From a virus, in the IMG/VR virus record IMGVR_UViG_3300032073_000003, positions 32,001 through 96,000 of that record: DNA of 64,000 nt, one strand, 5' to 3'. Position numbers and translations under genes: made by a program. Under the pieces are notes generated by a model. The model did no database searches. It saw only the letters and a program-made list of their open reading frames with translations, and had not been told where the DNA came from. Of the stretch, positions 1 to 64,000 are shown piece by piece (the stretch's first letter is position 1; the number at the start of each line of letters is the position of its first letter).

Positions 1-3000
1 ATTAAATCTATATTTTTGTTCTTCTTTAGAATATAAGATGTCATAAGAATTTAAATTCCCATTTAATTTAGGGTATTGTAAAGAAAGATTAATATCATTT
101 TTAGGATATATATTTAAATTTAAATATCCTGATACTTGCTCTGAGTTATACACTATAGCTTGATCAAAATTATAATCTAAAACATGATGTTGATCTACAC
201 AGTTACCACTTTGTCTTCTATAACACTCTAAAATATACTCCATTGACCTAGTAGTCATTACATTTTGACCACTAACTATTGGGAATTCTAATTCAACACC
301 AAACTGCTCATCATAAAAATTACAAAAACTATCACATAAAAAATTATGTTTCCACAGTCCGTTGTTTTTACTACTTAAGAAAATATCTTTTGTAGGCAAT
401 AGTAAATCTGGATGCCATTCATGAAAACTAATCCAAAACTTAAATTTAGGATCATAACTAATTGTCCATGAAGCATCTTCAAAAATATATGAATCACCTA
501 AATTATATATAAGATTTTTATTATCATCTAATAGAAAATAATCACCAGTTCCATCAGAATTTACAGGAATATATTTTACTCTTCCTTTAAATTCATCTTT
601 TAAATAATAATCTTTCTTACAAAAGTAAAGTACAGAATTAGAGCTGTCATAGGTTGATTGACATCCTATACCTGCAACAGGATTATCTAAATAAGGATAA
701 TCAGGAAAATCTTTTATTAATCTGTATGGTAGATAAAGTAAAAACCACCACTTCATTCCTGCTTGTGATATTTCTTGAAGACCACTATTATAAGAAAATA
801 TCCTACCCTGATCTTGAGACATATAAAATACACCTGCTGGTGAAGATATTACAGATAATCTATTTTGAGAAGAACCATATTCATATGATTTATCTGCATT
901 AGAAACATTTTGAGGAGTAGATGCAAATAACCCTCCATCTCCTATAGTAGCTTTAACACCTAGATAACTTTCTCTTTCATCTACACCACTCATAAGTAAT
1001 GGACTAGAATTTTTAAATGTTATAAACATTCCAGTTTTACCTATTGGTTTAACCCCGCTTATTTGATTTTGAAATTCTTTATAATTATTTACTAAATAAA
1101 TAAACCAACTATCTTTAACAACTTCTATTTGTTGAGGTAAAGAATATATTACTCTATCAGGGTAATAAGTATAACACAACTCTGCTACTTGCGGATCATA
1201 ATATCTACTTTGAGTATTCCCAACAGAAAAATATTGATTAAGAAGTTTAGACACACTTAATGAATAATCATAAAGATATGCACTAAGTCTTCCCATTATA
1301 TTAGGATCCATATTAAACATACTAGGATAATCTGTATAATTATATGGATTATAATATTTTGCACCAAGAGTATCACTTTGTTTTCTAAAATCTATAAGAA
1401 CATCTGACTCAACAAAAAAGTCTCTAATACTAGAATTAGCTAAATAAAAATATGATTCTTTTACACCAAAAGTCCCAGGATAACCTCCAGTTCCTTCTAC
1501 AGTATCATCTGTATAATTATATTTTTGACTAAAATCTTTGAAATAATCCATATTATAAAACGATCTTGGAAAATTACCTGTACCAGGAATTGATGGTATA
1601 GATGTAAAACTAAAATCAATGTCATCTACTAATTTTGCTATATCATATTTTATACTATTAGCTTTGAATCTAGTTTGAGGAATCATACTATGTAAATAAT
1701 AATTATATTCAAAACCATCTGGCTCATCAAATAACCAATTATCAAAGAACATCATATTATTCTTTTCAGTATATCTATTTATATAAGTATCTCCTCCAAA
1801 AATTACAGGGCTTCTAGAAATTTTTGTAAGATCATATTGAGTATTATTTATAGGGCAGTTATAAGTAATTGTCGCAATAGAATTTATTCTACTTAATTGT
1901 TGTTCACATGGGGTTACAGAAACTTGAAATTCACTACCTATTTGACCATATTGATTTCTAGCTTTTTCTTTTAATGCACCATAATGACTTGCTATTGGTA
2001 AGTTAAAAGGAATATCTTTATCGTCTTCATTAAATTTAGGAATAGTACCATTTGTATAAACTTGAGCAATGAGATTTTGATTTAATGTTCCTAATGTTAC
2101 TAAAGATTTATCTTGAACGCCTGATTCAATTAAATTTGGACCTATGTTAACTCCATCAGGATATGAAGCATTAAAATATGGACCTGATTTACTTCTTATA
2201 ACAACTGTATCTGATCTTTTTAAATTATTTATTTTATAACTGTTATAATTTCCTAAGTTAGTTTGATATTTTTTTACATTTTGTATATTATCTCTTATAT
2301 AAAAACTATCATCTACATTAAATCTTTTTAATTCACTATTAGAAATTTTAGACATGTTACTATAATATCCATGTGCTATAGACTGTAATGTATATTGTCT
2401 AAATGGTATTATTGCATAAAATAAATTTACTATAACATCTGCACCTTCTGAAAAATAAAATGCTAATTGATTTGTAGCACCTAAAATTCTAAGAGGAGCT
2501 GGAAGATATGCATAATTAGGAAATTCTATTGTTCCATTTAAAGTTGAAGGAACAGTAATACCTGTTAAACTAGCAGCATTAATAGCAGTTTCTAAACCTT
2601 TATCTAATAATCCAATTGAGGTTGCGGGATATCCTCCAATTATAGCCAGACCTGCATCTGCAATAGTTGCTCCACCAGAACTATAATAAGTAGTAACTGC
2701 AGTATTATAAGGAGTAGAAACAGCATTTAAAGCAGCCATTGCTGTAATCTGTGCTGCTAATGCGGCATCAGAAGGACCTGGGGTAGCAGCACTAGTGAAC
2801 GCACCTGATAATGCTTTAGGTTGATTAATAGTTCTTTTACCAATTGCAGATACTATAGCTTCAGCTAAACCTCCAAGAACCATAACTAGAGCTACAGTAT
2901 CAGATAAAAATTTAAATTTAGGATGATCACTAGGTTCTTGAAAATTTAAATCAGCATTTCCTTCTAACGTACCATAAAGTTTAAATTCTGTAGTAGATAG

Positions 3001-5148
3001 ATAGGGAATTCTGAACATAGTATCCGGAGAATGAAATGTAAATATATCATTTGGCATACTCTGATTAATAACATCACCATTTTCATCGTCATTTTTAATA
3101 TAAGGGTCATTATATTTATAATTATGATCATTAGGATTTGCAGTAGCACCTATAGGGTTAATTGTGTTAAATGGATAGTTAGGATAAAGTCCTGTAAAAT
3201 CTACATTTGAAGATCCTCTTAGTTTATATGTACGCATATTATTAACCATACCTTTGGCAAGTATAGTTTTGTTACCTTCTCTAGAACCTCTAAGTATTTC
3301 ATAACCTACTATACCTGGTATATCATTACCTTCTTGATCTTTTGGTGTAGTTATATTTTCAAACATAACTCCCATAAGTCTAATAAAATCTCCTGAATTA
3401 TTAGCATTAGGTCTAAAATGTACTAGATCATTAGTATTACTATTATTTATATAATTTTCTGGAAATTTATGATGTCTAATTTTTTTTCCACATAAATCAT
3501 ATAAACCACTTTCACCTCCACTAGGTATTTGTGCTTCTGACCCTGTCCAGCAATATGAACTAGGATTCCAAATATCAGGTCTATCATCTGGGTATTGTTC
3601 AGTTGATTCCCAATATCCCATTTCTCCAACAGCTAATAAAACACCTCCATCATCCATTACCCAAGAACCAGAAGAATTTAAAGTTGCCCCATCTAAATAT
3701 GTAGGATAACTTAACTGTCTAGCAGTATTATATATTTCAAATACTTTGTCATTAGTTCTTAATGAATCATCATCATTAACTTGAGAAGTTTCAAAAACAG
3801 TTGATCCACCAGGTATATTAAAATCTTTAGGACTTCTTCCCGGAATATGATAAGAAGATGATTTATCACCTGTATTATATACCCACCTTATATAAAAAGT
3901 ATAAACCTCATCTCTAAGATAATTAGTTTTATTTCCTCCATTTACATAATAGTCTGCAGGATATTCTACTGAAGCCCACTTAGTTTGAATAAGATTTGCT
4001 AAAGGTTGATAATTAAAGTCAAATTTTGATCTTGGACCAACCCGTAATAAATAACCATTTACATCTGTAACTTGATCAGATGTTTCAAATACAGGTGTTT
4101 GTAATGGTAAGTTTTCAATAGGTACTTTAACTAATCTACTATCTATTACATCAATTTCAACAGTAGTCGTTCTTGTAGAATAATATCCAAATTGTGTTGC
4201 TACAGTTTGTTCATTAGTTGAAGATACTATTACTAATTGATATTCATCAAAATTTTCAGAATCTAATTCTAGATTAAGAGTTAATGAACCTTGTAAATCA
4301 TTTGGACTATAAACAAATTGATAATTACTTTGAGAAAAATAATCTGTTACTTTTTGTCCATCAATGCTATAAGCTATTAATGCAAAATAAGTTCCATTAG
4401 CTAACGTTCCTCCAGATTGACCTAAAGATAAAGTAAGACAAGGTGTGTCCACTAATCTTGCTAATCTAGTATCTTCACAATTTAATGAACTAAGTTCTTC
4501 TACAAAAGAACAATCATTAATAATAATTTCTGTTTCATTCCATTGTACATTAGGCCAAAGTATTTTATCCGTTCCATTAAAATAATAATTTAAATCAGGC
4601 TGACCTAACCAAGTATATTCTTTAGCTGGCCATGTTTTAGGGTCTCCTATATTTAAATATCTATCAGGATTAAATCCATCTGACCAATATACTATCCAAC
4701 TACAATCTTGTGCTTCTCTAGAGGCTCCTGATATTAATTGACGTTTATCAAAATTTAAACAAGCATCTTGAACAATCTCTCTATAGCTACAAATATCTTC
4801 TTCTAGTAATCCTATTTCAGAAGAAATCCTTTCTCCAACGTTATTATGACCTGCAGTAAATACAATCCATTTATCAGAATAAAGATATATGGCACCAATT
4901 ATATATTTTTGAGTAACAGTAGTGGGCATTGTTTTACCCGCAGTTATACAAAGAAAATTAGATGATTCATTAGACAATGTACTTACATCACCTTCTCTTG
5001 TATTATTTACAATATTTATAGCATGTGTCCACATACCTGGAGACACAAAAGAAGGATCAGAATCTTTATTTAACCCTTTATTAAAAGAATTACTAATTAT
5101 ATCAGATGTATTTTGAAGTCCTTGATTAACTTTTTTTTTCTTTGCCAT
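1..5148 (-). CDS. Tail muzzle/stabilization protein (crAss-like), truncated by window edge, >1,716 aa
   Basis: ATG at 5148 (MAKKKKVNQGLQNTSDIISNSFNKGLNKD...). The same frame is open at the window's left end (...SKEEQKYRFN). The ORF track lacks it, consistent with no in-window stop. The N-terminal F-x-KGLNKD motif and position right after the ring-protein genes match the Crassvirales muzzle gene. Confidence 0.8.
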   Translation of the reverse strand, partial: MAKKKKVNQGLQNTSDIISNSFNKGLNKDSDPSFVSPGMWTHAINIVNNTREGDVSTLSNESSNFLCITAGKTMPTTVTQKYIIGAIYLYSDKWIVFTAGHNNVGERISSEIGLLEEDICSYREIVQDACLNFDKRQLISGASREAQDCSWIVYWSDGFNPDRYLNIGDPKTWPAKEYTWLGQPDLNYYFNGTDKILWPNVQWNETEIIINDCSFVEELSSLNCEDTRLARLVDTPCLTLSLGQSGGTLANGTYFALIAYSIDGQKVTDYFSQSNYQFVYSPNDLQGSLTLNLELDSENFDEYQLVIVSSTNEQTVATQFGYYSTRTTTVEIDVIDSRLVKVPIENLPLQTPVFETSDQVTDVNGYLLRVGPRSKFDFNYQPLANLIQTKWASVEYPADYYVNGGNKTNYLRDEVYTFYIRWVYNTGDKSSSYHIPGRSPKDFNIPGGSTVFETSQVNDDDSLRTNDKVFEIYNTARQLSYPTYLDGATLNSSGSWVMDDGGVLLAVGEMGYWESTEQYPDDRPDIWNPSSYCWTGSEAQIPSGGESGLYDLCGKKIRHHKFPENYINNSNTNDLVHFRPNANNSGDFIRLMGVMFENITTPKDQEGNDIPGIVGYEILRGSREGNKTILAKGMVNNMRTYKLRGSSNVDFTGLYPNYPFNTINPIGATANPNDHNYKYNDPYIKNDDENGDVINQSMPNDIFTFHSPDTMFRIPYLSTTEFKLYGTLEGNADLNFQEPSDHPKFKFLSDTVALVMVLGGLAEAIVSAIGKRTINQPKALSGAFTSAATPGPSDAALAAQITAMAALNAVSTPYNTAVTTYYSSGGATIADAGLAIIGGYPATSIGLLDKGLETAINAASLTGITVPSTLNGTIEFPNYAYLPAPLRILGATNQLAFYFSEGADVIVNLFYAIIPFRQYTLQSIAHGYYSNMSKISNSELKRFNVDDSFYIRDNIQNVKKYQTNLGNYNSYKINNLKRSDTVVIRSKSGPYFNASYPDGVNIGPNLIESGVQDKSLVTLGTLNQNLIAQVYTNGTIPKFNEDDKDIPFNLPIASHYGALKEKARNQYGQIGSEFQVSVTPCEQQLSRINSIATITYNCPINNTQYDLTKISRSPVIFGGDTYINRYTEKNNMMFFDNWLFDEPDGFEYNYYLHSMIPQTRFKANSIKYDIAKLVDDIDFSFTSIPSIPGTGNFPRSFYNMDYFKDFSQKYNYTDDTVEGTGGYPGTFGVKESYFYLANSSIRDFFVESDVLIDFRKQSDTLGAKYYNPYNYTDYPSMFNMDPNIMGRLSAYLYDYSLSVSKLLNQYFSVGNTQSRYYDPQVAELCYTYYPDRVIYSLPQQIEVVKDSWFIYLVNNYKEFQNQISGVKPIGKTGMFITFKNSSPLLMSGVDERESYLGVKATIGDGGLFASTPQNVSNADKSYEYGSSQNRLSVISSPAGVFYMSQDQGRIFSYNSGLQEISQAGMKWWFLLYLPYRLIKDFPDYPYLDNPVAGIGCQSTYDSSNSVLYFCKKDYYLKDEFKGRVKYIPVNSDGTGDYFLLDDNKNLIYNLGDSYIFEDASWTISYDPKFKFWISFHEWHPDLLLPTKDIFLSSKNNGLWKHNFLCDSFCNFYDEQFGVELEFPIVSGQNVMTTRSMEYILECYRRQSGNCVDQHHVLDYNFDQAIVYNSEQVSGYLNLNIYPKNDINLSLQYPKLNGNLNSYDILYSKEEQKYRFN

Positions 5149-5149
5149 C

Positions 5150-6142
5150 TTAGAGTACCCTATTATTACTATTTCTTCTACCTAAATTTGGTGAATAACT
5201 CATAAACATGTTATAATATTTACCATACATTGCTTTACGATTTGCTAACCACATATCTTTTAACTCAGCAAAGTTTGGAGTATTTACAAGACTTAATGCA
5301 TTGTTACGAGCTCCTCTTAATCTTTGTTCAACAAGCTGCATTCTTTGTGATACATTTTCTCCATTTAAAAATAAGTTTTCAAATATTCTTGACTTTAATG
5401 CATATTCATAATATTCATTAAGGAGTTCATGATCAGGTACTAATAAATTACCATCATTATCAGATAGGTCACCTTGATAATTTAAATAAACTTTTCCAGT
5501 ATTAAATGATGTAAAAAGAAATCCGTTTTTAATCCATCCCTCATCAGGAGTATTGTAATATAAATTAGGACAATCACAATCTATAGTCTGACTAGTTTTC
5601 ATCTTTAATGGTTTTGTATAACCAGCTTTTCTTACTGTACTAGAGTTAACTACTTGAATGAGTTCATAAGGTTCATTTTTACAATTTAAAAATACCCGAG
5701 GTTTTTGAGAACTATCTCCATAAGGTTGGTCAGGATTGTGTGTAATACATATACCTTCTTTTCCATCTAAACAGCATGTGTTATCTGGAGGACATCCACA
5801 ATGAGTAGGTTGATTTGGCCAATCTGTATAAGGTACTTCTTGAATATTTGTACCACTTGCATAACCATCATATCCAACTACTTCATTAAAATCTCCGCAA
5901 ATCAACCCGTAATTAAATGTATAAAAATCATCTGGTAATTTCACTTTACCATGAGTCACATCTAAAATAATTTCTTTTTGCTGGTTTATTCTTAACCCTA
6001 AATCATAATTAAGTTTCCTTACTAGTTTAATTAACTGTTGAGGCTCAATCATATTTTCTAAAGCAAATGTATGTAGATCTACAGTTACATCTTCTAAAAG
6101 TTGATCAAAAGTTCTGTATTTAAGTGTATAATTAAAATCCAT
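5150..6142 (-). CDS. Tail ring protein (crAss-like) with Cys-rich insertion
   Basis: 330 aa. Helical N- and C-termini, central beta region, synteny immediately upstream of the muzzle gene. Confidence 0.6.
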   Translation of the reverse strand: MDFNYTLKYRTFDQLLEDVTVDLHTFALENMIEPQQLIKLVRKLNYDLGLRINQQKEIILDVTHGKVKLPDDFYTFNYGLICGDFNEVVGYDGYASGTNIQEVPYTDWPNQPTHCGCPPDNTCCLDGKEGICITHNPDQPYGDSSQKPRVFLNCKNEPYELIQVVNSSTVRKAGYTKPLKMKTSQTIDCDCPNLYYNTPDEGWIKNGFLFTSFNTGKVYLNYQGDLSDNDGNLLVPDHELLNEYYEYALKSRIFENLFLNGENVSQRMQLVEQRLRGARNNALSLVNTPNFAELKDMWLANRKAMYGKYYNMFMSYSPNLGRRNSNNRVL

Positions 6143-6279
6143 TATTTTTTCTTTTTTCTTTTAGGTACACAATTGTTAACCATTTTTACCTTTCCACCTT
6201 TAGTTTTTTTACCACTAGGAGATTTTTTTTTACCTTTAGCTACATAGCCTTTCCAACAAGTATTTTTTTTAACTGCCAT
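6142..6279 (-). CDS. Small highly basic protein, 45 aa (CWKGY...NCVP motif)
   Basis: Hand-translated MAVKKNTCWKGYVAKGKKKSPSGKKTKGGKVKMVNNCVPKRKKKK*. Start and stop each overlap neighbouring genes by 1 nt (TAATG coupling). Confidence 0.75.
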   Translation of the reverse strand: MAVKKNTCWKGYVAKGKKKSPSGKKTKGGKVKMVNNCVPKRKKKK

Positions 6280-6950
6280 TATCTTAAAACATTTTGACTA
6301 TCATCTGGACCATCTGCTGGTACTTTCATAGACATTGTTAATTCTTGTACAACAAATTGTTCTATTTCAGAAAATAAATATTCTGGAAACGGTAAAGGAT
6401 CTTGTTGTCTAACTAAACATTTATCTTCAGTGTCACATGTAAATTCAGAAGTATCTCCTTCAAATATTGCTTCAACTCTAATTGCATCCCAATCTACATT
6501 TGGAATATAAAGGTATCCATTTAAATACCAAAAATAAGGTCTTTTATTATACTTAAAAGTTGTTGATTTAGTCATAGAAACCCAAGTACCAGGATCTGTT
6601 CTAAACATTTCTATACTACCATCAATAGAAGAAACTGTTCTAATTACAGGTCCTAATGCTCCATCAAATATAGTAGGAAGTTTTTCTTTTGTTCTTTTAA
6701 AATAACATCCTGAATAAACACCTACACAATCAGCTTCTACTTTATCAACATCTATTAATTCTACATAAGGAAGTGTTCTAAATATAGAACTTATTTTCAT
6801 TAATCTAAATTGATTATCTTCTCTCTTTAACAGAGATTGTCCATACTTAATTAAAGAATAATAGATTGTTCTATCCGTTAAGAAAGGGTCTTCTTTAACA
6901 GCTTTAAGTGTGTTTCTTACTCTTGATACGGCTTCTCCAATTGTTGTCAT
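6279..6950 (-). CDS. Tail ring protein (crAss-like)
   Basis: 223 aa. Size and position in the ring/muzzle block. Confidence 0.6.
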   Translation of the reverse strand: MTTIGEAVSRVRNTLKAVKEDPFLTDRTIYYSLIKYGQSLLKREDNQFRLMKISSIFRTLPYVELIDVDKVEADCVGVYSGCYFKRTKEKLPTIFDGALGPVIRTVSSIDGSIEMFRTDPGTWVSMTKSTTFKYNKRPYFWYLNGYLYIPNVDWDAIRVEAIFEGDTSEFTCDTEDKCLVRQQDPLPFPEYLFSEIEQFVVQELTMSMKVPADGPDDSQNVLR

Positions 6951-7528
6951 ATATCAAATTCATTATAATTTTTTAAAGCCTTTTTTTCAGACTTTTTAAG
7001 AAAATTTTTATACATAGCACTATTATAAACTTTATCTATTTTAGCTCCTGGTAATACTTCAACATACATATTCCAATTTTCAGAATATGCTTTTGAAACT
7101 GCTCTTTTAAATTCTCTACATGCAGTAAATCCCCAAAACTCTCTATTTTTCATTTTAAGTTTTGGAGCATAATTTGATAAAAAAATCTTAGCTAGTTTAC
7201 CATCAGTTTCCCAATTTTTATTGCTTACACTTACTCCATATTTATGAGACTTACCGTAATCAATATTTTGTTTTTTGCTTTTTTGACAAGTTCCTATAAA
7301 TACCCAACCTAGCTGTTCAGGTAATTGTACACCGTCTCTTGTGTCAATTACAGCTTGATATAAAATTTGATTAAACCTTTTAATCATTTTTCTAATTATT
7401 TTGTTATCTAAGTCTTTATACCTAGGGTATGCTTGTTTAAAGTTTTCAAAGAACTCTCTATCTAAGATAGTTTTAACTTGAGGTCTATACCTCGAAGCTT
7501 TTACATTTGGTTTGTTAAATTCCTTCAT
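6947..7528 (-). CDS. IHF/HU-like DNA-binding protein
   Basis: 193 aa, basic. Helix-helix then 'GVQLPEQLGWVFI' beta arm. An IHF-like gene in this position is typical of crAss-like tail blocks. Confidence 0.55.
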   Translation of the reverse strand: MKEFNKPNVKASRYRPQVKTILDREFFENFKQAYPRYKDLDNKIIRKMIKRFNQILYQAVIDTRDGVQLPEQLGWVFIGTCQKSKKQNIDYGKSHKYGVSVSNKNWETDGKLAKIFLSNYAPKLKMKNREFWGFTACREFKRAVSKAYSENWNMYVEVLPGAKIDKVYNSAMYKNFLKKSEKKALKNYNEFDI

Positions 7529-7583
7529 AATAATATAGTAAAAATTTGTGACTTAAACAAATATACAAAAAAACAAAATACCT

Positions 7584-7617
7584 AAAAAAACAAAACCCCC
7601 ACTAGTGTGAGGGTCTC
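7584..7617 (-). terminator. Intrinsic terminator
   Basis: Minus strand GAGACCCTCAC-ACTA-GTGGGGGTTTT followed by a T-run, after the 602-aa gene. Confidence 0.7.
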
Positions 7618-7654
7618 GTCTGTCTGTCACAGAAACCAACAAACCTGTAACATA

Positions 7655-9463
7655 TTATCCTATTACAGTAACTCTAACATTTCCAAGTCCAGCACCAGTA
7701 AGGTCTGTAATATCAACATCATTAGCAGTTGGACTTGATACACTATAATCTACTCCGTGTACAAGATGTGCATATGGAGCTACAGCATCAGTAACTGTTA
7801 CACTAAGACTATTAGTATTTAAAAGATGATTAAATGTTACAGTTGCACTTACACCAATAGCAGTACCTCCAGATTCATATTTAGCAACATCAGCTACAAT
7901 TGAAACAGTATTAGCAACAGTTGCGTCAGTACTAATACCTTTGCCACCTATAATATCTAATGTATCTGTAAGACTACTTGCAGTAGTTGAGCCTGTGTCA
8001 GCTCTAAATGTCTCATATATATTAGCAGTATTGATTAATGGATCTGCAGGAAGACCGGTTCCTGATAAACCTGCGCCAACTGCAACACCTGCCCAATCAA
8101 TTTCTAATGTTGCAACACCAGGAGCACCTGAAATTGCTGTTGAAATTGCAGAACCTGCTGCACCAACAATTTCTAAACTATCAGTAACTGAACCTGCGGC
8201 AACATTACCTGCATCACCAGCTACATTAGAAAAGATTGAAGTAATATCACAATCAACTACTATTGTATTTGGGGAAGGAACACTTACAGAAATTTCAGCA
8301 CCTCCAACTAAAGTTAGAGTGTCTGTATTAGTAGTTGCAACAGCTGTTCCTACAGATGGACCACCATCATTATTACAATCAATAGTTCCAAAGATTAATT
8401 GAGCTGTACCTGGGTCAGTATTAAGTAAGTCATATTGTGCTGCTGTACCTGTACCACTAAGTATTGCACTAATACCACTTCCACCTGCGCCAACATCTGC
8501 TGGATCAGCAAGTATACTTAAACTAGCAGTACCTGTAGTAGGTATAATACTAGTTGCTGCAAAATCAATTAATTCAAACCATCTTTCAGGATCAGAAAAT
8601 AAGTTTTCAATTTGAAGTTGATATGTTGCTGGATTATAATTTAATGCAATACCAGGTCCTTCAATTAAACCTGGACCTACATTTCCTGGAGCGTATATAA
8701 CACTCTCCATAATCCAGTTAGTCATTTCAGTTTCATCAATAGTGATGTCAAATGTTCTAAGGAAGTTAGCTCCTGATCCACCTGGAGATGTTAAAGTTGA
8801 AATCAACCTTACATCTGTTGCATCTACAGTAACTTGATCAACATCTAGTTGCCATGTAGTATCACCTGCATTTGGAGTATTTGGAATTTCTAAAATAGAA
8901 ATATATCCAAATAATGAGTTAAGTTCTGTTTCAGGTAAAAGTGTAGCATCAATACCAATTGTATAAGTAGTCTCATATGGACCTGGTGTTGATGGATCAA
9001 CAATTAAAGTTAAAGCAGAAGCTGCGTCTACAGCTACTATACTTTCATTAGCATTTACTACATAAGGAGTTAATGCAGTACCGTCACCAGTTACAACAAC
9101 ATTATCACCTGCAGTTACCTGAGATGCTGAAGGTAATTCAGCTGGATCTAAGCTTAAGCTATAAGTTGTTACAGAACCTACTACAATAGTATCTACTAAA
9201 ATAGCAGCATCTGTTGATTCTACTACAGTAGTTGGAATAATTAATGAGTCAAATTTACTACAAAAATAATTTATAATTTTAGTGACTATAGTGTCCATAT
9301 AATCATATCGACTAATTACTGTATCATCACCACATGAGATGTCTGTTCCCGTATATACAATGCATTGAGCATTGAAAACCTCCGTACAGGAAGGAGGACA
9401 TGGTGCTGTAACAGTATAACTGTTGCTACATCCACAATTTTGATTACAATTTGAAGTTGCCAT
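7655..9463 (-). CDS. Tail fibre-like protein
   Basis: 602 aa, T/G/A/V/D-rich. Repeated 'F.T...D.G...A....DTL.I.GG' units and a Cys-rich N-terminus similar to the 553-aa neighbour (C..V..CIVY/W.G..I.C). Confidence 0.65.
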   Translation of the reverse strand: MATSNCNQNCGCSNSYTVTAPCPPSCTEVFNAQCIVYTGTDISCGDDTVISRYDYMDTIVTKIINYFCSKFDSLIIPTTVVESTDAAILVDTIVVGSVTTYSLSLDPAELPSASQVTAGDNVVVTGDGTALTPYVVNANESIVAVDAASALTLIVDPSTPGPYETTYTIGIDATLLPETELNSLFGYISILEIPNTPNAGDTTWQLDVDQVTVDATDVRLISTLTSPGGSGANFLRTFDITIDETEMTNWIMESVIYAPGNVGPGLIEGPGIALNYNPATYQLQIENLFSDPERWFELIDFAATSIIPTTGTASLSILADPADVGAGGSGISAILSGTGTAAQYDLLNTDPGTAQLIFGTIDCNNDGGPSVGTAVATTNTDTLTLVGGAEISVSVPSPNTIVVDCDITSIFSNVAGDAGNVAAGSVTDSLEIVGAAGSAISTAISGAPGVATLEIDWAGVAVGAGLSGTGLPADPLINTANIYETFRADTGSTTASSLTDTLDIIGGKGISTDATVANTVSIVADVAKYESGGTAIGVSATVTFNHLLNTNSLSVTVTDAVAPYAHLVHGVDYSVSSPTANDVDITDLTGAGLGNVRVTVIG

Positions 9464-9498
9464 TTTTATTTTATTTTAATTTATATATATATACATTT

Positions 9499-11160
9499 TT
9501 ATTCACAGTTAAAAGATTCAATTTCTGTACAAGGATCTAAATAAGCAATAAATCCTTCTAATCTTATATTAAACCCTCCTATTTGATCAGGTTCACCAGC
9601 ATCACAATTAAAAGTGTATTCATCAGTTGTAAATTCTACCTGTAAAGGAGTACTACCAGATGTACCATTATTATGAATATTTGTGCTTGCAGATGTATAA
9701 TAAGGAGCTTTATCACCAGTCCTAACATCACTTATAATATATCTTAAATGAGATTGACCAAAACCAGTACCTACTCCCCCATCTCCTTCTTCTACATCTC
9801 TAATTGTTTGTATTGTTAATACTCCAGTAGTATCTAAATTTGGTCTCAAAACTGTAGATAATGTTAAACTGGTGCTTCCACCTGTAACATCATTTCCAGC
9901 AATCTGTCTTGGGGTAACTATCCAATCAGCAATAAGACTTCCATCTAAAGTAGTTGGTGCAGGTAAAACAGAAGTTGGAATAATAGAATTACTATTATTA
10001 AATTTAATTGCACCAGCTGGAAGTACAGTACAACCTCCTGGACCCGTAAAAACTTGACTACTTTCTGTAGCTACATAATTAGGTTGACTATAATCTACAA
10101 CACCACCTAAACCATCAGCAATAGGAATCATAGCATTTCCTCTAAAATGAATTTGATTACCCATTCTTCTACATTGAGGTTTCTGTACTCCCGGAAGAAA
10201 AAAATCAAAACCTAATAAATCTACCCAACCAGTATCTTGAACTTGTGCTGAAACTTCATATGTAGTTGTATCACCTACTACAGTAGATGTAACATCAATG
10301 CCATCTCCTGCTGTAACAACTGTTATTGGAGTATCTAAAGCACTTAAATAATTATAAGTATCACATATAACTAACCATATATTAGTAATTGCATCTGCTA
10401 CTGTTGATTGTGAATCTACCCAACCTGCTAATGATGAAAATGCTACTCCTCCATTTAATGTTAATTGATCACCAGCTATACATTGTGTAGCAACTGCACT
10501 TAACAAATCAGCAGGTAAACCTGTAGCACCTAACAATGCACAATATCCATAAGTATCATCATTAACTAATGCATCTAATACGGTATCAATAGTATAAGCA
10601 CTACCACCAACTATTAATCCATCTGCTAATGTACAGTTTACTAATATAGAGGGAAGAGTATATATATCTTTTGGTGCATTTTCTAATGCTGTAATTCTAA
10701 TATCTAAATTTGTAATTTGTAATTGTAATTCTGCAATTTCATCTATAATGGCACATACTTTTTCTGCAATTAAATGAACATATTCAATAAGTTGCATTGT
10801 TGTTGTACCATCTTCTTGAAAACATTCTGCTATAGTTACAACACAATCAGGACATCCTGATTCAGATTCTGTATCTTTAGTAGGTATGTTTTGAAGTTCA
10901 CATATTTTTTCAATTAATAATTGAATTAGTGCTTTAAAATCAACAGGTCCACAATCAGCAATATTTAAACAAGAAAGGTCGTAATTACTAACATTTGTTT
11001 GTTCTAAAATTAAACATAAATCAGTAGCAAGTTTTGCTATTACATCAGATACAGTATCACCTGTACATAATTCAATACATTCAATTGTAGGTCCTTGCCA
11101 TACCACACAATTAGATGATACTGGTGAACACGGTTTATTATCTAAATTTAAAGGTTTCAT
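9499..11160 (-). CDS. Tail fibre/spike protein
   Basis: 553 aa. Cys-rich N-terminus, coiled-coil segment (LQLQITNLDIRITALE), 'DTGWVDL...QCRRMGNQIHFRG' fibre-tip-like motif. Confidence 0.6.
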   Translation of the reverse strand: MKPLNLDNKPCSPVSSNCVVWQGPTIECIELCTGDTVSDVIAKLATDLCLILEQTNVSNYDLSCLNIADCGPVDFKALIQLLIEKICELQNIPTKDTESESGCPDCVVTIAECFQEDGTTTMQLIEYVHLIAEKVCAIIDEIAELQLQITNLDIRITALENAPKDIYTLPSILVNCTLADGLIVGGSAYTIDTVLDALVNDDTYGYCALLGATGLPADLLSAVATQCIAGDQLTLNGGVAFSSLAGWVDSQSTVADAITNIWLVICDTYNYLSALDTPITVVTAGDGIDVTSTVVGDTTTYEVSAQVQDTGWVDLLGFDFFLPGVQKPQCRRMGNQIHFRGNAMIPIADGLGGVVDYSQPNYVATESSQVFTGPGGCTVLPAGAIKFNNSNSIIPTSVLPAPTTLDGSLIADWIVTPRQIAGNDVTGGSTSLTLSTVLRPNLDTTGVLTIQTIRDVEEGDGGVGTGFGQSHLRYIISDVRTGDKAPYYTSASTNIHNNGTSGSTPLQVEFTTDEYTFNCDAGEPDQIGGFNIRLEGFIAYLDPCTEIESFNCE

Positions 11161-11187
11161 ATGTTTTCTCTATTTATAATATACAAA

Positions 11188-14160
11188 TTAATTTTTAGAT
11201 TTGCAAGTTGTACAGTCATTTGTAGAGTTAGAATTACAATTACATTCTGAACATTTGTAATCTGGATCTTTTAAAGCTTGTAAATCAATTAATTCTTTCT
11301 TAACCATCCATTTATGAACTTCTTCTGGACAACAGTTTGTAATACCATATCTTTTTTCTAAAACAATATTATACATTACATCAGCAAAGTTGCATGTAAT
11401 CATATCATATTTTTCTGGTGTACAGATAGGTGTATTGTAACCTGGTGTTATTACTCTTTTGTTAGGGAAAGTTCTGGGAGGACATACTCCATGTTTACAT
11501 TCTCCAAATGTTTCAAAGAAATCTGTATCAATTGTAGGTACAGGATCTAAGCATTCTTCTGTTATTATATTTTCATTGCCATCCCAAGTTCCTATTGGAC
11601 ATTCAGAAGAAGATACTACACCATCTAATTGATAATCTTCATCATTAAAAATAAATTGCCAAACCTTACCATTCCAATATATTTGAACTTCTGTTCCTTC
11701 ATTTCCATATATTGGAATTCCATTTTCATCATAACCAACTATAATAAATATATACGTTATAGGAACTCTTTCTATTTCAACAGTTAATGTAATACATTCA
11801 CACAATCCTGGAAGCCATTCAAGAATACATATTCTACCACTTGACTCACCTGGTCCTAAAGTTATAGTTACTAATTCGTTATCACAATTTAAATACTGAT
11901 AAGGTTTTGTTATAGTTTCTGAATGATTAGTTACCTGTGAACAAGTACAAACAAGATCTCCTTCACATGCTATACAATCAGCATAAGTTTCAGTAACAAC
12001 AACCTCTCCTGCTTCCTGATATATTAGCTCTGAGTTTTCTACTATATTAACTGTCCAACATTCAGTACAGTTTTCAATTTTAATTACATTACCAACTACC
12101 GAGGAAAGCTCGGTATATGTATAAATATTATTAGCCTCACCTTTACAATCTACTAATTCATAATATTTTCTAGTACAATCAATACACTCTTCAAATAAAC
12201 CGCTTATTTGTATTAACTGTGTATTAGGAGGTTTAAAATCAATAAGTTCTACATCATAGCAACCACAATCAGTTTTAATAACTTTTCCTACAAATAATTC
12301 AAGATTAAGTTCTGTATATATTACAGTAGTGTCAGTACATGATGTTAATTTATAATAAACAAATTTTATGCAATCTTCACATTCAACATAAGATCTTACT
12401 ACAACTATATCTATTAAACACTCACAAGCAGGTGATACAGGATCATCTTCTAAATTAACTTCCCAACATCCCTCTTTACCTAAAATTTCTATTACAGTAT
12501 CAGTACCAAATGCATATTGATATAATACATCTGAATTACTATATATTATTTCATCTGACTCACATGATTTTAATTCAAAACATAAATCTGGACAAAATCC
12601 ATCAACACAATCTCCAACAGGAACCGCTTTAAAATTATCTATATTTGACCCTTCTTCAGGAATTGGTGGTATTTTACTACATATTCTTATATAAGGACTT
12701 GCTTCAATACTAGATATGCTAAGAAAATCATTATTTTCATTAACATAAAAGAATCCAGCATTTCCTTGAACAAAGTAACATTTTAAATCACAATCACAAG
12801 ATGCTTCTGGTATAGGAACTGTTGTTGTTGTTGTATCACTACAAAATTCTGTATCTGTAGTAGTTATATATGCACATCCTGAATATTCTGGACCATCTAC
12901 TTGATTAAATGTACCTACATAATCTGCATATAAAGGATCAATTGATATAAAAGATTCTACAGTATCATCACACGGTATAATTAAATAACAATCACATTCT
13001 AATGGTAAAGTTTCAGTTAACTTACATACAGGAATTCCTTGACATATATCTAATACTGAATCACCAGGACAACTATAAATACCTGGGTTATTAGGATCTG
13101 GTACAAATTGTCCAACATAATTTTTTGTACTAAATATAATATAAGGATCTAGTTGAGCTTCTGTACTTCCGCAATTTCCTAAACCTACTGCAGGATATAA
13201 TAAATTTGCTTGAAATTCAGAAAGTGTTATATCATATATCTCTGCGGCAAATGCTGCTGGATTTACACCAGATGAAGGTTTATTTAATCCTGATAATTTT
13301 ATAATATGATTTCCGGGTGATAATGTTAATGGAAAAGTGTGCCAACGTCTAAATGGAGTAGTTTCACCAGCTGGAGAATCTAAAAATACAGCAAGAACAC
13401 CATCAATATAAAACTTAACATAATTATCTCCAGCAATACCAATCATATATTGCTTATCTTCAGTACCGTCTATATCTATACAAAATTCAAAAGATAATTC
13501 TTCATCAACATCAAATCCTGTTGCCCATACACCAGCTATATTTAATCTACCTCCTGTATTTCCACTAATACAACCAGCTACACGAGAACCAAAAACTTCA
13601 TTTTCAACATTATTTGTTGGGTTTACAGGAAGTCCTAATCCGTTATTTTGTTTAACTATATATGTAGTATCATTTTCACCATATAGCGGCCATGTTAAAG
13701 ATGTAATATCAGGATATACTCTTACACCAAAATCACAATAAAATTGAGATTTACTACCTGTTGTTACTGGTAATAATACTCCACTATATTCAGCAACAGT
13801 TTCTGTTTCTCTAACACAATTTTCTCCTATAGGATCGTAAGTAAATCCTTCAGGGCAATTACAAAGAGGTTCTGGATTACAATCAGCACATTGAGTTGAT
13901 GCACAACCGTTTTCAGAAATCCCATCAAATTCACTAGATGTTGGTGATGTTGGATAAGTTATAAGAGAATCTACAACTTCTCTAAAATAAGTATAACAAT
14001 AATTTGGAAGTAGTTGTCCACCAAAACCAGTAGCTGGAGCAGCACCAATGTATTGATATATTTCACCATCTGATAAGGCTATAGAACCTGAAAATAATAT
14101 TTCTGTACCATCACAGCAACTTACAAATTTTGCAATTATATTTGGATCCTCCTTACTCAT
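11188..14160 (-). CDS. Large cysteine-rich virion protein (tail hub/fibre-associated)
   Basis: 990 aa with repeated Y(K/E)L..C modules, an EGF-like C-x-CPEGF...C motif and a PA14-like segment. Lies in the tail block. Confidence 0.55.
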   Translation of the reverse strand: MSKEDPNIIAKFVSCCDGTEILFSGSIALSDGEIYQYIGAAPATGFGGQLLPNYCYTYFREVVDSLITYPTSPTSSEFDGISENGCASTQCADCNPEPLCNCPEGFTYDPIGENCVRETETVAEYSGVLLPVTTGSKSQFYCDFGVRVYPDITSLTWPLYGENDTTYIVKQNNGLGLPVNPTNNVENEVFGSRVAGCISGNTGGRLNIAGVWATGFDVDEELSFEFCIDIDGTEDKQYMIGIAGDNYVKFYIDGVLAVFLDSPAGETTPFRRWHTFPLTLSPGNHIIKLSGLNKPSSGVNPAAFAAEIYDITLSEFQANLLYPAVGLGNCGSTEAQLDPYIIFSTKNYVGQFVPDPNNPGIYSCPGDSVLDICQGIPVCKLTETLPLECDCYLIIPCDDTVESFISIDPLYADYVGTFNQVDGPEYSGCAYITTTDTEFCSDTTTTTVPIPEASCDCDLKCYFVQGNAGFFYVNENNDFLSISSIEASPYIRICSKIPPIPEEGSNIDNFKAVPVGDCVDGFCPDLCFELKSCESDEIIYSNSDVLYQYAFGTDTVIEILGKEGCWEVNLEDDPVSPACECLIDIVVVRSYVECEDCIKFVYYKLTSCTDTTVIYTELNLELFVGKVIKTDCGCYDVELIDFKPPNTQLIQISGLFEECIDCTRKYYELVDCKGEANNIYTYTELSSVVGNVIKIENCTECWTVNIVENSELIYQEAGEVVVTETYADCIACEGDLVCTCSQVTNHSETITKPYQYLNCDNELVTITLGPGESSGRICILEWLPGLCECITLTVEIERVPITYIFIIVGYDENGIPIYGNEGTEVQIYWNGKVWQFIFNDEDYQLDGVVSSSECPIGTWDGNENIITEECLDPVPTIDTDFFETFGECKHGVCPPRTFPNKRVITPGYNTPICTPEKYDMITCNFADVMYNIVLEKRYGITNCCPEEVHKWMVKKELIDLQALKDPDYKCSECNCNSNSTNDCTTCKSKN

Positions 14161-14173
14161 TATTCAGTAGAGT

Positions 14174-14332
14174 TTATAAATTTTTAATATTTGAAGTTGA
14201 ATTAATAGTATTAGCTTTTAATGATTTTTCATAACTGCCTTTACAACTTTTACATACAACTGTACCATTTGATGCTTTTGTTCTTTGACATCCGCAACTT
14301 AATTTTTTTTTACAATTAGGACATGCGCTCAT
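14174..14332 (-). CDS. Small Cys-rich (zinc-binding?) protein, 52 aa
   Basis: Hand-translated MSACPNCKKKLSCGCQRTKASNGTVVCKSCKGSYEKSLKANTINSTSNIKNL*. CxxC-CxC-CxxC pattern; fills the gap between two tail genes. Confidence 0.7.
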   Translation of the reverse strand: MSACPNCKKKLSCGCQRTKASNGTVVCKSCKGSYEKSLKANTINSTSNIKNL

Positions 14333-14350
14333 TTTGTTGGTTTTTTATGA

Positions 14351-14893
14351 TTAGCAATATTTACAATCTAATTTATTTAATAGTTTAACTGCATAATTAA
14401 ATAAAGACATACCAGCTTGATTTTCATGACATGTTTCTACTTTAGCTTTAGCAGCTTCTAAATACATTTTAATTAAATGTAACTCTTTTAATTTATCTTT
14501 TACTTGAGCTGGTGGATCACAATCTGCTGCATCTATATTACAAAGTATTTTTTCATATTGATTTAATGCACAAGTTATTCTTAAATGATTATAAGAAGCA
14601 TAAACTTTACATTCTGGATCTACTATATATTTAATACCATATATACCATCTGGTAAATTAACAAATGAAGAGTCACAATTTTCAATCTGTAAATCTAAGT
14701 CACATGCTGTTAATGTAGGAGATGATTGTGGTACAAATGGTAATTCAGCTGTATTGGTGTATCCAGGAACTACAATTTCTAATCTAGGATTATGAAGTCC
14801 AACTAAAGCTGAATATACAGATGTATCAACAATTTTAAAAATACAGGGATTTGATACTGTTGGAATTTCTAAACTTAATACGTGATTTGCCAT
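14351..14893 (-). CDS. Virion structural protein (putative tail hub)
   Basis: 180 aa, beta-sandwich N-terminus plus helical C-terminus. Follows the auxiliary-capsid-like gene as in crAss-like gene order. Confidence 0.45.
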   Translation of the reverse strand: MANHVLSLEIPTVSNPCIFKIVDTSVYSALVGLHNPRLEIVVPGYTNTAELPFVPQSSPTLTACDLDLQIENCDSSFVNLPDGIYGIKYIVDPECKVYASYNHLRITCALNQYEKILCNIDAADCDPPAQVKDKLKELHLIKMYLEAAKAKVETCHENQAGMSLFNYAVKLLNKLDCKYC

Positions 14894-14905
14894 AGTTGTT
14901 ATAAT

Positions 14906-14945
14906 AAAAAAAGGAGAGAAGAGTATACACTCAACCCTCCTTTTT
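14906..14945 (-). terminator. Intrinsic terminator
   Basis: AAAAAGGAGGGTTGAGTG...CTCTTCTCTCCTTTTTT stem-loop with T-tail after the 447-aa gene. Confidence 0.7.
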
Positions 14946-14966
14946 ATGAATTTATAGTTTATTTAA

Positions 14967-16310
14967 TTAAGATAAATCTGGCAGAACTATAATTGGATCT
15001 GCTGGATCACATTCTGTTGCATCACCTAAATTTTCAATTAAACAATCTGAAGCACATGATGTTACCCAAGCAGATAATGCATCAAATACAGTAGTATCAC
15101 CTGCAGGAACAACAATCTCTAATAAATATTGATCATTATCAAATGTTCCAGTTGGATTATACAAACGTGGAATATTATGTTGTAAATAAACTCTATCATA
15201 GATATCGTTTCTATCAATTCCAGCTGCATTTACTAAAGAATCTCCTTGAGTAATCTCACGAATTCTTAAATCAGTTGCAAGGAAGTTTTGTCTGTAAGCC
15301 TCTGACATAATTACATCACGTACTACAGTTTCTCCAACTCCATTTGCTTGAATCCCGTAACATTGTACACCAACACAAAGACCTTCAAACTCACAAGGAG
15401 AACCTGTTAGGTCTACCTCAGAAGCATAAACTCTTACTGGCTCTAATTCATAGAAATCAGAAGGTTGGAAAGTACAGTTATTAAACTTAGTCTCATAGTA
15501 TGCACCTGTAAGTACTAAACCTGCACAAAGACCAGTTCCGTCAGCAGCAGGAGTAAAATTTGAATAGTTATCAAAAGTTACATCAGCTACAGGAACTCCT
15601 CCATTAAGAGTAGCAGTATCTACATTATCTGGATACCAGTAAGTCCAAGTTGCACCATCATCATCAGTTGTTGTTACAACTGGATATACAAATGGATTGA
15701 TAAGAGTATCTTCCAAAATTTGTTGTGCCCAAGCAACCATTACAATTGCTGGATCAACAGAAGTTGGAGCTACATCTTCATCAGGACAACATCCTGTGTA
15801 AGCCTCAAGTGTCAAGTATGAGTTACGATCTAAGTATCTCATTGCAGGAGAACCTTTAACATCTAAACGAAGATAGTAAGTCTCACCACAAAGGAAACTT
15901 TTACAACATTCACCTGCAGTTTCTCCTGGTTTACTTGAGTCAGGTGCATTAGCACTTGTCCAAGGAGTAAATCCTACATGTGTTACATAATTTGAAGGTA
16001 AGTTACCTGGAGCAAGATATAATCTGCTTACATACTTACTCTTAATTGTTTTAGACTTGTTAGACTCAGTGTACCCTCCGTGGAAAGGTCCAATTTTGTC
16101 ATTAGGCATAAAAGCCCCACCTGCAAGAATAAACTCACAACAAGTTGTATCAGGTGTTGTTGCCACTTGAAATGTTTTAGGATCGATGAATGAAATCTCT
16201 CCTGGAGCTAAAACATTTGTTGGTGATGTACCTAGTTGTACACCTGTTAATGCAGAAATACCATTTGTGGCTACAAAGGTTTTCTTAAAAGCATGATTAA
16301 AATAAGCCAT
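14967..16310 (-). CDS. Abundant structural protein (auxiliary capsid protein-like)
   Basis: 447 aa, own promoter-like region and terminator. Position after the first ring gene matches the crAss-like auxiliary capsid gene. Confidence 0.5.
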   Translation of the reverse strand: MAYFNHAFKKTFVATNGISALTGVQLGTSPTNVLAPGEISFIDPKTFQVATTPDTTCCEFILAGGAFMPNDKIGPFHGGYTESNKSKTIKSKYVSRLYLAPGNLPSNYVTHVGFTPWTSANAPDSSKPGETAGECCKSFLCGETYYLRLDVKGSPAMRYLDRNSYLTLEAYTGCCPDEDVAPTSVDPAIVMVAWAQQILEDTLINPFVYPVVTTTDDDGATWTYWYPDNVDTATLNGGVPVADVTFDNYSNFTPAADGTGLCAGLVLTGAYYETKFNNCTFQPSDFYELEPVRVYASEVDLTGSPCEFEGLCVGVQCYGIQANGVGETVVRDVIMSEAYRQNFLATDLRIREITQGDSLVNAAGIDRNDIYDRVYLQHNIPRLYNPTGTFDNDQYLLEIVVPAGDTTVFDALSAWVTSCASDCLIENLGDATECDPADPIIVLPDLS

Positions 16311-16375
16311 TTTGTTTTGTTTTGATTAATATATAAATATAATATAATATAATGAAAAGATTTTAAATAACAAAG

Positions 16376-16882
16376 TTATTTTAAGAAAAGTAATTTATAT
16401 TTAGTTGAGTTAACTACATCTTTTATTAAATCTAAGTTATTGACAATTTCAGAATACGGAAGCATTGCTTGAAGTTTACATATCATAGCGCACATATCTC
16501 TAAGATAATTTAAACCATCTGATACATCATCTAAAGTTCTACAACCTACTTCTTTGTATGTAAGTAGTTTTTCTGTAGCTCCTTGATATCCTTCTGCTAA
16601 TACATCAGCATGTCCAGGAAGTGCATCATATATATCATTTAAAGCTTTATGAGCTGCATATGAACCTTCACCTGTTACTTTTAAATGTAATTTATGGAAA
16701 CTAGTTGCAGCATTCATAAGCTCTGATACACAAGAAGATACCATATTATCTAAAGAACTACCACCTACTCCTTTATCTTCTGTAGGTTTAGCTGTAGGAG
16801 TTTTATATTCAACAACTGATTTTGGCTTAACAATAGTTTTTGCCATTGTTGTTTTTTTAAGTAATCTAGGTTTTGTTTTCAT
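16376..16882 (-). CDS. Dps/ferritin-like protein (DUF5856-type)
   Basis: 168 aa. 'FHKLHLKVTG.GSYAAHKALNDIYD...AD.LAEGYQG' parallels the Dps ferroxidase motif. Lys-rich N-terminal tail. Confidence 0.7.
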   Translation of the reverse strand: MKTKPRLLKKTTMAKTIVKPKSVVEYKTPTAKPTEDKGVGGSSLDNMVSSCVSELMNAATSFHKLHLKVTGEGSYAAHKALNDIYDALPGHADVLAEGYQGATEKLLTYKEVGCRTLDDVSDGLNYLRDMCAMICKLQAMLPYSEIVNNLDLIKDVVNSTKYKLLFLK

Positions 16883-16887
16883 TTTAA

Positions 16888-17586
16888 TTAATTACTACGT
16901 TCGGCAGCTTGTTGTGTTCTAGTAAATTGATTTCCTGATTCTATATCACCAGCTAAAATACTTACTGCTTCATCAATTATTAATTCTACAATATCATCTT
17001 TAAATTCTGATTCTACTTCTTGATTAGACGTTACTCCCGTGTACGGATTTGTACAGTTAGTAATTTGTATTTGAATGGGTTGTCTATAATATGTAAGAGA
17101 AGCTTCTTCTATATCAAACTTATTGTTTGTATATAAATGAACAGTGTCATCTATTAAAGTAGCAAAAGTTTCTCCCCACTCAAAACTAGGTTGTTTAGAC
17201 TTATCTCTTAAAAGTTGATTAAGATTACCTTCTTCTGCAAGATAAACCGTCATTCTTCTACTATCACAACAATCTTTATTTGCATCAATATCTACACGTT
17301 TCCATTGTAGATAATCTTTAGGTATATTACCTTCATAATAAAGATCTTTCTTATTAATCATTAAAGGTTCATTAATTAACAACTTTTGAAGATCATCTTT
17401 TCTTCTTGTAGATTGTTCATCACCTTCCTTAACAATATTTAGTCCGTGAAGCTGTCTTCTAGTCCATTCAACTTGTGCTTTATTAAATGATTCTACAATT
17501 TGCCAACAAGTTACATTGTCATAATCTTGACTATCTAACTTATTAAGACGTTGTTTTACTTTTATAGTAATAGTGCTATTAAGCAT
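16888..17586 (-). CDS. Tail ring/adaptor protein (crAss-like)
   Basis: 232 aa. 'RLNKLDSQDYDN...FNKAQ' N-terminus typical of the crAss-like ring gene downstream of MCP. Confidence 0.65.
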   Translation of the reverse strand: MLNSTITIKVKQRLNKLDSQDYDNVTCWQIVESFNKAQVEWTRRQLHGLNIVKEGDEQSTRRKDDLQKLLINEPLMINKKDLYYEGNIPKDYLQWKRVDIDANKDCCDSRRMTVYLAEEGNLNQLLRDKSKQPSFEWGETFATLIDDTVHLYTNNKFDIEEASLTYYRQPIQIQITNCTNPYTGVTSNQEVESEFKDDIVELIIDEAVSILAGDIESGNQFTRTQQAAERSN

Positions 17587-17588
17587 GA

Positions 17589-17876
17589 TTATTTATTTTT
17601 TTTTAATACACTATAATCACCTTTTATAGTTTTTTTAGGAAACTCTTTTTTTACCCATCTACCCGTGTTTCCATTCATTCTAACAAAATCATAACCGGGT
17701 CTCTTAATAGGATCATCTAGACTTCCTAAATGCTTTGTTGTTTTTGTTGTTTGTTTTGGAGGGTCAATTTCTCCACCTCGTCTTGCTTCTCTTGCTTCTC
17801 TAAAAAATTTTAATACTTTAGTAGCATCTGTCTTATTATTTTTCATAGTACGCTTCTTTTGTAAATTTTTGTTCAT
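17589..17876 (-). CDS. Basic hypothetical protein
   Basis: 95 aa, Lys/Arg-rich, co-oriented in the capsid block. Confidence 0.6.
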   Translation of the reverse strand: MNKNLQKKRTMKNNKTDATKVLKFFREAREARRGGEIDPPKQTTKTTKHLGSLDDPIKRPGYDFVRMNGNTGRWVKKEFPKKTIKGDYSVLKKNK

Positions 17877-17957
17877 ATATTAATATACTAAAAAATCATT
17901 AGCATTTCCATCTTCTCCTTGCTTTTCTCAAACGGCTGTTTGGATAAATACCTTTAT

Positions 17958-18107
17958 TTATCTTTTTCTTAAGGATTTAGCAGAAATAACTTTTTTTACA
18001 GGCCCATCACATCTACAACTATGTTTGCGAATAGCACCACCACTTATATATTTAGCACCACCACATTTCATCTTATTAGCACCTCCGTATTTCATATATG
18101 TTTTCAT
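17958..18107 (-). CDS. Small basic protein with xGG repeats, 49 aa
   Basis: Hand-translated MKTYMKYGGANKMKCGGAKYISGGAIRKHSCRCDGPVKKVISAKSLRKR*. Confidence 0.6.
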   Translation of the reverse strand: MKTYMKYGGANKMKCGGAKYISGGAIRKHSCRCDGPVKKVISAKSLRKR

Positions 18108-18236
18108 AACTATTTATTTTTTAAATTTAAATAAAGACCCCCATTTTTTGGGAGCCTTTTTAGTTGGTTTAACACATTCTTTTTTTAAACAGTTAATAGA
18201 TAAATATATTAAACTGTTACTTAAATTTTCTATCAT

Positions 18237-19253
18237 TTATAAATTCCAATATTTTTCACAAGCTTCAGTAAGATCATTTAAAACATCTTCATGAAGTGGA
18301 TTTTTTAAATGTTCAATGACATCAGATACATTTCTTCCAAGTAAATTTTGCGTTTTCATATGATAGATATAACCATCAGATTTAGGAGCAATATATTTAA
18401 AGAAACTAGAATCTCTAACTATTGATTTAATTTTTAAAGTTTCCATGTCAAGTTTAGTTGCTTCAATAAAAGATTTTGCAGCTCTTTCCTTATTAGACTC
18501 CGCACCATCTCCTGAAATATGTCTATCCATATTTTCATATATAACATCTCTAGGAGTAGATTTTTTATATTGAGCACTTTGAGTATCAACAACTTTAGCA
18601 ATATAAAATAACTTAGTACTATTTTTATCATATAATTTTTGTAATTCAGAGTAAGCTTTATTTCTAAGTTTTTTATACTCAGTTCTTACCATTACAGTTT
18701 CTTCTTCTTTATCTAAATAAAATTTTGGAGGAGTAGCTTGAGATCTTGCATCATCATAACTTTTTGCTATCATAGCAAATCCACCTGCTTCTATTGCATG
18801 TAGTTTAATCCTATCAAATGGTTTTTTAGGATTTAAATACAATGGTTCATTACCGCAAGAAATATCTATTTTATTCCAAAATTCTTTATTATCAGGTTTT
18901 AGTAAAGTAACTTTATTCCAAAAATCTTTATCTTCAGCATCAATAATATTTGATGCTAATTCTTTTTCTAATTCAGCAACTGATTCTCTAATCTGTCTCA
19001 CTCTAGCTTCCTTATCTTCAGAATTCATTGTTTTTATTTCTGGAGCAAATTCATTAAGTCCTGTTACATACCTAATTACTCCATTAATATCTAAACAAGC
19101 TAATTGTTCATTATGAGTTACCCCATCAAATAAACTCATACCATAGTCTTCTAATCCCATGTTTGTAGCTTGTTGATCAAAATACGGTCTTACTGCAATA
19201 GAAGTTTTTCTATTACTAGCCGTTTCTACCATTGTAAAGTGTTCTGTTTCCAT
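18237..19253 (-). CDS. Conserved crAss-like virion protein downstream of MCP
   Basis: 338 aa, mostly helical C-terminal half. Position directly after the MCP terminator is conserved in crAss-like capsid modules. Confidence 0.55.
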   Translation of the reverse strand: METEHFTMVETASNRKTSIAVRPYFDQQATNMGLEDYGMSLFDGVTHNEQLACLDINGVIRYVTGLNEFAPEIKTMNSEDKEARVRQIRESVAELEKELASNIIDAEDKDFWNKVTLLKPDNKEFWNKIDISCGNEPLYLNPKKPFDRIKLHAIEAGGFAMIAKSYDDARSQATPPKFYLDKEEETVMVRTEYKKLRNKAYSELQKLYDKNSTKLFYIAKVVDTQSAQYKKSTPRDVIYENMDRHISGDGAESNKERAAKSFIEATKLDMETLKIKSIVRDSSFFKYIAPKSDGYIYHMKTQNLLGRNVSDVIEHLKNPLHEDVLNDLTEACEKYWNL

Positions 19254-19283
19254 TTTGTTGGTTTTTTATTATTTTTATTTATT

Positions 19284-19318
19284 AAAAAAAAAGGAGGAGT
19301 ACTTTACCCCTCCTTTTT
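19284..19318 (-). terminator. Intrinsic terminator of MCP gene
   Basis: AAAAAGGAGGGGTA-AAG-TACTCCTCCTTTTTTTT. Confidence 0.85.
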
Positions 19319-19339
19319 AGATTGTGCTATATTCTATTA

Positions 19340-20956
19340 TTAGAATGAACCTCCCGTTACTGGGTTTCTCATTACAATTTTAAGAACCTTAGTTGGATCT
19401 TTTACCCATATTGCAGGCATTGTTTGAGACATCATTACTCTGTATCCATTAAATTGTCCTGAAGACTGGAATCCTTGAGAACGTCCCATATAATCCATTG
19501 TACCATTTTGATACCACCATTTTAATTGATTATCCCAAGATAGTTTCAATAAGAAAATGTTATCATTAGTATTATCAGTAATATCAAAGATAATAAATGA
19601 ATAAGATGATAATGGGAATCCGTCAATAATAGGATTTTCAATATCATTTGTATGAACATTATCAAATGCTGGGTTTAATACAAACTTAACATTAGCTAAA
19701 AAAGGAATTACATATGAAGTGTAAGAGAATCCAAAGTTTAAATCCATTCCTTTACCAGTAATAGCACCGATATCAGCAGCTTGGATTACAAGACCTGAAG
19801 CAACAGCTTCTCTCTTAATAGCTTCATTTACCATTCTCATTCCTCCCATACCAGTTTGTACAATTAATGATCTGTTTGGATCTGGACCTTGAAATTCAAC
19901 TTTACCATTAAAGAAGTTATAAATTTCTCCACGGAATAATTCAAGAGTAAAGTTATTTTTGTTATATACTCTTTTAAATGAATTGTCTAATTGTCTCCAA
20001 AGACCAACTGATAATCTCATATCATCTGGACCATCTTGACGTAGTCTACCACCTTGACCCCACATTAAGTAAGATTCAATATCAGATGCAACTTTTGACA
20101 AGTGAGCTGATTCCATTGCAGTTAAAAAAGTTCTAGAAAGATCTCCATTATCAAAAGCTTTCTTTACTTTATCTTTACCCATTACCTTAACCATATCTTC
20201 TAAAGAAGAAACAGAAGGATCCATAGTTTCACCAAAATTTCTCCAGATTTCAGTTACAGGAACTGTACCATCTGCATTCATTCCTCCTTTGATCATAAGA
20301 TCAGCTCTAGAAGAAACAGAATAATGAACATGAGCTTCAGCACCACCTACATAGTTGTAGAATTCACGGAAACCAGTTCTTGTTGTAATATCAGAGAATC
20401 TTTCTCCATATTCACCTCTAGCAGAACCTTTACGGAATATTTTTGTACCGTTTTCAAGAAATTTAGCATCTAAAAATCTAAAGTTATCATTGTTTACTAG
20501 TTGAACAGTATAGATAAATCCATCTCCTACTGGAAGGATATCTTCATCTGTTACGTACATTTCAACTCCGTTATATTTGTCATAAGTGATAATATCACCA
20601 TGTCCAAACTCACGTCTGCTTAATTTAATACGAAATGTTGAACCATCTGTACCAAGTACAGCTGTAGGATCTTCAATATTTTCAATAATATAAGGAAGAT
20701 CATTGGTAGTTGGTGTTTGCCATTTATACTCTCCACGAGCATTATCTACCATAATTACGTTCTTTCCACCAAAGCTAGACATTTGATAAAGAGGCATTTC
20801 TACTTTCTGAGCCATTGCCCATAAGTCTACTGGACCTAAGTCCATTGGTTCTGCATCTTTTAACATGTTAACCAAGTGATAAGAATCTACGTGTGAACTT
20901 GCATTGTAAGCTGTATCCCGTAGAAAGATACCATTGTTTAAAACTGGAGTTGCCAT
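19340..20956 (-). CDS. Major capsid protein (HK97 fold, crAss-like)
   Basis: 538 aa. Follows portal and an acidic scaffold-like gene, has highly biased codon use and a strong terminator. Size and motifs fit crAss-like MCP. Confidence 0.85.
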   Translation of the reverse strand: MATPVLNNGIFLRDTAYNASSHVDSYHLVNMLKDAEPMDLGPVDLWAMAQKVEMPLYQMSSFGGKNVIMVDNARGEYKWQTPTTNDLPYIIENIEDPTAVLGTDGSTFRIKLSRREFGHGDIITYDKYNGVEMYVTDEDILPVGDGFIYTVQLVNNDNFRFLDAKFLENGTKIFRKGSARGEYGERFSDITTRTGFREFYNYVGGAEAHVHYSVSSRADLMIKGGMNADGTVPVTEIWRNFGETMDPSVSSLEDMVKVMGKDKVKKAFDNGDLSRTFLTAMESAHLSKVASDIESYLMWGQGGRLRQDGPDDMRLSVGLWRQLDNSFKRVYNKNNFTLELFRGEIYNFFNGKVEFQGPDPNRSLIVQTGMGGMRMVNEAIKREAVASGLVIQAADIGAITGKGMDLNFGFSYTSYVIPFLANVKFVLNPAFDNVHTNDIENPIIDGFPLSSYSFIIFDITDNTNDNIFLLKLSWDNQLKWWYQNGTMDYMGRSQGFQSSGQFNGYRVMMSQTMPAIWVKDPTKVLKIVMRNPVTGGSF

Positions 20957-20984
20957 TGTTTATTTTGTTTTTATTTGTTACTAA

Positions 20985-22268
20985 TTAAAATCTCTTAAAC
21001 ATATTATTTTTAGAGATTGTTCTTTTATTTGTTTTACTAGATTTTCTAGTAGGAGTTGTTTTCTCATATTCATTACTTATAGAAGAAGAAGTTCTTTTTC
21101 TAGACTGTTCAGTTTTTAATTGTCTTACAGTTTTTTCTACAGCCTGTTTTCCTCCTTGATTTCTTACTTTAGTTTTATATCCATTTGGATCTGCTAATAA
21201 CCAAAGTGCTTCTGCAATAAGATCGTGTCTAGGTTCTACAAATTGATACTTTTCTAATAAATGACCTAACAAGTTTGTATTTTTACCAGATATAGAAGGA
21301 TAATTAGGTTGAACTAATCCTGAAAATAATAATCCTTGAACTTTTTTATCAAGTTTTAAACCTCCAATTGTACCATTAGCTAAAGTACTATAAACATTTT
21401 CTTGATATACTTTTGCTTGCTCTGCTTGTTGTTCTTTTTTATACTCTTGCTCTGCTAATTGTTTACCAATAATTTGCTCTTGCATAGCATCTAATTTAGG
21501 TTTAAATTGATTAGCTTTTTGCTCAAGTCTATCTAAATCTTTCCAATCAACAATTTCTTGTTCAACTTCTTCAGGAGTACCAAATCCTGTTGCATTTAAA
21601 TATTGTCTTGCAATTTCTGCTTGATCATATTCATTAGTTACATCAAGTTGTCTCATTTCTTCAACTTGTGCTAATGTTCTAAATAATCCTTTAAGATCAT
21701 TACCACCATCAGCAACATATTTAGCGGCTACTTGAAGTTCTTCTGGTAATGATTGAAAAAACTCTTGAGGTAAACTTTGTGCTACTTTGTTTTCTCTTTC
21801 TTGAAAATTTGCCTCAAACAACTCTCTAAAGTCTTTAGCAGAATATTCATCAATAGGTTTATCATCATCAAATGCAAACAAAGTACCTTCTTCAATCATT
21901 TTATAAGCTAGATCTACTAAGCCACTTTTATCAGTCTTACGTCTACCAGATTTAGATTCTTCATCTTCTTGTGAAGTAATTGCATCATCTAGTTCATCAA
22001 TAGTATCTTGAACTTCAGATTCAGTAATCACTGGTTTTACTTCTTCTTCCATTTCTGCTGTAGTAGTTTTTACTTCTTCAGCAGGATTGTCAATGAACGT
22101 AGTATCAACAGGCTTTTCAGTATCAAAGACTGTTTTCTTTTCTTCTTCTGGAAGCATTACACTTTCTGCACCTGGCATTCCAAAAATCTCATCAATATTT
22201 ACATCTACTTGTTCTACCGTTGTAGAATCTTGTATTGCCTCTTCTGACATTGTTTCGTTTTCATTCAT
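20985..22268 (-). CDS. Acidic scaffold/head assembly protein
   Basis: 427 aa. Very acidic disordered N-terminus, coiled coil, basic C-terminus. Lies between portal and MCP. Confidence 0.6.
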   Translation of the reverse strand: MNENETMSEEAIQDSTTVEQVDVNIDEIFGMPGAESVMLPEEEKKTVFDTEKPVDTTFIDNPAEEVKTTTAEMEEEVKPVITESEVQDTIDELDDAITSQEDEESKSGRRKTDKSGLVDLAYKMIEEGTLFAFDDDKPIDEYSAKDFRELFEANFQERENKVAQSLPQEFFQSLPEELQVAAKYVADGGNDLKGLFRTLAQVEEMRQLDVTNEYDQAEIARQYLNATGFGTPEEVEQEIVDWKDLDRLEQKANQFKPKLDAMQEQIIGKQLAEQEYKKEQQAEQAKVYQENVYSTLANGTIGGLKLDKKVQGLLFSGLVQPNYPSISGKNTNLLGHLLEKYQFVEPRHDLIAEALWLLADPNGYKTKVRNQGGKQAVEKTVRQLKTEQSRKRTSSSISNEYEKTTPTRKSSKTNKRTISKNNMFKRF

Positions 22269-22380
22269 GTTGTTGGTTTTATATTATACATTAATATACT
22301 AAATAAATATTTATCTAGTACTACAATAAACTTCAAAAATTTAAAATATTTTAAAAAAAAACCGCAATATATAGCTAAGT

Positions 22381-25125
22381 CTAATTATTGTTTTTTGGTT
22401 TGACATCATATTTATTTTTATTCTCTTGTGCAATTTGTAATTGTTTATCTGCAATTTCTTTTTGAGTTTGTAGTTTTTCTCTTTCAAGTTGGTTTTTTTG
22501 AGATTGAATAACCATTCTATTAGACTCTTTATCTCTTTGAAGATTTGCCTGGTCTTCATATTGTTCACTATTTCTAATATCTTGCATAGCATCTTTAAAG
22601 TCAGATTCCATATTTTGATTAATATCTGATGCAGAACCATAACCAGCAGCTCTGATTTCTGCAACTAAGATATCTCTTTGTCTATCTTTTTCATTTTCAG
22701 CCATTTCACTATCAATCTTCATTTGTTCTATCTGCTGTTGTTGCTGTTGTTCTTGCTGCTGCATTTGCTGTTGTTGTTGCATTTGCTGCTGTTGTTGTTG
22801 CTGTTGTTTTTGTTCTGAATCTTTAAGTGCAAGGTTTAAAGAAGCTAATGAATCTGACTGAACAACTTTACCAAGATCATATATACTAGCACCTGTAGTA
22901 TTATTTTGAAGAGCCATTTGTTTTAGTTGCTCTAATACAGCTCTATGATTTGCATTTGTACTAATAGATATATTTAAATCTCTTAGTAAAAGATCTGTAC
23001 CATTTATTTCAAAATTTACTTTTTCATCTGCTGATGTTATATATGTAAGTCTTGCAGATGGTTTTGTAGAATTATAATATTGAGCTAAGTTAGTTCTCAT
23101 TTCGTGAACTCTAGGCATAAGATAATCACAATGTTGTATAAAGAACATTTCTGTTTGAGCATATGATGCTTGCATTGCTTGTTCTACACCAGTAGCTGTT
23201 GTTTGAGATAATTGTTGACCCATTCTTTGTGGATTAACCCCTATTACTTCATATGCTTGACCTTTAAAATAATTAGCTAATTGTATTCTACCCATTAATC
23301 TATTAGTCTGTTCTAAATCTAATTTTTGAAAATGATTAAAGTTTAATGCATTTTCTGTATTTGTAATAGAAGTATCTAAAGGAAGCATTTGAAAATTTTT
23401 CATTGCAACATATGCTTTAGCATAATTACCTTTACCCCAATCTTCTCCTAAAGAATGTCTTGGTAAACTATTTTGATCAAGCATAATTACTGTACCTAAT
23501 TCATCTACTAATATATCTGCAATTTGATTATTTACAATATTGTATCCAATTTGATATGGTTTCATTAAATCAATTAAAGCTGTAGACTTTGTATTTCTAT
23601 CTGAAAATACTGAACCTTCTATAGGTATTTTACATCCATATAAACTACTTTCACCTTTAAATTGAAATTTTAAAGGTCCCATATTATTTTTATTTATACC
23701 AATATAAATTGGAGCAAATCCTCCTGGATTATTCATACCCCAAAAAGATGGAATATTTGGTCCAATTTTTACACCACCCCAAGTTTCATTAATCCAAATC
23801 CAATCTATATGTTCACCAAATAATAAATTATTTTTATCTTTGTTTTTAAATAATCTATTATCATATATTGGTTTATCTGTTATTTTATAATCTTCAGATA
23901 TAATTTCATTTGTTACTTCTCCTTCTTCAGTAATTTTAGTTAAATGTCCTACTTTTCTTTGAGATTTCCAATATGTAGTTGTAACTCTTAATAAATATGC
24001 AGTACCTTCATCTTGATAATCTTCACTTTCACCTAAGATTTGAGTTACTATATCAGAACCATCTAATATATTACCACTCATAAAAGATGTATATTGTCTA
24101 TATGCAAGTGATGGCATATTAGTATTCCATTCATGAGATTTTGTAGCATCATAAAAAGAACCATCATTTTGCTGACCTCCAATGTTATATCCAGCAGATC
24201 TTATTGGATATACTGCCTCTAATGCTTCATGTTGTTCTTCTGTAAGTATATGACCATATTTATCTATTACATCTGATACTGTAAGCATATCAGTTTTACC
24301 AGCCCAATTAGAATCAGATATATATCTAATATCCGGAGACTTATGGTAAAATGTAAGTACTGGGTTCCATAATTCAACATCATAATCATCTTCCATCATG
24401 TGAAAGTGCCAAAATTCTCTATCTGTAATAAGCATGTCACGGAAAGCTCTTTCTTCCAATTCATCCATACGGAATCTTTCTACATCTACTTTATGTTGAT
24501 GATCGGCCCATTGTTCTATCATTGACCTATAATCTTTTTTAAAGAATTGTTCAATTTCAGGTAATGATTTTAAACTTTCAGGTTGTAATTGTTGTTGAGC
24601 TTCTTCTGAATTAGGGTCTAATCCTTGTTCAAGCATTGCCGCTAACATTTTAGTTGCAGCATCTGCCATTAAAGTTTGTTCTACTTGACCTTTTTTTTGC
24701 TCAAGCATTTCATTATAAGAATAATCATCAACAGCTCTGTAACTTAATCTAGAAGATCTTTTAGCAAATTCAGCAGTAAGTACATTAACAACATTAGGAA
24801 TAATTGGATAAAATTTTAGCTCTAATGCAGATTCATCTTCTTTAGTTAAAAGTTCTACTACATCTCTATATTCATTATCTTCTTCAATTATATAATCAGA
24901 TCTATCTATAATACCTTTTGCAAGTTTGTAGTTTTTCATTAACCTTCTTGCATTTCTTCTGATTTGTTTTAATCCTTGCCATTCTAACCAATCCATGTTC
25001 CATGCCGCCCATTCTTCATCTTTACTTTTTTTTGGTAAAAACTGTAAAGGTTGAGTAATACTACCCATTCTATTTTGCTTTACTTTAGCACCTTTTTTAA
25101 GTTGCATTGCATTAAGTACTTGCAT
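22381..25125 (-). CDS. Portal protein
   Basis: 914 aa between TerL and scaffold/MCP, with a helical, Gln-rich C-terminal barrel region. Confidence 0.85.
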   Translation of the reverse strand: MQVLNAMQLKKGAKVKQNRMGSITQPLQFLPKKSKDEEWAAWNMDWLEWQGLKQIRRNARRLMKNYKLAKGIIDRSDYIIEEDNEYRDVVELLTKEDESALELKFYPIIPNVVNVLTAEFAKRSSRLSYRAVDDYSYNEMLEQKKGQVEQTLMADAATKMLAAMLEQGLDPNSEEAQQQLQPESLKSLPEIEQFFKKDYRSMIEQWADHQHKVDVERFRMDELEERAFRDMLITDREFWHFHMMEDDYDVELWNPVLTFYHKSPDIRYISDSNWAGKTDMLTVSDVIDKYGHILTEEQHEALEAVYPIRSAGYNIGGQQNDGSFYDATKSHEWNTNMPSLAYRQYTSFMSGNILDGSDIVTQILGESEDYQDEGTAYLLRVTTTYWKSQRKVGHLTKITEEGEVTNEIISEDYKITDKPIYDNRLFKNKDKNNLLFGEHIDWIWINETWGGVKIGPNIPSFWGMNNPGGFAPIYIGINKNNMGPLKFQFKGESSLYGCKIPIEGSVFSDRNTKSTALIDLMKPYQIGYNIVNNQIADILVDELGTVIMLDQNSLPRHSLGEDWGKGNYAKAYVAMKNFQMLPLDTSITNTENALNFNHFQKLDLEQTNRLMGRIQLANYFKGQAYEVIGVNPQRMGQQLSQTTATGVEQAMQASYAQTEMFFIQHCDYLMPRVHEMRTNLAQYYNSTKPSARLTYITSADEKVNFEINGTDLLLRDLNISISTNANHRAVLEQLKQMALQNNTTGASIYDLGKVVQSDSLASLNLALKDSEQKQQQQQQQQMQQQQQMQQQEQQQQQQIEQMKIDSEMAENEKDRQRDILVAEIRAAGYGSASDINQNMESDFKDAMQDIRNSEQYEDQANLQRDKESNRMVIQSQKNQLEREKLQTQKEIADKQLQIAQENKNKYDVKPKNNN

Positions 25126-25130
25126 AATTT

Positions 25131-27338
25131 TTATTTAATATTTTTAAATGCAGATCTTTTAGAAGACCTTCTTTTTATACTTCCTTTACCACCCATATGT
25201 CTAAAAGGACTCTTAGTTAATTTAAACAAATTTTCTGACTTTTGCAAGTTTTTAGCAGCCTCGTCTCTAACTGTTCTTTTGTTATACCCTCTATTAGAGT
25301 GTTGAATTTTCATAAAACCTACTAAAGCTGCAAATGATACTAATCTATCAGTGTTAACTCCTTCTGCATACTCTCTCATTTCTTTGATTAACATTGGATC
25401 AGGTATTCTTTCAATTCCATAAGTAGTTTTTACTACAGTACCATCAGGTTTAGTTTCTTGATCTAATTCTTCTTTAGTATATTCTATAGCATAACTAAGA
25501 AGGTGTCCTTTAAATAGTATTCCTGTATTTTTCCATCCATACTCCTGGAAAACGTTAGCATTAGAACCAAGATCTTTTAAAAACATAATCTGACCTTTTG
25601 GAACAAGATATCTTTGTTTTTTTCTATGTATCATGTATTGTATAAATAATGATATATTATTTTCAACTAATGCCCATGCATTATACCATTCTATAATTAA
25701 TTCTAATCGTTTATGTGTTTGATTTATATCATCATACCTACCACACCAAGCTGCAACAATCTTATCTTGTTCTATATATGTTTCAGTTTCTGTACCATTT
25801 ACATTAGTTACTTCAACAGGTGCTTTCATTATGTAAATAGAACATAAAGATTCTGAAGTAGTTGTTTTTCCTTCTGATACAGGGTCAATAGAAGCATAAT
25901 AAGTTTTAGCAAATACTGGATTTTTTATAGGTCTTTCCCATACTACAAGACACCCTGTTTTATCTTCTGTTTTTTTCTTAATTGGAAATTCTGTTATAGG
26001 ACGTTTATTACTTTTTTTTACGGCAGGTTTTCCATCAGCATCAGCAAAAATATCTAAAAACTCATAACCATATTCTTTTTCTTCTATTCTTCTTTCTTGT
26101 GCAGTAAGTAAATGAGGAGGGAATACAGATACAGTTCTATGTGCAAATGCTTCTTTAATATTTCTTGGATGTTGAGATATTCTTAATTGATAATCTTCTG
26201 GTGCTAATTCTTTTTTCCAATCTTCAAATTGTTTGTTTAATGCTTCAAATGCATCTTTAACTTTAGAATTACCATGATCATCAATATGAGGAGGCATTGA
26301 CCATTGTTCTGGAATAAAAAGTCCTGACAAACCTTCAGTACCTTTATCATCTATTAAATCTGTTTCTATTGCATATATGTCAGATGCTATAGGATTTTGA
26401 ATCATTTCTTTTAACGGATTACATTGAGACAAATCACCTACTGATCCAGCAGCTATAAACATACCAGTTGTAGTAAGACCCGATCTCATTGCAGGTCTCA
26501 TATACTCATATGTTTTATTCATTTTAGGTGCAATACCTGCTTCTTCATGAAAGAAGTATTTTACTGGACCACCTACACCATTTGTTGGATCTTTCTCAAA
26601 TGACATACCTTGTATAGTTCCTTTAAGACCAACTTCAGTTTTACGATCACCCTTTCTAACTTCAATTTTTTGTTGCCACATCATAACTTTATCTGGTGAC
26701 ATTGGTCTATACCAAGCAGTATGTTCATTTAAAAATGCAGAATATTCTTGTAAAAATTTCCAAGATCCTTTTTCATTTATATAATCTTTTAAACTAGCTC
26801 CTATTTTTAATGTAACACCTGGTTCAAACCATTGCTGATTTATTAATTTAGCCATATGATAATAGGATGATGCTATCTGACGTTTCTTTAATATAGCAAC
26901 ATGTTTATAATTTAATTCTGCTAATAATTCATATAATGCCATATGATATTGGGCATCTCTAATATCAGCAAAACCAAATTTTTGTATTTCTTTATTAAAA
27001 ATTGGTAAAAAATTTAACCACATGTAATATTCTCTTGCAAGAAACCAAATGTTATCTTTATCTTTTATAATAACACCTTTTCTACATTTAGCTTTTTCAT
27101 TGTCCCAATATTTTATAAAGTCACTGGATTTAAAGGGAGCTGTACAATATACTCCATCAGTTTCAAATTTTTTAGATTGTTCAATAAATATGTTACTTGT
27201 AAGTTCGTTGAATAAATATTCTCCAGGTTGTTTAAATATATTTTTGATAAACTCAGCGAAGTCTTCTCTGGATTCAAAACTGGTAACTGTCCATTTTTCG
27301 TTTTCATAAGTTGGTATGTTTTGATAAATTTCACTCAT
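25131..27338 (-). CDS. terL: Terminase large subunit
   Basis: 735 aa. 'LKKRQIASS' Walker A variant, 'FFHEEAG' Walker B, RNase H nuclease 'ASIDPVSEG' and C-terminal 'NTDRLVS'. Confidence 0.9.
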   Translation of the reverse strand: MSEIYQNIPTYENEKWTVTSFESREDFAEFIKNIFKQPGEYLFNELTSNIFIEQSKKFETDGVYCTAPFKSSDFIKYWDNEKAKCRKGVIIKDKDNIWFLAREYYMWLNFLPIFNKEIQKFGFADIRDAQYHMALYELLAELNYKHVAILKKRQIASSYYHMAKLINQQWFEPGVTLKIGASLKDYINEKGSWKFLQEYSAFLNEHTAWYRPMSPDKVMMWQQKIEVRKGDRKTEVGLKGTIQGMSFEKDPTNGVGGPVKYFFHEEAGIAPKMNKTYEYMRPAMRSGLTTTGMFIAAGSVGDLSQCNPLKEMIQNPIASDIYAIETDLIDDKGTEGLSGLFIPEQWSMPPHIDDHGNSKVKDAFEALNKQFEDWKKELAPEDYQLRISQHPRNIKEAFAHRTVSVFPPHLLTAQERRIEEKEYGYEFLDIFADADGKPAVKKSNKRPITEFPIKKKTEDKTGCLVVWERPIKNPVFAKTYYASIDPVSEGKTTTSESLCSIYIMKAPVEVTNVNGTETETYIEQDKIVAAWCGRYDDINQTHKRLELIIEWYNAWALVENNISLFIQYMIHRKKQRYLVPKGQIMFLKDLGSNANVFQEYGWKNTGILFKGHLLSYAIEYTKEELDQETKPDGTVVKTTYGIERIPDPMLIKEMREYAEGVNTDRLVSFAALVGFMKIQHSNRGYNKRTVRDEAAKNLQKSENLFKLTKSPFRHMGGKGSIKRRSSKRSAFKNIK

Positions 27339-27856
27339 TATGAGTCATATGCTAATCCTAAACCTCCACGTACTCTTGATGATTGCTCATCTTGAAGATC
27401 TTTATAAGCTCCTTTAAATGACGATCTAATTGCTTCAAAGTCTTTTGCAACTGCACGTATTTGAGATATATTACCATCTCTACCATCTGTAATTTGAGTA
27501 TTTTCCATATACTTTGCTAATCTATCTAGCATAGTTGATATACCTTTATATGCTCTTGATGTTGGTGTCTCATACATTCTTTGACAAAATTGTAATGCTG
27601 TAAATATATCTTCATCTTCAGTAGAGAACTCTACATTAAGTTGATCTAATATTAAACTCTCTTTATCCATTTCTGGAGTAAAGAAAAAAGGATTAAGATC
27701 AGGATTTGGACAACACATGTAAAATAAATACTGATATATTTTTAAATATTCTTCAGGATAATTATCCATTATATCTTTTAAAGCTTTTAAAGTAAAGCAA
27801 TGTTCTGTAGGTATTACAGTTCCGTTTTTCACATCAAATAGTCTAGTTAAAATCAT
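27338..27856 (-). CDS. Putative terminase small subunit
   Basis: 172 aa, helical, translationally coupled directly upstream of terL. Assignment by synteny only. Confidence 0.45.
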   Translation of the reverse strand: MILTRLFDVKNGTVIPTEHCFTLKALKDIMDNYPEEYLKIYQYLFYMCCPNPDLNPFFFTPEMDKESLILDQLNVEFSTEDEDIFTALQFCQRMYETPTSRAYKGISTMLDRLAKYMENTQITDGRDGNISQIRAVAKDFEAIRSSFKGAYKDLQDEQSSRVRGGLGLAYDS

Positions 27857-28683
27857 TTCTTTTTTATTTTATTTTTATTATCATTTAAAAAATAAAAAAT
27901 GGATAAAACTTCATCTATTAAATATGGGACAGGTATTATGTCTACAGCTTTAACAATAGGATCTCCATTTTCATCTTTTTTACTTATTGGATAACCCCAT
28001 TTATCTTCACCTTCAACTTCAAAGGAAATATGGTTTAAAAAAATCTTACCAGGTTTTAGTTTAGGATTATGCTTTAATATAATATACATATAAATACTCA
28101 GTTGTAAGGCATAATGATTAAAATTACAATCATCTAAATTTGAAATTGGAGCTAACATTTTTTCAGAAACACCTTCCCAATTTACATATGATTTCATTTT
28201 AATTTGCTTATTAGTCTTATAGTCAATTATATTAACCTTACCATTAACTACTTCAACTAAATCAGATTGACCACAAATTCCTTTTGATCTTAAATAAACC
28301 ATATGTTCAGGATATACACCTGATTCTAATTTTTGTGAAGGTGCAAACTTTGTCCCTTTTTTTGTTTCTATAGGTTTAAATACTGGAACAGTTACCCCTT
28401 CTCTTTCTATTGACGCAAAAGAACATAAATCAGCTTCTCTTTGGTCATGATAAAATGACCCTAAATCAGTAGCACGTTTTGATTCATTATTCCATATTTC
28501 TTTTATAAGCTTTGGTTCAATACCAAACCATTTTGATTTTTTATTTTTACTAACTTTTTTTGCAACAGCATTTGCATCAAATGGGTTTTTAAAATAAGAA
28601 ATTAATGTAGTTACACTTACCCAATCTATTTTATCATCATCAATACTTTTATAACTATGGTCATCTGCATTAAATACTATCAT
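27853..28683 (-). CDS. PD-(D/E)XK nuclease (Cas4/RecB-like)
   Basis: Motifs 'E.MVY', 'GQSDLV', 'IIDYKT' and 'HYALQLSIY'. Confidence 0.8.
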   Translation of the reverse strand: MIVFNADDHSYKSIDDDKIDWVSVTTLISYFKNPFDANAVAKKVSKNKKSKWFGIEPKLIKEIWNNESKRATDLGSFYHDQREADLCSFASIEREGVTVPVFKPIETKKGTKFAPSQKLESGVYPEHMVYLRSKGICGQSDLVEVVNGKVNIIDYKTNKQIKMKSYVNWEGVSEKMLAPISNLDDCNFNHYALQLSIYMYIILKHNPKLKPGKIFLNHISFEVEGEDKWGYPISKKDENGDPIVKAVDIIPVPYLIDEVLSIFYFLNDNKNKIKKK

Positions 28684-28973
28684 AATTCTTCTAATTTATC
28701 TTCTTCTTCAACTGTAACAATAGCCTTCCATTTATATAAAGGACAATCTGATGCAAGTGATCTTGTTTTAAATCCTAAAGAACATCCGCATTCATTACAA
28801 CATGGACCTGTACCTTTTACAGCACATTCATCACCCTTACTGGGACAATCATTACATATATTATATCTTAGTGTAGCAATTTCTTCTATTGTTTCATCTC
28901 TTATGACTGAATTAGTCATCCCCTCTAGAATTGCTTTTCTGTTTTGCCAAATTAATTTTAGAGTATTTTTCAT
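28680..28973 (-). CDS. Zinc-binding protein
   Basis: CxxC...C...CxxCGC...CPxxKW pattern. Confidence 0.65.
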   Translation of the reverse strand: MKNTLKLIWQNRKAILEGMTNSVIRDETIEEIATLRYNICNDCPSKGDECAVKGTGPCCNECGCSLGFKTRSLASDCPLYKWKAIVTVEEEDKLEEL

Positions 28974-29319
28974 TTTTAAATTCTTGTCTACTTTTTAACT
29001 CTTTTTCTATTTTTACGTTTACCTTTTTTAATCGTTTTAATTTTTCCTCAATACTCTTTTTATTATGATAAGCACCAAATGTAGAAGTATCATGGTTATC
29101 TAAAACTTTTTCATAATGGGGAATTGCATTTTTAACTTTTTTCATTTTAAGTACAAAATGACCAAGACCTTCAACATTTAGTCTTAAATCTTCTATACTT
29201 GACATTCTTTTTTTTAATGTCTTATAATAAAAATGCACTAAATCATCTACAAGTTTTTCTGAACATTCAAACTCATCTGTTATTTCTCTATATAAACTAC
29301 TTGCTTTTTTCGGTATCAT
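28912..29319 (-). CDS. IHF/HU-like DNA-binding protein
   Basis: 'LVDDLVHFYY...LNVEGLGHF' HU-type motif. Start moved to ATG 29319 to reduce overlap. Confidence 0.6.
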   Translation of the reverse strand: MIPKKASSLYREITDEFECSEKLVDDLVHFYYKTLKKRMSSIEDLRLNVEGLGHFVLKMKKVKNAIPHYEKVLDNHDTSTFGAYHNKKSIEEKLKRLKKVNVKIEKELKSRQEFKNEKYSKINLAKQKSNSRGDD

Positions 29320-29677
29320 TTGAAACAAGTTTATAGTCTAATAAAATTATACCTTTAGTCTGAATTTTTAAATTTGGATTAAGTGTAATAATTTTTTTAT
29401 TAGATTTATCTTTAATAACTAATTTATTTTTCTCAGCTTTGTTTATACTATTTCTTACAGTTTGAGGTGATTTGAAAATCCAATCCTCTTCTGAAGATGC
29501 GTCTAAACAAAAATTACTAAGTTCTATAGGTTCATTAAAACTTAAAAGAGTTAGGCAATTTAAATCAGATTCACTCATTGTTATACGATTTATATAACAA
29601 TGAGTTAGAATCTGAAATTTTACAATTTCCCATTTAGGCAACTTTACTTTTTTTTGTACTTGATTTACAAGTGCCAT
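29297..29677 (-). CDS. Winged-helix protein (RepL-like)
   Basis: 126 aa. 'SPQTVRNSINKAEKNKLV...LNP' wHTH pattern; conserved in the crAss-like terminase block. Confidence 0.55.
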   Translation of the reverse strand: MALVNQVQKKVKLPKWEIVKFQILTHCYINRITMSESDLNCLTLLSFNEPIELSNFCLDASSEEDWIFKSPQTVRNSINKAEKNKLVIKDKSNKKIITLNPNLKIQTKGIILLDYKLVSNDTEKSK

Positions 29678-29988
29678 TACTCTTTTCTTAATTTTTTACT
29701 TTTACCAGTTGGTGCTTTAGTTTCTGGTTTAGTTTCGGGTTTAGGGTGTGACGGAGTTAATTGTTCATCAGACTCTTCTGGTCCTTGTACTGCAGCCATC
29801 ATATTTGCATATTGTATCTGCATATTAGCTCTTTTAAATCTTGATTCTTCTACTTCAGTGAGTAATTTTTCATACTCAGCTTGTGACTTTAAATAAGGAA
29901 GAGATTTTTCATAAAATTCTTTCATTTCATCTCTTCTTGACTCTAACTCTTCTGGAGTTAATTGATCTTCTAGTTGTTGGTTATCCAT
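29677..29988 (-). CDS. Hypothetical coiled-coil protein
   Basis: 103 aa, coupled to the next gene, promoter-like motif upstream. Confidence 0.65.
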   Translation of the reverse strand: MDNQQLEDQLTPEELESRRDEMKEFYEKSLPYLKSQAEYEKLLTEVEESRFKRANMQIQYANMMAAVQGPEESDEQLTPSHPKPETKPETKAPTGKSKKLRKE

Positions 29989-30050
29989 AATATGTTATTT
30001 TATATTTAACACAAATATACTAAAATAGTTTAAATATCTAATGTTTAAAC

Positions 30051-30085
30051 AAAAAAAATCTAGATATACAATATACCTAGACTTT
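30051..30085 (-). terminator. Intrinsic terminator
   Basis: TCTAGGTATA-TTG-TATATCTAGA plus T8, downstream of the lysis genes. Confidence 0.6.
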
Positions 30086-30265
30086 ATTATGAGTTAATAT
30101 TTAATTATCTATTTTTTACAGTAAAATTTAAAATAGTTAATGCATAAAAATCTCTTTGATGGTCAATTTCAATTGATAAAATATCTAATAAAGATATTTT
30201 AATTCTTAAAATAAATGTTTTATAATTTGGTTTATATTTCTTCCAACCATTTCTAAATTTCATAA

Positions 30266-30979
30266 TTAAACACTTTTAGTTTTTTCTATTTCTAGTATCA
30301 TCTCAAAATGAATTTTTGCTATTCTATCTCTACCATCTTCTGAAAGTAAATATTTATGACAGTTATCAGAGTTAGTCATAAAGAAGTTTTCAGATAGTAT
30401 TGCAGGCATTACTGTTTTTCTTAATACCCAAAAATTAGATTCCTTATCTGCATCACCATCACGAGTATCTTTTCTCATTTTTTCATCTGGAAATTCAGCT
30501 GCTGCATTCTTTGCTAAAACAGATGCTATTAGGTCTGATTTTGTTTCACCTTCTGATGTATAAACAGACCAACCATTTGCTGATTCGTCACTAAATCCAT
30601 TAGCATGAACAGAAACATAAATACAAGGTTTACCACCCTTATCATATTCTTTTCTCCAAATATCATTAGCTTTATCAGTACGTTCAGATAAAGGTACGTC
30701 TTCTTGTGTATCAACTAAATTAACACACTCAATTCCTGCATCAGTACATAATTTCATTAATCTATCCACAATACCTCTATTAAATTCACCTTCATATAGG
30801 ATTTCTCCATCAGGCCATAAAGGTGATCTTTTACCTGCTGTTTGATATACACCATCTATAATACCACCATGACCATTATCAAATAACCAAATATAGTTTG
30901 ATTCAGATGTAGAAGGTTTAGGGGTTACATTAACCTCATACTTAGCTCCACAATTAGGACATTTTATATCTTTACTCAT
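30266..30979 (-). CDS. N-acetylmuramoyl-L-alanine amidase (Amidase_3) endolysin
   Basis: 'FDNGHG', 'E.EFN', 'SVHANG', 'ILSENFFM' zinc-amidase motifs and an N-terminal CPNCG ribbon. Confidence 0.9.
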   Translation of the reverse strand: MSKDIKCPNCGAKYEVNVTPKPSTSESNYIWLFDNGHGGIIDGVYQTAGKRSPLWPDGEILYEGEFNRGIVDRLMKLCTDAGIECVNLVDTQEDVPLSERTDKANDIWRKEYDKGGKPCIYVSVHANGFSDESANGWSVYTSEGETKSDLIASVLAKNAAAEFPDEKMRKDTRDGDADKESNFWVLRKTVMPAILSENFFMTNSDNCHKYLLSEDGRDRIAKIHFEMILEIEKTKSV

Positions 30980-30988
30980 TATTTTTTT

Positions 30989-31435
30989 TTAAAACGGTAA
31001 GATTTTTTTTATATAAAATCCTACACCTATACCACACATTAATACTAACCACCACATTCTACCAACAAATCTTAAAAAAGGACTAGATTTATTTTCAGCT
31101 TTTGTTTGTTTAGTTTCTTCTTTTTCTATTCTAACCTTAGCTTTTTCTTTTATTCTTATAGTATCTCTAATAAACTTATTTTCTATTCTAATTTCTCTAA
31201 TAGTTTTTGGAATATACACATCCTTATAAAAAACTATAGTATCTTTAGATGTAAAGAATTTTTCATAAACTATAGTATCATGTCTTATTACTGGAATAGA
31301 GTCAATTGTAGTTACTTGAATTGTATCTGATTTAACTGTTTCTTTAAGACCTTTTTTTAATGCTTTAGTGTAATGCCATTTAGCAGAGCAATTAGATAGT
31401 AATATTGATATAATTATTAAATATACTAATTTCAT
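30989..31435 (-). CDS. Lipoprotein with C-terminal TM helix (unimolecular spanin-like)
   Basis: Signal peptide with lipobox-like LLSN-C at Cys16 and a C-terminal hydrophobic helix (MWWLVLMCGIGVGFYI). Lies next to the endolysin. Confidence 0.6.
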   Translation of the reverse strand: MKLVYLIIISILLSNCSAKWHYTKALKKGLKETVKSDTIQVTTIDSIPVIRHDTIVYEKFFTSKDTIVFYKDVYIPKTIREIRIENKFIRDTIRIKEKAKVRIEKEETKQTKAENKSSPFLRFVGRMWWLVLMCGIGVGFYIKKILPF

Positions 31436-31611
31436 TTTTTTGGATTAATACCAATCAATGAATCTTTTGAACGTAAAAAAGTTAACCCCCATCCAAACAT
31501 AATAACAACTTCTTCCATTGGTTTTTCCATGAAATAAAGTACACAAGCACCAATACATATTAATGCGCCTAATATAGTAGTTACGAGACCACTTTTAAAT
31601 AATCTTTCCAT
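31432..31611 (-). CDS. Putative holin, 59 aa, two TM segments
   Basis: Hand-translated MERLFKSGLVTTILGALICIGACVLYFMEKPMEEVVIMFGWGLTFLRSKDSLIGINPKK*. ATGA overlap with the lipoprotein gene. Confidence 0.65.
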   Translation of the reverse strand: MERLFKSGLVTTILGALICIGACVLYFMEKPMEEVVIMFGWGLTFLRSKDSLIGINPKK

Positions 31612-31612
31612 T

Positions 31613-31942
31613 TTATTTATTTATTAATATATCTAATTTACCGTTTATTGTACTAATGCCAAGTTTTACTTCTGTTATTTCTGCATTAATAGCATCAAGT
31701 TCTGTTTTATTTTTTTCTTCAGTTTTTTCTGTTCGAGTATGAATTGCTGTAAATTTTTTAAACATAATACTTTCATTTTTTTCTAGATCTTTTTTCATCT
31801 GTCTAATCTTTGCATCCATTTCTTTATCATGTACTATCATCTTCCAATAAAAACCAACAGCAGCTCCAACTCCGGTAACAATATATATAACATCTTTTAA
31901 TGCAAATGTTGCATCCATTGCTGTAATCTGTAGTAAATCCAT
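31613..31942 (-). CDS. Single-TM coiled-coil protein (holin/antiholin-like)
   Basis: 109 aa, TM near the N-terminus then coiled coil. First gene of the lysis cassette. Confidence 0.5.
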   Translation of the reverse strand: MDLLQITAMDATFALKDVIYIVTGVGAAVGFYWKMIVHDKEMDAKIRQMKKDLEKNESIMFKKFTAIHTRTEKTEEKNKTELDAINAEITEVKLGISTINGKLDILINK

Positions 31943-31962
31943 CCCTTCTGTTTTTTATATTT

Positions 31963-33813
31963 TTAAAATTGATAACCGTTTAATACAAATTCTCTTACTA
32001 AAATATCATTAGGGTTAGAAGTTCCTCCCGTATTAAAGGATTCAAATTCTACATCAAATACATCTCCAAATGTAGCTTGACCTATAACACTGAATGTAAA
32101 ACTTTGTGCTCTACCTTGTCTTATTTCAGGGTATCCTATTGCATCCGTAATAGCTGTTCCATTAGAACGCAACCTACAAGCTATGAATCCATCACCTGAC
32201 ATTTCAACTGTTCCTGAGACAATTACCATGAAATTTGCATCCACCTTTGAGTTGTATTCAAGAGAGCAATTTGCTACATTCGTTATTACCCTTGTAACCA
32301 AAGGAAATGTTGGAGCATTTGTGAAAGCACCTGTATCTATGTTTGCTGCTGCTAATACTTGTGGGTTTGTAGTTCCCGTATTTAAATCATTTAAGTTTCC
32401 TACAATAGACATGGTTGCCTTAGCATTACCATTTTGAATACCTTGATTAGCTTGTATTATTGTGCTATTCTGAATATCATAATCAAAGTTTGCTACAACA
32501 CCTGTAGTTAAACCAATGTCTATTCCAGTATTTGAAGCAATAGTTCCAAATCCAATAGTAGCTGAGTTACTTATATCAATGCCGTTCTGAGTTTGTTGAG
32601 GATGAATAACACAACCGGAAATATTAACAGCACCAAATCCATTTCCCCCTCCATTATCAAGTAATTCTATCATAGATACAGTAGCGTAACCACTTGGTGT
32701 AGGTAAACTTGTTTCATCAAACCACCTTACATACTCGCAAGAACTAATTTGTAATTTAGATACGTTTTTAAATTGACAACCTATTGTAGTTGCCTCAACA
32801 TACCATACTAATGTATTTTGGATATCTATTAAATCAAATCCTTCTATATACCAAACATCAAAACAGTTTCTAAACTGACAGTTAATAATAGTTAATACTT
32901 TATCTCTTCCTGCATTATAGTCAGGCTGATTGTAATTAACTGCTCTTAGCACAACATCACCTCCTGTACTATTTGTAGATGAAAGTTTTAAATTTGCTAA
33001 TTGAAAATTTACATCAGTAACAGTTATAAAATCTCCTGCACCTGCAGCTCCTGTATAAGTTAACTCATCAAGATCTCTATCCCAACCTACAATAGCAATA
33101 TTAGGATTAGTAATATCTAATCTATTTGTGCAATTAACATTACCTCTTACAAAGTATGCTGTATTAGCTGCTAAAGTTATAACACCTCCTACGGCAGTAC
33201 CAAAGTCAGATTCTTGTGATACCTCAACCATATTAGTTGAGTTAATAGTCGGTGTGAATACACTAGATAAAGGTGTTTGATAACTAGGTATAACTCCCGG
33301 ACCATTAGATGTTAATACATCACCTATTGTACCTGGAGTTAAATTATCATAATTATTTGCACTAGTAGCATGTATAATATCTCCAGTTGCTGCAGTATTT
33401 GGGAATGATGCTGTACTCCAATCTGCCGTTGTTGCATCACTTCTTAAAAATGTACCAGCACTTCCTATAGGTATTCTTGTAGCTGTATCATTTCCTGTTG
33501 CTACTACTAAATCCCCTTCTACATCCCATATTGGATCAGTAGCTACATCACCTCCTCCACCAGCACCAGCAGTTGTTTCTTTCCAAACAGCAGCTCCTAC
33601 TGTAGCATCTACTAATTTATATGACTTATCTGCTGTAACATCAGTCCATTCAGAACCTACAGCATAACCAGATGCAGAATCATCAGTTACTGCTGGAGCA
33701 ACAGTTGCTGTCCAATTATTTTGTAATACAGCTGAAGTAGTAGCATCTACATCTGAATGCACAGTTACTGTACCTTCTATGCCTGATATTATTGGTTGAT
33801 TTCTTTCACTCAT
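31963..33813 (-). CDS. Tail spike/fibre with putative beta-helix
   Basis: 616 aa. Fibre-like G/A/T-rich N-terminal half and N/I-rich ladder repeats in the C-terminal half. Confidence 0.6.
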   Translation of the reverse strand: MSERNQPIISGIEGTVTVHSDVDATTSAVLQNNWTATVAPAVTDDSASGYAVGSEWTDVTADKSYKLVDATVGAAVWKETTAGAGGGGDVATDPIWDVEGDLVVATGNDTATRIPIGSAGTFLRSDATTADWSTASFPNTAATGDIIHATSANNYDNLTPGTIGDVLTSNGPGVIPSYQTPLSSVFTPTINSTNMVEVSQESDFGTAVGGVITLAANTAYFVRGNVNCTNRLDITNPNIAIVGWDRDLDELTYTGAAGAGDFITVTDVNFQLANLKLSSTNSTGGDVVLRAVNYNQPDYNAGRDKVLTIINCQFRNCFDVWYIEGFDLIDIQNTLVWYVEATTIGCQFKNVSKLQISSCEYVRWFDETSLPTPSGYATVSMIELLDNGGGNGFGAVNISGCVIHPQQTQNGIDISNSATIGFGTIASNTGIDIGLTTGVVANFDYDIQNSTIIQANQGIQNGNAKATMSIVGNLNDLNTGTTNPQVLAAANIDTGAFTNAPTFPLVTRVITNVANCSLEYNSKVDANFMVIVSGTVEMSGDGFIACRLRSNGTAITDAIGYPEIRQGRAQSFTFSVIGQATFGDVFDVEFESFNTGGTSNPNDILVREFVLNGYQF

Positions 33814-33823
33814 AATTTTATTT

Positions 33824-33859
33824 TTAATCTATTTCTGCGTATGTCTTATTATTGTGCAT
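33824..33859 (-). pseudogene. Remnant of the 86-aa fibre-partner gene
   Basis: Reads MHNNKTYAEID*, matching the start of 36014..36274 (MHNTKTYAVIN). Sits in the equivalent position just after a LamG gene. Confidence 0.6.
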
Positions 33860-33869
33860 TTTTATTATT

Positions 33870-36011
33870 TTAAGGTGTGTCTGTAACTCTGTCTACTGAT
33901 TCCATATTGTAACTCAAAGCGTCATTATATGAATTAGGTGCATTGCCTACTCTGTCCTCAATAGTCATTGCATTTGAGATACCACCACCACTATAATTAG
34001 GTGCTTCACCTACTAAAGAATCTACTGTCATTGCATTTGATGTTCCGTTATTACTTCCTACGTTATCAGGTACTGTCCAATCAGTTCCGTTGAATGAAGC
34101 ATCTTCACCCATTCTGTACCAATAATCTGGGGAAAGACTTGTCAAGTCATTAGGAACTCCACCATTATATATGCTAGACAAGTTAGCTGATTGGTCGTTA
34201 TCCCATACTGCAAATTCATCAATGCTGCCATTAAATCCTGGGAATGTACCTCCTCCTCTATTACCTATATATCTTAAAGCTCCGTTATACAAACCTCCTA
34301 CCCTTTTATATCTAGAATCAGTTGTGGAATTTACTTCGTTAGCTCCATCTGTAAAACATCTTATTGTTTGGTCAGCACCATCTGGATTGAAAATAATTAA
34401 TATGTGATGCCAGTCACCATCTAAGACATTACTAGAAAGTAAATGATAAACATTGTTTATGTTTCTCCAATAGAGGCTACTGTTTTGAGCAGTCCAAAGA
34501 GTGTGTAAGTTGTAAGAATCGGCACTAAATAAATTTTTTGCTCCTGGTGCTTGAGCGCTTCCTTTTATCCAAAAGGAAAAGGTAAACTGACTGCCATTAG
34601 CTACAGTAGAGCTTGCCCCTAAGTCTATATAGTCATCTATTCCGTCAAAAGCAAAACTCCTTTTACTGTAATTAGTTAATGCTGAATTGTCAACTAACCA
34701 ATTACTTGTAAAGTTAGCTTCTTCTCCCATTTTATAGTGTGCTACTGCTCCGCTTGGTAGTGTTGTAGGTTCTCCGCTACCATCCCATAAATCACCAATA
34801 GGAATAACAGAATTGAAAATTGAAACTTCGTCAATATTTCCATTGAATAAATAACTCGGCAATGATGTTGGTTCTGAGAAACAACCGATAGTTAAAGTTC
34901 CACTTCCATAACTTAAAATAGATGTGCCAGCCGAAGGACTCCCAACTGCAACCCCATCGACATACAAGATAACTTCACTACCATCGTAAGTACCTACTAA
35001 ATGATGCCAATTATTATCTAATACTACTCCACTCGTTGCGCTTGTAACTGTTCCCGTAACATCTGTTTTTATTGCAAATACTACTTTATTTAGTGCAGTA
35101 GTTACATAAAAACCATATGCATCCGCTCCTCCAGTTGGTCCGTCTTGACTGATTATCCTAGTGAAAGCAGAATTTGCGGAACCTTTTATCCAACAGCTTA
35201 CCGTTATAATGTTTGGTTTTAATGCCGCGCTATTTCCACAATCTACATAGTCATCCACTCCATCAAACTCAAAACTATAATTTGAAACTTTGTCTTTGTT
35301 CTCATTGTTAGGTAGTAACCACTGTGGTGACTTGTAATCCCCATTATCTCCCATTCTGTACCAAGCTACTGGAGAAAGTGGTGTTAAGTCTGTTGCCTTT
35401 CCACCATTGTAGATAGCTAAAGCATTCTCAGAAGAAAGTTCTGTATTAAAAATAGCCCATTCATCTTGTTTGCCAGCGTAAAAATTACTTGCAAAATTAT
35501 TACCGCTTATATAAGCAGCCTGAGAAACTTGAATAGTGCTGTTTTGTAAATTATCTTGTGTTATTGTAATAGCTTGACTCACTCCATTTTTATAAATGGT
35601 TATACCACTTGCTAAACCACTACCGTCATAAGTTACTACTACGTTAGTCCAAACGTTTGGAGGTATAACAGAACCAGTTCTAGTTATTATTCTTTTCCTT
35701 GTGGAGGTAGAACCACTATTTGTATTGTATAGGTTAAAATATAAAAAATTATCACCAGTTCCGGGGGAATTAAGATACATTAAAATACCTCTACCACTAG
35801 CGTATTTAGTAAATAAATAATCACTACCATTAACTGCATCGGGGTTTACCCAAAAGGAATAAGAAAAAGCATCTGTATATTCAAAGTTAATTCCATTGCC
35901 TATATCAACATATTCATCCACTCCATCAAATGCAAGTGAATATGTATTGCTGAAAGAGGATGCTGGAATAGCAATATTAAATGGACTATTTAGAGCTCTT
36001 GTTGCTTTCAT
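33870..36011 (-). CDS. Tail fibre/receptor-binding protein with three LamG (ConA-like) domains
   Basis: Three units starting (Y/R)S(L/F).FDG(V/I)D(E/D)Y(V/I)D and ending (W/H)Y(R/K)MG(D/E), plus 'WHH(L/I)V' and 'G.IDE..I(F/W)' LamG motifs. Confidence 0.8.
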   Translation of the reverse strand: MKATRALNSPFNIAIPASSFSNTYSLAFDGVDEYVDIGNGINFEYTDAFSYSFWVNPDAVNGSDYLFTKYASGRGILMYLNSPGTGDNFLYFNLYNTNSGSTSTRKRIITRTGSVIPPNVWTNVVVTYDGSGLASGITIYKNGVSQAITITQDNLQNSTIQVSQAAYISGNNFASNFYAGKQDEWAIFNTELSSENALAIYNGGKATDLTPLSPVAWYRMGDNGDYKSPQWLLPNNENKDKVSNYSFEFDGVDDYVDCGNSAALKPNIITVSCWIKGSANSAFTRIISQDGPTGGADAYGFYVTTALNKVVFAIKTDVTGTVTSATSGVVLDNNWHHLVGTYDGSEVILYVDGVAVGSPSAGTSILSYGSGTLTIGCFSEPTSLPSYLFNGNIDEVSIFNSVIPIGDLWDGSGEPTTLPSGAVAHYKMGEEANFTSNWLVDNSALTNYSKRSFAFDGIDDYIDLGASSTVANGSQFTFSFWIKGSAQAPGAKNLFSADSYNLHTLWTAQNSSLYWRNINNVYHLLSSNVLDGDWHHILIIFNPDGADQTIRCFTDGANEVNSTTDSRYKRVGGLYNGALRYIGNRGGGTFPGFNGSIDEFAVWDNDQSANLSSIYNGGVPNDLTSLSPDYWYRMGEDASFNGTDWTVPDNVGSNNGTSNAMTVDSLVGEAPNYSGGGISNAMTIEDRVGNAPNSYNDALSYNMESVDRVTDTP

Positions 36012-36013
36012 TA

Positions 36014-36274
36014 TTATACTATTTCTTCAATAGGTTGACTCCATTCAAGAGTAGACATTAATTCTAATATTGCGTGATGATCATAAGTACCTACCGGAAC
36101 AACAGTATTATCCATTATGAAAGTTGGAGTATAACCATCTTCCCACTTAATAACAAACTGCGTATCGTCTAAAGATTTTCTAATAGTAGATGCTGAACTT
36201 TGTGCTACTTGGCTAAAGTCTATTAAGCTAATATCTGTTAAGTTAATTACTGCGTATGTTTTTGTATTATGCAT
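36014..36274 (-). CDS. Small LamG-fibre partner protein (putative chaperone)
   Basis: 86 aa, between two LamG genes. Confidence 0.6.
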   Translation of the reverse strand: MHNTKTYAVINLTDISLIDFSQVAQSSASTIRKSLDDTQFVIKWEDGYTPTFIMDNTVVPVGTYDHHAILELMSTLEWSQPIEEIV

Positions 36275-36292
36275 TTTTATATTTTTTTAAAA

Positions 36293-37105
36293 TTATGTTG
36301 GAACATCTGTTTCAATACGACTTGCTGTCATATTAATCATTGTACCGTCATTACTATTAATACCATGATCAATAATTGTTGGAAAAGTATCTCCATCTCC
36401 CATTCTCCACCAATTAGATGGGCTTAAAGATGATATGTCATTAGGAACACCAGTTCCATAAATTGAAGTTACATCTGCTTGAGTTAATGAACTATTAAAT
36501 ATAGCAAATTCATCAATATTTCCACTATAGGTTCTAAAGTCATTTCCAGCATTTCCTCCTATAACTCCGTTAAAGTATCCAGTTCCTAATGTTGTAGGAA
36601 AATCAGTACCTGTTTGCTCTGGTGGAAAAAGTTCAAACGATAAAGTAACAGGACCTCCATTAATGTAAAGTTTAATCTTATCTGAATTTGTTAATCCAGC
36701 ACCATCAAAAACAAATGCATAATGAAACCACGACCCATCTGTTATAAATGAAGGTAAAGATGCTTTAGGATAATAAGCTTCAAAACTACCAAAAGAGCCT
36801 CCAAATAACCTAAACATTAACCCTCTAGTATTGAGAAATTGGATAACCAAAATACCACTACCACCTTGGTTTGGACCTGTAGAAAGCTGAGTAGCCATTA
36901 AAAATCTTGAATTTAAAAAACCATTTGGTTCAGTACCCTCATATTTACACCAACCTGAAAAACTAGCATTTGAAGCTCCATCTAATGCGGATAAATTACC
37001 TACACTAATATAATCATCAGTATTATTGAAATATATACTTTTACTACTAGAAAAAGGTTCTGCTATTTCTATTTCAAAATTGTTATTTCCTCTTTGGATA
37101 AACAT
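36293..37105 (-). CDS. Single-LamG tail fibre/lectin-like protein
   Basis: 'SIYFNNTDDYI', 'WFHYAFV', 'GNIDEFAIFN', 'NWWRMGD'. Confidence 0.8.
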   Translation of the reverse strand: MFIQRGNNNFEIEIAEPFSSSKSIYFNNTDDYISVGNLSALDGASNASFSGWCKYEGTEPNGFLNSRFLMATQLSTGPNQGGSGILVIQFLNTRGLMFRLFGGSFGSFEAYYPKASLPSFITDGSWFHYAFVFDGAGLTNSDKIKLYINGGPVTLSFELFPPEQTGTDFPTTLGTGYFNGVIGGNAGNDFRTYSGNIDEFAIFNSSLTQADVTSIYGTGVPNDISSLSPSNWWRMGDGDTFPTIIDHGINSNDGTMINMTASRIETDVPT

Positions 37106-37485
37106 TATAGTTCTCTATTGTCTATTAAAATTAAAGTATTAGCATCAAGCACTAAGAATCCTACGTCATTTAATGTACCTGGAGTAGTTGAAAATCCACC
37201 ATTACCAGCATCTGTTACATAATAGTATTCTCCTACCGTATAACCATGTGCATTTGATACAAAAAATCCAGTAGTCTGTACTTTTATAATATCAACACTA
37301 ACTATCTCAGTTACAAACAATGCTTTTTGCTTATTAATATCTGTTGCATTTGAAGGAAGTAAATCACCTGTAGTTGTGTCAATATATATAGCCATTAACT
37401 TATCTGTACCGGGCAGAATTAACCCATGAGCAACCTTAGTTATTGTTGCTGTTGTTGTATTTTTTCTTGTTACTGTTGCAAACAT
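37105..37485 (-). CDS. Virion accessory protein
   Basis: 126 aa, beta-rich ('HGYTVGEYYYVTD..G'), coupled to the LamG gene. Confidence 0.5.
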   Translation of the reverse strand: MFATVTRKNTTTATITKVAHGLILPGTDKLMAIYIDTTTGDLLPSNATDINKQKALFVTEIVSVDIIKVQTTGFFVSNAHGYTVGEYYYVTDAGNGGFSTTPGTLNDVGFLVLDANTLILIDNREL

Positions 37486-37486
37486 A

Positions 37487-38074
37487 TTACGTAAGTATAT
37501 CTACATACACTGTAGCAGAACCGTTACCATTGTAATCTATGTCTGGCAATGTATCATTGTTAAATTCAAAAGATTGTGACCAACCATCTGGTCTTACAAC
37601 ACTATTTATTGACCCTCCTGACCCATCTATAAAAATAGTTGCAGCTTTACTTCCTGCAGGTATTGTTCCTGCTCCTGTAGTAGAAGATGAGGTTAATGCT
37701 GTAGCAACTGAAGCTGTGTTAGCTTCAACTAGTAATTGAGTTGCTTCTGTAGCACCTCCTCCTCCTGTTATATAAGTTATAGTACATCCACTATAATCTG
37801 CAGGATCTGGAGTTGTGCTACCAGGTTCATAATATTGAACACTAGTGAATCCTCCGGTAACAGTATCAAAAATTCTAATTTCAAGTCTTACTATATCTCC
37901 TGCTGGTGGAACTGGTCCAGAACAAGAAATATTTACTAATTCAGCCTCATATTCTTTCCCACCTGTTACAATAGAAGCAGCAATTTTATCTAACCCCAAC
38001 AATACTTTATATTGCCAGGGCCAATTATTACCTTTGAGACCACTATTTTTTAAGTTCCCAATGCTATTTGACAT
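37487..38074 (-). CDS. Putative virion protein
   Basis: 195 aa, T/G/S-rich, in the fibre block. Confidence 0.5.
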   Translation of the reverse strand: MSNSIGNLKNSGLKGNNWPWQYKVLLGLDKIAASIVTGGKEYEAELVNISCSGPVPPAGDIVRLEIRIFDTVTGGFTSVQYYEPGSTTPDPADYSGCTITYITGGGGATEATQLLVEANTASVATALTSSSTTGAGTIPAGSKAATIFIDGSGGSINSVVRPDGWSQSFEFNNDTLPDIDYNGNGSATVYVDILT

Positions 38075-38080
38075 AGTTTA

Positions 38081-38320
38081 TTATTTTATTACATGAACAG
38101 AACCGCCTGGTTTACTGTATAAATCTCCTACTTTTAATCCAGCTGCTAAAGCTGCAGTATCATCTGCATATTCTCTAGAGGATATTAGGGATCCAGAATC
38201 TAGTAAAAATTTCTTTACTGATCTGTTAAGATATTGGTACATTTGAGTCAGTTTAGATCTGTACTCAGGCATAGTACCTGTTGCATTATCTGCATTTTCA
38301 AATTCTTTTAAAGTTGCCAT
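38081..38320 (-). CDS. Hypothetical/virion protein
   Basis: 79 aa with 'YADD..ALAAGL.VGDLY' fibre-tip-like motif. Confidence 0.55.
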   Translation of the reverse strand: MATLKEFENADNATGTMPEYRSKLTQMYQYLNRSVKKFLLDSGSLISSREYADDTAALAAGLKVGDLYSKPGGSVHVIK

Positions 38321-38371
38321 GGTATAAATTTTAATTAGTTACAAATATAATATACAAAAAAATATTGAAAT

Positions 38372-38404
38372 AAAAAAATCCCTAGACTCTCATCTAAGGA
38401 TTTA
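38372..38404 (-). terminator. Intrinsic terminator
   Basis: AATCCTTAGA-TGAGAG-TCTAGGGATT plus T-run after the GroES-like gene. Confidence 0.65.
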
Positions 38405-38429
38405 TATTCATAAACTTAATTATATTAAG

Positions 38430-38708
38430 TTACCATACAATTGCTATAGCTGTATCAGGAATTAATATTCTCATTTTCCCATCAATTTCTATTTTTTCTC
38501 CAGACTCTAGTGCATATGATTGAGCATATACCATATCTCCTTTTTTAAGTTTTTCTACTTCATTTCCTACTGCAAATACTTCTAATTTTTCCCATTTTTT
38601 CATAGCTGCTGCCATAATTGCTTCTTCATCTTGTGCAGAAATTTCAATTTTAGACTTTTTTAAATCTGGAATTGTAATTAAAACTCTTTTACCTCTTAAA
38701 CTCTTCAT
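38430..38708 (-). CDS. groES: Co-chaperonin GroES-like protein
   Basis: 'LRGKRVLI...LEVFAVG.EV..LKKGD.V' Cpn10 pattern, 92 aa. Confidence 0.7.
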   Translation of the reverse strand: MKSLRGKRVLITIPDLKKSKIEISAQDEEAIMAAAMKKWEKLEVFAVGNEVEKLKKGDMVYAQSYALESGEKIEIDGKMRILIPDTAIAIVW

Positions 38709-38725
38709 GTAATAGTTTTTTTAAG

Positions 38726-38953
38726 TTATGCTTCATAACTTTGATTTGACATAATAGGTTCTTCTACTGTTGCATTATCTACAGAAGGATGGCTATCTTT
38801 TAATATTAACTCTAATTTTATTTTTTCTAATAATCCTACTAAAGCTAGATTACCATAAGCTTCATCTTTTACTTTAACTTCTAATCCTTCTTGTTTTACC
38901 TCGATAGATAATAATACTGTATTCTCCATATATTTATTTTTTATTTTATACAA
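38726..38953 (-). CDS. Hypothetical protein
   Basis: 75 aa ORF, co-oriented. Confidence 0.55.
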   Translation of the reverse strand: MYKIKNKYMENTVLLSIEVKQEGLEVKVKDEAYGNLALVGLLEKIKLELILKDSHPSVDNATVEEPIMSNQSYEA

Positions 38954-39077
38954 ATATATAAATTTTATTTATTTAAACTATAAAACTTTAAGTGTATTAA
39001 TTATATATAGTGATAAAAATATAAGAAGTAAATAAAGACCTAATACTAGCCATTTTCCATTTTTTATATCGTCCTTA

Positions 39078-39875
39078 TTATTTTTCACCGCTTAACATTC
39101 TATATTGTAATAAATCTTGATACGTTTTATTGTTAATTTTAAATGGTTGACGACAATCTTTTTCTCTACAACGCATAAAATGCTGTATTGTTCCAGCAGT
39201 TGTAGTATATGTTTTATTAATGCCTACATAATTAGATCCACATTCTGGACATCCATATTTAGGACCCCCTCTAGCTACTGAATAATTAAATTTATTTCTA
39301 GCATATGGTCTAAGCTTTTTATATATTTCCTCTAAGGTCACCACATCTCCATCACAATATTTATGCATATGAGCTAACGCTTTAGGATCTTTTTTAAATA
39401 TTATATTCATCCAAGTTTCTATCCCACCCGGATCTAACTTTAATGTTAATCCAAAATACTTAGCTACTTCAGCTAGTTTATTAGACGGGAGGCTTAAATA
39501 CTTCTTACACATTTTTAAAGTATCTATCATAACATAAGTATCTCGCATTTCTAACCCATGAAACAAAGCTCTAGTACGTATCCATTTAATATCAAACCTA
39601 TCTCCATTATGAGCTACTATCTCATCTGCTTTATCTAATACTTTAATAAATTTCTCTATTAACTCTTTATCGCATTGTTTATTTAAACCCCAATCTAAAT
39701 GATGCACCTTCTTAAGTCCTTCCCATTTCCAAGAGATAGTCATTATCTGAGCATAATTAATAATCTGATGTGGTAATATATTTTGGTTATAACCAGGTTT
39801 CCAAAAATGACCTTCGCAAAATGATGTCTCAATATCATAGAACAATCTCTTTCTAGATCTTCCTTTAGTTCTCAT
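39078..39875 (-). CDS. DnaQ/RNase H-like 3'-5' exonuclease with C-terminal Zn ribbon
   Basis: ExoI 'FYDIET', ExoII 'HNGDRFD', ExoIII 'YCDGDV' and CPECG...C..C. Start set at ATG 39875. Confidence 0.8.
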   Translation of the reverse strand: MRTKGRSRKRLFYDIETSFCEGHFWKPGYNQNILPHQIINYAQIMTISWKWEGLKKVHHLDWGLNKQCDKELIEKFIKVLDKADEIVAHNGDRFDIKWIRTRALFHGLEMRDTYVMIDTLKMCKKYLSLPSNKLAEVAKYFGLTLKLDPGGIETWMNIIFKKDPKALAHMHKYCDGDVVTLEEIYKKLRPYARNKFNYSVARGGPKYGCPECGSNYVGINKTYTTTAGTIQHFMRCREKDCRQPFKINNKTYQDLLQYRMLSGEK

Positions 39876-40251
39876 GTGTTGATTATTGGTTAACAATTGA
39901 AGCTAAACTTTTGAACAAACTCTTAAGCTTCTTTAACATTGATTTATAATAATATACAAAAAAAAGATGAGGATTGCAAAAGTACTACTTCTGTAGGAGG
40001 GTTATTACCCCCTCTGTGGTATCATCCATATTTCTAAACTATATATTTCAAGTTGTATACTTTAGGTTGTGGTGAGGCCTTAATAAAATGATCCCGGGGT
40101 CTGCCAACAAGTTGGTCACCCCCCTTTGTTCTACAAGATCATTTTTCATATTTGCTCATACAAATCTTTTTTTTCTGCTGGCAAAAAAACATCTGCCTGA
40201 ACAAACAACAGCTAACCCTGAACTGGCATAGTAACCATTAACATTAATACT

Positions 40252-40563
40252 ATGAAATTTATCAGAGACAAATTTATAACAGATAATGTCTTTATCTGTT
40301 TACAAGAAAATGAACGCTTTGTCACATTTTATTGTGCCAAACACAAACCTTTCACCAAACCTGTTGGTTATGTTGAAAGAATGTTTGACATTCCTGAGTT
40401 TAAGAACTCGGAATTTCATACTAAAGATGCAGAGGATGAATCCTCTCACATCTGTTTTACCATATCATATAAGTATTGGACTGGGTCCAAACTTGATGAT
40501 AACGGTAAACCGTATCAAAATCTCTCAATCAAAGATTGGGATTTTATGGAAGAAGACTCTTAG
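40252..40563 (+). CDS. Early hypothetical protein
   Basis: 103 aa, preceded by motif copy 1 and followed by a terminator hairpin (40550-40570). Confidence 0.65.
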   Translation: MKFIRDKFITDNVFICLQENERFVTFYCAKHKPFTKPVGYVERMFDIPEFKNSEFHTKDAEDESSHICFTISYKYWTGSKLDDNGKPYQNLSIKDWDFMEEDS

Positions 40564-40652
40564 TCTTCTTTTTTTTTCCTTGTACAAATAACTTGATTTC
40601 CCTCTCTTTTGCTAACCCTTCACTGACACTGTATAACTAAAAAACAGATATT

Positions 40653-41030
40653 ATGGTACAAGAAACTAAATGCATTAACATTGACGGCAATCAGGTAATA
40701 GACTTAACTCCTGATTATAACAGACCACTAGCACTGGTTGACTTAACAGTTCTTAATAAACTTACTGATTTACTACCTAAAGGAAACTTTACTAGTATCA
40801 GACATGGTTTAAGAGGACAAATAATGGATACTAATAACTTACAGGAACTTGTAAAGGTTGCTGAAGACTTTGTTACATTTCACAATTCCGTAAACCTCAT
40901 AAGAGAGGTAAGCTCACGTGAACTGAACACAAAGGAACAGGAAACTACAGAACCTAAAGTTATTGGTAAAATAGACCTAGGAAACTTGGACAATAATTCT
41001 TATGAAAAGAATGAATCATTTGCTCCTTGA
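40653..41030 (+). CDS. Early hypothetical protein
   Basis: 125 aa, preceded by motif copy 2. Confidence 0.65.
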   Translation: MVQETKCINIDGNQVIDLTPDYNRPLALVDLTVLNKLTDLLPKGNFTSIRHGLRGQIMDTNNLQELVKVAEDFVTFHNSVNLIREVSSRELNTKEQETTEPKVIGKIDLGNLDNNSYEKNESFAP

Positions 41031-41160
41031 TTAGGATTACTAACAATTAACTGGAGACATGTTACTAATAAAGGTAACATGTTTCTTGTTTCTTATAATC
41101 CCTTTTTTTTTCTAACCCTCAACTAGACTTGTTAACATATAAACTAATAACTTAAACATT

Positions 41161-41598
41161 ATGGCAAATTTAAAAGCTACAAGAAGTGGAAACTATGTAC
41201 GTAAAGATGGTGACCACAAAGGCAAAACATTCTTTACGTATGACATAACTGGGTCTAAAGAAGACATGAAGAAATTCACTGATTCCCCAAACTTTAAACT
41301 GTATCCAAGACACAGTGCAACTGGAGTACCACAGATACATACAATGTACATGGACCCGTTACGTAAACAGAATCCACTGTATCAGAAACAAGATGGCAGC
41401 TTTACGTTGGACCAATCTGAGACAAGAGATGACTTGGGAGTGTTACAAGCACTGAGAGAACAGGCACCTGAATTGGTTGCAGGTTTCACAGCCGTGGTAC
41501 TGGAAAAGTCATTTGGAACACCAAAGGCTACAAGTATGCTTGCACCTGAACCTGTAACTGTAACAGGTAAAGAGGCAGACTTGACTGACGTGAGCTAG
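41161..41598 (+). CDS. Early hypothetical protein
   Basis: 145 aa, preceded by motif copy 3. Confidence 0.7.
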   Translation: MANLKATRSGNYVRKDGDHKGKTFFTYDITGSKEDMKKFTDSPNFKLYPRHSATGVPQIHTMYMDPLRKQNPLYQKQDGSFTLDQSETRDDLGVLQALREQAPELVAGFTAVVLEKSFGTPKATSMLAPEPVTVTGKEADLTDVS

Positions 41599-42061
41599 AT
41601 TACTAGAACAATAACAGGATACATATAACGTGTATCTTGTTACTTGTTTCACAATCCTCTTTTTTTCTAACCCTCTACTAGAACTGTATGCAACACTAAA
41701 GTGTTGTGTTTTTTTGTAATGTGATTAGTATTAAGTATAATACTATTGTATATTGCAAAGGGTTACAGAGTTATTTCTATAGAAGTAGTAGAGTATTGGT
41801 TACTCCATACAAATAACAAAATGTAATTCATTGATATTTAATGTTTTAGTCACATGTCTACAGTACGTGGAGACAAATAAATTAAATACTCTAAATAATT
41901 AACAGAAAACACTAAGTTTTTAGTGTTAATGTGTGTGTTATAGTGTTATTGAGTGCTAAACTACTCCACTATCTATACTCTTGTGTAAACTTACATAAAT
42001 ACCTTAAAACATCTATTACTATTAATATATATAGCTAACTTATAACTAAATACAAGAAATT

Positions 42062-42286
42062 ATGAAACAGATTACTTACTATGGTATTGGTGATATAATA
42101 CCTTTAAAGCTTATTCAGTCTATTAATGATTACTATAATGAAGTAGGAATTAATAGCTTCTGGGATTTTATTTATCATGGAGGTTTCCCAGAATATGTAG
42201 AAGCGTATATTCATCCGTCTGATGATATGCGTGATACTCCAATGTTTAACGAAATACAACAAGCATATATTAGTGCTTATGTATAG
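42062..42286 (+). CDS. Hypothetical protein
   Basis: 74 aa ORF with an A-rich upstream region. Confidence 0.5.
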   Translation: MKQITYYGIGDIIPLKLIQSINDYYNEVGINSFWDFIYHGGFPEYVEAYIHPSDDMRDTPMFNEIQQAYISAYV

Positions 42287-42637
42287 GAGATGTCTTTACT
42301 CCTTTCTTTAAAGACAATTAAATCTAATTACTTCATTCTAATATGCTGAATAGACCTGACTAGTCTTTAACAAGAATGATTATGTAGTTATATATATCTG
42401 TTAGGACATACCAAAAACCTTTAGCAAGTTTTGTAGTCCGTTAGCCTTATATCTTTCCTATGTTGGTAGCTTAGTGGAGAGATTATATTTATACAACTAA
42501 ATTCCTACGAAGTTCTTTCTTATGTTTTACGAGAAAAGATTATGCAAGTAGGTGCGTAATCTTTTTTTATAAATATTTATTATTCAATAGAGAAATGAGT
42601 CAAGCAATACCAATAAGCACTCTATTGATATATATAT

Positions 42638-42717
42638 GCCATTAAAGCTCTTTTAAGAGTTAGATGACACGTCTAAATAATATGACAGGGTAAGTTTGAA
42701 TCTTACTAGTGGCACCA
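42638..42717 (+). ncRNA. tRNA-like element (degenerate tRNA or tRNA mimic) with encoded CCA
   Basis: 7-bp acceptor GCCATTA/TAGTGGC, discriminator A, CCA. T-arm GTAAG-TTTGAAT-CTTAC abuts the acceptor strand. D-like GCTC/GAGT arm. The anticodon arm is non-canonical. Confidence 0.55.
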
Positions 42718-42850
42718 AAAAAACCAAAACATCAGTTCCTATTTAAACTATAAATAGAGAAGTTGTGTACCAATAGAGTTTGAAATTACAATCAGGACAA
42801 TTATACTGACCGTCCGTAATTTGGTCTCTATTGTTAAGCAACATAAAACC

Positions 42851-42878
42851 AAGGAGTGTGTCTTCGGATGCACTCCTT
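42851..42878 (+). other. 12-bp hairpin with cUUCGg tetraloop
   Basis: AAGGAGTGTGTC-TTCG-GATGCACTCCTT, with two G-U pairs. Confidence 0.75.
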
Positions 42879-42906
42879 TAACATGTAACCAATAAATAAC
42901 AGATAT

Positions 42907-43149
42907 ATGAATGCAAAAATGATTACATCAGAAAAAGTTAACAAAGTAATTACAATTGAAGATTGTAAAGAAATGAATTCAGTTAATTCTCAATTAATTG
43001 AATTAACTCAAACACTCTATAAAAAAGAGTTAACATTTAAACAAATTAATAAGATATGTGCTATGTCTTATTTAGATAAATTATGGTTAATAGCACAATA
43101 TAAAGTTGATCTTAGAATAGATAGTTTACCGGATTTATCTAATCTATAA
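42907..43149 (+). CDS. Hypothetical protein
   Basis: 80 aa ORF embedded in the structured block. Confidence 0.5.
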   Translation: MNAKMITSEKVNKVITIEDCKEMNSVNSQLIELTQTLYKKELTFKQINKICAMSYLDKLWLIAQYKVDLRIDSLPDLSNL

Positions 43150-43153
43150 TCAT

Positions 43154-43279
43154 TACAAACATAAAAAGTTCCTATTATATAAACATAGACAAAAATACTT
43201 TTCGTTTGTAACTTTATCAGAAAGACATAGAAAGTTCCTATTTAAGCTATAAATAAGAAAAATACTTTCCGTCTTTCTG
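43154..43279 (+). ncRNA. Two tandem homologous long hairpins with compensatory substitutions
   Basis: Copies at 43154-43210 and 43218-43279 share the layout stem/ATA-vs-C bulge/RAAAGT:ACTTTY/TCCTAT...AAAAT. Confidence 0.55.
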
Positions 43280-43391
43280 TGTTAAAATACCATTTCAACT
43301 TCCCAAGGGTTGACAGTTTTATACTGAGTATTGAGGGGCACACTTATTATACACTTATTATATATTTATTAAACACTTAAAAAACAAAAAA

Positions 43392-45182
43392 ATGAAAGAA
43401 ATTAAATTGTTTGGCAAAGCACTAAACACAAAAAACGTTAGTCCAATTGAAGTAAATGAATTAGCAACTGTAAAAGGATATGTAGTACATCCTGATTGTT
43501 GTAATGAAAGAGTAATGACATTTTTGTCATCTATTCCTAATAATTACAATACTAGTTTTTACGCGTCTGTTGCAGATGTTGTAGAAAAGGATAGAACTGA
43601 ATTACTTATAGATCAGATTTTACATTATGCATCTACATATGGTACTGAATATGCAGGTCAAGTATTTGTTCCTAATGAAAACTTTGGTCTTATTGATGAA
43701 CCTATAATTGATTTTAGTGATTGTAAAGTTATTGAACCTATTACTGTAGAAGAGATTACTGAAAAAATTACTCAATTATTGTCTTCTGGTATTGCAATGA
43801 AACAAGATACATTAACTAATATTTTTGATTTGATTTCTGAATTCTTTATTGATATAAATCCTGAAGATGTTAAGAATATTGAAGCAAAAATGATGTTATT
43901 TAATTTATTAGGTGTTTTACCTAGTAATCCTGAAGAATTTGTTAGATTGATGATATATAAATTAACTGATTCTACTCTTGTTATTAAGAATAGACAATTA
44001 ATTAATAGTATTAAACATCAACAAGATAATCAACAAATTATTGGAGTTTGTGATGATATAGAGCAATTTGGATTAGAAAAGTTATCTTCTGTTTTCTTTA
44101 GATATAAACCAATTTTTCTTGCATTAAGAGGTTTAAGTTCTGATGCTCGTAAGATTACTAATAAATTAAGAAAACTTGCTAATAAACATCATAAACCATT
44201 TGTTTCTGGTTATTGGGAAACTATTCTTAGTAAAGATACTTTAGAGGTTAATGAATTTCTAAAAAAATCTAAAGACTTATCTAACTTTAAGTTAGTAAGG
44301 TTGATTAAGGCTATTGATGGAAAACTTACAGATACTGAATCTGAATTCTTTCTTATCAGAAATGGTAAAAGTTTTATTAAAGATACTACAGATAATGTAA
44401 AAAATGATAAAACTTTACTTTGGATGAAAAGTATGTTAGAAATTACTCTTATTCAAAACATTTCAGAAAAAGTTAATGGTAAAACAATAAAATTACCTGA
44501 TAATATACGACTATCTATTCCTACTTCAGAGAAAACATATGTAGGTAATATACCATTTGGTAGCTATATCATTCCTTCAAAAAGTAATTCTGTTTTTGGA
44601 ATTAATTGGTTTGGGGAAGATGGAGCTCAAGATTTGGATTTATCTTACATATCTTTAACTGGTAAAAAGTATGGATGGAATGATCGTTATAGTTCAGATA
44701 CAAATGATATTGTTTATTCTGGAGATATGACATCTGCTAATCCTGAAGCTTGTGAATATATGTTTTGTAAAAATGGTCTTGAAAATGGAATTATATCTGT
44801 TAATGTATATAACGGAAAAGATAATTCTAAATATAGATTTTTTATTGGTCAAACTAATAATGATTTTACTGTAAGTAGTAATACTCCAGATGAAAGCATA
44901 ATAGATTTTTCTACATCATTAAAAATTACAGGTGAAGCCTGTATTGGATTTTATATAGATGGAAGAATATATTTTGCAGATTTAAATCAAGGTTCATCTT
45001 CAGTTAGTCGTATAACACTAAATACTCAAAAAATGATTCAGTATTTTATTGATACTAAAGATTGTTTTTTGTATTGGGATAATATATTACCAATGGCAGG
45101 TGCTAATATAGTTACTGAAGGTAAATGTGATATTGATTTAAGTAATGGTGACGTTACTGAAATAATATCATTATTAGCATAA
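43392..45182 (+). CDS. Helical (ROT/TROVE-like) protein with C-terminal TerD-like domain
   Basis: 596 aa. 'QILHYASTYG' N-terminal motif, helical middle, TerD-type 'GINW.G....DLDLS' and 'YSGDMTSA.P.ACEY'. Architecture recalled for the Prok-RING_4-associated family, with no RING Cys cluster here. Confidence 0.6.
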   Translation: MKEIKLFGKALNTKNVSPIEVNELATVKGYVVHPDCCNERVMTFLSSIPNNYNTSFYASVADVVEKDRTELLIDQILHYASTYGTEYAGQVFVPNENFGLIDEPIIDFSDCKVIEPITVEEITEKITQLLSSGIAMKQDTLTNIFDLISEFFIDINPEDVKNIEAKMMLFNLLGVLPSNPEEFVRLMIYKLTDSTLVIKNRQLINSIKHQQDNQQIIGVCDDIEQFGLEKLSSVFFRYKPIFLALRGLSSDARKITNKLRKLANKHHKPFVSGYWETILSKDTLEVNEFLKKSKDLSNFKLVRLIKAIDGKLTDTESEFFLIRNGKSFIKDTTDNVKNDKTLLWMKSMLEITLIQNISEKVNGKTIKLPDNIRLSIPTSEKTYVGNIPFGSYIIPSKSNSVFGINWFGEDGAQDLDLSYISLTGKKYGWNDRYSSDTNDIVYSGDMTSANPEACEYMFCKNGLENGIISVNVYNGKDNSKYRFFIGQTNNDFTVSSNTPDESIIDFSTSLKITGEACIGFYIDGRIYFADLNQGSSSVSRITLNTQKMIQYFIDTKDCFLYWDNILPMAGANIVTEGKCDIDLSNGDVTEIISLLA

Positions 45183-45189
45183 TTCTTAT

Positions 45190-45218
45190 AGGTAGGGTGT
45201 AAAAACCCTATCTTTTTT
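45190..45218 (+). terminator. Intrinsic terminator
   Basis: AGGTAGGGT-GTAAAA-ACCCTATCT plus T-run. Confidence 0.7.
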
Positions 45219-45229
45219 ATAAATTTAAT

Positions 45230-45664
45230 ATGATTACAATGAAAACAAAAGAAAAAGCAATTATTGTTGATGTAGATGGTACATTAGCAGATATGAGAGG
45301 TATCAGAGGACCTTTTGATTGGAATAAAGTTTTACTAGATAATCCTCATCAAGATGTTATTGACCTTGTTAAAGATTTAGCAAGTCTTAAAAAATATAAA
45401 ATTATCATTACTACAGGTAGAGATGGTTCTTGTATGCAAGATACTGTTAAGTGGTTAGATAAATATAAAATTCCTTTTGATGATTTTTATATGAGACCTG
45501 AAGGTGACTTTAGAAAAGATAACATTATTAAGTCTGAAATCTATATGGATTTTATCAGACCTAAATATGATGTTAAATTTGTAGTTGATGATAGAAATCA
45601 AGTTGTTGATATGTGGAGATCATTAGGTTTACGTGTATTACAAGTAGCACCAGGAGACTTTTAA
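45230..45664 (+). CDS. HAD-family polynucleotide 3'-phosphatase (T4 PNKP/PseT C-terminal domain)
   Basis: 'IVDVDGTLA', 'ITTGR', 'MRPEGDFRKD..IK.E', 'VDDRNQVV.MWR.LGL.VLQV'. Confidence 0.85.
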   Translation: MITMKTKEKAIIVDVDGTLADMRGIRGPFDWNKVLLDNPHQDVIDLVKDLASLKKYKIIITTGRDGSCMQDTVKWLDKYKIPFDDFYMRPEGDFRKDNIIKSEIYMDFIRPKYDVKFVVDDRNQVVDMWRSLGLRVLQVAPGDF

Positions 45665-45757
45665 TACTAGGGTAGTGATTGTATACCGTGAAATTCGGAG
45701 TTATGAAATGTAGCAAACAGAAAACCTTTCACTACCCTTTTTATAAATTAATTTAAT

Positions 45758-46585
45758 ATGATTACAATGGAAGAAGTTACAATCATAGATGGAAAAACTT
45801 TGTATAATGAAAAATATAAATTTTTATTAGAACAAGATGTAGAATATCAAAAATTGAAATTCTATAGTGGACAAATACATAGTTTTGAATATTCTAGTAA
45901 AAAAATAACAAGTACTCATATTTATTGGAGTACTTCTATTAAAACTCCAATGTTTGAAAATAACAAATTATTTTTTAAACATAAAAATACAAGTGGAGCT
46001 TCTTATGACAGAAAAACTAAAAAAATTAAAATTTGGTTTGGACAAAGTATAAGAGACTTAAATTCTAATCTTCGAGTTGAAATATTTTGTCATCTTATTC
46101 CTTGGTTTATATCTTCAAATGATTATACAATTAGACAAAATTATATAACTATAATTACTAATGGTATATTAAATAGAATGATAAAAGGCTCTATTAAATG
46201 TAATGAAGATATAATAAAAGCATTTTGTAAATATAATCCTTATCGTACATTTAATTTAGATACTAAAAAGTTAAATATAGTATTATCAGAAACATCTTAT
46301 ATAAATTTAAGACAGTTTAAATATGTATTTTTAGCTTCTGAAAATCCTAACGATGTAGTAGATTTTATGTATAATAATAGAAACTCTACATCTCCCTCTT
46401 ATATTACTGATCATATAGAAATTAGTAAATTAGCATTATCTATAGGAGAAAAAATTAATATTTACTGGAATAACACTAAATATACTAATAAACATGTTAG
46501 TTTTTTAGAACAGAAAAAAGATTTGGAAATTATTTATTCACATTTATTGAGTATAGAAAAACCAAAAGAAGATTTACCTTTTTAA
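45758..46585 (+). CDS. Hypothetical protein
   Basis: 275 aa ORF. Confidence 0.7.
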   Translation: MITMEEVTIIDGKTLYNEKYKFLLEQDVEYQKLKFYSGQIHSFEYSSKKITSTHIYWSTSIKTPMFENNKLFFKHKNTSGASYDRKTKKIKIWFGQSIRDLNSNLRVEIFCHLIPWFISSNDYTIRQNYITIITNGILNRMIKGSIKCNEDIIKAFCKYNPYRTFNLDTKKLNIVLSETSYINLRQFKYVFLASENPNDVVDFMYNNRNSTSPSYITDHIEISKLALSIGEKINIYWNNTKYTNKHVSFLEQKKDLEIIYSHLLSIEKPKEDLPF

Positions 46586-46626
46586 AAATAGTATATCTAA
46601 GATATGCTTTTCCATAAATGGAATAT

Positions 46627-46652
46627 GGGAGTGATTTATTTCACTCCCTTTT
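46627..46652 (+). terminator. Intrinsic terminator
   Basis: GGGAGTGA-TTTATT-TCACTCCC-TTTT. Confidence 0.75.
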
Positions 46653-46744
46653 CATTGTTAGCTATATATTATTAAATATTATTAATTTATGTAATAATAT
46701 CAATATAAATATTATATATTTATCAAAATATCTAGTATTAAATA

Positions 46745-46969
46745 ATGCTTTATCAGCTTCCAAACGGAAAAGTCATACACATCTCTATAGAAGAGTATCT
46801 TGAATTAACAGATGAAGATATACAATATCTTATGTCTTTAGATTATGGTGAGCATATTACAGATCCTTTTAGTGGTTCTGCATTAAAGAAAAACACTAAA
46901 TCAAGACGTTCTGACTTCAATCAAGAAGATATAGACGAGAATTTATCAGATAATCTATTTGATATATAA
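46745..46969 (+). CDS. Acidic hypothetical protein
   Basis: 74 aa. Confidence 0.65.
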   Translation: MLYQLPNGKVIHISIEEYLELTDEDIQYLMSLDYGEHITDPFSGSALKKNTKSRRSDFNQEDIDENLSDNLFDI

Positions 46970-47105
46970 AATTTCTTAACAATTTGAATACGTAGTTTAT
47001 AGTCTAGAATTTAAACTACTACTTACCTTAACTTGAGTACTTAAGGATATAGCAAAACAGACACTCAAACAATCAATTATTTATTTATTTATTAAAAATT
47101 AAGTT

Positions 47106-47588
47106 ATGAACTCAAAAGTAACAGTATTAGCCGATGAAGCAACAGGAAGTGTTGTTAATGTTTCAAAAAATAACCCTGATTACGGATATATCCGCGTAGA
47201 ACAGATCAGAACTATGATTGATGATAATGGTTTCTTACGTAGAAAACCAGTATCTGCATTAATCCCAGGAACTGTAGAAGAACTACAAGCAACAGGTTTC
47301 TTTGCTGGACAACAATTAGATGGTAAAATTGTAGTACAAGAATCACTTGAAGCATTTAATGAAAAAGAACCAACTCGTGATCTTAAAGTTGCAGGTGAAA
47401 CAGGTATAGTATGTACATTAGGTGGATTACCAATTTACAGAAGAACAAAAATGAGTTTCAATGGAAATTCTGAAGATTCACTTATCAAACATGATAACAT
47501 TGAAGAATTACGTCAAGCATATCAAAGTGCTAAACCTAATTCTGATGTTATGGCAGAAGCTGGTAAGAATACAGAATTTAGTGTATAA
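47106..47588 (+). CDS. Beta-rich hypothetical protein (possible ssDNA-binding protein)
   Basis: 160 aa, highly biased codons, own terminator, short acidic/hydrophobic C-tail (..NTEFSV). Confidence 0.55.
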   Translation: MNSKVTVLADEATGSVVNVSKNNPDYGYIRVEQIRTMIDDNGFLRRKPVSALIPGTVEELQATGFFAGQQLDGKIVVQESLEAFNEKEPTRDLKVAGETGIVCTLGGLPIYRRTKMSFNGNSEDSLIKHDNIEELRQAYQSAKPNSDVMAEAGKNTEFSV

Positions 47589-47606
47589 ACATTAAATTAA
47601 AGGTTA

Positions 47607-47633
47607 AAAAGGGGAATGTAATGTTCCCCTTTT
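47607..47633 (+). terminator. Intrinsic terminator (bidirectional-looking)
   Basis: AAAAGGGGAAT...GTTCCCCTTTT. Confidence 0.75.
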
Positions 47634-47657
47634 ATTTATTTATGAATTAAAAATTGT

Positions 47658-48149
47658 ATGATTAATATGGAAAAGCTTAAAAAACAGATCAAGAATTATC
47701 AAGTATATGGTAGTAAAACATATATGGAATATGAACAAGATAAATATTCAAAATATCAAAATTATTTATATAAAAGAGCTTTATATGGATTAAAAAGTCT
47801 TCCAAAAGAAGAAATAGAACAGATGTGTGATAGAAAAAAAAGAAGAATCAATAGTGTTCATTACAGAGCACAAGGTGTATTAAATATAGTAAAACAAAAA
47901 ATTACTATTAAATATACAAATGAATTTTTTAAAACATTTTTTTCACATTCTAAATTTGCTAAAGATATAATTGAATATGAAGAAGTAGATAAAAATTTTA
48001 AAAATCAATTAAATTTTAAAGATTTATCATTGTCTAAAGATAGTATAGTTAGTATATTTATTGAAGAAGGAATTCTACCTAAAAACTTTTTAAATTTAAC
48101 ACAAAAACCAATAGGGTTACCAAATTTAAAAAATGAAAGTAAAGCTTAA
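47658..48149 (+). CDS. Hypothetical protein
   Basis: 163 aa, basic. Confidence 0.65.
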   Translation: MINMEKLKKQIKNYQVYGSKTYMEYEQDKYSKYQNYLYKRALYGLKSLPKEEIEQMCDRKKRRINSVHYRAQGVLNIVKQKITIKYTNEFFKTFFSHSKFAKDIIEYEEVDKNFKNQLNFKDLSLSKDSIVSIFIEEGILPKNFLNLTQKPIGLPNLKNESKA

Positions 48150-48543
48150 AGAATGTGATGGTTGTCAAAAGACAACTGTCATATGGAAGAACCATGAGGG
48201 ATTTAGATACTGTAAGTATTGCTGGAGTTGCCATTCTAGTAACAAAAAGTCACAGAAACCAATTAAATCTGTTACCAGAGTCCCTCGGGTTTCTTCTAAA
48301 AGGAAAAAGAAAGATCAAGAGTATCTTAGATTAAGAAAAAGATATCTTACAGAAAACCATTTATGTGTAGTAAATGTAAAAGGTTGTACTAATAGTGCAA
48401 CTGATGTACATCATACATATGCTGGTAGTAATAGAGAAGCATTTTATTTAGTTCAAAGTACATGGTTACCCGTGTGTAGAAATTGTCATGATTGGATTCA
48501 TGCAAATCCTGCAGATGCTAGAACAATGAAATGGTTAAAATAA
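48133..48543 (+). CDS. HNH-type nuclease with Zn fingers
   Basis: CxxC/CxxC N-terminal finger and 'C....C...ATDVHH...VCRNCHDWIH'. Confidence 0.75.
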   Translation: MKVKLKECDGCQKTTVIWKNHEGFRYCKYCWSCHSSNKKSQKPIKSVTRVPRVSSKRKKKDQEYLRLRKRYLTENHLCVVNVKGCTNSATDVHHTYAGSNREAFYLVQSTWLPVCRNCHDWIHANPADARTMKWLK

Positions 48544-48553
48544 TTTAAATATT

Positions 48554-49651
48554 ATGACAAAAAATGAAGTTCAATTAAAAGCCCTTAAAGCAACAGACAA
48601 TAAACAAAGATGTGGAATAGTATTAGGTACTGGTGTAGGTAAGACATTAATTGGTCTTAAACATATAGAAAAAAATACTACTAGTCTTATGAAAGTATTA
48701 GTAGTAGCACCAAAAAGAAGTATATTTAATTCTTGGATAGATGATGCCGGTAAATTTAAAATGAAAAATTTATTAAAACGAATTACATTTTGTACTTACT
48801 TAAGCATTAATAAACAAAACCCTGATGATTATAATGCTGTTTATTTAGATGAATGTCATAGTTTATTAAATAATCATAGAGGATTTCTTCAATTATATAA
48901 AGGTAAAATTTTAGGTTTAACAGGTACACCACCCAAGCGAGAATATTCTGAGAAAGGTAAATTAGTTAATGAATTTTGCCCAATAGTATTTACTTTTAAA
49001 GCAGATGATGCTATTGAAAACAATATTCTTAATGATTATCAAATAATAGTACATCAAATATCTTTATCTAATGATAAAAATTATTTTGTTAAAATGAAAA
49101 ACAAAAATCCTTGGAAAACAAGTGAATATTTAAATTACAATTATTGGTCTGGAAGAATTGATCAAGGTTCTGGTAATATGCGTATGCTTAGAGTTATGAG
49201 AATGAAAGCAATGATGGAATATCCAAGTAAAGAAAAATATACAAAAATCTTACTTAATAATATTCCAACAAAATGTATAGTATTTGCTAATACTCAAGAT
49301 CAATCAGATAGATTATGTAAACATAGTTATCATAGTAATAATCCTAATTCAGAAGATAATTTAAATGCATTTAAAGAAGGAAATATAAATAAATTATCTT
49401 GTGTTTTACAATTAAGTGAAGGTATTAATATTCCTAACTTAAGACAAGGTATTATTATGCATTCTTATGGTAATGAAAGAAAAGCAAGTCAAAGAATTGG
49501 TAGACTTTTAAGATTAAATCCAGATGATAAAGCTATTGTGCATGTACTTTGTTATATGAACTCAATAGATGAAAAATGGGTTAAAGATTCTTTAGAAGGA
49601 TTTGACCAATCTAAAATTTTATGGAAAGATTATAAGGTAGGCTTGAGCTAA
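48554..49651 (+). CDS. Superfamily 2 helicase
   Basis: Walker A 'GTGVGKT', 'DECH', 'LTGT', 'EGINIPNL', 'QRIGRLLR'. Confidence 0.9.
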   Translation: MTKNEVQLKALKATDNKQRCGIVLGTGVGKTLIGLKHIEKNTTSLMKVLVVAPKRSIFNSWIDDAGKFKMKNLLKRITFCTYLSINKQNPDDYNAVYLDECHSLLNNHRGFLQLYKGKILGLTGTPPKREYSEKGKLVNEFCPIVFTFKADDAIENNILNDYQIIVHQISLSNDKNYFVKMKNKNPWKTSEYLNYNYWSGRIDQGSGNMRMLRVMRMKAMMEYPSKEKYTKILLNNIPTKCIVFANTQDQSDRLCKHSYHSNNPNSEDNLNAFKEGNINKLSCVLQLSEGINIPNLRQGIIMHSYGNERKASQRIGRLLRLNPDDKAIVHVLCYMNSIDEKWVKDSLEGFDQSKILWKDYKVGLS

Positions 49652-49680
49652 CCTTATAATTTTTTATTATATTATAGTAT

Positions 49681-49935
49681 ATGATTAATGATAAAACACA
49701 TAAATTAGTTTTAATTGATGATAAAACACATGATTATGGATATGTTATAGCGTCTTTGATGAAATATTGTGAACATAATATTTTACAAGCTGAACAATGT
49801 ACACTTATAACAGATAATGTAGGAAGATGTACTGTCAAAGAAGGTACTTTTTTAGACATGATGGAAATTAAAACATCTTTAGAAGAATTAGAGTTAATAA
49901 CAGAAATTGAAAATTATGAAAGTTATATGCACTAA
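49681..49935 (+). CDS. clpS: ClpS-like Clp protease adaptor
   Basis: 'LVL.DD.TH....V..SL..YC.H..LQAEQC......GRC.VK.G' matches the Bacteroidota-type ClpS core. Confidence 0.75.
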   Translation: MINDKTHKLVLIDDKTHDYGYVIASLMKYCEHNILQAEQCTLITDNVGRCTVKEGTFLDMMEIKTSLEELELITEIENYESYMH

Positions 49936-50230
49936 TTCAGAAGGTAAACCTAGTAATATTTCATTTGATGAATGGATACAAGAAGGTGAAGTTTATACAG
50001 TTACTGCAATTGATAGAATGGGACTTCAATTTGGTAAATTAGGTTTTAAATTAGAAGAAATAAAACTTACAGATAATTCATTCCCTTATGAATATTATGA
50101 TGCTGAAAGATTTAGACTTATAGAAAACACAGGAACGTTAGAAACAATAAAAGAAATGTTTGACTCTTTAACTGAATTAGAAGAGGAATTAAATTTTAGT
50201 GAAGAAGACGCAGATTTAAGTAAAATATGA
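49907..50230 (+). CDS. Hypothetical protein
   Basis: 107 aa; 'EGEVYTV..I' and 'YDAERF'. Confidence 0.65.
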   Translation: MKIMKVICTNSEGKPSNISFDEWIQEGEVYTVTAIDRMGLQFGKLGFKLEEIKLTDNSFPYEYYDAERFRLIENTGTLETIKEMFDSLTELEEELNFSEEDADLSKI

Positions 50231-50535
50231 AAGACTACACTCAAGAAGAAGTGCTTAAGTCTTTATTGAACATCAAAAAAAAATCCAGAAAAAGAGAATT
50301 AGTAGATAAAAGAAGCTATCTAATAAGTATTCTTGCTTTTAAATTTAACCTAACAGAATATGAAATAGCTGATCTTACTGGATTTAATAGAAATACTGTT
50401 CATTATAATAAAAATTTACCAGTTAGATTACATAAAGATTTTCAATATATGGAAAATGTTTATTCACTTGCGCAAAAATATCCATTTGATCACAGTGAAA
50501 TTGTAATAAAGGAATATAATTATTATAAAATATAA
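50227..50535 (+). CDS. HTH protein resembling DnaA domain IV
   Basis: 'RELVDKR.Y...L.....LT..EIA...G.NRNTVHY' pattern. Confidence 0.55.
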   Translation: MKDYTQEEVLKSLLNIKKKSRKRELVDKRSYLISILAFKFNLTEYEIADLTGFNRNTVHYNKNLPVRLHKDFQYMENVYSLAQKYPFDHSEIVIKEYNYYKI

Positions 50536-50539
50536 AGAT

Positions 50540-50782
50540 ATGGGACACATGAAAGAAATGTATATTAATATATGCAATGCAAATAATGGAGAAATACCAT
50601 ACGATTTAACAATATCTGATATAGCTTTAATGAAAGATTTAGAAGTTTATGAATGGTATAGTTACTGTAAATACAAAAAAGAAATAGGAAATATAAAAGT
50701 ATATATAGATAAACAAGAAATCTATGATATAGAAGATTTTACTACTACAAGATGGAAACATCAAAAAAAATACAAAAAATAA
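50540..50782 (+). CDS. Hypothetical protein
   Basis: 80 aa. Confidence 0.55.
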   Translation: MGHMKEMYINICNANNGEIPYDLTISDIALMKDLEVYEWYSYCKYKKEIGNIKVYIDKQEIYDIEDFTTTRWKHQKKYKK

Positions 50783-51201
50783 TAATGGTACAATTTAAAA
50801 ATGTAAAATTAAAAAAACTTGTACATAATATATGTGAAGAACATTATAATATTTGTAATATTACCGACACTAATTTAGGTTATTTATGGTATATGTATTA
50901 CAACGGAAAGTATAAAGGTTATTTTAAACCTTTTATATTTTTAGCTGAAATTAATTTATTAGTAAAATTAAATTATCTTACAAAAGATGAAAAATCAAAT
51001 ATTATTCAACTTATGGTTAGTACAGATAATGATAATATGATTATAGCTGGTTTTAGTGTAGAAACGTTAAGAGATCAAAGAATTAAAGATTTAGGTGAGT
51101 ATACTCAAGATAATGATTTATATAAACATATAAATTATAGTAATGATGTTATTAAGCCTGAAGATTTTTTAACTACTCTTGCTCAAGATGTAAAAATGTA
51201 A
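50752..51201 (+). CDS. Hypothetical protein
   Basis: 149 aa; true start may be downstream. Confidence 0.6.
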   Translation: METSKKIQKIIMVQFKNVKLKKLVHNICEEHYNICNITDTNLGYLWYMYYNGKYKGYFKPFIFLAEINLLVKLNYLTKDEKSNIIQLMVSTDNDNMIIAGFSVETLRDQRIKDLGEYTQDNDLYKHINYSNDVIKPEDFLTTLAQDVKM

Positions 51202-51204
51202 ATT

Positions 51205-51450
51205 ATGAAAAATAATACAATTTCAAAATTAGAAAATCATTTAAATGATCAAATTAAAAGATTTTCAAAATTTCCTGATGAATATACTGCAGGACGTATA
51301 GATGCTTTAATAAGAACTAAATTATTTCTTAATGAATTATTAGAATCAAATTATGATTTTTTAGATGAATTAGTGAAATTACATTCTAATGATCAAATTT
51401 TAGGTAAAAAAATTAGAAAATTAATAAATGAAAAAAATAAAAATTCTTAA
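51205..51450 (+). CDS. Hypothetical protein
   Basis: 81 aa. Confidence 0.6.
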   Translation: MKNNTISKLENHLNDQIKRFSKFPDEYTAGRIDALIRTKLFLNELLESNYDFLDELVKLHSNDQILGKKIRKLINEKNKNS

Positions 51451-51796
51451 AATATTATTAATACTATTACCAATAATTGGTATTAGTCAAACTAAACAAG
51501 AAGTATATGATTACTTAATAGAGATTAATTGTAAACATCCTAAAATAGTAACAGCTCAAGCTATACTAGAAACAGGACATTTTAAATCTTATAGTTGTAA
51601 AAAAAGACATAATTTATTTGGATTAAGGTATAATCATAAGTATCTTATTTTTGATAACTGGAAAGAAAGTTGTGATGCTTATTTATCTAAAATACAATAC
51701 AAATATAAAGAAGGTGACTATTATATTTTTCTAAATGAATTAGGATATGCTACTGATCCTGATTATATTAATAAAATTAAAAATATAAAATTATGA
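51428..51796 (+). CDS. Glucosaminidase/FlgJ-like peptidoglycan hydrolase with N-terminal signal
   Basis: 'AQAILETG', 'NLFG', 'GYATDP.Y' GH73 motifs and a hydrophobic N-terminus. Confidence 0.8.
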   Translation: MKKIKILKILLILLPIIGISQTKQEVYDYLIEINCKHPKIVTAQAILETGHFKSYSCKKRHNLFGLRYNHKYLIFDNWKESCDAYLSKIQYKYKEGDYYIFLNELGYATDPDYINKIKNIKL

Positions 51797-52653
51797 AAGT
51801 AAAATCTGTAGTAAGAAAGAGTATGAAAATTAGAGAGTCTGGAAGAAGTTCTGATTATATCACACCTTCTTTTGGCTATGGTTGTTTATTTAATTGTTCA
51901 TATTGTTATATGAAAAGACATTTGCCTAAAGGATTAACAGTAGCTAATAATCCAGGAGACATATTAACTAAAATAAACAATCATGTTTATTTCTTAGCAG
52001 ATGTAAAAAAACCTAATCAAACTCATAGTAAATATGTTACATATGATATAAGTTGTAATGAAGACTTTGCGCTTCATTCTAAACATCATAATTGGAAATA
52101 CATATTTGAGTTTTTTAAAGATCACCCAAAAGCATTAGGTACTTTTGCAACTAAAACTATTCCTATAAAATTTTTAGAATTTGACCCAAAAAAGAAAATA
52201 AGAATAAGATTTAGTCTTATGCCTCAGAACATAGCTGATAAGCTAGAACCAAACACTGCTAAAATCATAGATAGAATAAAAGCTGTTGATGCTTTTATAG
52301 AAGCAGGTTATGATGTTCATTTAAATTTTTCACCAGTTGTAGTTTATGATAAGTGGTTAGAAGATTATGATTTACTGTTTAGGATGTGTAACGATTATAT
52401 AGAAAATAAAGAAGAAGTTTTATCTGAAGTTATATTTTTAACACATAATGCAAACAAACATCAGTATAATTTAGATAATAATTTAGATGGTGAAGACTTA
52501 TTGTGGACACCAGAGAATCAAGAAAATAAAACATCTCAGTACGGTGGAGTAAACATAAGGTATAAACATAATCTTAAAAGACAGTACATAAAAGAATGGT
52601 ATGCACTGCATACTAAAATTATACCTTGGAACACAATCAGATATATATTTTAA
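51793..52653 (+). CDS. splB: Spore photoproduct lyase-like radical SAM enzyme
   Basis: CxxxCxxC as 'GCLFNCSYCY', 'ISCNED' (SplB SCTSD-like), 'RIRFSL', 'LEP.T....DRI.A......AGY.V...FSPV'. Confidence 0.8.
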   Translation: MKVKSVVRKSMKIRESGRSSDYITPSFGYGCLFNCSYCYMKRHLPKGLTVANNPGDILTKINNHVYFLADVKKPNQTHSKYVTYDISCNEDFALHSKHHNWKYIFEFFKDHPKALGTFATKTIPIKFLEFDPKKKIRIRFSLMPQNIADKLEPNTAKIIDRIKAVDAFIEAGYDVHLNFSPVVVYDKWLEDYDLLFRMCNDYIENKEEVLSEVIFLTHNANKHQYNLDNNLDGEDLLWTPENQENKTSQYGGVNIRYKHNLKRQYIKEWYALHTKIIPWNTIRYIF

Positions 52654-52655
52654 AA

Positions 52656-53063
52656 ATGAATACACAAGACTTTCAACTAATATCAACACATCCTATTAAG
52701 AAGTCTGACTTAGGATTTCATGGAAACTTATTTGGAGGAAAACTATTAGCCTGGTTAGATGCAGCTGGAGCAGCATTTGCTTCTCAGGTATGTGATAGTC
52801 CAAGAATGGTAACTATAAAAATAGATGAATGTCTATTTAAAAGAGTATCTAAAGAAGGTCAGCTTCTAAAGATATACGGTAAGGTTCATGCGTTTGGAAA
52901 TACATCAGTAACCCTGCTATTAGAATGTAGAGCTCACAATGTATATACAGGAAAGCAAACATCAGTGCTAACAACTAATATAAAGTTTGTTAGAATAGAT
53001 GAGAACGGTGATGCTATACCAATATCTGATAGAGTTAAGAATAAATTAAACCAAAACAAATAG
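52656..53063 (+). CDS. Acyl-CoA thioesterase (hotdog fold, YciA-like)
   Basis: 'DLGFHGNLFGGKLL.W.D...', 'GNTSV', 'FVRIDENG.A.P'. Start set at ATG 52656. Confidence 0.85.
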   Translation: MNTQDFQLISTHPIKKSDLGFHGNLFGGKLLAWLDAAGAAFASQVCDSPRMVTIKIDECLFKRVSKEGQLLKIYGKVHAFGNTSVTLLLECRAHNVYTGKQTSVLTTNIKFVRIDENGDAIPISDRVKNKLNQNK

Positions 53064-53065
53064 TT

Positions 53066-53257
53066 ATGCCAGATATAAGTATGTGCAAAAACGATAAATG
53101 CAAGTTCAAAGAAGACTGCTTTAGATTCACAGCAATACCAAGTGAATTTATGCAGGTTTATGGAGAGTTTGACTGCAAGGATAAGGATGGAATAGACACA
53201 TTCTTTTGGAGGAATGGTATACCAAGTGTTAACCCTAAAAATAAAGAAGATGAATAA
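53066..53257 (+). CDS. Small Cys-containing protein
   Basis: 63 aa, 'MPDISMC....C.....CFRF.A.P...Q.Y'. Confidence 0.7.
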   Translation: MPDISMCKNDKCKFKEDCFRFTAIPSEFMQVYGEFDCKDKDGIDTFFWRNGIPSVNPKNKEDE

Positions 53258-53402
53258 CCCATTTAGAAAAAATGAATTAGAACAAATGTTAGAGTTCATT
53301 AAAGAGAATCCCCACGTATTGAATCCAATAGGTGCAGAAGGTAAGATTACATCAAGTCCATTAGTGCAATACATATTAGAAAGATTGCATGGATTAGACT
53401 AA
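53250..53402 (+). CDS. Hypothetical protein
   Basis: Start moved to ATG 53250 within the degenerate junction repeat. Confidence 0.55.
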   Translation: MNNPFRKNELEQMLEFIKENPHVLNPIGAEGKITSSPLVQYILERLHGLD

Positions 53403-53409
53403 AGCAAAT

Positions 53410-53658
53410 ATGACTGAACAAGAATTAATATCACTAGGCTTTAAAAAGAACACAGAAGAAGATCTTGATGGATCATTTTACTACTACACGCTAGACATAG
53501 TAGAAGGACTATATTGTATTACAGATGCAAGTGATGAGGTTGAGAATGATGAATGGACTGTAGAGTTAAGCTTTGATTGTATCCCAAGAATAAAGTTCAG
53601 GGATGTTAAGTCACTGACTGAGCTAATTAATTTATTAAACCAAAACAAAGATGAGTAA
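53410..53658 (+). CDS. Hypothetical protein (paralog of 54896..55165)
   Basis: 82 aa ending LNQNKDE. Confidence 0.7.
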   Translation: MTEQELISLGFKKNTEEDLDGSFYYYTLDIVEGLYCITDASDEVENDEWTVELSFDCIPRIKFRDVKSLTELINLLNQNKDE

Positions 53659-53791
53659 GGAAAAACTTGTTGGTATGATATGTAAAGAGAGGTTGCAAAC
53701 TCTTGAGGAAAATCCACCCCGTTGCCCGTACAGTAAGGGAATAAAGAAAGTCCTCACACCTTATTCATTTATTAAAACAAAACAAAGATGA
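53651..53791 (+). CDS. Small hypothetical protein, 46 aa (possibly frameshifted cassette)
   Basis: Starts at the repeat ATG (MSK...) but enters the next repeat out of the QNKDE frame. Confidence 0.4.
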   Translation: MSKEKLVGMICKERLQTLEENPPRCPYSKGIKKVLTPYSFIKTKQR

Positions 53792-53979
53792 GTAAAGCAT
53801 ATGAAAACTCATACAATTTATTAATGGGAGAAACAACCTATGAAGAATTATCTAAAGATGGTATGTTTTTGTTACCAAAGAATCATGAAGACCCTAGAGT
53901 TACAATGCAGTATTTTGAGGAAATAGAAGATTATGATAAATGTATAAAGATTAGAGATAAACAAAACAAAGATGAGTAA
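53788..53979 (+). CDS. Hypothetical protein
   Basis: 63 aa, MSK... to ...KQNKDE. Confidence 0.7.
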   Translation: MSKAYENSYNLLMGETTYEELSKDGMFLLPKNHEDPRVTMQYFEEIEDYDKCIKIRDKQNKDE

Positions 53980-54154
53980 GATTTCACTATTAGAGTTCTA
54001 TACTAAATACTTTAAAGTAAATGGCAAAGAACCTACTATAACAGATAAGGATGAATGGTTACTTGAAAATTTAGAGAGTGGCAATATACAAAGAGTATGG
54101 ACTCGTAAATATGGGTGGCAATACAAACAATTAAACCAAAACAAAGATGATTAA
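53972..54154 (+). CDS. Hypothetical protein
   Basis: 60 aa, MSK... to ...LNQNKDD. Confidence 0.7.
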   Translation: MSKISLLEFYTKYFKVNGKEPTITDKDEWLLENLESGNIQRVWTRKYGWQYKQLNQNKDD

Positions 54155-54467
54155 TAGCGGTAGAGAATGGGACTGGATGTATGATTTAATTAAAAATGAA
54201 AAAGAAATGGCAAAAGATACAAGAAATGAAATAAAAGTAAAGCATCCTGAATATGGACATGTTATATTTCACGGTGCAACAGCAAGACAAATAGAAGTAT
54301 TAGAAAATCTTAGTGATAATTGTACATTAACAGAAGATGTTTTAGCACAAAATAAAATGTTAGGAGATATGGTTAGAGATCAAGATAAAATAATACAAAA
54401 ATTAATAGAAGAAATAAAAGAACTAAAAAAGAATGGAGAAAATCCTTATATTGATTATTTAACCTAA
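54147..54467 (+). CDS. Hypothetical coiled-coil protein
   Basis: 106 aa, starts in the last repeat copy. Confidence 0.65.
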   Translation: MINSGREWDWMYDLIKNEKEMAKDTRNEIKVKHPEYGHVIFHGATARQIEVLENLSDNCTLTEDVLAQNKMLGDMVRDQDKIIQKLIEEIKELKKNGENPYIDYLT

Positions 54468-54480
54468 TAAAGTTAAAATA

Positions 54481-54651
54481 ATGGAAAAAGATTTAGAAAG
54501 TTATAAAAAAATAGATTTTTCAAAAGAATATATGTATAAAAATAAAAAAATATACATTACTCATGAAACTAAAGATTATATATTATGCTCATTTAGTGAT
54601 GATAAAAAATCTATCTTTAAATTAAATAAAACTGAATTTAGTTTTAAATAA
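54481..54651 (+). CDS. Small hypothetical protein, 56 aa
   Basis: Hand-translated MEKDLESYKK...TEFSFK*. Confidence 0.5.
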   Translation: MEKDLESYKKIDFSKEYMYKNKKIYITHETKDYILCSFSDDKKSIFKLNKTEFSFK

Positions 54652-54657
54652 AACAAA

Positions 54658-54801
54658 ATGAAAATGAGTAGAGAAAAAAGTTATAAAAATAAAGTTAAAA
54701 ATGCTTCTAAAATTGTTAAAGTAAACGATGATTTTGAAAAAGCTATTGAAAAACTTTGTAAAAAATGGAATGTAAAAAAGACAAAAAATGGGATCAAGTA
54801 G
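54658..54801 (+). CDS. Small basic protein, 47 aa
   Basis: Hand-translated MKMSREKSYK...KTKNGIK*. Confidence 0.45.
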   Translation: MKMSREKSYKNKVKNASKIVKVNDDFEKAIEKLCKKWNVKKTKNGIK

Positions 54802-54892
54802 AAAATCTAGAAAAGCATATAACTTAGCATGTATAAGCTTATTATTACATGTTATTACAATATTATATTTAATATTAAAAGCAAATGTATAA
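54788..54892 (+). CDS. Small membrane peptide, 34 aa
   Basis: MGSSRKSRKAYNLACISLLLHVITILYLILKANV*: basic N-terminus plus TM helix. Confidence 0.4.
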   Translation: MGSSRKSRKAYNLACISLLLHVITILYLILKANV

Positions 54893-54895
54893 GCT

Positions 54896-55165
54896 ATGAC
54901 AGAGAAAGAATTAATAAAATTGAAATTTAAAAAAATAATTATTACTAATGAAGAAAGTAATAATGGATATGATTTTTATTTTTATCAAAAACAATATTGT
55001 AATGATCTTACTTTATATAGTACAGATAGTCTTGAAGTAGAAGATAATATTTGGAAAATTTCTACATGGGAGATTCCTGCAATAAATATAATAACAAAAA
55101 AAGATTATAATGCTTTTATTAAAATTTTAGATATTATAATTTGTGATAATATAAATATTGAATAA
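54896..55165 (+). CDS. Hypothetical protein (paralog of 53410..53658)
   Basis: 89 aa. Confidence 0.65.
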   Translation: MTEKELIKLKFKKIIITNEESNNGYDFYFYQKQYCNDLTLYSTDSLEVEDNIWKISTWEIPAINIITKKDYNAFIKILDIIICDNINIE

Positions 55166-55518
55166 TGTTTAGTGGAAAATTTATTAAAAAAGATGGTAAA
55201 TTAATTTACGATAGTCCTAAAGATAAAATATCTTACGATATATTTATTAATAAAATACCCGAAGGACAAAAAGTTGAAATGTATATAGATCTTACAGATG
55301 TAGATAAAAGTAAAGCTCAATTAGCAAAAGTACATGCATGTATTAGAGAATTAGCAAAAGAATCTGGTAATACATTTGACGATATGAAAAATATAATTAA
55401 AGATGAATCTGGACTTAAAGATAAATCTTTTGCTGATTGCAGTAAAACAGAATTAATGCTTGCTATTGAAGCTTGTATTGATATAGGAAGAAATCATTTT
55501 AATATGAATCTTAATTAG
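55165..55518 (+). CDS. Hypothetical protein (NinB-like?)
   Basis: 117 aa; 'KSKAQLAKVHACIRELA..SG...DDMK..IK' resembles NinB/Orf-type proteins. Confidence 0.5.
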   Translation: MFSGKFIKKDGKLIYDSPKDKISYDIFINKIPEGQKVEMYIDLTDVDKSKAQLAKVHACIRELAKESGNTFDDMKNIIKDESGLKDKSFADCSKTELMLAIEACIDIGRNHFNMNLN

Positions 55519-55828
55519 ATTTAGGTTCTTCATAACCTTTATCACCTGGTTCAAGAATTTCTTTTTCTATATATAAATTCTTATCAGTAGCTTGTTTCTC
55601 TATTTCAGCAAGTATAAGTATTACAGTATAAAATGCTCGTTGTGTATCATCAAGATTTTCATATTTATCATTCATGATTTTCTTGAAATACTCATCACTA
55701 TTTTTCATTTCATTAATATCCATACTATTAAGAATAGTAAAAGATGCAGCTTTAGCCATTAAATAAAAACTTTTATTTACTTTAATATCTATTAAAGCAT
55801 CGTCTTTTAACTCTTTTACTTTTATCAT
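55511..55828 (-). CDS. Hypothetical protein, lone inverted gene
   Basis: 105 aa. Fills an otherwise empty gap in the plus-strand arm. Confidence 0.7.
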   Translation of the reverse strand: MIKVKELKDDALIDIKVNKSFYLMAKAASFTILNSMDINEMKNSDEYFKKIMNDKYENLDDTQRAFYTVILILAEIEKQATDKNLYIEKEILEPGDKGYEEPKSN

Positions 55829-55859
55829 AAAATATAATTTTTACAAAAATAAGAAAAAA

Positions 55860-56546
55860 ATGAACTTAGAAGAAATTAAACTTAAATTATTTGAAAAATT
55901 AAAACCCAGCGGATGGGATAGAGTGTTTAAATCTTTTATATTTAGTTCAGATTTTGATAAGATATTAACTGATCTTTGGAATCTAACTACAATAGATAAA
56001 AGATTTACACCACCTATAAAAGATATATTTAAAGCTTTTGAAGAATGTCCTTATGACAAACTTAAAGTAGTAATCATAAGTCCAGAACCATATCCTCAAT
56101 TAGGTATTGCAGATGGTATAGCTTTTAGTTCTTCTAAAACTAATAATTTACCAACTGCGTTGCAATATATGTTTAAAGAATTAAACAGAACTCAATGGGA
56201 TAGTTTTGATCCAGATCTTAAAAGATGGTCTAATCAAGGAATTTTAATGCTTAATACAGCTTTAACAGTTCAAGTAAGTAAAAAAAATACTCATTATGAA
56301 ATTTGGAAACCATTTACCGCATATTTATTAGATTGGTTAAATAATTTTAATACTGGATTAGTTTACGTATATGTAGGTAAAAAAGTTGAAGATTGGTCTG
56401 AAGTTACTAATGATAACAATCATAAACTTTTTGTTAAACATCCTACGTCTGCTGCATATAATGGTGGAGAATGGGATTGTAACAATATATTTCAAAAAAT
56501 ATCTACTTTAACACAAGAAATTAATGGTGAATTTATAAAATGGTAA
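55860..56546 (+). CDS. ung: Family-1 uracil-DNA glycosylase homolog with altered catalytic loop
   Basis: 'IFKAF..CPY..LKVVII', 'A.GIAFS', 'W..QGILMLNTALTV', 'HP'. The GQDPY motif reads SPEPY. Confidence 0.85.
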   Translation: MNLEEIKLKLFEKLKPSGWDRVFKSFIFSSDFDKILTDLWNLTTIDKRFTPPIKDIFKAFEECPYDKLKVVIISPEPYPQLGIADGIAFSSSKTNNLPTALQYMFKELNRTQWDSFDPDLKRWSNQGILMLNTALTVQVSKKNTHYEIWKPFTAYLLDWLNNFNTGLVYVYVGKKVEDWSEVTNDNNHKLFVKHPTSAAYNGGEWDCNNIFQKISTLTQEINGEFIKW

Positions 56547-57136
56547 TTATGACAGAAATATTTAATTTAATGACTAAAGAAGGACTAACTCCAAATTGCT
56601 TTTATGTTTTATATTGCATAAAAGAAAAAATTGTTCCTACAGATATTATAAATAAAAAATTAGAATGTAAAAAATTAATTAATCAAGAATGGATAACACC
56701 AGATTTGCAATTAACTAACAAAAGTATTATCTTTACAACTAAGGTTGACGGATATTTTAAAAAATCTAAAAAGAAAACTTCTAAAAACTTAATGGGAAAT
56801 AATTTTATGCAAAATATAGATGCATATGTCAAAATATTCCCTAATAAAAAATTATCATCTGGTAAATATGCTAGAATACCTGCTAAAAGTTTAGAAAATG
56901 GATTTAGATGGTTTTTTGAAAATTACAACTATGATTGGCAAACTATTTTTACAGCTACACAAAAGTATGTAAATGAGTACGCAACTAAAAATTATGAATA
57001 TATGAGAAATTCTCAATATTTTTTAAGAAAACAAAATATAGATAAATCTTGGAATTCAGATTTAGCTGTATATTGTGAATATTTAAATGATATTCCTGAA
57101 AATGATGAAAATCCATTTGAGGAATTAATAGTATAA
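56540..57136 (+). CDS. Putative replication initiator/helicase loader
   Basis: 198 aa, wHTH-like N-terminus, directly upstream of DnaB. Confidence 0.45.
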   Translation: MVIMTEIFNLMTKEGLTPNCFYVLYCIKEKIVPTDIINKKLECKKLINQEWITPDLQLTNKSIIFTTKVDGYFKKSKKKTSKNLMGNNFMQNIDAYVKIFPNKKLSSGKYARIPAKSLENGFRWFFENYNYDWQTIFTATQKYVNEYATKNYEYMRNSQYFLRKQNIDKSWNSDLAVYCEYLNDIPENDENPFEELIV

Positions 57137-57146
57137 ACAAAATAAT

Positions 57147-58154
57147 ATGCCAAAACTTTTTGAAGGTGCAAAGCACTTATTACCAGTTAGTGAGAGAGAA
57201 AGTTTAGAAAAAGGTCTTATTAAAATTAAAGCAAGAAGAGAAGGTAAATTACCCGCTTTACTTAGTTCTTGGCCTAAATTTAATGATGCCTTTTGTGATG
57301 GGCTTGAATGGAAAACAATTACAGTAGTAGGTGCAAGACCTGGTACAGGTAAAACACTTTTTTTAGACCAATTAGTTTCTGATATTGTTGAAAAAAATAC
57401 TAATCAAGTATTTAGAGTTCTTAAATTTCAAATGGAAATGGTAGATGAAACTAGTGCTATAAGAAAATTTAGTTTAATTACAGGTTCTGATTATAATACA
57501 TTAATGAGTAAAGATGGAAAATTAGTAGATAGAAATATTTACGATAAATGTGTGCAATATTATCATCAAACTTCTAAGAGTGATATTATAAATGTAATTT
57601 ATGATGTATGTACTGTTAAAGAAATGTGCGCATCAATTCATTATGAATTTGAAAGACATAAAAAAAAAGATGGTACATATCAAAACATGGTTGTTACTAT
57701 AGATCACTCAGCTTTATTTGCAGTTGATTATGGTCAAAAAGACAAATTTGGAATGTTAGGGGCATTAGGAGAAGCATTAACTATGATGAAAAAGAAATAT
57801 CCTGTTGCATTTGTAGTATTAAGTCAATTAAATAGGAATATTGATGACCCTAAAAGACAAATAGAAGGTACTTATGGTAATTATGTTTTAGATTCTGATA
57901 TTTATGGTTCAGATGCTTTATTACAGCATGCAGATATTGTAATGGGTATAAATAAACCTTCTATAAGAAAAATAAGAAAGTATGGACCTGAAAAATTTAT
58001 TATTGAAGATCCAGATACTTTAGTATTTCATTTTTTAAAATCAAGAAATGGTACAGTCAGAACTAGTTTCTTTAAATTAGATAGACAAACCATGAGGATA
58101 ATAGAAATGAATACACCAGCAAGAGAAACAATAAAAACAATGAACCAATATTAA
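57147..58154 (+). CDS. dnaB: DnaB-like replicative helicase
   Basis: 'GARPGTGKT', 'FQMEM', 'IDH', 'LSQLNR', 'SD...Q.AD', 'K.RNG'. Confidence 0.9.
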   Translation: MPKLFEGAKHLLPVSERESLEKGLIKIKARREGKLPALLSSWPKFNDAFCDGLEWKTITVVGARPGTGKTLFLDQLVSDIVEKNTNQVFRVLKFQMEMVDETSAIRKFSLITGSDYNTLMSKDGKLVDRNIYDKCVQYYHQTSKSDIINVIYDVCTVKEMCASIHYEFERHKKKDGTYQNMVVTIDHSALFAVDYGQKDKFGMLGALGEALTMMKKKYPVAFVVLSQLNRNIDDPKRQIEGTYGNYVLDSDIYGSDALLQHADIVMGINKPSIRKIRKYGPEKFIIEDPDTLVFHFLKSRNGTVRTSFFKLDRQTMRIIEMNTPARETIKTMNQY

Positions 58155-58164
58155 ATAATATGAA

Positions 58165-58779
58165 ATGAGTAGTTTAAGAAAAGAAAAAGAACGAGAGTTT
58201 TATACATATCATATGGATACTTTTAAAGCAATAGGTATTGCTGATCCATTTTTTACTATTAAAACTGCCTTTTTTAAGAAAGGTAAATATGGTAGACAAT
58301 GTCAATTTTTTGAATGGGAATTGAGAAAACAAGAAGATATATATATTGAATTTTATGATAATGTTTATGATGACAATGGTAAAAATAAAAATATGATACC
58401 AATGAATGAGGATAGACAATTATTTAAACTTAAATATAATCCTTATTATGAAGAAGAACATGATATAATTGAAGGAACTGATTATCAAGGTAATCCTGAT
58501 AGAAAATATTTAATTCCTATAAATGAAATGTCTGTAGTATTAAAAAGTGGTCAAGAAATTAGCTATTCTTTATATGAAAAAAGAAAAGAAGATGCTAAAT
58601 CAGAAATTCCTGAATTACAAAAATCTACTACATTATTTCCTGATTTTGAGCAAGAATTTGCATTAAAAAAGGAAGATGATAATAAAGATTCTGATTTAAA
58701 AAGTGTATTATTAAAACTAAGTCATGAAATATCTAACTTGAGTAGTATTTTAGAGGCTAAAATCCATAAATTAAAATGA
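58165..58779 (+). CDS. Hypothetical protein
   Basis: 204 aa in the replication block. Confidence 0.7.
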   Translation: MSSLRKEKEREFYTYHMDTFKAIGIADPFFTIKTAFFKKGKYGRQCQFFEWELRKQEDIYIEFYDNVYDDNGKNKNMIPMNEDRQLFKLKYNPYYEEEHDIIEGTDYQGNPDRKYLIPINEMSVVLKSGQEISYSLYEKRKEDAKSEIPELQKSTTLFPDFEQEFALKKEDDNKDSDLKSVLLKLSHEISNLSSILEAKIHKLK

Positions 58780-59498
58780 GTACAATAGTATTACCAACAA
58801 AAAAAGTAAAGGCTGAAAGAGTTAATCCAAAAAGATTATTAGTTTATTCTAAACCCAAAACAGGTAAAACAACCGCATTTGCAGGTTTAGAGGACAACTT
58901 AATATTTGATTTAGAAAACGGAGCCGAGTATGTAGAAGCATTAAAAATAAGTATTTCTAGTTTACAAGAATTATTAGATACAGGTAAAGCCATAAAAGAA
59001 AAAGGTAACCCGTATAAATATGTAACTATAGATACAGTAACAGCATTAGAAGAAATGATAATGCCACTAGCTATAAAATTATATAAAAAAACACCTATGG
59101 GTAAAAATTTCTCTGGAGACAGTGTAATTACATTACCAAATGGTGCAGGCTATTTATATATTCGTCAAGCATTTTTTCAAGTTTTAGATTTTATTGATAC
59201 ATTAGCACCTACAATTATTTTATCTGGTCACATTAAAGATAAAGTTGTAGATGATAAAGGAGATATGGTTATGTCTGCAAATATAGACTTAACAGGAAAA
59301 ATAAAATCTTTGATTTGTGCAAATTCTGACGCAATAGGATATATGTATAGAAAAGGTAATCAAACTATCATGTCTTTTAAAAGTAATGATGAAGTTACTT
59401 GTGGTGCTCGTCCAGAGCATTTACGTAATGAAGAAATAGTAATTACCGAAATGATTGACGGTGTTGTAAAAACATCATGGGAAAAAGTGTTTATTTAA
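58776..59498 (+). CDS. Sak4-like AAA ATPase (single-strand annealing)
   Basis: 'YSKPKTGKTT', 'FDLENG', 'IDTVTAL', 'SDAIGY'. Confidence 0.8.
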   Translation: MSTIVLPTKKVKAERVNPKRLLVYSKPKTGKTTAFAGLEDNLIFDLENGAEYVEALKISISSLQELLDTGKAIKEKGNPYKYVTIDTVTALEEMIMPLAIKLYKKTPMGKNFSGDSVITLPNGAGYLYIRQAFFQVLDFIDTLAPTIILSGHIKDKVVDDKGDMVMSANIDLTGKIKSLICANSDAIGYMYRKGNQTIMSFKSNDEVTCGARPEHLRNEEIVITEMIDGVVKTSWEKVFI

Positions 59499-59519
59499 TA
59501 ATTAAAAAAAAAGAAGAAG

Positions 59520-60200
59520 ATGGCTTTAAGTACAGAAGACTTAGGAACCGGATCTGGATCTGGTTTACCAAAAACAATTAGTCCAGGAAATAATGTGTTA
59601 AAAATTAACAATGTAACTCTTGATGAGTTTAAATTTATTGATAATGCTTATCACTTAACATTACATGTAGAAAGTAAACCTATTGACGGATTTGAAGGTT
59701 TTATGATTGATCGTAATAATCCTGATGCAGGTAAATATAGTGGACAAATTGGTAGAATTAAAGCAAGTCAATATGCATTTGCTGATGGTGAAACTAAATC
59801 AGGAATTAAAATTCAAAGAGATAAATCTATTTTAATATTTTTACAAAATCTTTGTAAAACATTAGGAATTAATGATTGGATGTCAAAACAACATAATCAA
59901 CATGAAACAATTGAAGATTTTGTTCAAGCGTTTAATAATGATAAACCATTTAAAGATGTATATCTCGAATTTTGTGTAGCAGGTAAAGAGTATATGGGTA
60001 AAACAGGATATACTAATTATGATATGTGGTTACCAAAAGCACAAGGTGGAAAATATGCTACAGGAACAGTTGATAGTGGAAAAGTTATTACTTATAATGA
60101 AGATATTCATTTAAAGAAACTTGAAAATAAACCAGTAGAAACTTTTGGAGATGAAGATTTTTCTAAATCACCATCTAACTCAGATTTCTCTTTAGACTAA
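59520..60200 (+). CDS. Single-stranded DNA-binding protein (putative)
   Basis: 226 aa with acidic C-tail ending DFSLD, located between Sak4 and primase. Confidence 0.6.
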   Translation: MALSTEDLGTGSGSGLPKTISPGNNVLKINNVTLDEFKFIDNAYHLTLHVESKPIDGFEGFMIDRNNPDAGKYSGQIGRIKASQYAFADGETKSGIKIQRDKSILIFLQNLCKTLGINDWMSKQHNQHETIEDFVQAFNNDKPFKDVYLEFCVAGKEYMGKTGYTNYDMWLPKAQGGKYATGTVDSGKVITYNEDIHLKKLENKPVETFGDEDFSKSPSNSDFSLD

Positions 60201-60259
60201 TAAATTAAGTAAAGGGGAAAATCTAAGTGGTTTTCCCCAAACTTTTAAATTTTTAGTCT

Positions 60260-61237
60260 ATGATTTCTACAAAAACAATTATATCTGACCTTAATGACAT
60301 ACCTAGAGAATGGGTATTTGAATATTATTTAAATCTTACTGAAAGATTATCTGGTCAAAGTCTTAAAATAAAATCTATTTTTAGCGGAAAAGATAAAGTA
60401 CCTTCAATGTGTATATATATTGATTCTAATAATAGATATAAATTCAAAGATTTTTCATCGGGATATGGTGGAGATGGTTTGAATTTGGTTATGTATTTAT
60501 TTAATTTAGGAAGTAGAGGTAAAGCTTCATTTAAAATCATGGATGATTATAATGAATATATTTCTAATAATAGTTATATACCTTTAGAATACAAACCTGA
60601 AAGTAAATATGCAGTTTCTAATTATGAAATTAGACATTGGACAACATTTGACAAATCTTATTGGCAAATTTATAAATTAAATTCTCATTTACTAGGAGAA
60701 TATAATGTTTACCCATTATCATTTTATCAAATGACTAAAGAAGATGATGGTAGAATATTAGATTCTATAACAATTAATGGTAATTTTATTTATGGATATT
60801 TTAGAGAAGATGGTTCTTTATATAAAATATATACTCCTAAAAATAAAGATAATAAATTTATTAAGGTAAAAGATTATATACAGGGAAATGACCAAATAAA
60901 ATTTGAATCTAAATATCTTGTTATACTATCCTCTCTTAAAGATTTAATGTGTTTTAAATTACTAGAAATTGGTAATACTGAATGCATTGCTCCAGATAGT
61001 GAGAATAGTGTAATTCCAACTAATCTTATGGAAACCTATATAAATAAATTTGATAAAGTATTTGTACTATTTGATAATGATGAGCCTGGTATTAAATCTG
61101 CTCAAAGATATCAAAAACAATATGGATTTGATTTTATTAATCTTGATATGTCAAAAGATCTTTCTGATTCTATTAAAGATACTAATATAGAAACTGTTAG
61201 AGAAGAAGTATTTAAATTACTAAAAAATAAAATATGA
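60260..61237 (+). CDS. dnaG: DNA primase (TOPRIM)
   Basis: 'FKDFS.G.GGD', TOPRIM 'SSLKD.M' and 'FDND..G..SA', 'KD.SD'. Confidence 0.85.
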   Translation: MISTKTIISDLNDIPREWVFEYYLNLTERLSGQSLKIKSIFSGKDKVPSMCIYIDSNNRYKFKDFSSGYGGDGLNLVMYLFNLGSRGKASFKIMDDYNEYISNNSYIPLEYKPESKYAVSNYEIRHWTTFDKSYWQIYKLNSHLLGEYNVYPLSFYQMTKEDDGRILDSITINGNFIYGYFREDGSLYKIYTPKNKDNKFIKVKDYIQGNDQIKFESKYLVILSSLKDLMCFKLLEIGNTECIAPDSENSVIPTNLMETYINKFDKVFVLFDNDEPGIKSAQRYQKQYGFDFINLDMSKDLSDSIKDTNIETVREEVFKLLKNKI

Positions 61238-61662
61238 ATTGGTTATATGAAGCAAAAGAATTTACAGATGATATGATTCCTGACAAAGCTATAGGTTTTG
61301 TTTATGAAATGGAAGCAATTATTGATGGTAAATCTATGCGTTATATAGGTAAAAAAAACTTTTATAGTAATAGAAAAAAAAAGTTTGGTAAAAAAGCTTT
61401 AGCTGCAATAACAGATAAAAGAGTTAAGAAATATGAAATAGTCACTAAGCTTAACTATATAAATTATTATAGTAGCAATGATATTTTAAAAGCAGCACAT
61501 AAGGCAGGAATTCCTATTAAAAGATATATACTTAAAATATGTTACTCTAAATCTGAGTTAACATATTATGAAACTAAATATCAATTTAACAAAGAAGTTC
61601 TAGAAAGAGATGAATACCTAAATGGAAACATATTAGGTAAATTTTACAAATTTAAATCGTAA
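61234..61662 (+). CDS. GIY-YIG-like endonuclease
   Basis: 'GFVY.M.......RYIGKK', 'YYSS', 'E...Q....VL', 'Y.N.NI.G'. Confidence 0.7.
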   Translation: MNWLYEAKEFTDDMIPDKAIGFVYEMEAIIDGKSMRYIGKKNFYSNRKKKFGKKALAAITDKRVKKYEIVTKLNYINYYSSNDILKAAHKAGIPIKRYILKICYSKSELTYYETKYQFNKEVLERDEYLNGNILGKFYKFKS

Positions 61663-61668
61663 ATATTT

Positions 61669-62085
61669 ATGAAAGAATCAGATATTATGGGAGCTTTGTT
61701 TGAGCTTCACCAAGCAGGTATTAAAGGAATAAATATATATTATGAAGGAAGTGGAGATAGTGGATATATTGAAAGTTCAGTTTATACAAAAGATGAATTA
61801 TCTGACAATATAGATGATGCATTTGATGAAATACAAGAATTAGATTCATGGAGTAGTACAAACAGTGATATAAGAAAAGATTTCCCGAATCTATGGGATA
61901 AATTAGAGAGTTTTGCTGATGAAGCTATATTAAATAATATAGAAGATTGGTGGAATAATGAAGGTGGTTATGGTAATTTATGCATAATAGTTCCTTCTGG
62001 TAAATATAAAGTATATAATAAAATACGTTATACTCAAGTAGAGGACTACTACCATGAAGGTGAACTACTTGAAAAAGCAGATTAG
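61669..62085 (+). CDS. Acidic hypothetical protein (DUF6878-like)
   Basis: 'I.YEGSGDSG.IE' and 'WWNNEGGYG' motifs. Confidence 0.55.
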   Translation: MKESDIMGALFELHQAGIKGINIYYEGSGDSGYIESSVYTKDELSDNIDDAFDEIQELDSWSSTNSDIRKDFPNLWDKLESFADEAILNNIEDWWNNEGGYGNLCIIVPSGKYKVYNKIRYTQVEDYYHEGELLEKAD

Positions 62086-62087
62086 TT

Positions 62088-62429
62088 ATGGCACATCCAA
62101 TGTTACATGCTAAATCATCTGTAAAAAAATGGGGTGGTATACCTGAAGATTATATTCATATACATGAATGGTTTGATGCAACTAAAGCCTGGATTGGTCA
62201 TAGTAAGCATAGAATGTTTAGACATCATAGTGAAGGTATATTTGAATGTGAACAATATTTTGGTAAATCATTTACAAATTCAGATGGTAAAACTGTATAT
62301 ACTAGATATGTTGGAGAACAACATGTTAAAGAAGATTGTAATAATTACATACCTTCCGCAAAAGAATGGGTGGATAATATAAATACACCGACAAAATGGA
62401 TGATTAAAACTTTAAAAATTGAAGACTAA
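62088..62429 (+). CDS. His-rich hypothetical protein (DUF6915-like, HD-like)
   Basis: 'HP..HA.SS...WGG..EDY..IH.WFD', 'HR..RHH..GI', 'EQHV.ED'. Confidence 0.6.
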   Translation: MAHPMLHAKSSVKKWGGIPEDYIHIHEWFDATKAWIGHSKHRMFRHHSEGIFECEQYFGKSFTNSDGKTVYTRYVGEQHVKEDCNNYIPSAKEWVDNINTPTKWMIKTLKIED

Positions 62430-62821
62430 TGATTTTTGATAAAGAAGAAACACGTAATTTATTAAATATGTTAAGATCACCAGATGCTGATAATCATATT
62501 ATAGCATTTGAATCTTTAAACAACATAGATTATAAAAACTATACTGGTGAATTAATTGTAATGTATAAATACTCTGGACATAAATTAGAGTATTGGCAAG
62601 AAAAATGTCTTAAAGGATATGAATATTTATTAAAACATGTTCCTGATTATCAACTTACAAGCCCTAAAACTTTAAGTTTAATTAAAGATAAAAAAGGATC
62701 TAATGCTTCAATAGAAATATTTATGGAATATTTTATTAAAGATATGACACAAATGTTAGAATCAATTGGATACCCTACAGATGCTTTTGAAATTAATATA
62801 AAATTAAAAGAAAATGGATAA
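62429..62821 (+). CDS. Hypothetical protein
   Basis: 130 aa. Confidence 0.65.
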   Translation: MIFDKEETRNLLNMLRSPDADNHIIAFESLNNIDYKNYTGELIVMYKYSGHKLEYWQEKCLKGYEYLLKHVPDYQLTSPKTLSLIKDKKGSNASIEIFMEYFIKDMTQMLESIGYPTDAFEINIKLKENG

Positions 62822-63995
62822 ACAGAGAAGTTTAAGTAAAATTGGTAAAGAATTAATGTTGAAAGAACCTTATTATGGGTTCTTTCTTATTATGCTTAAT
62901 AAATTGTGGAGTAATAAACTCCCTACAGCAGGTGTAAGTAAACAAAATATAAACTTCCAGCTTGCTATTAATCCTGAATTTTGGGAGAGTTTATCTGAAC
63001 AACATCAGATGGGGTTATTAAAGCATGAGTTATTACATATTGCTTTTAATCATCTTACTACATTTAGTATGTTTCAAGATAAAAAACTTGCTAATGTTGC
63101 AATGGATATGGAAATCAATCAATATATAGATAAAGATTGGTTACCTGAAGGTGGTATTGATATTGATACTTATGCACCTGACTTAGATCTTGATAGAAGA
63201 GCAGGTAGTAGATATTATTATAATAAATTAAAACAATTTCAAGAAGACAAAGATCAAAATGGAACTTGTGGATGCGGTAATATGGATAGTTTGTTAGAAA
63301 ATATAGAAAATGGAGATGTTCCTGATCATAGTACTTGGGAAGAATTTGAAAACTTACCAGAAGCTGAAAAAAAGTTAGTTGAAAAACAATTACAAAAAAT
63401 TCTTAGTGATGCTAAAGAACAAACTATTAAAAAACAAGGAACTATTCCAGGTGAAATAGAAGATGTAATTATTATTGAAGAAATCTTACCTCCTAAATTT
63501 GATTGGAGAGGGTTTATTAGAAGATTTACAGGTGTAAGTACTAAAGTTTTTACTAGAAAAATTAGAAGAAAAGAGAATCGTAGATTTGAAGCTAATCCTG
63601 GTCTTAAAATAAAAATGAAACAGCATATGCTATTAGGTATTGATACTTCAGGTTCTGTAAGTAATAGTGAACTTAAAGAATTTATGAATGAGATAAATCA
63701 TATTTATAAATGTGGTGTAGAAATAACTATAATTCAATGTGATACTGAAATTAAATCTATAACAGAATATAAAGGTAAAAATGATTTAGAGATAAAAGGA
63801 AGAGGTGGAACTTATTTTGATCCCGTTATAGAATATTTTAATGCTAATCAAAGAAAATATACTAGTCTTGTATATTTTACTGATGGTGAAGCAACAGCAT
63901 ATGTAAAACCTCGAGGTCATGTATTATGGGTTTTATCTGAACAATCTTATTTAAATAAAGATTTACCAGGTAAAGTAATAAAATTAGAATTATGA
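62814..63995 (+). CDS. DUF2201-type metallopeptidase-vWA protein
   Basis: HExxH 'KHELLH', 'NVAMD.EINQ', vWA MIDAS 'IDTSGS', 'GRGGT.F', 'FTDG'. Confidence 0.85.
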   Translation: MDKQRSLSKIGKELMLKEPYYGFFLIMLNKLWSNKLPTAGVSKQNINFQLAINPEFWESLSEQHQMGLLKHELLHIAFNHLTTFSMFQDKKLANVAMDMEINQYIDKDWLPEGGIDIDTYAPDLDLDRRAGSRYYYNKLKQFQEDKDQNGTCGCGNMDSLLENIENGDVPDHSTWEEFENLPEAEKKLVEKQLQKILSDAKEQTIKKQGTIPGEIEDVIIIEEILPPKFDWRGFIRRFTGVSTKVFTRKIRRKENRRFEANPGLKIKMKQHMLLGIDTSGSVSNSELKEFMNEINHIYKCGVEITIIQCDTEIKSITEYKGKNDLEIKGRGGTYFDPVIEYFNANQRKYTSLVYFTDGEATAYVKPRGHVLWVLSEQSYLNKDLPGKVIKLEL

Positions 63996-64000
63996 TTTGT

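Follow-up and report, generated by a model that had tools for sequence, protein, structure and literature searches.

A bulged hairpin RNA family coupled to a helical and TerD-fold protein gene in phages and Bacteroidota: probable counterparts of Y RNAs

To our knowledge, Ro60 with its Y RNAs is the only well-studied example, among bacterial RNA-repair operons, of a protein that has its own tRNA-mimicking partner RNAs. YrlA mimics a tRNA with a closed acceptor stem, and its "anticodon" stem runs into the Ro-binding stem (PMC4201824, bioRxiv 10.1101/312249). The motif for binding Ro/Rsr, GNCGAAN0-1G (or GGUCCGA), sits in the 5' strand of this terminal stem (PMC4201824). YrlA is encoded beside Rsr and RtcB, and rsr-yrlBA-rtcBA operons have been described (PMC7790460, PMC4201824).

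Here we describe a family of hairpin RNAs that resembles these systems in several respects and departs from them in others. As with Ro60, YrlA, and YrlB, one to four small structured RNAs lie on the same strand as one large-protein gene and within a few hundred nucleotides of it. Like YrlA, the members combine a stem that would serve as the protein handle with an optional, circularly permuted tRNA-like module. The family is also linked to RtcB and end-healing enzymes and is present in phages, as Ro60/Y RNA systems are. Unlike Ro60, the protein in question appears not to be of the TROVE plus vWA type, and the stem, unlike that of Y RNAs, has AWA/C bulges and a G-UUCCU strand in place of the Ro-binding motif. 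In modular design and in genomic logic the family is like Y RNAs, yet both its protein handle and the protein itself differ.

The window, meaning the whole stretch of 64,000 nucleotides that was analyzed, covers bases 32001-96000 of an IMG/VR virus record; the record is 119,466 bp long and has direct terminal repeats, and the G+C content of the window is about 29%. ARAGORN finds no tRNA or tmRNA in the window, Rfam gives zero matches over its full length at gathering scores, and a search of the region 42250-43420 at E<=10 returns only chance matches of snoRNA and miRNA type. Against 50,697 phage records, the sole DNA match is 57 nt of a gene for a PNKP-type phosphatase (described below). A preliminary description, made from the letters alone, had pointed to two tandem hairpins of identical layout, and this observation stands: the sequence is as written there, and both copies, A and B, fold (Table 1). 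Each 5' arm consists of an outer stem, an ATA bulge, a 6-bp inner stem, and the letters TCCTAT, leading into a variable apex of 21-28 nt; the 3' arm returns through AAAAT, the inner stem, a single bulged C, and the outer stem. The two copies are about 70% alike and are separated by a 7-nt gap. On the plus strand, copy B folds at -18.3 kcal/mol (z -5.0, with 0 of 200 shuffles as good) and copy A at -8.2 kcal/mol (z -2.8, with 4 of 200 shuffles as good). The window has two matches to a two-part pattern, AGTTCCTAT-N5-25-AAAATACTTT, where 0.00 are expected, and the rest of the 119-kb phage genome has none. A covariance model built from other phages recognizes both copies (scores in Table 1).

What of the third, partial copy that had been proposed at 42734? 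There is a genuine resemblance, in that 42734-42756 matches the apical hairpin of copy B over 23 nt at 96%, and the element has a fold of its own (-10 kcal/mol, z -3.8). It has none of the bulged stems, and the family model R2 does not detect it at E<=5; the relationship is restricted to the apex. The relative L003/L151 has a similar element as well, some 200 nt before its hairpin pair. As for transcription termination, a terminator scan reported sites only at 45190-45213 and 44927-44943, and no T-run follows A or B. An intrinsic terminator was discarded as an account of the pair.

Table 1. Features of the hairpin locus, in coordinates of the window
Feature	Position	Strand	Basis or remark
Partial relative	42734..42760	+	match confined to the GUUCCUAUUUA...UAAAUAG hairpin at the apex of copy B; without bulged stems
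Hairpin RNA, copy A	43154..43210	+	sequence, fold, family model (from other phages) 61.8 bits, E 2e-11
Copy A, outer stem	43154-43160 / 43204-43210	+	
Copy A, ATA bulge; C bulge	43161-43163; 43203	+	
Copy A, inner stem	43164-43169 / 43197-43202	+	
Copy A, invariant UCCUAU	43170-43175	+	
Hairpin RNA, copy B	43218..43279	+	sequence, fold, family models 77.4 bits (from other phages) / 73.3 bits
Copy B, outer stem	43218-43226 / 43271-43279	+	
Copy B, ATA bulge; C bulge	43227-43229; 43270	+	
Copy B, inner stem	43230-43235 / 43264-43269	+	
Copy B, UCCUAU	43236-43241	+	apical part is a separate hairpin
Partner protein gene (596 aa)	43392..45182	+	starts 113 nt downstream of the hairpins
Terminator-like hairpin and T-run	45190-45213	+	just past the 596-aa gene; terminator scan
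Stand-alone PNKP-type HAD phosphatase (RNA 3'-end healing domain)	45230..45664	+	PF25109 E 5e-49, phrog_505

Do these hairpins have relatives? A scan with the 16-mer ATARAAAGTTCCTATT gave, among the matches listed, mostly chance single matches, and the two-part pattern was used instead; applied to IMG/VR, it retrieved 39 loci. In one relative, L003, the homolog of the 596-aa protein is 56% identical and the same hairpin pair stands upstream, with outer stems that differ from those of the window and yet compensate. An alignment of 34 copies was informative for the outer helix, which is free of the search pattern: 75 cells were changed on both sides, versus 29 in shuffles. Covariance models (R1 and R2) then reached more divergent copies in which the inner helix covaries as well, with variants such as AGAAGU/ACUUCU and GGGGGU/ACCCCC. 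The full collection, gathered mostly from the protein side, comes to 132 distinct copies. The prospect, raised in the preliminary description, that the pair would have no further homologs fails because homologs are abundant, and the compensatory changes noted there between A and B extend to the family as a whole, in which 14 of the 15 base pairs are changed on both sides. In the same 132 copies, 86.6% of cells are paired, compared with 64.8% in shuffles and at most 46.7% in controls with slid partners, and the covariation score is 0.63 versus 0.22. The well-paired core has 36 G-U/U-G cells and 5 A-C/C-A cells. Because the former far outnumber the latter, the folded strand is that of the gene. 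The element is a structured RNA and not a DNA palindrome or a terminator; the G-U excess, together with the lack of a U-run after A or B, speaks against the idea that the hairpins act only in either of those capacities. The RNA family is widespread and has no Rfam entry.

The structure can be described in three layers. (i) The outer helix is variable. (ii) It is followed by an invariant asymmetric loop, 5'-A(U/A)A opposite a single C. (iii) Beyond this loop, six base pairs form a covarying helix, which invariably terminates in G-U / A-C and leads into the invariant strand UCCU(A)(U). In the family alignment, the invariant positions are A15, G25-U-U-C-C-U, A152-C153, the C158 bulge, and the C14:G159 pair. 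These correspond to the first A of the bulge, the G-UUCCU atop the inner helix together with the A-C facing it, the bulged C, and the closing C:G pair of the outer helix. Overall, the bulges and the G-UUCCU entry to the loop are nearly invariant. Several familiar motifs were considered for them and set aside. A K-turn lacks its tandem G-A pairs after the 3-nt bulge, and the conserved loops lack the U...A spacing of a T-loop (both judged by eye). Pairing of UUCCU with a Shine-Dalgarno sequence does not work as a general explanation, given that the leader in this phage has no AGGA-type site.

The apex is where family members differ most in size. It ranges from a few nucleotides, through hairpins capped by UUCG or GNRA (inserts with cUUCGg or GNRA caps are frequent), to an entire circularly permuted tRNA-like module of YrlA type. 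In the longest members, the insert comprises a hairpin that resembles an anticodon arm, a T arm, a stem of acceptor type whose end is capped by a loop, and a D arm; in effect, the conserved stem bears a circularly permuted tRNA. Full modules of this kind were seen in two loci, and a GTTCRANNC T-loop occurs in 6 of 133 copies. Two long members score 46.1 bits (E 2.6e-7) and 39.2 bits (E 2.5e-5) with the Rfam YrlA model (RF02553), below its gathering score of 69 bits, and further partial matches to the YrlA core lie nearby. The alignment covers only the tRNA-like core (model positions 23-86) and leaves the Ro-binding stem unaligned. The window copies represent the minimal, stem-only form of the family, consisting of the presumed handle. 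They carry no tRNA-like domain (T arm, D arm, or capped acceptor stem), and YrlA is not detected in window positions 42250-43420 even at E<=10. The Ro/Rsr-binding motif, in either of the forms given above, is absent from A, from B, and from the consensus of the 132 copies. A search with the hairpin model around genuine TROVE genes gave no match.

The gene that accompanies the hairpins encodes a protein of 596 aa with two parts. Its AlphaFold2 model has a pLDDT of 92 and a pTM of 0.89. Residues ~396-549 adopt the TerD fold, as seen in matches to 2qz7_B (Z 9.2, 134 residues, rmsd 3.0) and 2kxt (Z 8.0) and in a Foldseek match of this domain to 3ibz (prob 1.00); DLDLS and SGD-type motifs lie within it. 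Pfam TerD (PF02342) gives no match at E<=1 in the 14 family members searched, and in the Atlas a TerD-bearing cluster is only a weak neighbor (score 0.90). The known TerD (tellurite-resistance) proteins of these PDB entries share the fold of the C-terminal ~150 residues; unlike them, the protein here is fused to a large helical domain and has no Ter-operon neighbors. The N-terminal ~390 residues are helical, and fold searches with the whole model or with this domain alone return short, generic helical matches (Z<=6.9). Two points weigh against a cognate-RNA role for this protein: no RNA-binding fold is recognizable in the N-terminal domain in those searches, and the ligands generally considered for TerD domains are Ca2+ or nucleotide derivatives (PMC7159879).

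The protein family is very large: clustering at 50% identity leaves 2140 representatives, and 1209 of these have E<=1e-30. It is also nearly free of annotation. Pfam gives zero matches at E<=1 for the 14 members, PHROG nothing beyond one match at 0.0066, a profile search of PDB sequences nothing at E<=10, and PADLOC no meaningful match. The exception is NF041916, the MXAN_6230/SCO0854 RING family, which matches 4 of the 14 members weakly (best E 9.5e-7; the window protein is unmatched) and which shows a predicted-structure similarity of TM 0.66 over 519 residues in the Atlas. We consider the 596-aa protein to be a probable distant, RING-less relative of this bacterial family. The MXAN_6230/SCO0854 proteins have a RING domain and ~1000 residues, whereas the phage and Bacteroidota proteins have ~600 residues and, by Pfam scans, no RING domain. 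The literature searched held no paper on the function of the SCO0854/MXAN_6230 family.

Given the likeness to Y RNAs, might the protein be a disguised Ro60? This identity was rejected. Pfam TROVE (PF05731) is silent in the protein family, and TROVE is likewise absent by Pfam from the 119-kb phage genome, while control genomes did match; a YrlA gene would be expected within about 4 kb of a TROVE gene on its strand. When hhalign compared the family with the genuine TROVE protein of a Chryseobacterium genome that also encodes a family member, the probability was 0.1. By fold searches the C-terminal domain is TerD and not vWA, and no Ro60 chain appears in the fold-search lists for the whole model or the N-domain alone, though a remote relation may remain.

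Genes of RNA repair are among the neighbors of the hairpins. In the window, a PNKP-type phosphatase gene lies directly downstream of the 596-aa gene, and by tblastn the same neighbor is found in three related viral loci. In Chryseobacterium sp. KCF3-3, the order is a divergent WYL-domain regulator and HopJ, the RNA ligase RtcB, three hairpins, and the helical and TerD gene. RtcB adjoins the gene in 54 of 80 genome loci and a WYL regulator is present in 48 of them. The linkage to RtcB outlasts rearrangement, because RtcB is upstream in Chryseobacterium, whereas Aquimarina, Algibacter, and an uncultured flavobacterium have it downstream. Two cultured cyanophages, S-CRM01 (gp174) and S-CBWM1 (gp22), carry the gene as the principal protein-coding gene of a large tRNA array, where the hairpins occur before the gene, after it, and between tRNA genes. 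Overall, tRNA genes are present in 22 of 61 viral loci collected from the protein side. Counting against a repair role, the phage studied here has neither RtcB nor an Rnl2-type ligase, and its window has no tRNA genes.

How tightly are the hairpins tied to this one gene? In the loci found initially, the ORF that immediately follows them encodes 580-660 aa and is a homolog of window 43392-45182. A starting set defined by the protein only comprised 79 viral loci, in which model matches were counted at E<=0.005. It yielded 124 matches, every one of them on the strand of the gene: 111 precede the gene by no more than 1.2 kb, 10 follow it closely, and 3 are at a greater distance. At least one copy is present in 69 of the 79 loci, with one copy in 27 loci, two in 33, three in 5, and four in 4. 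The remaining 10 loci, without any copy, count against a cognate-RNA reading. The gene is also present in many Bacteroidota chromosomes, including those of dozens of Chryseobacterium species, Aquimarina, Algibacter, Mesonia, Muribaculaceae, and others, as found by scanning one genome per prokaryotic species. Hairpins were found just upstream of it in 30 of 30 bacterial loci tested, and in five whole Bacteroidota genomes (3.3-8.3 Mb) all 12 model matches lie ~320 nt or less upstream of the gene. The earlier suggestion that the repeated RNA motif is a ligand of the adjacent 596-aa protein gains support from these comparisons, in which the motif is a covarying RNA on the gene's strand and is coupled to homologs of that protein (69/79, 30/30, and 12/12).

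We regard A and B as probably being Y-RNA-like cognate RNAs of the helical and TerD protein, possibly also serving as leader operators. The principal alternative is a purely cis-acting leader: a translational operator or a tandem riboswitch-like sensor (for a TerD-related nucleotide derivative, for example), with no free RNA involved. Much of the positional evidence suits such a leader. In the viral set the 111 upstream copies are on the gene's strand, with the last copy typically ending 13-41 nt before the start codon and just 5' of the Shine-Dalgarno sequence, where one is present. In the five bacterial genomes, copies occur solely in the leader of the gene, ending ~12-20 nt before the start codon, and a purely cis-acting element explains this exclusive position equally well. 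Conserved internal loops combined with variable stems also resemble ligand-binding RNAs. There is a precedent for such an arrangement in Escherichia coli, where the thrS leader has two hairpins that resemble tRNA anticodon arms just upstream of the ribosome-binding site and is autoregulatory. As in the thrS operator, at least two similar hairpins here lie just 5' of the ribosome-binding region of the gene for the presumed binder. Unlike the thrS operator, the hairpins are also found downstream, between tRNA genes, and far from the gene, and some carry entire tRNA-like modules at the apex. Specifically, copies abut and lie between tRNA genes in S-CBWM1 and three other loci, copies follow the gene in S-CRM01 and four further loci, and one genome has a hairpin set 13 kb from the gene. 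In some records, which are fragments, hairpins are wedged among tRNA genes while the protein gene is 13 kb distant or was not found. A copy number that varies from 1 to 4, and RNA contigs of two studies that begin past hairpin B, also sit poorly with a leader and nothing else. We think it unlikely that the hairpins act purely in cis, while according this reading more weight than the others that follow.

The two modes of action, as free RNAs and as leader operators, are both possible and mutually compatible. The free-RNA mode is favored because copies occur between tRNA genes and downstream of or far from the protein gene, because some bear tRNA-like inserts, and because copy number is variable. 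The operator mode is favored because bacterial copies are confined to leaders and the last copy ends ~12-40 nt before the start codon.

The contigs just mentioned come from two marine metatranscriptome studies. In both, the RNA contig starts at 43299, 20 nt past hairpin B, and runs through the gene. The contig starts hint weakly that an mRNA begins past the hairpins, in libraries that may hold DNA. Hairpins A and B themselves are outside the contigs, except for one low-depth contig that reaches 43179. A stable small RNA is accordingly not seen in these data, which is no evidence of absence, because contigs cannot show small RNAs. The same contig starts are also what would be expected if the hairpins were processing or stability marks for host RNases (P, Z, E, or III) that free and protect the mRNA embedded in tRNA-array or operon transcripts and have no specific tie to the function of the protein. 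Such marks would fit the 8 of 132 hairpins that lie within 15 nt of a tRNA gene on the same strand, as well as the copies that flank the gene on both sides in some phages. A general host signal, by comparison, would be expected at many genes, and there are only 2 copies in this 119-kb phage. It would also have to explain why the same invariant loop recurs in phages of cyanobacteria, Bacteroidota, and others, and in chromosomes, only beside one gene family. We judge marks of this kind to be improbable.

Less probable still is an element that works at the DNA level, either as a single-stranded hairpin for a recombinase or replication protein (attC-like or origin-like) or as an inverted-repeat protein site. 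The setting has some features that would suit one. Genes in the window run on the minus strand up to ~40 kb and on the plus strand thereafter, and the hairpins occupy a gene-poor stretch ~1-3 kb from this strand switch and from the cumulative GC-skew minimum. The minus strand of copy B folds more stably than the plus strand (-24.6 versus -18.3 kcal/mol). Bulged hairpins with variable stems are, moreover, the architecture of attC sites, of which the pair is reminiscent. Against this, the orientation is always that of one gene, in phages and in chromosomes alike; the excess of G-U over A-C on the gene's strand rules out a double-stranded site; the UUCG and GNRA caps and the tRNA-like inserts point to RNA; and in Flavobacteriia the element sits within an RtcB operon, with no linked recombinase. 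Least probable of all is the antitoxin or crRNA-like decoy array of the preliminary description: RNA units in tandem, placed right before a protein gene in phage-related surroundings, do recall type III ToxI, but there are just 2 units, ~70% alike with differing stems and only the conserved core in common, whereas a CRISPR array has identical repeats and unique spacers; the neighbors are RtcB, PNKP, and tRNA genes, with no cas gene among them; the protein downstream is unrelated to a ToxN-type nuclease and much larger; and PADLOC gives no meaningful match.

How, then, might the Y-RNA-like partnership work? A and B would be two genes, or two leader-borne copies, of the conserved plus-strand RNA. 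The helical and TerD protein would recognize the bulged stem together with the UUCCU strand, and the resulting RNA-protein particle would act in the repair or quality control of RNA, probably tRNA. Its partners would be RtcB in Flavobacteriia and, in this phage, the PNKP-type phosphatase and perhaps a ligase of the host. The logic would be that of Ro60 (Rsr) and the Y RNAs of rsr-yrlBA-rtcBA operons. Free small RNAs could arise if copies are excised from leader transcripts or from tRNA-array transcripts. Since the last copy usually ends just before the start codon, the same protein-RNA contact may also throttle translation of the gene itself, making the hairpins an autoregulatory operator.

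A more specific proposal can be offered tentatively, as something we find conceivable without yet expecting it. The family may constitute a second, Ro60-independent RNP of Y-RNA type, in which the helical and TerD protein grips the "G-UUCCU" stem, the apex is sometimes a permuted tRNA mimic, and the particle works with RtcB and PNKP to sense, shield, or repair cleaved tRNAs. In bacteria it would be encoded in a repair operon regulated by the WYL protein, and the copies of many phages, often within their tRNA arrays, would sustain translation against anticodon nucleases of the host.

Neither Rfam nor the protein family databases nor any paper describes the hairpin-protein pair in the sources searched, which exclude Burroughs and Aravind (2016, NAR 44:8525) and the 2020 Annual Review on bacterial Ro60. 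Nor did the literature searched tie TerD to TROVE, RtcB, or Y RNA beyond general reviews, and a 2026 preprint on three tRNA-mimic families concerns other Rfam motifs. Two large unannotated families are thereby defined: a protein family of more than 1200 clusters at 50% identity without a Pfam or PHROG entry, and an RNA family without one in Rfam. The system is testable in culture, in many Chryseobacterium species and with the cyanophages S-CRM01 and S-CBWM1. It also provides a lead on why phage tRNA arrays hold one conserved large gene of unknown function. If the proposed partnership is true, the design of Y RNAs would have been reused, by convergence or as a module, around a protein unrelated to Ro60 and an RNA handle of another kind.

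The leader of the helical+TerD gene holds a second conserved element besides the hairpins. This element begins with the loop UUCCCAAGG closed by a CAAC/GUUG stem, which is followed by a CAGU...ACUG hairpin and then by GAGGGG. It recurs in the close relatives L018/L159, L114/L156, and L003/L151, with an insert of ~150 nt in L114/L156 and two occurrences in L003/L151. The first stem covaries among these relatives (CCAAC/GUUGG, UCUAC/GUAGA, and CUCAC/GUGAG). A pseudoknot is possible between UCCC in the loop and the GGGG that lies downstream. Position 43299, where RNA contigs from two studies begin, falls within the element.

Features of the leader and upstream region in the window, and loci carrying helical+TerD homologues elsewhere
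Feature	Location	Details
Second conserved leader element	window 43296-43341	between hairpin B and start codon; recurs in close relatives
Cloverleaf-like fold, then ACCA	window 42637-42717	-20 kcal/mol, z -2.5
Long nested hairpin, then 12-bp cUUCGg-capped hairpin	window 42771-42878	-36.3 kcal/mol, z -4.9
Helical+TerD homologue locus (L234)	Synechococcus phage S-CRM01, 128691-138043	gp174
Helical+TerD homologue locus (L235)	S-CBWM1	gp22
Conserved chromosomal operon (L270)	Chryseobacterium sp. KCF3-3 chromosome, L270 1-7710	

What other structures lie upstream? The cloverleaf-like fold has an acceptor stem, a D-like arm, a short anticodon-like arm whose loop is 3 nt long, and a T arm. ARAGORN makes no tRNA call there, and neither tRNA nor YrlA from Rfam matches it at E<=10. 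The stretch may encode a tRNA-like RNA of its own within the module of the hairpins and the helical+TerD gene. The nested and cUUCGg-capped hairpins occupy the same 1-kb gene-poor stretch, 5' of an 80-aa ORF at 42907-43149. In one metatranscriptome run (X17), summed contig depth reaches ~89 in the bin 42534-42650 versus 2-9 in the adjoining bins, a peak that may reflect an abundant small RNA around the 42585-42627 hairpin and the beginning of the cloverleaf-like fold. The cumulative GC-skew minimum of the window falls at ~40000-42000, where - strand genes give way to + strand genes.

Which other genomes carry the helical+TerD gene? In the Chryseobacterium operon, a divergent WYL regulator and HopJ-family gene are followed by RtcB, three hairpins, and the helical+TerD gene. 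A true TROVE (Ro60-like) gene is present elsewhere in the KCF3-3 genome, 0.5 Mb from this operon, and no hairpin of the helical+TerD-linked family adjoins it. The homologue and upstream hairpins are also found in two further loci, L236 and L246, which lie on contigs of 170-180 kb assigned to archaeal MAGs (labeled Methanobacterium sp. and Candidatus Borrarchaeum); tRNA genes flank the unit in L236. These contigs are probably viral, but hosts outside Bacteria are possible. At a related viral locus, L167, positions 869-932 match the Rfam freshwater-1 RNA at 38 bits, below the gathering threshold of 72. Finally, the cyanophage homologues, each annotated as a "hypothetical protein" of ~610 aa, are encoded inside large tRNA arrays and flanked by hairpins of the same family. 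Both phages are cultured, providing experimental systems ready for work on the helical+TerD protein and its hairpins.
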